Below, one piece after another: positions 1-64,000 of a stretch of 64,000 bases of DNA. The notes below the pieces were generated by a model. It did not search any database and had not been told where the DNA came from. It was given only the letters and a program-made list of their open reading frames with translations. Both the position numbers and the translations under genes were made by a program. The DNA is taken from NCBI GenBank assembly GCA_009103225.1, contig RHPI01002656.1:310001-374000 (forward strand). Direction: 5' to 3'. How positions within the stretch are numbered: position 1 is the stretch's first letter; each line of letters opens with the position of its first letter. The stretch is from Chlorokybus atmophyticus. Taxonomy: Eukaryota > Plantae > Mesostigma and Chlorokybus algae.

Positions 1-1863
1 AGCTGCTGCCATACAAGCCGCCACAACCGCCGCCACCACTGCCGTCGGTGAAGGTCTCACGGCAACTATTGCTGCGACCTTAGTTGTCCTTGCTGCCGAG
101 TTGATGGCAGCAACCTCGTCAGCAGCAACCATCGCCACTGTTAACCCCACTGCGCAGCCAACCAGTATTGTAGCTATCACCCAGCTCAGTATTGCTGCCT
201 TGGAAACAACCATGGCCGGACTATCAACGTCCACCATAGCTGCCACAGGGGCGAGGCCCTCCACGTCCATGACAGCAAAGGCAGCCTCAACCGGCGCAGC
301 TGACGTATCAGCAGCACTTTTCCCGCTCGGATAAGGACCAACGCGTACAGCCGCTGTCATGTCAATCACCCCGGCGCACGTTAGAGGTGACCAGTTCATG
401 TGGCGCATTGACGAGGATGCTATATGGTGTCGATACTGTCCCTCTTTATCGTCACGAGCTAGGCCACGACTTCGGCACTCTTCGCATCACCGACGAGACC
501 CTCGCCATGTTCTGGGATCTGTACTACCGAACTCGATTGACTCCGCAGCGCTGCTAACATCTAGCACTGCTGGAACCACCCAACCAAGAGCCGTCCAACC
601 TGGACTTCGAATGACTTGGACCCGCAGGTGTTTCAACTGTTTCGGACATTTGCTGCGCGTCCGCTGGGCTAAGATCCTGAGTTGGACACATGCTCATGGC
701 GTGAGCAATGTCGCCGCTTCTACGCACTGAATCGAGCTCGCCAATTCCGTGAGCAGCAAGAACATGTGGTCCGCCGTCGCAAACGAAATTACTTTGAACA
801 AGTCCATCGAGACATTGATGAAGCACCACCTGGCGTCATGATCAACGACACCCGCGATGAGGCACATGGCAACATTTGGGTAAACAGGCCGCAGCATCCC
901 ATCGACGAGGATCGAGAGCGCATCAGGCTCGTTCAAACGGGGGCGTTGAGAGGATATTTTAGGAGGGAAATCGCTGCCCTCATCGTCGACATGACCAACA
1001 CATGGCTAGCAAATCAGCGTCAACCAGGGAAGGGGTATCTTCAACAAGGAGCCCACCCACATCTCGCTGGTCAGCAAACACACGGGGAGCGACAGTTGCG
1101 CACACGCTTGCTGCAGGAAGCCACCCCGGGAACGTTGCAACAACAAGGCCCGGAAGGCGCCACACTCAGAGGGATGCTGCAACTACAGGAAACCACGGGA
1201 GAACGGGCTCAAGTACTCACATGGTTGATCAACAACCACCCTGCAGTTCCACTGCTCGCATTCCTGTCGAGACTGCATTGGATGAGTGCGTTCATGCGCT
1301 CTGTACGGCAAGCCTACGACCAAGTGGTGGACCAGTTGCGTCCGTATGGCATTCGTGACAGAGTCACCATGGAGGTCGCCCTTATGCATCTACCAGGCAT
1401 AGAGGCAGCACGGTAACTTCGGCGCATCGCGCAGGCCTATGACAACCAACGTCGGCAGCAGGACTCGCCCGACACTCTGAGAGGGCGAGCCATGACAGTG
1501 ATCGACGTAGGGATTACCGGAGGCCGGTGGGATACGTATATGCGGAGCATCCTTGGGATATCCACCATTGGCGACGCATTGGGAAGGCAGCTGGTACGCG
1601 CCGTCTACCTCACGCCTATGCCTCAGGTGGAGGGGTTTGCCGATTGGCGTTATCACCCCTCAGCCACATTGAAGGGCACACTTGTGCGTGAGGTCGTTCA
1701 TGCACTCTATTGGACCAACAGGGAGGCAGTGGCAGCAATGGAACGCGTTCCTCCACCACCACCACTAGCAGCTCCTGGTCTCGACCCATCTCCTCGTCGC
1801 AATCCACCACCGGCGCCAGCACCACCCGGACAGGGGCCAGGGCAGGGGGGTGAAACAGAATAA
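1..1863 (+). pseudogene. gag C-terminal part of copy 1 (A/T-rich spacer and conserved unknown domain)
   Basis: ORFs 682..1416 and 1492..1863 align with the C-terminal part of ORF 9659..12748, e.g. TWLINNHPAVPLLAF vs TWLVANHPAVPLFAF and RAMTVIDVG vs RAMTVLDVG. Confidence 0.88.
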
Positions 1864-1911
1864 GGGAGTGCACCAGGACAGGGCACAGCTCCTGCTGCAG
1901 GAAAAGGAGCC

Positions 1912-2539
1912 ATGGCAGCCTTGAGGTCCAGCACTATGGAGCACCATCCCACCACAAATGCTGTTTCTCGACGTCCCCACGATCGCGCACGGCTCAACGC
2001 CAACGCAGTCATGGTTGCCAACCAGGGCAAGCATGTGCAGATCAACGGACATGCGCCCAAGCGCGTCATGCTGAATGGAGGGGCACAACCATGTATTATC
2101 GGTCGACACTTGGCTAAGGCCTTGGGTCTCACAGCAGCGGCGCTTGACAGCTGCCCTTTTGAGATTGACACCGCCACGCAAGGACGAGAAAGCCCCGTTG
2201 GCATCACCAAGGAAGTCCTCACCATTACCCTAACTGGGCTGGACCCCACTCACACTACTCAGCTAGCTCAGCGGTGTGTGGTCACCAACGCCACTAATTA
2301 TAACCTGCTAATCGGGCAAGACTTCAGCTACCCCGTAGCCATTGGCATGGACAACTGGACCGAGCAAGCATGGTTCAGACCTGGCTGGTGTAGCAGAGAT
2401 GGTTCCACCATCGGGTTCATCCCCCTCGACCTAGTGTTGCCCACACGAGCACGCCGACTTATGGGGGCCACCGCTACAACTGTCGCTACGTCACCCATGC
2501 CCTACCCCGACACGCAGGACACTGCAACCAAGGAGGTGG
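1912..2539 (+). pseudogene. retropepsin-like aspartic protease of copy 1
   Basis: KRVMLNGGAQP aligns with KRVMLDTGAQP of copy 2, with the catalytic Asp lost. The NYNLLIGQDF second motif is present. Confidence 0.85.
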
Positions 2540-2983
2540 TGTTGACATACACACGTGCAAGTGACACGCCAACAACATCAACACAAGAGCATGACTGCTA
2601 CTGCCGCCATAGCATCCGCACACATGCTACATCGTGACCTCTTTTCTTTATCGCAACAAGTCTGGGCTTTATACCCCGCCAGTCTCTACACACGTCTACA
2701 TTGGCAAGCACCGCGTGCGCTATACTCAGCCGATTGCTGTTCTGTAAGCTATGCTGTCTAGCTCACAACCAGAGCTTTCCAACAAGCAAAGCCACACCTG
2801 CTAAGCTTACGTATCCACGAAGCTACGCGATTTCTCCCAAGGCTCTACCAAGCAACCTGATCCGGAGTCCGTCATGACTCGACCGTCTTGCTAAGTCTAG
2901 AGTCCACGCGCTTCTTCCTGGTACCTTCGACCCTCGACTCCTGTATGAAGGGCAAGCTGACCGGATACAAGCATTAGTCAACA
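2540..2983. mobile_element. solo LTR (444 bp) inserted between protease and DNMT of copy 1
   Basis: Ends are TGTTGAC...GTCAACA (7-bp perfect inverted termini) with a 5-bp TSD GGTGG at 2535-2539 and 2984-2988. Removing it restores the KEV|ALQDPAERR reading homologous to copy 2. A TATAAAG on the minus strand (~2666-2672) suggests minus orientation. Confidence 0.9.
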
Positions 2984-3116
2984 GGTGGCCTTATAAGACC
3001 CTGCAGAGCGTCGTTGAAGAGCAGAGGTAAATGCGCATGCATTGCTAGACAAACAGCCTTTCCCTACACGCTTTCTAAACTAACACGAAGATGTCCCGGT
3101 TGCAGAGCAGGTCATC

Positions 3117-4320
3117 ATGGCCACTGGAGCCGTGGACTTCAGCGCGGTGCGGCGCCAACAAGAAGTCACCTTGCCGGAGCTGTTCGGCGGGATTGGCAGC
3201 GGCTTGGCGGCTCTTCTTAACACCGGTGTCAAGGTAATACAGTATCACTACTGTGACCCTGATCCGCACGCTGTTCGCCATCATCTATGCCAGTTGCACT
3301 TGCGCTATCCACACCTCTTGCCGTTGTTTGCATTTCGTGGAAGTCTTAAGGCTCTGCCTCAAAACATCCGCTCCATCTCGGCTGATCATCTCATTGCCTT
3401 GGGCAATGTGGATCTGTTGATTGCTAAATGGGAGTGCCAGGGTCACTCCAGGGCCGGGACCGGACAGGGGTTAACGATCCACGCTTCACACTCTTTTGGG
3501 CATTGCTGCGAGTCATCCACCCTGCTGCAGCACCACCAGATTCAACACCCTCTGGTGTACGTTATCGACAATGTCCTCCGAGGATGATCGCCGCCATCAT
3601 GTGCAGCACAGCTACCGCGTCGTGTGCTCTATCCTTGGCCACCCGTCCAAGATAAACGCCGCACGCCGTGGGAGTGCCAGGGTCACTCTCGGGCCGGGAC
3701 CGGACAGGGGTGAACGATCCACGCTCCACACTCTTTTGGGCATTGCTGCGAGTCATCCACCCTGCTGCAGCACCACCAGATTCAACACCCTCTGGTGTAC
3801 GTTATCGACAATGTCCTCCGAGGATGATCGCCGCCATCATGTGCAGCACAGCTACCGCGTCGTGTGCTCTATCCTTGGCCACCCGTCCAAGATAAACGCC
3901 GCACTCCATGGGTTACGTGCACACCGCGTCCGTGCCAAGTGGACAAACCTCGCCGATGTGGAAGAGCTGACCACCGCTGAGCACCTCAGCTCGCATCACA
4001 AGAGATTGTGAATGACATCCTCGACATTAGCAGAGCGTCACAGCGAGTCTCTCGCCACGACCATGCGCACTTCCATTAATGCAATCAACCAGGAGAACCA
4101 CGTTGAGCTCTCCCCACGCCGGGTCTCATACCCGAGCTCGTATGCCTTCAGAGATGGCAGGGACGGCATGGTCTTCGACAGCAACACAGGCCGCCTGGAC
4201 GAACCCAATGCACGCGAGCGTGAACGCGCCATGAGGTTCTTCCCAGGCAGCATCACAGGCTGCTCAATGATAGATAATCAGCAAAGGCAACTCTTGGGAC
4301 GCGCCATGGACCAGAATAGC
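3117..4320 (+). pseudogene. C5 cytosine methyltransferase domain of copy 1 (frameshifted, internally duplicated)
   Basis: Motif I LPELFGGIGSG, motif IV LLIAKWECQGHS, motif VI YVIDNV, motif VIII RAHRVRAKWTNL, and EPNARERERAMRF and QLLGRAMD (motif X region). Confidence 0.9.
3429..3904 (+). repeat. 240-bp tandem duplication of the DNMT motif IV-VIII region
   Basis: 3429-3664 is nearly identical to 3669-3904. The ORF track shows the duplicated peptides at 3428..3655 and 3668..3895. Confidence 0.95.
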
Positions 4321-4494
4321 ATGGTCTGTTGCCTGGAGGTATGCTTCGTCATTCAAGACCGACAGGTGTCTCTCAAGGATCTCAAACACCTGTTTCGGGG
4401 TGGGTCAATTGCTCCGATACTGTCGTGGCCCACACCGCCCTGGAGATCGCTCACATGAGGAGGAGCAGGCAGCAGTCACAGTGGAGCTTATCCT

Positions 4495-5930
4495 GTGAAG
4501 GCAACAGCCACGTCATGGGATCCTGCCATGGGACCCTTGGCTACAGGGCCTGTGAAGGAGCAGTTGGGGGGGGGGGGGGGNCTCAACAAGTGGAGAGCTC
4601 AGTTCAGCTTCAATGTCAAGGAGTTGGGCAAGTGCTTAGTGTACCAGATGGACAACGACCTCATCGACGAAGAACCGGTGTTTAGAAGACAGTACAAACT
4701 CTCCAAGTTGGAGGAAGACTTGGTGGAGCAGCGATACAAGGCATTGGTAGAGGCGGAACTCATCGAGTCCAAGTCAAACTTCGCCGCCGCAACAGCCATG
4801 CCCCTTAAGAAGGACTCGGAGGGCAATTAGACAGAACGGCGTATGTGGGGGCTATTGCCTACTCAACAACAAAACCAGGGCATCTTCGACGACGTCGGCT
4901 CGTGCACCGTGTTTTGTAGTCTGGCCATGCGGCAGGGTACAACCAGATCGAGGTCAAGCCCGAAGACAAGCGCAAGATGGCATTTTGGGGCAACCAGCAA
5001 CTCTACCACTCGAAGGTCATGCCTTTCGGGCTGAACGCGCCAGCAAAGTTGCAGCGCGTGATGGACAAGGCGTTGAAGGGATGCTCCTTCGCGCGGTGCT
5101 ACATCGACGATATCCTAATCTTCAGCCACACGGCAGAGGAGCATCTCCTCCACATCGAGGAGGTGCCAAGGAGAGTACTGGCAGTAGGGATGATAATGCA
5201 CCCCGACAAGTGCACTTTCTTTACCCACAAGGTCCCCTACCTCGGCCACACGATCGTGCCCAACACGGTGTGTACGTTCAGCAGGTCAAGGTGAAGGCTT
5301 TGGCATCTATCTCAGCCCCAAACCTGATTCGGCTGCGTGTCTTTCTTGGCCTCACCAATTATTACAGGAGGTTCGTCAAAGAAATTGCCAAGGTGGCGCG
5401 TCCCCTCCACGAACTTCTCAAGAAAGAGACAGAGTGGAGCTGGAAGGAGGCCCAGCAACAGGCTTTCAAAGAGCTGAAGCAAAGGCTCACATCAGCCCTC
5501 ATTTTTGCAGCGATCAAACTACACCAAGCCGTTCATTCTCCACCGACTGGAGTAAGCTCGGCATGGGTGCGGTATTGGTTCATCTTAATGGTAACCGGAA
5601 GGAACGGGTGGTGTCCTACGCCAGCTGCAGCAACAACAGCGCGAAGGCCAACTACAGCAGTTACGAAGGCGAATGCCTTGCTGCAATATGGGCCATCCCT
5701 TTCTTCAGACCTTCTCTGTTTCGAAGACAATTCTCTCTGATCACCGACCACCAACCGCTGCACTGGCTTATGACCAACCAGCACCTTACGAGCAAGTTGT
5801 CCAGGTGGGCCCTGTTGCTACACGAATATGACTTCGGGATCACACGCCGAGCGGGCCTGGTCAACCAGGACGCAGACGGCCTCAGCCGTAACCCCCACCT
5901 CTCCACCACTGACGCCACCGGTGCCCGTCA
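4495..5930 (+). pseudogene. reverse transcriptase and RNase H of copy 1 (frameshifted)
   Basis: KVMPFGL-NAPAKLQRVMD, CYIDDILIFS, TDWSKLGMGAVL, NYSSYEGECLA and ITDHQPL motifs are spread over several frames. Confidence 0.93.
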
Positions 5931-6319
5931 TGAGCTGGGTCCAGTGGCACCACCACCACAGGTGGCCACAATGTTTGCCGTAGCTGCATTACGCTCGGGA
6001 CGGGACACCATCACAGAATCAGCTCTGACAATGCCGAAACAGAGGAGATGCCAGCGCTCACTCCCGTCGATGCCGACCCGTCTTAGCAGACCGCACCAGA
6101 TGATGCCCAACTCCCAGCTTCAGATCCATGTCAAGACATCCGGTTGAGAAGGACTCCATGGCTTACCTACAACATGGACAACATGTGGCAGGACTAAGCG
6201 CGCAAGCGTGACTGCGTCAGGCAGCGCTGCCAGAACTACCAATGGGAGGATGGACTCGTCTTTCGGCGTGTCCACATCCATGACAAAGAGGTTCCGGCGC
6301 TGCACCGGCGCGAGGGCAT

Positions 6320-7629
6320 CATCTCTGCACTCCACACAGAGTTGGGACACTTACGTATCAAGCGCACCGTCAACTTGGTGAGTGCCCAGTACTAATGGCA
6401 TGGCATGCACACCCAAGTTCGCACCTTTGTTGCAAACTGCACGCATTGCGACCTGGTGCGTGCCAGCCTCAATACCCGCACTAGCACACTGCATCCACTG
6501 CCTATCGCCAGCATGTTCTACCGGTGGGGACTGAACATCCTTGAAGATCTAGCACGCTCAGCTCGTGGCAATAGATACATCCTCGTCATAAGCGAGCACT
6601 TTTTCAAATGGGTTAAGCTGGTCCCCCTTCCCAACAAAAGTAGTAGAGGAACCGCTCAGGCTTTCCTCGACCATGTGCTCAGTCGCTTCGGCTCATGCGC
6701 TGAAGTCATCATCGACCAAGGAGCGGAGTTCCGCGGCGAGTTCGACACTTTGCTTGATCGCTCTTACATCGACCATCGACGTACCTCATGCGACCATCCG
6801 CAGGCGGATGAGCTGGCGGAATGTACTATTCATACCATTGAAAAGGCCTTGCGCAAGTACGTCATCGACCACGAGAAGCGCACCTGGGATGACTACCTTC
6901 CCTGGATAGCACTAGGCTATCGGCTTTTCAAGCAAGCTTCCTTGCGCATGTACAGCCCGTATCAGCTGTTGTTTCGTAGGGAACCCTTACTCCCCTTCTG
7001 CGCACAAAGAAAAGTGGAACGCGTGTTGGACAACCTCGACAACCCTGTAACTATGCTGCACGACATGCAACAGCGCGCCTATCTTTTTACGCACGTCATT
7101 CCCATGGCCATGGGCAATCTTCATATTGCTCAGCACCGTGACACGCTGCGCTATGAACGCGTTCGCAGTGGATTCTATAAACACCGCAGTCGCCGCTTCG
7201 AAACGGGCGACTATGTCTTCCGCATGACCCAAACCAAGGACACTCTTGACATCAGTGTCAGACGCGTCGTCTACAAGGTCCAAAAGGTTTACCTTTTGGA
7301 CCTTGTAGATTTCAGAGGGGATTACAATCCCCTCTGAAATTCTGGGTTTACTCGGCAACGACGGCGAACGCCTCAATGACAACATGGAAAACTGTGCTTC
7401 ATGTCATCTGCCACACGTTGCAGGATTGGACGTCATTCAGCACCCTCGACCCAGTCGCAGCAAGTGTTGCGAGAAGTGCGGTGCCGCCGACGACGCACTT
7501 ATGATGCTGTGCAACGGTTGCAACAAAGGCATGCACTGCTATTAACTCGATCCGCCAAAAAATAATGTGCCTCTGGAGGCATACTGGTGTGAGGACTGCC
7601 GCGTCCGTGGTCCTCCTCATTCTCGATGA
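6320..7629 (+). pseudogene. integrase plus C-terminal PHD finger of copy 1
   Basis: HTELGH...CTHCD zinc finger and a DDE core (WGLNIL, IIDQG, LAEC). The PHD remnant CEKC...LCNGCNKGMHCY*...YWCEDC lies at ~7468-7600. Confidence 0.9.
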
Positions 7630-7665
7630 AGACTGCTCACTAAAGCAGAGATTTCCTTAGTACAC

Positions 7666-7924
7666 AGGGGGGCGGCTTGTTGACTTGCTCTTGTTAGCAT
7701 TGTCAGCAACGCATTTCATCACTCGGAGCACACAGCACTATGTCATATCACATGTTATTAGCATCACAGGTGTTTCCCCCACAAGAAGGTACAGGCAGGG
7801 GGGTATTCTTTGCCTTCCGCACTGTGCAGCACAACCGACAGTCCACAAGGCTGGCCTCATGCCCCATCATGGCAATACGGTTGGGAGCGACCTGGAGGGG
7901 CACACGTCCCTGCCAGGCCCGACA
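7666..7924 (+). other. PPT and 247-bp 3' terminal segment of copy 1
   Basis: AGGGGGGCGGCT|TGTTGA...GGCCCGACA. The same junction and the same terminal CCCGACA occur in copy 2. Confidence 0.85.
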
Positions 7925-8121
7925 ATAGCCACCAGTGTTGTTGTTGTTGTTGTTGTAGCCAATAGAGGGCCGCAGCTCGTGGAACTTGCGCCAGCATCCT
8001 GCCTCCGAATGTCCCATTTTGTGGCAGTTGTCGCACACATGTCGCATACAGGTTGCCACAATTTTGGTGCATTTCTTTTTAAAGTGCCCATGACGACCAC
8101 ACCGATGGCACAGCACCGGAG
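7925..8121 (-). pseudogene. gag zinc-knuckle fragment of copy 3, cut off by the insertions of copies 1 and 2
   Basis: PVLCHRCGRHGHFKKKC...CDNCHKMGHSEAGCWRKFHELRPSIGYNNNN is homologous to 10203-10387. It joins in register with 18376-18461 across the GGAG duplication. Confidence 0.92.
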
Positions 8122-8421
8122 TGTCATGCCTATCGCCCAAGCATGTTAGTCATCATCGGGCATGCCTACAGCGAGACCCTCGCCCGGCTTACCAGCTTGG
8201 CAACCCGCTGACCACTAGCTAGGTCATGTCTCTAGAGTAGCTCATGACCATAGCCTACATAGGCACCGCGCGTAGCTGTTCAGTTGTGAGTTTAGTTATA
8301 AGTCAGGTTCTATATCGAGTGGTAATTTCCTGTGGAAATAGCCTCGATATGACCGTTAGCTTATGTTCTGGACAGTCATGAGTTGACTTGTATAAGTAGG
8401 CACAGTGTTCACCGGATCAGC

Positions 8422-8437
8422 TGGTGACACTGTAAGT
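8422..8437 (+). other. PBS-like site TGGTGACACTGTAAGT, ~300 bp inside the 5' end
   Basis: It follows ...GGATCA+GC, like an LTR-end/PBS junction. Homologues occur at 21034-21049(-), 27698-27713(-) and 29308-29323(+). It is the exact reverse complement of 8711-8726. Confidence 0.6.
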
Positions 8438-8922
8438 AAAAAAGCTAAGAGCTTGTGAAGCGACTTGAACTACGAAACACACCGTCCTGGTTCCCAAGAA
8501 TCCCCTCACCGTGTGAGAGCCTGTGCATGTTCTTGTGCACTGTGCTTGTCCTCGCTGTGAGCTTTGTGTACTTGGTTGCGGTGTGCTTGTTGGCATCAGT
8601 CAGGGCATAGCATCCACGTGTTGCTCATTCACCTCACTTAACAGTGTAATTTCTCTTCCACTCACGCAAAGAACTGTGTAAACAGCACTACCTATCGTAG
8701 TGGCTTGTTGACTTACAGTGTCACCAACTTTGCTCAAGTGAGTGTAGTTGCAGGTTGTACATCAGCATCGCAATCTGTAGTTGTACACATCACAGTGCAG
8801 TGTTGTCACCGTCACCGCATAGCGCGCACAAGCGCTAGTGTTGGGTGATAGCAGCACTGGAGATCCCATTGTAGAGCACAAACACTCTACCCTTCATCCA
8901 CTTTCACCATCGCATCAGCTGT

Positions 8923-11900
8923 ATGAGCAGGCCCACCCCTTTCTCGCCAATAGAAGAAGGGGACCTCAACAACTGGAGCCCAACCTCCAACCTTACCTAT
9001 AAGCGCGCAAGTGAAGGGAGCGATTACCGTAGCAGCAGAGGCTCACGCCCCGTCTCCGGCTTCACCTCCTCTCACTCCACTCCTCGTCAACGAGCATCTC
9101 CACCACCGTCGGATAGTGACGACGAAGAGATGGAGCCTTCCAGCTCAACCAACTCCCTACGCTTCTCCGGACGCCCTGGCACCACCTCACTTGACGAGTT
9201 CATCATCAAGTTCCACTCCAAGATGCGGCAGCAAGCCCTCAAGAGCAAGGACTGGACAGACGAGGTATCGTTTCTTGTGTCCGCCCAATACCTTGATCAC
9301 GAAGCACATGATGTGTGGAAGTCCGTCGCTGAGTTGCACAAGATTGATGGCTATGGCGAGTTGGCCAGCACAATAGCCGCCACGTCACTGCACAGCCCAT
9401 CGGTTACGGTCCCTGTAGCACCGGCCCCGCCCGCCTCAGTCACGGATCTCACTCTAGCTGCAGCCATGGAGAAGGCAGAGAATGAAGAGGTTGAGGTGGT
9501 AGTGGCCTCATTGACTCCTGCAGAAATCGAGAGCAAGAAGGCCGAGCGCCGGATCAGAATACTCAACCGCACCGCTGCCATCATCAGGGAGCAACAAGAG
9601 GAGCAGCAAGCTGCAGCATTGGAGATGGGTACGCCCCTGCTACCAACACCGAACTCGCGTGCTCCAGCGGGAGCCAGTGTTTTCACCCTCGGCTCAGTGG
9701 CATTGCGTGCACGCGATTACGGTGGGCGCGGCCATGTCGGACTCCCCGTTGAAGGACCTCTACGCCGCACTCCGGCGCACCTTCCCACCTCAAACCAACA
9801 GCAAGGTGGAGGAGTTGAGGCGTTTTCGACGGAAGCCCCACGAGGACCCTCTCCGACTGTATTCACGGTTGGAAGGGTTGCTTAAAGACACTGACTACAA
9901 GATCGTCAGTGAGGAGGCGGCAGCATTGGTGTATGTGGCCGAGTTGGATCCCACCCTCGGTGAGTCAACGCGCTTGACGCTGAACTACAGCAGGCCCCTC
10001 GGCTACACCCTCAAGGAAGCTTTCGAGACTGCACAAGCCATCCATAAGCGTGCAGTGTATGCGAAAGCGGTGCTGGACACCAACCGCAGTGCCTCACGGC
10101 CTATGGCAGGCACAAGTGCAGAGCCTCTTCGGCGGGACCGCAGCCGAGAGCCGCAAGGCATCCACCACAAGGATAAACGGTCAGCTCATGCTGCCCTTGT
10201 GGCTCCAGTGCTGTGCCACCGGTGTGGTCGACCCGGCCACTACCAAAAAGAGTGCACCGAAGATTACGGCAACCTTGTGTGCGACCACTGCCACAAGACG
10301 GTACACTTGGAGACAGTATGCTGGCTCAAGTTCCCTGAGCTGCGGCCCACTATTGGCTACAACAACGGCAACAACGCTGTTGGCTACCGCGGCAACAACA
10401 ACAACAACAACAACGGGGGCTACAACAACAGCAACCACGCTGGCGGCTACAACAACAGCAACAACGCTGGTGGTCGCAACAACAGCAACAACGCTGGTGG
10501 CCACAACCCCAACAACAACAACAACGCTGGCGCCCGCAAGGAAGAAGCTGGCTATAGAGGGAAAAACCGCCCTCCACAGCACAAAGAGCTTGAGGGACGT
10601 CCTTGCGCTGGAGCTGCTGCTGTAAAGGCACCAACCAATCCACCGGCTATTGACCAAGTGGCAGCCCTGATGGCGCGCGTGGCACAGCTGGAGGAGAACA
10701 AGGAGCAGGACTATCAAGCCTGCTATGCTGCTAGGTGGGCACTGATGGCACCGAAACGGGATAGGGACACTCCCACGCCGTCGCGCGTACAACCATCCAG
10801 ACGTGCGCGCAGGGAAGCTGGCGCGTCGTCAACAGCGGCATCGTCGGACGCCACAAGTGGTGCTGCCTCGGCAGCCACAACCACCGCTGGGACGACGCCG
10901 TCGACGACACCGTCGGCGTCCACACCGACCACGACAGCAGGTGTCAGCACTCTTGGCACCACGCTGTCCCCGGTGATGAAGAGCACCCACGCCGCAACAA
11001 CCATGGTCGTTGGGTTCGTAAGTGGTGAATCCACCACTCCTGCCTCCATCGAAGCGACCACATCAACCGCAACTGCTGCCACCCTCACAGCCGTCACCTC
11101 AGTAACGACGACTGCTGCAGGTGCCACCACCATCGCCCCCAGTAGTGTTGCCATACCCACTGCACCACTTCCTGAGGGACGAACGGCACCGCCACCAGCG
11201 TTGGACGTCACACAGCAAGTGCCACGCGGGCCACAAGCAGAGCGCACCTGGGCGTCGAATCTACGCAACGTGGAACCCACCACCATTGCGTACGGACCAG
11301 GGGGGCAACGCACCACGCGCGTGGCACGCGATGATCGCATCTTGCCCCTACCACCTCCAGAGTACCACACGCTGCCGGAACCCACACAACAACAGCTGGA
11401 GGATGAAATCCTCGCCGGCACTGCACCAGAGATGAGGGATCGTCTGTTCGGGGTCACCTACCGACGACCTGCGGTATTGGAGCTGGCCATCCAGTTGTTC
11501 CTGGCGTTACACGCACAAGTGCAGAGCGCACCTAGTCAAACGCAGCAACCCATGCCCGCTCAACAGATCGACTTCGAGCCCTCACCACTGGACCCACTCG
11601 GCCTCCAGCGGCACAAAATGCAAGACCTCGTGGTCACCATGTCTGACATCGCGCTGGGCACTGATCCCGCTCTCCGGGGGCTCACTCCAGGCAGTCGTCA
11701 GGAGCGTTTTTTTGCACTCGAACAGGCCCATCGTTATCAAATGGACCAAGCTGCCCAAGTGGACGCGCGCCGACAAGCGTACGAAGCAGCACACGCCGTT
11801 ATCGTACCGACCGTAGCGCCAGCAAATGTGGCCAACGCCTCTACGGCGCTGACCACAGCGTACTCCACGGCAATCGCCATCGAGCAGCCAGGACACGCAA

Positions 11901-22419: not shown

Positions 22420-24977
22420 ATGGAGGGCGATATGGCGGCTGCGGCGGCGGCGGCCGGCGTGGCGAGGAGAGAGGTCTGCCAAGCTGTTTGTTGATTGTTG
22501 TGCGAGGGTGAAGCACGAGCATGCTCTCGTCAAACCATGCGTGACAGCTTTGACCTTGCGTTGGTGGAGTGTCAAACTGCTCTCGCAGGATGGCTTCTTC
22601 GTCGGCTCCATTGCTGACGCGATCGCTGCCGCCAAGGCCAAGCAGCTGATGCTTGTCGTGGTCGTCCAAGGTGAGGCCAGTTGAGGAAGCAAAAGTATGC
22701 TTTGATTTAGCCGGTGCATGGGACGTCTGTCGTGATTGCTTTTGCAATTAGCAAGGTGACTTGCAGCTGTTTGGCAGTAGGGTAGTGAGTTGGGCATGCG
22801 TTTCAATAAATCTCAACGTGGGTGAAGTACTGGAACCACACCAGCCTGAGCGCCAGCTTGCACTGCTGCTGCTTGCTCGGCTGTGTTGATCTTATTGTTG
22901 CAACGGCAGGCCATGATGAAACCAGCCTGCGCATGGAGCAGATATGGAGAAACCCAGAGGTAAGGTCCGGAACACTCGCATTGTGTTCTTGCAGCGAGCG
23001 GCTTGATGAGACATGTAGTAAAGCGAACTTAGTCAGGTTGCAGCTCGACTTTAGCTGCGCAGTACTTTTCTTGTTCGCCGTGCGCACGAAACTCCTACAT
23101 GCCAATTCCTTGCTCGCACGTCTGAGCAGGTTGCGGCTTTTCTGAGCTCAAACGCTGTGGCGCTCAAGCTTGCTGAAGGGAGCACAGAAGCTGGCCAGTT
23201 CCAAGCTATATGTAAGGCACCTAAGGAGGACCATGTATGCATGCATCTCTGCATCGCGCGTGTCAATGCAGTATTTGCTGTTGCAACATATGTTGTGTGT
23301 TGTGCTAACTGACGCTGTTGCATAGATCCGTTGCAAGCTATACCAGCCGCTGCAATCATCAACTTCAATGGAGCCCAGCTGAACCTCTTGAGTAAGTGAC
23401 GCATGTGCCTGAGGCATGCATGCTGTCAGCACGCAGCCCACTGACTATAAGGTTGATGCAGCTGGTTTCATATCTGCAGAGGCATTGCTGTCAGCTCTCA
23501 GCACTGCCAAAAGGTCACTAGATGAGCAGGTATGTTTCGTCCTTTGTTGACAAGGGGGTGCATGATGTACAATGGAAGGTTGCTGTTGTAAAGTTGCTGC
23601 ACGTTGTCATGCACAGGTAGCAAAAGCTGCAGCAGCTGCTGCGGTGTTGGCGTACATGGCCTCGAACAACCATCAACGACCCCCTGCAGCTGCTGCTGCG
23701 CACACGGCAGGCGTTGCAACAACTTCAACACCGTCACCTAGCTCAACAACTACACCATCGCGCACGCCAAGAACAGCCTCTGGTCCTCCAGTTCGCACCC
23801 CGCCCACAGCTGCTGCGCATGCAAGCACGACTCCAAAACAAAGTTCAACAAGCGTTGCAGCTACAAATCGTGGGTTACACGAAAAAGGAAAACAGGCTGT
23901 CAAGGAGACAAGATCCGAGGCTGCATCTAAACCATCAACAGAAGCTGTCCAAGCAAAACCACCAGAGCCAATCAGACCTTCCAAGCCGATGGTGGCGCAA
24001 ATTCAAGTACGGCTGACTGATGGATCCAGCTTGAGATCAGAGTTTGCACCGGATGCGCTGTTAAGGGATGTGCGGACGTACATTGACATGGTAAGCATTG
24101 AATAGTGGTTGCAGCTGCATGACATGTGGCTTCCCAACGTCACAGCAGAAACCAAGTGCGAGATTTTGTTGCATTGCCGACGAGCCGTTTTGCAGCTGAG
24201 TGCAATGTTGCTAAGGTTGTAACTGAGAATTGTCGGTCCTTGTTGCTCCAGACACGCACGGATGGCGGTGCCAAGTACAGCCTTCTCAGCCCGTACCCTC
24301 GTCGCACATTTGTCGAGAGCGATTACAACCGGGCGCTGTCGGAGTTGGAGCTGACACCCAGTGCCACGCTGATTCTAGCCGTAGGACAATTCACTCACGT
24401 CATGATTCTGTCTTTGTTGCTTTTGCCTCTGGCTTTGTTGAGCTTGCTGCATGCGTTGAATGCTGATTGCCGATTGTGACACAGCGTGACCAGTTGATTA
24501 CGTGTCGCCATGCTTCTTACCCAGCGTTGCACAATGCAGCCACAAGCAGCTACTGGCGATGACAGCCAAGCTTCAAGCTCAGCAAGAGCTGCAACACCTT
24601 CTGCTGCTTCACCAACTGGGAGCGGGTTGCTTGGTGGCGTGCTGTCGTACTTCAATCCTCTCGGTTACTTCAAGCAAGGTGATTCCGCGGCACCAGCAAC
24701 AACATCAGCAACTGCACACGCTTCACCACCGAGCACACCTCCAGATGATGAGACTCAGCGTGCCAGTGCATGGGAGTATGAACCAGACCAGCAGCTTGAG
24801 ACGAAGTTGCGCCGACAGCAACAACCACCGCAACAACCTCAAGTGCGCGACGGCCTCACACGCAGAGCAGGGCGCGGGGGGAACATTCACACGTTGTCGC
24901 ATGCAGTCGACGATGACCCGTCGAGGAACATGTACTATAACGGCAACTCCACGCAATTTGGCGGTGATAAAGATTGA
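22420..24977 (+). CDS. PUX11: UBX-domain protein, plant PUX11 / animal UBXN4 type (multi-exon; start approximate)
   Basis: Exons encode FVGSIADAIAAAKAKQLMLVVVVQG, AAGFISAEALL, the UBX domain AQIQVRLTDGSSLRSEF...YSLLSPYPRRTF...LELTPSATLIL, and the C-terminal GNIHTL...MYYNGNSTQFGG. Introns are GT-AG. Confidence 0.88.
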
Positions 24978-25939
24978 GTTTCTGGCGTGGTGCCTTGTGT
25001 ATATGCTTTTCTGCTACAGCAACTTCATGTGTTGTTTGTTGCGGTCTGTCATCGTTATGCTGTACAACAAAGAGCATTGCTCGATTTGCTGAAAGAGCAG
25101 TGCTCTGTGAGCAATGCATTGTACGCGTTGCTCACATGCACTTCTGTACACAGCCCGTGTGGGCAGGTTACTCACATTAACAAGCATGTGTGCATGTCTA
25201 ACGAAGGTGTGTGTGTAGGAGCGTGTTAGGTAGAAATAAGCAGTAGATAGTAGCCCGGTGGTGTCGCATGTAACCGTCATTGCATGTGGTTGAGTTTGCG
25301 TTTGTGTGCGCGTTGCATGTATACACAGCCACGACATCCAGTGCCGCAGAGGGAGTTTTCAGACCTGCCCTTTAGAGCATGCGTGCGTGCGTGTACTGAT
25401 AAAACCCTCAGGCGGCAGTCGACGAGACGGCAGTAGGCTGGCAGAGGTGGCGGTGGGGGTGTACAATATATAGGATGCAGGGATTGTGGCATGCATGAGA
25501 GTGCAAGGCCTACTTCACTAGCAACGCCAACCACACCCAACAGCACGCAACACTTACATTCACCACCGGGTGTTCCACCTACTCACTACCTACCTAACTT
25601 CACTACTAGCCCAAACCCCGTTAGACAAGCATGCATGCACGCGGCAACACCTGCACCACGACCGTTGTTTAGCGGCCCAATCGTCGAGAAGGGGCAGCAG
25701 CCTCAGCAGACCCAACGGACTCCCCCTCCTCCGCCCACATCACCGCCGCCACCCGCCACAACTGCGTCGTCCATTCTGCTTGACGCAACTGTGTCGTTAG
25801 AATCTGCGCATGGGCGCGCAGCATGCATATGCACAGCACGCCGCACTCCCTGTCGCCGTGTCGTTGCTGTGTGCGCCTGCTTCGATGACACGGGAAGTTG
25901 GTACTGCTCCCCATGCACTCAGATGAATGCATAGGATAC

Positions 25940-28032
25940 AGGGATTGCGGGATCGACTGGGGTCTGGAGCAGAAGCAGGAGCACGTGAGGGACCAGAGTT
26001 CATATCCAACACGGCTCTCGTCCACACCTTGCGGTCGTGGATGGCCTGGGCTGTTAAAAAGGCTTGAAGCAACGAATACCCTTATGGTCGGGTATTTTTG
26101 AGAGCGTTGTCCACTGTACTATTTAGTGGAGGCTCCAATTGGCTGACGAACACCACGGCGGCAGCTTCGTCGCTGAGGATCTTGTTGTTAGTGTCCTTCA
26201 GCAGCTTAACCATACGGGTGTAAATGCGCAGTGGGTCCTTCCCTGCTTTGCGCCAAAAGTGTCCCAACTCCTCCACCTTCTGACTGGTCTATGGTGGGAA
26301 TGTGCGCCGAAGTGCCAGATACAAATCCTGCAGGGGTGACAATGTACGGTTTACCCTGACGGTGAGGGCGGGATCTCGTATGCTGACTGAGCCTGAAGAC
26401 AGTGTACTGACTGCAGCCGTGTCTTGGGTTCCCTGAGTCCTTGTGTGGATTGGAGTGTCAGGTATGACGACGCGTTGTCGTGCTTGTGCTTCCTCAAGTG
26501 CAGCTTGTTGCTCTGCCATTAGCCTGAACGCCAACACTTGCACCTAGAACCGGCGTGCTTGTTGCGCTGCTGCCAACTCGCGGTCGACCAATGCAGGATC
26601 AATTGCTGGCATATCTGCTTCAGCTCTCAACTGCGCTGCGGCCAAAGCTTCCGTTAGGGTAGGGCCTTGCAGTGGGGCAGCTGGACCAATGGGCGTGACA
26701 GGGACGCCAGGAGTTGATGCCTCCATGAGGAGAGCTTTGGTGCCGGCCAGAACTCCGTACCCTCCAATCTCATGCTGTGCATCAACTAACCTATACACCT
26801 CATGTGCCTCGAGATCTAAGCAAGTTGCAGCCATGCGAAAAGACGTTACATTTGACCAGTTGGGAGTTTTTATCGCATGGTAGCTCATCCTGCAATTGAA
26901 ATTGATGATCCATTCGTCCAGTGGTGTTGTGCCAAGATGTCCGGAGAAGGTGAGACCATGAGTGGAACCGGATGCCTCCATGTCGTCGTAGTCGAGCTGA
27001 TCGATGAAGCCTTTAACGTGATGACGAGACCGTATATGGCTGAAGTCGCTGGTGGTCTCCTCGGCCATAGGGGAAAGCCCATAACGATGAGTGAACTCTC
27101 TGACTGGTGTAGACTCACTCATGCAAGTCGCACGGTGAGCGCAGGAGAGAGTGAGGCAGAGTGTGTGTGCTCTACTGGTGCTCCCCCAATGCTACCACCC
27201 AACACATTAGTGCTTGTAAATGCACTATGTGCTGGCAATGATCACACAACACTTATGCAACCAACGCTGTTGCCAGCATGCAAGCCACGCTGATGCACGA
27301 CACTCACTTGTACAAGGAGGATGACACTGTAAGTCAACAAGCCACTACTACAAGTAGTGCTGCTTGTATAGTGCCTTGAATGAGGTCCAGATAATTCCAC
27401 TGTTAAGTGAGGTGTATGAATGCGGCAACACGTGGACCCACAGTCTGATGCGGACTACACAACGTGCACCCACACAGTCTGATGCGGACTACACAACGTG
27501 CACCCACACAACCACAATCACATTAAGTGACAAGCAATGCACGTGTGCATACACTGCATTCTCTTATGTGTAGATGTGTCTTGGCAACCGGGGCGGCGAG
27601 GTGATGCCGTCACATCAAGCCACAACAACTCAGAGCAAGTCCCGAGCACTCCGAAGATCAACATCCGTACTTCTCAATTCCAAGTCTTTCAGTTCTCATT
27701 TACAGTGTCATCAACGTACAGAGACTAAGTTCTAAGCCTTTATAATCAGGTGACAACCGTGCAGTCCAAAGATAACGGCTAGTTTACGAAATGGCGAAAT
27801 GGTAGATTAAGCGTAAGTCAAACTCGCAACGGATCAGCTAGTACGGCTGGTACTAGGTACCTACAAAGACTGACTAACAACTGTTTCGTGTTGCGGGACT
27901 CATGCCAATAGCCGGGGTCGGTGTCTGGCTGTAGGCTGATCAAGAGGGTTACTGATGCTGATAGCACGGGAACGATGCCTGGCTGTAAGCATCAACGAGG
28001 AAGTTGGCCCCTCTTGGACCGCTGGCATGACA
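25940..28032 (-). mobile_element. copy 4 (minus strand): 5' end, leader and N-terminal gag of a more divergent subfamily
   Basis: The 5' end TGTCATGCC is at 28032. ORFs 26544..27122, 26289..26543 and 26082..26276 give TTPLDEWII, LQDLYLALRRTFPP and LSDEAAAVVFV. The leader motifs are conserved. Confidence 0.88.
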
Positions 28033-28967
28033 CTATTGCGACTACAACAACAACAATGCTGGTGGCCACCACCTCAACAACATCGGGGCACGCAAGGAAG
28101 AACCTGAATATAAAGGGAAGAACCGCCCTCCACATCGCAAAGAACCTAAGGGACGTCCGCGTGCTGGAGCTGATGTTAAAGCACCAGCCAACTCACTAGC
28201 CGTCGACCAAGTTGCAGCCCTTATGGCACGCGTGGCATAGTTGGAAAAAAGTAAGGAGCAGGACTATTAGCCTGCTACGCTGTCCGTTGGGCATTAATGG
28301 CACAATAATGGGAGAGGGACACTCCCACGCCATCGCGTATGCAACTGTCAAGAGGTGCGCGCAGAGAAGCTGTCGCATTATCAACAGCGGCATCGCCGAA
28401 GGCAACAAGTGAGGCTGCATCAGCAGCCACAACCATCGCGCATGCAACCGTCAAGAGTTGCGCGCAGAGAAGCTGGCGCATTATTAACAGCGGCATCGTC
28501 GAAGGCAACAAGTGAGGCTGCATTAGCAGCCACAACCATCGCTGGGACAACGCCGTCGACACCAACCGGCGCAGCAAGAGTCTAGCACCACATTGGCCCC
28601 AGTGATGGAAAGCACCGACACCGCATGCATCTATGGCTGCAAAACCCATTGATGATGAAGGCACCACCCTTGCTACGGTTGAAGCCGGTAAAACTAGGCA
28701 GGTTTGCCGCTGTACTCCCAGCCGCGTTTACCATAACAGCTTCTGTTGGTGCCACCACCTTTGCTGCCGCTGATGCTGTTGCACCCTCTGCGGTTGTTGC
28801 ACCATCTGCAGTCGCCACTGCCGCCGCATCATCGGAGGGTCGTACAGCCCCTCCACCACACCTTGATGTCACTCAACAAGTGCTGCGCGGACCACAAGCA
28901 GAGCGCGCCTGGGTGTCCGTCTTATGTCACATTGAACCAACAACCATTGCGTACGGTTCAAGGGGGC
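28033..28967 (+). pseudogene. copy 5: degenerate gag fragment flanked by the 5' ends of copies 4 and 6
   Basis: Nucleotide similarity to 10350-11306, with a deletion and a ~75-bp internal duplication at ~28370-28520. Confidence 0.88.
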
Positions 28968-29410
28968 TGTCATGCCAAATACATTCGCATGCCAATCCTC
29001 CTCGAGCATGCCTACATCTAGCCCCAAGCCCGGGCTACCAGAATAAAGACCGCGTGCGACCCAGCCTACTGCTAGCTACTTCGTACTTCATGTAGCATGT
29101 AGCTAGGGCTACTTTATAGACCTCTCTGTAGAAACCGCGCGTAGCTGATCAGTTAGGAATCTGTTATTAATTCATGTGCTACATCGAGTCTTAGGGGATT
29201 TTCATAGTATCATATGGCCTCAATGTGACCGTTGGCCTAGTGCCCGCGTGGCATTGCACAGTCATGATTTGACATATGTAAGTAGGAAGTCATGTCACTA
29301 GACTCACTGGTGACACTTTGAGTGAGTACTAAGAGTAAAGACTCTGACTTTAAGAGCTTGTGAAGCGACTTGAATGAAAGCACACCGTTCCGGTTGCCAA
29401 GACCACCGCT
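28968..29410 (+). mobile_element. copy 6: truncated 5' end and leader inserted into the gag of copy 5
   Basis: It starts TGTCATGCC, then shows GAGCATGCCTACA, CAGTCATGATTTGAC, TGGTGACAC and AAGAGCTTGTGAAGCGACTTGAA blocks shared with 8150-8500. Confidence 0.85.
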
Positions 29411-32400
29411 TCAACGGGTGCGACCCTGCACGGTGCTTTCAGTCATTAATTTGCCAATGTTTGTCTTGGATCAATTTCATGGCAATTAGCAGGTCTGGTC
29501 CCCGTGGGGTGGGATCGGATGTGCTGCTCAGCTCCGTTACCACTGTAACAGCGGCGCCTTAACCATTAGGCTATGGCAAAAATCGTTGCCATAGGAGCCA
29601 CATGCTATTTAACCATGTCCCGTATCCACGATATGACAGTCATGCAACAACATATATAACACTGACACTGTGTCGTGACGATGTCAAAACGAAGATTATT
29701 AATCCTGGCGAAGTCCCCCTGTTCCAATGAAAACGAGAGCTATTTATTGTACAAATTTGTTTTCATGTGACAAAAAGTCATGCACTAGTAGTGTCCCCAA
29801 ACGATGAATATAGCGCTTGAGCAGTAAAGGAAACCCTAGTGCAAGAACCAAGCATAAAGGGAGAACCTGGAATCTGACAAAGAATTGCAGTTACAGTTAC
29901 CTACCCCTGCTACTCCTCCCTTGCCGCTGCCTCCTCCTCAGTTCCTTCGCCACAATACCGCTGCCTTCGCTGTCTTCGCCTTCAACTTCGTCACAATCGC
30001 CGTCGTCATAATCGTCATTGTCGCCATTGTCGCCTTCGTCGGCGGCAAATATACGCAATGCAGCCGTAACAATAAAAAAATGTGATGCAGACACAGCATT
30101 CATTAAGACATTGCATTGTTTATGTAAGACAAGCAATCATACATACAGTGTACTTTATGAGCCTAAGACCTAGACATCATTTATTCTAACTCGTGATAAA
30201 ACAGTACAAAGTAAATCAATCATGGCACTGTGTGATGTGCAATTGGTTAAGCCACCGCAGCGGAAGTCCTAGTGGCCCTCGAACCTCGTGATCACGAGAT
30301 TGAAGTAGTATTGAGCACAGTAAGTATATGAATACCGTAATCATGGCATATTCGTCAGCTGCATTATGGCGATTTTCGCATCAAAACCTCATTAGATAAT
30401 TGTAACGTCATTGTGTTGTGTGATACTTGTGCCACTGGTTGTGGCCCACAATAGTGCGGTGAGAGTGTTGCAAGCATAGTTCTTAACGGGAAAAGCTACC
30501 TCTATGCATTTGCGATACTTTCATGTCTGGGCCCATTGCATCATATATATAGACATGTCGAATCCACCCTAAAGTAGTGACCACAGATACATGAGAACAT
30601 TGGATTACATGCACAGTGCCGTTGTTCGGTGTAATCATCAATGCTCACTGTAGTGCAATACACCACCGTTTGCCTTACATTGCCTTACATATTTAAACTT
30701 GAAATTGTGAATGTAAACAACACAAAGCGAGGATTTAATGAAACGTACCACATCTATAACTTCTTGAGTTTGCACGACTTTTATTAATTGCAAAACGTAT
30801 TCAGAACCCTCCCCCCTTATTCGTAAGAACGCACATTGTTAATGCTTCTATAATTAGGGGGGTGGGGGGGTGAGGGGTGGGGGGGTTGTGTACGAGTAAC
30901 GCTACGCAATGCCGTGAAAACTTATAAAAACATCAAGATGTCCTTACCATATCATGCAACGTTGATTAGTCATCATTAAATGTCATAAAACCTAATCAAC
31001 GTCCTTCAATTCAATTGTTGCCCTCATTGTCGTAACACTCCCTACCAGCACCAATTGTCCTTACAACAAGCAAAATGTTAGCCACCATAAGGGGCCACAT
31101 TTGCCTCCAGAATAGAATATTCAACATCAGTATTATTGCCGAGAGGAATCATAGTAAAAAGTGCAACTACATTGAGGGTAGACTGTACCGGAGGTAGCGT
31201 ACGATGCTGGGATGTGCATGGCATGAATCACATCATGCATGGTTATAAATAAATATATCTATATATATTTACATATACATATATATGTATGCATATATAT
31301 ACATACATATACATACATATATATATATATACATACAACATTGCTTATTTAGTTAGGTTATGATTATTCGTATACATGCACTTGTATGCTATATGTCACA
31401 ACTTTCTTCACAACATTGCTATATGTCACAACTTTCTTCACAAGAAATGCAAGGCGCTCATTTCATTTGAGATGATAAACCTCAATCAACATCATTTTGC
31501 CATAACGTTGAATTGAACCTTAACATTGTGCATGCGTGCACATTGTGCCCGTTGCAATGCACTTTCTCTTTCAAAGTTGCATGATGCAAGATGCCAAGCG
31601 TTGGACTATGTATACATGTATACGTGTACCTACAAATCTGCGTGCGTGTCACGCATCAATAGGCGAGGATCGCACACATCAATTTGGCCAATTTCTTGCC
31701 ACGCCTCTATGATGCATGCATTTTTGTGTCTTTACACAAGCTTGTCATGTTATATCATTGATCACTTGCCGACGTTGCAAAAGTTTATGCCTTCAGTGTC
31801 TTGTCGCTTCAGCGTGATCAAACACCAGTCGTAAGTCGCATGATTGCAATGTATGCACAAAGTATAATGGAGACACGAACTGCTTGTGCGGGCCCTCCAA
31901 GGGATTAATGATTGTGCTAATTGGATTGATATACACATTCATTTGCTGACATTGCGTATTGGTACTTTAATGTTACATTGACTTGTTAAGACAAAGATGG
32001 TATTGATACTTTGATGTTACGCTATCAAACTAGTGCTGCATTAAAACTTCGTTTCTTATTAATTATGTAAGGGTGCAAAGCAAAATGCAATGACGTTATT
32101 TAGCACAATTGTGTACTGTTTGTGTTGTGCGTGTTCAGCACTGGAGCATGCATTCAACAGAGGCCATATGTATATGAAAGGGACTTCCTGAGGCAAAGAT
32201 CCGATTACAGTAAACTTTAACGCATAGATTTGACGAAGTTGCCTGTATAGACGGCATATGTATGCCCTTGTTTCAGTCGTAACATAAGTTTATATTGAAT
32301 TTTTAAGTTGAGGATTTAATATGCCACATTAACACCAGGGACGTAGCTTAAAGACTTATTGAGGACCAAATGAGCTCAACCAACGCCTGTTGCTCATGTG

Positions 32401-34310
32401 ACTTAATGGAACACCCTCATTTCGTAGCAGCCTTCCGAAGGAGTCCGCACGCACGCACGCATGCACGCTTTGTGTGTGGCACACACGCACACACACAACT
32501 CGTGTATATATATATATATACGATCGGCCCGCAGTTTCATTTACGGCTGCGAGGGCAAACAGAATGTGTACACCCTCTCTTAATTGCGCATTAACCGGGG
32601 TCAGCGATTAAATCCAAACTTTCCCCTTGCGGCCACCTTTTTGCGGCAGAAGCGCTATCGCAAAGATGCGCTCTCAGTTTGGGTGGGAGTTGCAATTGAG
32701 TTCTAAGTAATTTGCCTTCAATAAGGTTGCTATACTATCACAGGAGTCTTGCAGTCTGTGCGAGTACTATCATTGATTGTTTCGGTCTGAACCCGAGATC
32801 GCCCGAAACTGGCACAAACCGCTTGTGCCAATACCTGCAAATAACCATAAGCTACACCACCCAAAACCCTAGGTAGGCGCCTCTCCCTGCAGTGCAAGCG
32901 ACAACTACCAGGTAAAACCACCTCCCAACCCTAGGTAGGCGCCTATTCTTTGTTGCAGGCGTTAACCACAAGGTAAGCACCCTAAATCCTGGGTAGACCG
33001 CTCAGATACGCCCCACACATGAGGGTAAGGAAGGCCCCTTGAACAAATCAGCTAAGCACCCCAAACACATAGCAAGTGAGCACCAGACTTGAGTTAAAAA
33101 CTCTCTCTTACCAACACCATGCTGGCCTCGCCTGTTATACTCCTCCTTGTTGTCTTCCCACTTGGCCACAGGCGAACTCACAAGGCATCCACGCTTGTGG
33201 CCCACATTGCGCTTACACATCAGATTCTCTCGGCACTTGCGGCACACACAGGCACTTTAAAGAGCCATTAACTCCTTGTCACCCACAGTAACAGATAACA
33301 TGCATGCTCGTGCATGCATGTGCACATTGATCAGCTCTGTGCAAGCTGTTTATCAATGCATTGTACAATTCATCATGCTCAAGGCTCATGAGCTCAAGGA
33401 CTGACTGCATGAGCGAACCATTTACGTACTGCACCCACTTAAGCAGTTGAACTCCCATACAATCATGCTGTCAACATAGCAGCCTGAGAGTGATCATGCC
33501 TTGCCTGCTATGCGTGACAACTATATTTCCTCCTCTTTGCGTGCTCAGCATCACGTGCTCCTGCCCCAGGCGGCGCCGCCAAGCGTGACGCCGCATGCCG
33601 TGACGTCCAACAGCCAGCGATGATCACGGCCCGGCTCTGAAGCTACGGGGTCCACACGGCGGCCACGTGTCTTAAAAGGGACGAAAGGGCATAAATCTCG
33701 TTCGCTCATGCGAGACGACGTAGTCGGCTTGACGCAAAAAATCACATACCTCTCGTCCCGTAGCGCGTCATGCGTGCAGGTACGACCGCGGCCCACAAGA
33801 CAACGTAGCAAATGCGCCCTCTTCGGCATGATGGCCACACGCATAGCGCATGACGGCCGCCGTTAGCGCCTAACAGTGGATGTGGTAACCCTGGATGTGT
33901 CCTAACAGCTGTGCGGAACATGTCCATCGAGATACGCAACGCGGGGAATACGAGCATGGCGAGCCGCCAAGCGCCTGCACCGACACCCGACGCCGATAGT
34001 CGGCGCGCCTTGTCTTCCGCTGTCGCGCCAGTATCATAGGTTAATGCCACCTCAACATCAACGGCGCTAAGATCGTCTTGCAACTTGCGAGCCTCCGTGC
34101 GTGGCATCGCCGTAAAAAGCGAGAGAAGGGGGCGCGCCGCCGGTGGCAGCAACAGGCACAAGCGGTTGTGTGTCAGCACTGGCAAACAACCGCAGTACCG
34201 GCGGGTAACGCACCTACTGATAACCGGTTGGTGCAGATATACAAAAATGCAGACCTTTGCATCGGCACACCTAAATCTATTGCCAGTGCTGTTAAGCGCA
34301 TTGAGCGATG

Positions 34311-34843
34311 ATAACATGTGCTAATATTGGCACAAAACGTTCAGCTGCCCGGGTTGATTATATATATATGTTCATGTTGATAATCATGTGCACATTGAGG
34401 ACATCATCATGCTCAAGTCATATGGTTTATAATTATAAACCATATACCATAAGCGCATGTGTAAACCTAAGTCTACTAGTAAAGTCGTAGACTCAAGATT
34501 GACACTGTCGCTGAAGTGTCCAAAATAGATCAGATTGAACTTCATCATCAGCTCCGCAGCTCAGCACACTTATATATGGTGCTAGTGCTGGCACGGCAGC
34601 GAGTGCTATTAACATGTGCTAGTGTTGGCACAAAACATTTAGCATGTGGCTGATACTATGTTCATGTTCATGATCATGTGCATATTGACCCAACAAGTGG
34701 CATTGAAATAGCATTAACCATATGATATGAGCGCATATTTAAACTTTAGTAACTATACAAAGTTGTAGACTGAAGATCGACATTGTTGCTGAAGTATTCA
34801 AACTAGGTTATATTAAACTTCAGCGTCTGCTCCGCAGCTCAAC
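34311..34843. repeat. degenerate ~300-bp tandem duplication
   Basis: 34311-34566 and 34610-34843 share AACATGTGCTA-T-TTGGCACAAAAC, TGTTCATGTT, GACT-AAGAT-GACA-TGT-GCTGAAGT and GCTCCGCAGCTCA blocks. Confidence 0.75.
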
Positions 34844-37217
34844 TCTGCACTATCGCAACCAGCATATAGCAAAGACTAGCATTATACCAGCAAAGCAATA
34901 TAAGCCACTGGCAGACCACCAGCCAAAGCCACGCAGACTAGCAAACCAACAACACACATCGGTAAGACTAACAGCTTTCAAGCCTCATCAGCCAATCAAA
35001 CAGAGTACTAAACTAGCAGCCTAGACCAGTCAGCAAGCAAATAAACAAACAAGAAAACAAGAAGACAAGCGATAGGCGACGCTATGTTGTGCACGGTGCT
35101 TGCGCGGATGAGAACCCTGTTGCAGTTGTGCACAAAGCATTATGTAAGTTTAGCAAACAACCGCACAACACAAACACGCTGCATAAGGGAGACGCGCTTT
35201 AAAACTACTGTTCAAGTTGCAAGCTTGACAATTGCCATGACTATTGCTGGACATGTAGGCCGTTAGCTAGTTTGAGCCATTTAAAACTCTTACTATTGCG
35301 ACCAGCAGTATTGACTTTAATTGCTTGCATACATGAAGCTGCAAGGGAGCAAACCAAACAGCCATGTCTACTCAGCGTCTCTCGGACTCGGGTGTAGGCG
35401 CTGCATGTTGCATTAGCATTAACTTGCGTCGTACGTTCAGAGCTGCAAGGTGTCAAAGAGTGGCAGTTGATATAATTTGATGTACGGAAACAGCAGCCAA
35501 TGCTTGACACACATGCATATGAGATTATTGAGACAAATGCCACTAGCATTATAACACCAAAGGCTGGACACAGCAGGTTATGTACTTGAGCTGTAGCGCA
35601 GGTTGTAACAAGCATGAAGGAAAACACGCACATAAACGCATACAATTAGACATAAGGCAGTCAGCAGCAGCAAGCACACAAAACAAACGCTGGTGCTATT
35701 AAGATTTGCCAGCAGATATTGAACACGCAGCAAGCGTAAATGCTTGCAAGCTATTGCGGAGCTGCTGCCGAGCAGCTGGACAAGCAAGCACTTGCCACCA
35801 GCTTATCAAGCTTGCCTTGCGCAAGCAGCTGAAGCCCTCTGCCTCGCTGGTTCGAGCTCCATAGAGCAGGTCTTCATCCAGCAAGTCGCTCTGCTTAGTA
35901 AGAAATACACAACGCCACGTTGAGCAGCAACAAGCAACGGAAAATGGTTGACAATTGCGTGAATGCTATGCCAAACACAAGAAAACTTAAACAAAAGGGC
36001 ATTGGCTTGAGTCAGTGGCAAGTTGGGCAGCAACACTAAGACGAGTGGGTAGCAGCAGAGCAGCTTGCACAAAGCACGTCTTGCTGTGCCGCAAGCTCTG
36101 AAACACAAGCAAGCACCTCAGGGGCGTCGGCGCATAGTGTGTCCTTAAGAGGAGGATGTCTGCTAGAATCTTCAAGTCGACCATCAGGTAGCAACTGCAG
36201 CAGGCAGCGCCTTCATGCAACCAAAGATGCATTGTTACAAATGTGGTAGCACACTTCTATATGACAATCAGACTATGCAGTGTGTGTCATAACTCGTGAC
36301 GTCATGAGACGTCGACTATCCAATTGTTCGGCTTAAGTGGTCTTCGCGAATCGCATTTTGCATACATTGCGGCGCAATGCTCATAGCCCACATTGGAGTA
36401 CCTACAGGCTGCAAGTACTCTGATTTCATCCACTCTAATGTAGACTAGGCCAGGTACACATGTAGGTTAGCCCAAACCTACCTGTGTACCGGTGACCATC
36501 TGCGTCATCACAAGGTCCGAGGACTATTGGGACCTCCGACTGCTAGGGCTCAACCAATGCACATCAGTAATGACATCACAATGAACTTCAGGCAGGCCCC
36601 ACACCCCTAATAATTTACACAGTCAGTGCGATGTGAGGCGGCCTCACTGAGGCCTACGCTCTGTGCACCAATTGGAGCCCATGAGTTGTCTCTGTTTGCG
36701 CATAGATAGAGCACACGTCGCCTTCGTCGCTGCCTTTCGCTGTGCGCGTCTCCACCGGCGTTGCCGCCGCCGCCGGCAACGGCGACAACGACGCCGGCGA
36801 CCACGGCGACGGTGGCGACGACCTTGACGACTAGGATTACGCTGACGACCACAACAACGGTAACGGCGGCAGCTTGGGTTGGGAGTGACGGCGAGCAGCA
36901 GCAAGGCAGGTGCTTGCTAACCCGTTTGTGCCACCAGTTTCTCCGCCCTTTTCTTTGGGTTCTTGCATCAGAAGTTCCAATGCTCCGGGACCTCTGGTGG
37001 AACTTGGTACTATTGTTTGAGGACACGTCTATCAATCTGTTGTCATTGTGATCACATTATCTTGTCGTCAGGACAATTTTAGGGGAAGAACAACGTAAAT
37101 CAGTCACCAAACACAAGTCCAACACTTCACTGCGATGCTGCAGGAAGGGCTTTGGTAGACAAAAGCAGTGCATGCGCATGCTGCTTATAAAGCAACAGCA
37201 AGCAGAAGCCAGTCGCC

Positions 37218-40200
37218 ATGAGTCCTGACCCAAACTGCCCGTTGCCGGGCATTGACATACAGCTGGTGAGACTTGCTGATTGCTGCAAGCAGTTTCTTCT
37301 CGTGGAGTCTTTCCTCAGTCGAACTTATCCGTCATAACGACCGTGCTTGTGCTTGTGGGTGGGTGGGTGGGTGGGTGCGCACTCGTGCATAGACAAATGT
37401 GTTCATGTGTCTGTCTGTGGCGCATGCAGAAAGCCAAACCAACATGGCGCGATCACGCCCGGCAACTGGGCAGCTTTGTCGGACCGGGCTTCTTGGTTGC
37501 CATAGCCTACATCGACCCTGGGAACTGTGAGCACTGTCTTTGCACGCATGCATGCATGCATGCGTGCAAATGGAACAGAAAAGTGTTAGGAGGTTAAGCT
37601 GTTTGCATTGCGTGCAGTCCAGAGCAACCTTGCTTCTGGAGCGCAGTTCCAGTATAAGGTGCTTGAGGGTTGAGTTGGTCTTGTTCAACAGGCACAACAT
37701 GTATGTTGCTTCTACTTGTTGTTGTTGACATAGTGGGGGCACTAACGTTGTGCAAACAGCTGCTGTGGGTGCTTCTGTACGCCTCCATCGCTGGCATGTT
37801 CGTACAAAGCTTGGCGGCCTCTCTTGGTGTAGTAACTGGTGAGTAGTGTGGGAATTGTCAATATATCCTCTCTCTGCGTGTGCGTGTGCTTGTGCATGTG
37901 AGTGTGTACTTACGAGGTTATGGAATTTATGTACACTTGCAGGGAAGCATCTGGCGCAGCACTGCCGGTCCGAGTATCCGCCAAAGGTGAATTTTGGCTT
38001 GTGGGTCCTCGCGGAGCTCGCCATGGTTGCTTCAGACATACCCGAAGGTAACGCGTGCTGAGTTAGGCAATGCAAGAAGACTGTGCAGGTGGTTATGATT
38101 ATGGTAATGATGATGACAGTGCTCACAATGGTGGTGCTTGCTGTCGGACTGTTTATATACCTTCGGCACTTTTCAGTCATAGGCACAGCCTTTGCGCTGC
38201 ATCTGCTCGTTGGCATACCTGTGTGGGCGGGTGTGCTCATCACTGGGTTCGACACGCTTCTCATCCTTTGCATCCAGCATTATGGGGTCTGTTGTTGCTG
38301 TTGTTATTATTTCTGTTTATGTTGTTGTTCCATGATCAGTTTTCAAAACTTAACATCTACTACCTTGCTTCGCAGATACGCAAGCTGGAGGTCGTCATTG
38401 GATCTCTCGTTTTAGTCATGGCCTCATGCTTCATCATCGAGCTCGGGTACATCCTTTGTTGTCATGACATCTGTTTCTATGTTGTTGTGATGCATTCATG
38501 GCAACACAGCCAACACTCTCTTCTCCCCAGTTATGTAAATCCGCAATGGGGAGATGCTGCCATGGGCTTGGTGCGCCCTCGCCTTCCCGGCAGTGAGGCT
38601 GTCCTCATTGCAGTTTCTCTCGTTGGTGCCGTCGTCATGCCTCACAACCTATATCTGCACTCCGCGCTTGTGCTAAGCAGACGCGGTGGACGCAAATTGG
38701 ATGAGCTCAAGGTGTGCATGCACGCGTTCATGTGTGCCATGTGGGTGTGTGCATGTACTGTCTCTGTGCCCGCAGGTGCGCATACATGCGTGTGGTTGCT
38801 TGCGTGGGTGTACGCAGGTGTACGCACGCGCATGTACGCGCGTACGCACATGCGCGTCCGTACAGCTGCGTGCACATGTGTGCAATGATGTGCACACGTG
38901 TGCACATGCACGTGCGTCGCTCAGTTACCGAGTGAGTACACACGTGCCTAGCTACAGGGAGCGCATGAGTCTTTTTTGAACAGGCCGCGGAGCGGTACTT
39001 CAGGGTTGAAACGACAGTGGCGCTTTGTCTTGCCTGCGTCATCAATATGTCGGTGACAGTTGTGGCTGCCACTGTTTGCACACGCCCAGGTAGGCATCTT
39101 GGCCTGCACGGCCTTGGACTCTCTGCCTTGTAGGCAACACGAGTAGCATACCTTCAAGTCGTACTTTGGATTCAATACCATCATCTTGCATAGCCTCGGT
39201 GCTGCTACATCATGAAGACCTCTGAGGTGACTGCCTGTCCTTCTTTTGCAGACTTGGCAACTGAAGACCGCGAGCGCTGCGCAGACTTGTCTTTGGACAA
39301 TGCTTTCTTTCTTCTTGGCGTAAGTACTTGCATTTCTTCAAGCCTCATCTGGCTCAGCTTGTTCAAAACAGCATTTGAGTTGGCCGTATACAAACCATAT
39401 GCAGACAACACTCGGAGCTGCGAGTCAGAAGCTGTACGGTGTTGCGCTGCTGGCTTCAGGGCAGTCTTCAACTGTCACTGGGACATATGCTGGCCAGCAT
39501 GTTATGTCGGTAAGTGTGTATAACTGAAGCTGCAGTGCTTGTAAGTGTGTATCTGTTGCTCATGCAGCTCGACCACTGCACAACCACCTGGTGGCATATA
39601 CACAACGCTCTCAAGCTGTGTGTTTGCTTCCATAACAAGCACTGACCTCTCTGTACACAGGGTTTCCTAAACATCCAATGGTCGCCATGGATTCGCAACT
39701 TGGTCACGCGCTGCGTGGCGATTGTTCCTTCACTGGCTGTTGCATTGGCAGCTGGCAGCAGCGGTGCTGGCAACCTCATCATCATTGCATCAGTGAGCGT
39801 CCATTCATCACGCAGTTGAAGCATGAACACTTGGCAACACTCATTTTTGGCTCTAAACTTGCTGCATGTTCGCAGGCTATTCTCTCCTTCCAGCTGCCTT
39901 TCGCACTCCTGCCGCTGATCAAGTTTGTCAGCAGCGAAGCCAAGATGGGCCCGCTCAAGAAGAAGAAAGCCCTCACCATCATTGCTTTCTTCCTTGCAGG
40001 TGCAAGGGACTGCATGTGCAACACTGATGCAGCAAATATCAATTGAATATTTACATTGGTAAAAGTTTCTAGTTCTAAACTTGCAACTGCAGTTGTGATT
40101 TTTTGCGCCAACTCGACGCTGCTTGGAAGCTTTCTTGTGGACGTCCGCCACTCGCACGGCATGCCCAGAGTTGCAAAGGAGTTCATCACTGTGATAGGTG

Positions 40201-40536
40201 AGCACTGTTTTCTTGTCTGATAAGCAGGTTGCTTGCTTGCTATGCTCATGCATTGTTGGCCCCATCAACCTGTATGCCGACCGTGACTCTAACGATGCTT
40301 GCTCTGTATGTTGTCTTGTAGCTGCCATATTGGCCGCATGCTACATAACAGCACTGTTATACCTGGCAATAAGGAAGGACCGCAACGTGACCTTCCCAGG
40401 GTTAGATACCACATTGGAAGAAGTTTCTCATGTTGAAGGAGAGGACCGCACTACATCACGCAACGAGTTAGAAGTTGCTGTTGTTCAGCCACGCGCAACG
40501 CCTCATGAAGACACAGCCTTGACCGCTGATTCTTAA
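37218..40536 (+). CDS. NRAMP: NRAMP divalent metal transporter (plant NRAMP1/5/6-like; multi-exon)
   Basis: [52 protein letters not shown] and [13 protein letters not shown] lie in successive GT-AG exons. The first exon at gccATG 37218 is inferred. Confidence 0.95.
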
Positions 40537-41047
40537 TCAGCGGGTACAAGAGATGCACTACATGAGGGTGGAAGCAATGTTGATGAGAAAGTTGCAGTAC
40601 ATGAGTCAGTTGTCGTTGCACCTACTGAGGGTGGAGGTACTCCTTGCAGAAAGTGCGAGTAGGGCTATGTTGAGGTTGTAGCAAAATTTTGTATGAAAAT
40701 ATTTATAAGAGATGACCCATATAATTTGCATTAGTGGAGTGTGTCATTCGCACGCTCATACATATTGTGCACAGTGGTAGATTGATTGCTATGTGTATGG
40801 GTGTGTTGGTTGCGAGATTATGACATGTGCATTTGCTAAACAATTAATTACGTTCGTCACATATGCGTCGGTTAAAGGGATATCAATGCATTGCTAATCA
40901 CTTCAAATATAAGTAACAGAATTTCCATTTAGGACTTGCAATTTGTCAGGTACGTTTCTTCTCTGTACACATTAAATTTAGTCGCCTCGAAGACTTGTGC
41001 AAAAAGTGCCAAAACCATAACGCTAATAAAGCTCAATACAACAATAA

Positions 41048-41048
<1 letters not shown>

Positions 41049-41088
<40 letters not shown>
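41049..41088. repeat. (TA)n microsatellite
   Basis: About 20 TA units. Confidence 0.95.
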
Positions 41089-41090
<2 letters not shown>

Positions 41091-41185
41091 AAGCGCACAA
41101 CAACGCAATTACGCACGCTAGCATGCGTGGGCTCGTGCCAAGAGCACTGCCAAGTCCGACAGGGTAGTCATAAGGGGTAGGTCGT

Positions 41186-41518
41186 TGTAACGGAGTGCTA
41201 CCGCTATGTGGTTTGAGACCCTTACTTAGTTAGAAATAAGGGTCCCAACGGGTAATAAACAGCCAATTGAGTCGTATTAGGGCCTTGATGGCCTTAATGT
41301 AGTGTAGCTTATCGCTAACGCTGTTATCGATGTGAGACTCATGTCTCACATCGATATCAGCCGCATGGCGCTGCTAACGCAGCGGCCGCCATAGCTAGAG
41401 GATCTTTTGCTCTGGCAGCTGCCCTGGCAGCGGCGGCGGCGGTGTGGGCCGGCGGTGTGGCTTATGGTGGTGTTGGGGTAGGGGATTCAAGGGGGCGGTA
41501 GCACCTCCCCCTCTTACA
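41186..41518 (+). repeat. 5' LTR of the chromovirus
   Basis: Roughly 90% identical (by eye) to 46736-47079. Confidence 0.95.
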
Positions 41519-41520
41519 TT

Positions 41521-41532
41521 TGGTATCGGAGC
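41521..41532 (+). other. primer-binding site, tRNA-iMet
   Basis: TGGTATCGGAGC, one mismatch from the canonical TGGTATCAGAGC, 2 nt after the LTR end. Confidence 0.9.
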
Positions 41533-42427
41533 AGGGGCGTGAAGGGCTGTGGGGGCGGCGGCGGCAGCTCTGGCGGTGGCAGGAGCAGCGGCAGCGAGTG
41601 ACGGCAGCAGCCGGCGGCACTGAGCAGTGCCAGGCGGCAGCACTAGCAGCCGCTACCCACGAGTTTGATTGGGTAGTGGTAGTTGTTAGTGTTGTTGTTG
41701 TTGTTGTTGTTGTTGTCGCTGCTGCTGGTGTAGCATAGCCTTGCTTGCTTATTTGCTTGCTTGCTTACTAGCTTAGCCTAGCCTAGCCTAGCTGCCCTGG
41801 CCTAGCCTTGCTTGTTAGTTTATAGGGAGGCGGCCACTTAGGCTGCCTCACCTGAAGTATTGCATCCCAGCACATCACTTGTAATCAATTATCATATTAT
41901 TACTTGTGAGCGTGCTCGTGGTTGGGGCTGCCACCGCGTGGATTCGTGGTGGTGTAAGGGGGGGTTGTGATTGTTTACACTTCTCCCACCCTAATGAAGT
42001 AGTCTAACGCCAACTTGGGCTGTTTTAGCCGCCATTCAGTGCGGTGGGGCCGCCAGATGCATTCTAAGCGATCGATATCAAACTTTCGACTCACAACTTG
42101 TCGATTTCAGCCTGTAGGGTTGATTCAACGAGAGTTTGGCACCTTTTGTGTCATTTGCAATTGTGAGTTGAGCTGAGTTGTACAAAGTGAAAACTTTAAA
42201 TTGCTATAGTTTGTGAACCGTCGCGTGGATTTGCGTACGATTTGTTTCCAAGGGAGCATCTTGTTGAGAGGTGTTGGGCAGTCATTTAACGTGCTGTTTA
42301 ACCCAAGTATAGCACCTTGAAATCAGCAAGGAAGAAACCATAAGTTTCAGCACTTTTTGAGTGCAGAACTAGTGTGGTTGTGCACTTGAACACTTCATTT
42401 ACTTACGACTTCATTCTTGGACAGATG

Positions 42428-46609
<4,182 letters not shown>

Positions 46610-46735
46610 TAAAAGGGTGCTGGCAGACATCTTTACCGCTTCGGCCCTGGTTCTCCTTCCCCTCAGGTTTTCAATGCTTATGGTAGGGCCTTGCTAGCCC
46701 TTTAATGAGGATATTAAAACTTAAGTGGGGGGGAA

Positions 46736-47079
46736 TGTAACGGAGTGCTACCGCTATGCGGTACCCCGTCCTTACTTAGTTAGAAATAAGGGTCCCAACG
46801 GGTAATAAACAGCCAATTAAGCCGTATTAGGGCCTTTATGGCCTTCTGTAGTGTTAGCTTATCGCTAACACTGATATCGATGTGAGACTCGTGTGTGAGA
46901 CACGAGTCTCACATCGATATCAGCCGCATGGCGGCTAACGCAGCAGCCGCCATAGCCAGAGGATTCTTTGCTCTGGCAGCTGCCCCGGCAGCGGCGGCGA
47001 CGGTGTGGGCCGGCAGCGTGGCTGGTGGTGGTGTTGGGGTAGGGGATCAAAGGGGGCGGTAGCACCTTCCCCTCTTACA
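46736..47079 (+). repeat. 3' LTR of the chromovirus
   Basis: It follows the PPT AAGTGGGGGGGAA and ends CTCTTACA before the TSD GTCGT. Confidence 0.95.
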
Positions 47080-48446
47080 GTCGTGGTGGTGGCCACTAGC
47101 CTGCACCGGGTTGAACCCGGAGCAATGCACACGGCCGTAGTCGCGCTCTTAAATAGTTACGCCATGAGCCCGCTGCAGTGCATAGGCAATCCGCTGACTA
47201 TATGACTACATGGGCACGAAACCTGACATATGAGTGGTATGCAATCCAAATACAGAACCACACGGCGCGCGCAGGCGGTGATGAGCTCGCGGAAAGACGC
47301 TCTCTCCATGTCTCTGCCGCCAGGGGATGAACTTGTCGCCTGACGCGTGGTCATTATGCTTCCGACTCTTGGCCAACTCAAACGCACGTGGTCTTCTCTT
47401 AAGCTAGGCGCTGCAGGTGACAATGGTGTCGACTGATAGTGGGCGGTCGTGGCCTGACTCGAAGGCCACATTTTACTGCAGTATTGTTGATGCGAAATTA
47501 TTGTGCACAACCACAAAGTGCTTACAATATACGTCATGCTACTTTGCGTCATATGATGATATGTAATGTTTAACCATCGATCATAAATAGCATTTGTCGC
47601 ACATATGGTACGATATTGCATTCTATAAATGCACATATTACAATGAGCAATAATTTGTGGCTTACACCTTACCAATATAGTTTTGATGATGTGGTAATAT
47701 TGCTTGTCGCGGCTGACGCTGTCATAGCGTCAGCCTTGACGATTGGGAAGATTGTTAACAATCTTCCCAATGAACGAGCACACTTTGCTCATGACATCGT
47801 TATGAGCAATTCAGCAAACCAAAGGGTTGTATGCCGTTATAACCTATTATGAGCTTGATTATAACAATAATGACTACATTGGTTGAAGAAATCTGAACAT
47901 AATAACCATACATTATATATGAGTATGACTGTTGTATAGTACAACATGTGCCATATATTTCACAATATCACTTATGACCCTGGGCCATTGGCCCATCAGT
48001 TATGGGCTTATCATAGTCTAGAGTGATGGCCACCACGGCCATCATCATGCAACGGGAACCCTTTCCCAAGGTTGCGTGCCCGCGGCACGGTGCGCGCGTC
48101 TTGATCATAGGCCCTTTTGCGGCGCGCACAGAGCTACGCGCTCCGCAGCCGCGCCCGGGCATCCCGCAGCAAGCAACTCTCCTCTAACAACGGCAGCCAT
48201 CGCCAACCAGCAAGAGATCAACACTTTTCTCTCTGTGAGCGTCCTAATCAAGCACGCATACAAGACAGCTGCGGAAAAGCTGCCGTTGTCCACGTGGAAC
48301 GCTAGGGTTTTAAGGGCGACGGCGGCGGGGCGGGCGGCGGCCGCGGCTGGGCAGGGGGCGTGGACGGGGCTTGCGGTTGGCTAGGGAGGGCGGGCGGGGT
48401 TGGGTGGCGAGACGAGGGCGGGTGGGTGGAGAAACGTGGGTGCGAG

Positions 48447-50317
48447 ATGGTGAGGCGGAGCAAGCGTCGCAGCGATGAGGCCGTGGCTCCGCCGCAGGCC
48501 AAGCGGCGGAGGAGGTCGGAGCCGGCTCACGCTGCCACCACAAGCAGTAGCATGTCTGAGGCGGAAGGCGTGGCCGGCACAGCTGCCAACGGCGAGGCGG
48601 GCGCCGCGGCTCCGGAGTCGTGCACCGGTGCCCCCAGCAGCAGTTGCAGCCTCCGCAAGGAGGTGCGGCGGCGCCAGCTGCGCCCGAAATGTGCCCGCAG
48701 GTGAGCGTCTGCCGTTGTCCGTCCGGGCGTGCGATGGTCCCAGAATATTAATATATCATGTGCCATCAGCCTGCCTTGTTGCGGGCGATCTTGAGGCTTG
48801 CTCCACGCATAATCTACAATTTCCCGGCACTTGTGTAGCATGCAGCGGCCTGATCAGGGTCTGCTAGGTTGTTAACACAAGATATCGGACAAGTAGTGCG
48901 TTGTACGAATTATTGGTGTGACTGCCAGGATTTTTTCTGGGTCGCTGCTTACTTGGCCGCTAAGTCCTAGAAGTTGGGGCAGATCCCTTGACAAGCGTAC
49001 ATGGCGACTGCACAACCGATCAGAGTGCTGTCTTGTCGGCCTCGTGCGCCTGTGTTCTTCAGCGTCCATCCAAGCTCTGCGTCGTAAATTGACAACTCTT
49101 TTGGAATTGGCTCTTGGTTGTTGATTCATGATACATCTTGCCCATGAAGATCCGCATGTGGTTGTGATTGGTATTGACAAAATTGGACAAGCTGAGAAGG
49201 CTCTTTACGCACATTTTTATATTTCCTTAGTCAATGATGTCTAGTCAACCACTGCATGTGCTTTGAGTTGGCAATTTATCCGTTGTGCAATAGTTGTGAA
49301 CATGCTCATGATAGCGCCCGTCATCTTTCCTGACCTGGGACCTTTAGTGACCCATTTGCCTTGTTGGCTTGCAGGCAGTCAGCGCCAGATGAGCTGACAT
49401 ACCCACCATCCACACCTGCACTATGGCTTGACCTACCGGAAGGCCCTTTGCACCGCGTTTTTGAGCTGATGGCATCATCAGAAGATGGGCACATTCATGT
49501 AAGTGCGCTTTACAGCAGCCATTGGCACATGCGCTTTGATCTCCAGTGCAAAAATTGTCCCACCCATAACAAGGTTGGCACCGGCAGTTGTACAGCAGTT
49601 GTTTAGTGTGTACACTGACTGTTACTGCTGGCAGGTCATGCGTGCAGGCAGAGTTTGCAAAAACTGGCGGGTGGCCTCGCAAGCCATATTGTTGGGAGAT
49701 ACCGCAGCATCCAGACCTCATAGGCCACTGCCTATTGCCAAAGCATGCTCCGCCCCCACGACAGTATCAAATATGGCAAACATTGACATGGAAGGCACCG
49801 GTATGTACATAACCATGCGTGCACTTCTCGATGCAGCTTAGTTACATGTTTACTCACGGGTGACTGTGCAGGTGGTCTGTCTGAATCAGTGCAGGCCCCG
49901 TTGAAACCCGCAGATGCTGGCAACAGTGGTAGCCACAGCTTAAGCCAGGAAGAAGGGCCCAGTGTCAGTCATGGCAACGGCCCTGCACCAAGCAATGGCA
50001 ACAGACCCGCGCCCAGCCCCCACCGCCCACCTCCAACACGCAGCGAGAGCTTGACACCAGGCGAGCTGCGCAGAGGTGCCACGCGCGCCGGGTCGCAAAA
50101 CAGCACCTACAGCTGCCCGCATCGGGGCCACAGACTCCGCCGCGGCCTACTTGCTTTGCAAGCTGGGGCCACAACAAATGCTAACCATGCAAGCCCCAGC
50201 TCCGTGGAGCCTGGCGCATCAGTTTCAACCCCTACAGCAGCAAGGCAGCAAGTGCAGAATGTCGCCAGCAGCAGCAATAATGTTTTGAGGCGCCTGCTGT
50301 CGCGTCTCAGGTCTTGA
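48447..50317 (+). CDS. F-box protein (multi-exon, low-complexity flanks)
   Basis: WLDLPEGPLHRVFELM...H|VMRAGRVCKNWRVAS is an F-box signature split by an intron at ~49500-49632. The N-terminal exon is basic and the last exon ends TGA at 50317. The exon chain is inferred. Confidence 0.62.
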
Positions 50318-51507
50318 TAACTGCCCTGATCCGCGTCATCTCTCTGCACGGTAGGCGCTATTGCACCAGTAACAGAGATTGCATGCAGTTGGGTAGGTTG
50401 TGTACCGGCAACGCTACCTGTACAGGAATAGTGCTTTACCAGTCTAGTAGGCCTTCAACTTAAGAACAGACTGTGGTGAGTGACTGAGCTGTGGGGGCTA
50501 TGCTGCAACCCTATGTCCCATGTTGGAATGTGTATGGAGTGGTCCGAGTAGGCATGGAAATGGTAGGGAGGTCGCTGTACTAAGCTTTGTAGGCATTTGG
50601 TAGGGAGACAGACTGGTTTAGACACTGGCGTGACTCGCAAAATCATGTAAACTTGTTGCATATGGCAACTGGTAGTTGCCAAGCACAAGCCATCATGCTG
50701 CAGGCAGGCTTCACGCCAACACCGCATGTTGCTGTACATTGTATGTGATGGCATTCAGTTAGTGTTGCGTGCTATGTCAGCAGCACAATATACTCGACAC
50801 CAGCCATTATTGTGGAGTAAGCTAACGTGATGAAATGAATATATACTACCATTCTCTCAAGGCCCCCCTCAAAACAACCCCCCTTTGTATTGAGGGGGGA
50901 GTAGAGCAGCACAGCACGTTGCACACATATTCTAGCATACCATCCTTTGTACATGTCTATGTACAGACACCTATGTATAGACACAAAAATTCCTAAGTTG
51001 TGGCATTGTACAGGATACGCTCGAGGCAATTGTGTTTGTACCTGCGGGTAGTTAGCCAATAGTGTTGCTAGGCTTTTAGTACAACTACTACTCTAGCCAG
51101 TTTCAAAACACAAAAACAAACAAACCGAAGCACAGGTAATGTGCAGACACCTATTCTACAACTATTGGCAGCCTATCCTGTACAAGAAGCCAAAGAAGCC
51201 AAAGTGTACACGAGGCGCAGTGCTCAATTGGTGCACGCGCTACTCATCCTGCAGTGTGGTCGCCCCTATACCACACATCGTGGTCCTCACAACCACACAA
51301 GTTAGCTGCAGCGCAGTACACGTAGGGAACTTCACAAAGTTTAGCATGTACAGACCCATTGCAGCACTAATTCGTCAAAGCTGTTGCCTCTGCGCACTAC
51401 CCTAAGCGACATAGCAGCAAATAAGAGCTACGTCAATGCAGCCATTGCTGCACCACAACTACACGAGGACAAACTACAACATCATACTGAGAACCCACCC
51501 AACACAA

Positions 51508-52278
51508 TCAATACACCAACAATGTCAACGCCATAGCTATACAAGAGAGCGAAACCCACGGGCTCAAGCGCTCACCTGCAACAACAACAAGATAGGCAGT
51601 CAGTGCAAGCGAGTAGCGGCACCAAGCAACTGTGACAAGGCAGGCAACAGCAAGGGGAATGCAACTCCCTTGCAATTGCAACACATGAAGCTCAAGTGTG
51701 CAAGGCGCATAAGCGCATGTGCGCATGCGCAGACCTGCATGTATGCGTGCAGAGACATGCATAAGCACACACACGCGTACCAATCCTGGCAGCCTTCCAG
51801 AAGAGGCCTCGGAAGCCTGTGCGCTGGAGGAAGAGGCGCGGGACCTTGGCCTTGAAGTAGGTGCACGTGCAGATGGTCAGCAGCACCACCATGAGAAAGG
51901 CCTGGAAATTGAACAGGGCCGACTGCGCACAGCACGTACGCCGCATGAGTTGTTAACGAAAGTAGGCAACGTGCATGCAGCCGTTTACACTTTACACGAG
52001 GAGGCATCGCGTGTGTCTTGACATGCACACACTCCATAAATGGGATCAGCACGAACTTGACTGGTTGTGTTTGCTTATCAACAACACAAAGTACAGTACG
52101 AACCCGTTGTACAAGTAGGCGAATACAAGCATGCAATCAAGCGCTCGCAGGTTAACAATGAATCTCAGTCTCCAACGTTGCCAATGATAATTCTACTGCC
52201 GTAGACTGTGGCTGTGTCACACGTACCATCCAGCTAGTTTCAAGCAACGCATATGAGTGCTATCATGACGCGTACCAT
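51508..52278 (-). CDS. TMEM167: protein kish (TMEM167), small Golgi membrane protein
   Basis: SALFNFQAFLMVVLLTICTCTYFK...GFRGLFWKAARIG|ERLSPWVSLSCIAMA. An ATG-only first exon is inferred at 52276-52278 (caacATG|gtacgc). Confidence 0.93.
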
Positions 52279-53089
52279 GTTGACAGCAGCAGCGTTGGGC
52301 CCAGCGTCTCACAGCCTCTCACAGCCTAACGGCGTCACCACGCTGGACGGCACGGGGGAAACCAGACGTACCAGGCCCATCGGCACATCTATCAGCGTGA
52401 TGATGTGTGCCACACTAACAGCGCATACCCAGCGCACGTCGTGTAACCACTTGCCAGCGCCACCGTTGTGACGAACGCCGCCAACGCTTGCGCAGCAAGT
52501 TGCGCTTCTGCATGTGTGCAACAACACTGCCGCCCAAACCCTAATCTGCCTGATATACGGAGTGCTGGTAGATATCAGGATGAGTCGGCATTTATCGAGA
52601 CGTCACGTGAGTCACCACTAAATGTGCTGATGCTGAAAATAGCTCGCGGGTACTCCGCCCTGCCAGGCAGGTAGCCAGGAGGATCTGTGTACTCTGTGGG
52701 AAAGAGAGCGTGCCGTTCCCGTTAGAATGCCTGATGCACGGCGTAGTGGATGGGTTAAACAACAATCTAACCCTAATTAGGGTTCTGGGTGTGGGTGTGG
52801 GTGTGTACCTTTACATCCAGCTTCATCAGTGGTTCAATGCTCCTCACCTTTGATGGTCACAAGTCACACAGAAATTGTTTCAACTCATATAGCTGATATA
52901 CCCTGTAACCACATTACTGTAATACCAGAACATAGCCAAGCACACACTGACTCGACAATAGGCCAGCGCTCGTGACTTGCAAGCACACACAATGCCGCCG
53001 TATATAGTTGAAACACCACCCTTTATTCCCTGTGACCAAGTAGTTCATACACAAACATAATCAACCCTGCACACATACTTACACAACTG

Positions 53090-64000: not shown

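What the first reader, a model, noticed from the sequence alone, without database searches (positions are those of the whole stretch)
8422..8726. 16-nt leader inverted repeat that co-varies in three divergent copies (possible self-priming or copying signal)
Seen: copy 2 has TGGTGACACTGTAAGT (8422-8437) and its exact complement ACTTACAGTGTCACCA (8711-8726). In copy 3 (minus; 21034-21049 and 20731-20746) the A becomes G in one arm and the T becomes C in the other. In copy 4 (minus; 27698-27713 and 27319-27334) TGG becomes TGA in one arm and CC becomes TC in the other. These are two independent compensatory changes, while the ~270-360 nt spacer diverges. The copy 4 change destroys the TGG a tRNA CCA end would need. 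Established: Tf1-type elements self-prime from an intramolecular duplex, and DIRS elements use internal complementary repeats. Inference: the pair base-pairs in the RNA, or one arm is templated from the other during reverse transcription. The downstream arm ends in CCA, like a tRNA 3' end.
Basis: partly seen in the sequence, partly recalled or inferred. Interest (0 to 1): 0.86.

Follow-up and report, generated by a model that had tools for sequence, protein, structure and literature searches.

The report
Self-primer and primer site of retrotransposon
A 16-base inverted repeat in the leader of a methyltransferase-carrying Ty3/gypsy retrotransposon of a green alga is real, keeps its pairing through matched changes in three diverged copies, and most likely is a Tf1-style self-primer plus primer-binding site, a known way to start reverse transcription, here sitting in an element with unusual, permuted ends.

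Summary
Arm 1 (8422-8437) and arm 2 (8711-8726) are exact complements. Copies 3 and 4 each carry one change compensated on both sides, at different pairs. Chance gives this in about 0.5-1.3% of simulations. The arms are 81-94% conserved while the spacer is 52-78%.

The repeat lies in copy 2 (8122-18375) of a gag-PR-DNMT-RT-RH-INT-PHD Ty3/gypsy element of the published KnitGypsy-Dnmt3 type. A TATA-like box sits exactly 31 nt before arm 1 in all four copies. Arm 2 directly follows a 12-mer that also follows the polypurine tract.

Best reading (about 0.55): arm 1 is the 5' end of the genomic RNA and folds back on arm 2, the primer-binding site, as in Tf1/sushi, Tcn1 and TAR elements. Re-copying of the site from the primer would explain the matched changes. 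No transcript-start data, host tRNA set or larger alignment could be obtained.

The CCA end of arm 2 is not conserved (CCA, CCC, TCC).

The setting is odd. Integrated copies have TG..CA ends and a target-site duplication (TSD) but no LTRs. The two ends joined (..GACA-GC-TGTC..) occur in read contigs and distant relatives.

Other windows of this genome were noted with similar compensated repeats (unchecked).

The priming signal is a new member of a known kind. Interest is moderate.

The parts
8422..8437 (+). Arm 1. Proposed 5' end of the genomic RNA and self-primer.
   Evidence: It is the exact complement of 8711-8726. A TATA-like box lies exactly 31 nt upstream in 4 of 4 copies. Conservation stops at its 3' edge.
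8711..8726 (+). Arm 2. Proposed primer-binding site.
   Evidence: All 16 positions pair with arm 1. Together with the 12-mer before it, it is the best conserved block of the leader (90-93% between copies). It pairs with arm 1 in the MFE and consensus folds.
8391..8396 (+). TATA-like box (TATAAG).
   Evidence: The offset to arm 1 is the same 31 nt in copies 2, 3, 4 and 5b (TATAAG / TATAGG / TATAAA / TGTAAG). This holds even in copy 4, where the sequence in between is unrelated.
8700..8711 (+). 12-mer 'b' (GTGGCTTGTTGA), fused to arm 2. It is a copy of the sequence that follows the polypurine tract.
   Evidence: The same 11-12-mer occurs at 18132-18143 and at 7674-7683 (copy 1), right after the G-runs. 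It also occurs before arm 2 in copies 3 and 4. In the consensus fold it pairs with AACAGCACTAC just upstream.
8122..8421 (+). 5' terminal segment 'B' of the integrated element. It starts TGTCATGCC and holds the promoter-like box.
   Evidence: The same start borders unrelated flanks at 21350(-), 28032(-) and 28968(+). It is not repeated at the 3' end.
18120..18132 (+). Polypurine tract (GAGCCCAGGGGGGG type).
   Evidence: Read from the sequence. Copy 1 has the equivalent at 7665-7673.
18133..18375 (+). 3' terminal segment 'A'. It starts with the 12-mer b and ends CCCGACA.
   Evidence: Copy 1 ends with the same CCCGACA at 7924. A target-site duplication GGAG lies at 8118-8121 and 18376-18379, inside the gag of the older inverted copy 3.
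8923..18087 (+). Coding part: gag with CCHC, an unknown region, protease, C5 DNA methyltransferase, RT, RNase H, integrase and PHD finger. It has a few frame breaks.
   Evidence: Pfam hits.
20731..21049 (-). Arm 1, spacer and arm 2 of copy 3.
27319..27713 (-). Arm 1, spacer and arm 2 of copy 4.
29308..29323 (+). Arm 1 of the truncated copy 5b.

Best explanation
The two arms are the self-primer and the primer-binding site (PBS) of a Ty3/gypsy-type retrotransposon.

Proposed steps:
1. Transcription starts at or next to the first base of arm 1, about 31 nt after a TATA-like box.
2. The RNA 5' end folds back over about 270-360 nt and pairs with arm 2.
3. RNase H cuts after the duplex, and the 3' end of arm 1 primes minus-strand DNA.
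4. As in Tf1, plus-strand strong-stop DNA copies the primer. The PBS of each new copy is therefore rewritten from arm 1. This produces matched changes in both arms without a long wait for a second mutation.

The unit that reverse transcription treats as an LTR runs from the polypurine tract to arm 2: b-A-GC-B-arm1-leader-b. The integrase cuts at an internal palindrome (GACA|GC|TGTC). An integrated single copy therefore reads B...A and has no LTRs.

Shown: the pairing, the covariation, the conserved spacing to the TATA box, the boundaries and the end-to-end junction.
Inferred: the transcript start, the cleavage, the priming and the re-templating.
For: - Exact 16-bp complement in the youngest copy. 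Pairing is retained in copies 3 and 4 (15 and 14 of 16), with one double-sided change each at different pairs.
- The chance of two or more compensations is 0.006-0.013.
- The arms are 81-94% conserved while the spacer and flanks are 52-78%.
- A TATA-like box lies exactly 31 nt before arm 1 in 4 of 4 copies, although the sequence between them is unrelated in copy 4.
- Arm 2 directly abuts a 12-mer identical to the first bases after the polypurine tract. The stretch from tract to arm 2 is therefore bounded like an LTR.
- Copy 4 has TGA, not TGG, with the matching change in arm 2. The universal tRNA CCA end cannot explain this.
- All folds close the leader with this stem.
- The joined ends A-GC-B occur as one contig in run X2. 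Its depth of 59.7 is like or above that of the element interior, 33-51.
- The same GACAGCTGTC palindrome lies downstream of the PHD ORF in distant relatives L003 and L004/L005.
- L005 shows ...A-GC-B(587 nt)-A'. That is, A follows a B as long as B+arm1+leader here. This fits a right LTR boundary at arm 2 rather than at arm 1.
- Self-priming is established for Tf1 and predicted for Tj1, the Tf1/sushi group and the plant Tcn1 and TAR lineages (PMC4600332, PMC6317226).
Against: - There are no transcript-start data. The runs found were assembler contigs without direction.
- Only three arm pairs were available, and no further copies could be fetched.
- No host tRNA set was available.
- Arm 1 begins TGG in 3 of 4 copies. 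It lies where a tRNA-type PBS would lie if the LTR-like unit ended at 8421.
- A single integrated copy cannot give an RNA with a terminal repeat if transcription starts at arm 1. The model therefore needs other master copies (the split-repeat form), which are not in this window.
- No convincing equivalent arms were found in the distant relative L003.
- The mismatches in copies 3 and 4 could be decay, but so in principle could the matched changes.
Confidence: 0.55

Rival explanations
1. The stem is a structural element of the 5' UTR that closes the leader domain. It would serve packaging, dimerisation, translation control or RNA stability. Reverse transcription would be primed by something else.
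For: The stem closes a roughly 300-400 nt domain in all folds. Covariation shows only that pairing is selected or re-templated. It does not show priming.
Against: This reading does not explain three things: why arm 1 sits exactly 31 nt after the TATA-like box, why arm 2 abuts the copy of the post-polypurine-tract 12-mer, and why no other PBS candidate is seen between the 5' end and gag.
Confidence: 0.2
2. Arm 1 is an ordinary tRNA-type primer-binding site that follows an LTR-like unit (polypurine tract to 8421). Arm 2 is a tRNA-3'-end mimic that masks or regulates it, or itself serves as primer after cleavage.
For: Arm 1 starts TGG in 3 of 4 copies, and arm 2 ends CCA in copy 2. The joined ends A-GC-B make a 545-nt unit between the tract and arm 1.
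Against: - Arm 2 ends CCC and TCC in copies 3 and 4. Copy 4 has TGA in arm 1 with the matching change in arm 2, whereas tRNA CCA is invariant.
- A TATA box 31 nt before a PBS would leave no R-U5.
- There is no conserved CA at the supposed LTR end.
- A canonical LTR element in the same window uses an iMet-like PBS TGGTATCGGAGC, which is unlike arm 1.
- A tRNA matching all 16 nt would need A at position 61, where C is nearly universal (textbook knowledge).
Confidence: 0.12
3. The arms act as a bridging or template-switch signal of a DIRS-like replication cycle. They would bring distant parts of the RNA or cDNA together to rebuild the permuted ends, and would not initiate synthesis.
For: The family has DIRS-like split repeats according to PMC5890265 (Fig. 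4c legend) and L005. The integrated copy lacks LTRs.
Against: Neither arm is complementary to the element's termini or to the end-to-end junction. The element has a DDE integrase, a TSD and TG..CA ends, and no tyrosine recombinase.
Confidence: 0.08
4. Chance: an old inverted repeat with no function, whose matched changes arose by random decay of dead copies.
For: Copies 3 and 4 are degraded, and each also has uncompensated changes in the arms.
Against: The probability is 0.006-0.013 for the two compensations alone. The arms are far better conserved than their surroundings. A perfect 16-mer inverted repeat within 800 nt is expected about 7e-5 times.
Confidence: 0.05

Closest known systems
Tf1/Tf2 and Tj1 of fission yeasts, the Tf1/sushi group, and the plant Tcn1 (Ty3/gypsy) and TAR (Ty1/copia) lineages: self-primed reverse transcription (PMC4600332; PMC6317226)
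   Same: A short stretch at the proposed 5' end of the element's own RNA is complementary to a site downstream, at the PBS position. There is no evident tRNA match. A hairpin lies next to the PBS, like the U5-IR stem described for Tf1.
   Different: - The duplex is longer (14-16 bp against 11 in Tf1).
- There is no canonical LTR before the PBS in integrated copies.
- The LTR-like unit begins and ends with the same 12-mer.
- The integrase carries a PHD finger instead of a chromodomain.
- Clade membership was not tested.
KnitGypsy-Dnmt3 of Klebsormidium nitens (de Mendoza et al. 2018, PMC5890265)
   Same: A Gypsy-type element with a Dnmt3-like C5 methyltransferase inside pol. Its repeat structure is described there as DIRS-like, not as plain LTRs. 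The host is a green alga.
   Different: That paper does not mention a PBS, a polypurine tract, self-priming, the palindromic junction or LTR-less monomers. The identity of this window's organism with K. nitens was not verified.
DIRS / Ngaro / PAT split direct repeats, and the DIRS-1 internal complementary region
   Same: The ends are not simple LTRs. An internal copy of the joined ends (A-GC-B) is present in the split-repeat form (L005). A circular or end-joined intermediate is implied.
   Different: The element has a DDE integrase, a 4-5 bp TSD and TG..CA ends instead of a tyrosine recombinase without a TSD. The inverted repeat studied here is not complementary to the termini.
Retroviral 2-LTR circle junction palindromes cleaved by integrase (PFV, HIV-1 in vitro; from my own knowledge, not checked here)
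   Same: A palindrome ...CA-NN-TG... at joined ends. Cutting it gives ends that can be integrated.
   Different: Here the palindrome would be the regular integration substrate. It lies inside the reverse-transcription LTR unit.
Hepadnaviral and caulimoviral replication (short terminal redundancy r, and DR1/DR2 11-mers; from my own knowledge)
   Same: An 11-12-nt direct repeat lies at the two priming landmarks. It could mediate circularisation or a template switch.
   Different: This element has an integrase and gag and is a genomic transposon. No role of the 12-mer has been shown.

Membership tests
Self-primed LTR retrotransposons (Tf1 type) | PBS complementary to the element's own upstream RNA sequence | tested here: met
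   16/16, 15/16 (including one G-U) and 14/16 pairs in copies 2, 3 and 4.
Self-primed LTR retrotransposons (Tf1 type) | The complementary stretch is the very 5' end of the transcript (start of R) | tested here: inconclusive
   A TATA-like box lies exactly 31 nt upstream in 4 of 4 copies. No RNA end data were available (one search gave contigs only).
Self-primed LTR retrotransposons (Tf1 type) | PBS directly follows the 5' LTR (end of U5) | tested here: inconclusive
   No duplicated LTR exists in this copy. Arm 2 does directly follow a 12-mer identical to the first bases after the polypurine tract. The tract-to-arm-2 unit therefore has LTR-like boundaries.
Self-primed LTR retrotransposons (Tf1 type) | No host tRNA 3' end matches the PBS | not testable with these tools
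   There are no tRNA genes in the window and no host tRNA set. The only indirect evidence is the TGA/TCA co-change at the CCA position in copy 4.
Self-primed LTR retrotransposons (Tf1 type) | RNase H cleavage of the RNA duplex releases the primer | not testable with these tools
   This needs biochemistry or cDNA end mapping.
Self-primed LTR retrotransposons (Tf1 type) | RT/IN phylogeny within the Tf1/sushi-Tcn1 clade | not tested
   No reference set was at hand. The integrase ends in a PHD finger, not a chromodomain.
Canonical LTR retrotransposon (Ty3/gypsy) | gag, PR, RT, RNase H and DDE integrase in this order | tested here: met
   Pfam: zf-CCHC, Asp_protease_2, RVT_1, RT_RNaseH, Integrase_H2C2 and rve, plus an inserted DNA_methylase and a PHD finger.
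Canonical LTR retrotransposon (Ty3/gypsy) | Two long terminal direct repeats | tested here: not met
   The only direct matches between 8122-8930 and 17800-18375 are a 12-mer and a 15-mer.
Canonical LTR retrotransposon (Ty3/gypsy) | TG..CA ends and a short target-site duplication | tested here: met
   The ends read TGTCATGCC...CCCGACA. GGAG lies on both sides, within the interrupted gag of copy 3.
DIRS-order retrotransposons | Tyrosine recombinase instead of DDE integrase, and no TSD | tested here: not met
   An rve integrase and a TSD are present. There is no Phage_integrase hit.
DIRS-order retrotransposons | Split direct repeats or an internal copy of the joined termini | tested here: inconclusive
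   Absent from all copies in this window. Present in the distant relative L005. Reported for the family in PMC5890265 and in unchecked notes on other windows.

The most novel reading that the evidence does not exclude
The inverted repeat is the priming module of a Ty3/gypsy lineage whose reverse-transcription LTR (polypurine tract to self-primed PBS, bounded by the same 12-mer at both ends) is circularly permuted relative to the integrase ends. The cDNA would close on itself through the 12-mer. The DDE integrase would open it at an internal GACA|GC|TGTC palindrome. Cutting a one-unit circle gives LTR-less monomers that cannot replicate further. Cutting a two-unit circle once gives replication-competent split-repeat copies. 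This would be a hybrid of LTR-retrotransposon, DIRS and pararetrovirus logic.
Probability: 0.35. Interest if true: 0.75.

Novelty: new member of a known kind. Interest (0 to 1): 0.5.

Why it matters
If arm 1 and arm 2 are a self-primer and its binding site, tRNA-independent priming extends to a streptophyte-alga Ty3/gypsy lineage that carries its own DNA methyltransferase and a PHD-finger integrase.

It would also fix the right boundary of the unit that reverse transcriptase duplicates. That boundary is the key to understanding why integrated copies of this family have integrase-type ends and target duplications but no LTRs.

The priming signal alone is an expected variation on Tf1/Tcn1 biology. 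The combination with permuted ends is what a transposon specialist would find unusual. The repeat architecture itself was already noted in print (PMC5890265).

Tried and rejected
Attempts to obtain more copies for a real covariation test all failed:
- gag ORF protein search: no hits.
- gag ORF against 1.8 billion representatives: one weak hit, not on record.
- gag-X ORF: no hits.
- PR-DNMT ORF: only two distant hits. L001 lacks the leader.
- Exact-protein look-up of the window's gag: not on record.
- DNA patterns in viral, metagenome and genome collections: 0 hits.

The metagenome protein scan gave only distant relatives (L002-L005). They were useful for the palindrome and the split-repeat form but not for the arms.
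- The 12-bp inverted repeat in L003 (5192/5425) is not used in its MFE fold and lacks the neighbouring landmarks, so I do not count it.
- A TGGTGAC... motif in L003's 71-nt tandem repeats has no complement downstream.

Readings rejected:
- The 305-bp segment as an LTR or a MITE with terminal inverted repeats. It is not repeated at the 3' end, and its arms co-vary.
- The short repeat ACAGCGNGACCCTCG (8168 / 18343) as an R region. An LTR built on it would lack the conserved first 46 nt of the element (reasoning).
- Copies 2 and 3 as a 2.8-kb inverted terminal repeat of one element. The TSD shows that copy 2 is an insertion into copy 3.

Other dead ends:
- The 881-bp unit 18462-19342 is not related to the LTR pair at 41-47 kb.
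- No tRNA or Rfam family lies in the window.
- I did not run the count of structure pairs, because it needs a long typed structure string. RNAalifold pair counts and a script were used instead.

Full report
**Observation**

The 16-mer TGGTGACACTGTAAGT at 8422-8437 has its exact reverse complement at 8711-8726. With up to three mismatches the motif occurs seven times in the window, against 0.78 expected. None of 100 shuffles reached seven. The hits are arm pairs of three copies plus a lone arm 1 of a fourth, truncated copy at 29308-29323.

- Copy 3 (minus strand) has TGGTGACACTGTGAGT / ACTCACAGTGTTACCC.
- Copy 4 (minus strand) has TGATGACACTGTAAAT / ACTTACAGTGTCATCC.
- Pair 13 changed A-T to G-C in copy 3. 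Pair 3 changed G-C to A-T in copy 4.
- In addition, copy 3 has one G-U and a mismatch at pair 1. Copy 4 has mismatches at pairs 1 and 15.
- Spacers are 273, 287 and 363 nt.

A simulation that drops the observed numbers of substitutions at random gives two or more compensations in 0.6-1.3% of trials. Between copies the arms, and the 12-mer before arm 2, are 81-94% identical. The spacer and the 5' segment are 52-78% identical. Single-sequence folds of all three copies and the RNAalifold consensus close the leader with this stem. The consensus has 15 pairs, two with changes on both sides.

The statistical support is real but rests on three copies.

**What the repeat sits in**

Self-comparison of the window and Pfam show a 10.25-kb element at 8122-18375. 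It encodes:

- gag with a CCHC knuckle
- an unassigned region of about 800 aa
- an aspartic protease
- a C5 DNA methyltransferase
- RT and RNase H
- a DDE integrase
- a PHD finger

This is the architecture published as KnitGypsy-Dnmt3 of the charophyte Klebsormidium nitens (PMC5890265).

The element is inserted into the gag of an older, inverted copy (copy 3), which occupies 7926-8121 and 18376-21350. The two flanks are contiguous in copy-2 coordinates and share GGAG at 8118-8121 and 18376-18379. The ends read TGTCATGCC...CCCGACA.

The same 5' start borders unrelated DNA at 21350(-), 28032(-) and 28968(+). The same 3' end closes copy 1 at 7924.

There are no LTRs. The only direct matches between the first 800 nt and the last 575 nt are a 15-mer and a 12-mer.

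**Landmarks around the arms**

1. A TATA-like box (TATAAG, TATAGG, TATAAA, TGTAAG) lies exactly 31 nt before arm 1 in all four copies. This includes copy 4, whose intervening sequence is unrelated. That spacing is typical of a TATA box and its start site, so arm 1 is probably the first stretch of the RNA.
2. Arm 2 is fused to GTGGCTTGTTGA. The same 11-12-mer follows the G-rich polypurine tract at 18133-18143 and, in copy 1, at 7674-7683. The stretch from the tract to arm 2 is thus bounded the way reverse transcription bounds an LTR: the first base after the plus-strand primer, and the last base before the minus-strand primer site.
3. In the consensus fold the 12-mer pairs with AACAGCACTAC just upstream. 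This makes a hairpin beside the putative PBS, reminiscent of the U5-IR stem required by Tf1 (cited in PMC4600332).

**The ends joined**

Laying Logan contigs of four public runs on 7300-10400 gave no direction or end information. One 115-nt contig of run X2 (depth 59.7; interior pieces 33-51) has, directly before 8122, the letters ...GTGACCCTCGACTCCCCTCGACCCGACAGC. That is the last 28 nt of the element's 3' end (one mismatch) plus GC. The junction ...GACA-GC-TGTC... is a 10-nt palindrome.

The palindrome is absent from the window. It recurs about 190-350 nt after the PHD ORF in three metagenome contigs of distant relatives (35-36% identity in the DNMT part): L003, L004 and L005.

- L003 runs from pol through the palindrome into a long gag-like ORF.
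- L005 and L004 (one locus) read ...G-run, A (about 60 nt, ending GTGACA), GC, B (587 nt, starting TGTCAC), A' (an 86% copy of A), then flank. This is a split-direct-repeat end.
- It agrees with the legend of Fig. [quoted passage not shown]
- It also agrees with unchecked notes on other windows of this genome, which describe both A-ORF-B-A-B copies and LTR-less monomers.

Contigs of X1 and X2 that follow the window to 8713 and then continue with A-like sequence may be the leader-12-mer-A junction of such copies. I could not see how much of the leader they cover, so this is only a hint.

An assembler can also join pol to gag through a collapsed repeat. These contigs therefore show the A-GC-B junction. 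They do not show a circle.

**Mechanism I think most likely (about 0.55)**

Arm 1 is the 5' end of the genomic RNA and arm 2 is the primer-binding site. The RNA folds back, RNase H cuts after the duplex, and arm 1 primes minus-strand synthesis, as shown for Tf1. The same mechanism is predicted for Tj1, the Tf1/sushi group and the plant Tcn1 and TAR lineages, and for 12% of surveyed plant elements (PMC4600332, PMC6317226).

Because plus-strand strong-stop DNA copies the primer, the PBS of progeny is rewritten from arm 1. This yields matched changes in both arms. It also fits the perfect 16/16 duplex of the least decayed copy against the 14-15/16 of the older ones.

The unit duplicated by reverse transcription would be 12-mer, A, GC, B, arm 1, leader, 12-mer (about 830 nt). 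The integrase would act at the internal palindrome. That gives integrated monomers B...A without LTRs, or split-repeat copies when a second unit is retained.

A monomer transcribed from arm 1 lacks B and any 3' repeat, so it should be a dead end. The masters would be the split-repeat copies. The conserved 12-mer at both ends of the unit may act as a short terminal redundancy for closing or extending the cDNA.

These last steps are inference. None of them is demonstrated.

**Rivals**

- A purely structural stem (0.2). It does not explain the fixed TATA distance or the junction with the 12-mer.
- Arm 1 as a tRNA-type PBS, with arm 2 as a tRNA mimic (0.12). Several points argue against it:
  - Arm 2 ends CCA only in copy 2 (CCC and TCC elsewhere).
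  - Copy 4 changed the base opposite the invariant C75, together with its partner.
  - No conserved CA ends the supposed LTR.
  - A TATA box would sit inside U5.
  - A canonical LTR element in the same window (41.2-47.1 kb) uses an iMet-like PBS, TGGTATCGGAGC.
  - However, no host tRNA set was available.
- A DIRS-like bridging role (0.08). The arms are not complementary to the termini, and the enzyme is a DDE integrase.
- Chance decay (0.05). The simulation and the conservation contrast argue against it.

**Comparison and novelty**

As a working principle this is Tf1-type self-priming. Membership in that clade was not tested, and two defining features remain open: the transcript start, and a PBS abutting an LTR.

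The element family and its DIRS-like repeats are published. That paper does not mention a PBS, a polypurine tract, self-priming or the palindrome, and I found no other paper on it.

I rate the priming signal as a new member of a known kind. The permuted-end replication scheme is the more unusual possibility: probability about 0.35, interest 0.75 if true.

Two earlier notes of this scan report similar compensated repeats in other copies of this genome. I could not check them, and they are not independent evidence.

**Limits**

- No reads with direction were available.
- No step had to be referred.

Noticed in passing
window 7924/7926, 8121/8122 and 28032/28033: Three family members (copies 1, 2 and 4) are inserted antisense within about 260 bp of the same part of gag in older copies. 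This is the CCHC knuckle / Asn-repeat region, equivalent to 10205, 10386 and about 10467 of copy 2. It may reflect a target preference, possibly linked to the PHD-finger integrase.
   Followed up: partly
window 18462-19342: An 881-bp unit with TG..CA ends and a clean 5-bp TSD (GGCTC) lies inside copy 3's gag. Its first 12 nt (TGTCATGCCTAT) equal the 5' end of copy 2. Nothing else matches the family or the LTR pair at 41-47 kb. It could be a solo LTR of another family or a non-autonomous passenger of the same integrase.
   Followed up: partly
window 41190-47080: A canonical 5.5-kb LTR element. Its LTRs start TGTAACGG and end CTCTTACA, and are 91-96% alike. It has a G-rich polypurine tract and an iMet-like PBS, TGGTATCGGAGC. 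It contrasts with the element studied here.
   Followed up: partly
window 8168-8196 and 18343-18375: A short direct repeat, ACAGCG(A/T)GACCCTCG..CCCG, lies 46 nt inside the 5' end and at the very 3' end of copy 2. In the joined form the att region would therefore be partly duplicated with a period of about 81 nt. Its function is unknown.
   Followed up: partly
L003 2-4732: A distant relative has the DNA methyltransferase between RNase H and integrase, not between protease and RT. It still has the PHD finger and the GACAGCTGTC palindrome. The methyltransferase has either moved or was acquired twice.
   Followed up: no
window 3429-3908: A 240-bp tandem duplication (98% identical) lies inside the methyltransferase region of copy 1.
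   Followed up: no
window 10300-12748: An open reading frame of about 800 aa lies between the gag knuckle and the protease. It has no Pfam match and no homologue in any protein search. It is G+C rich with a strong A-over-T skew.
   Followed up: partly
window 54174-63052: A host gene with many tandem repeats of about 570-630 nt encoding a conserved GAGTDA-type motif.
   Followed up: no
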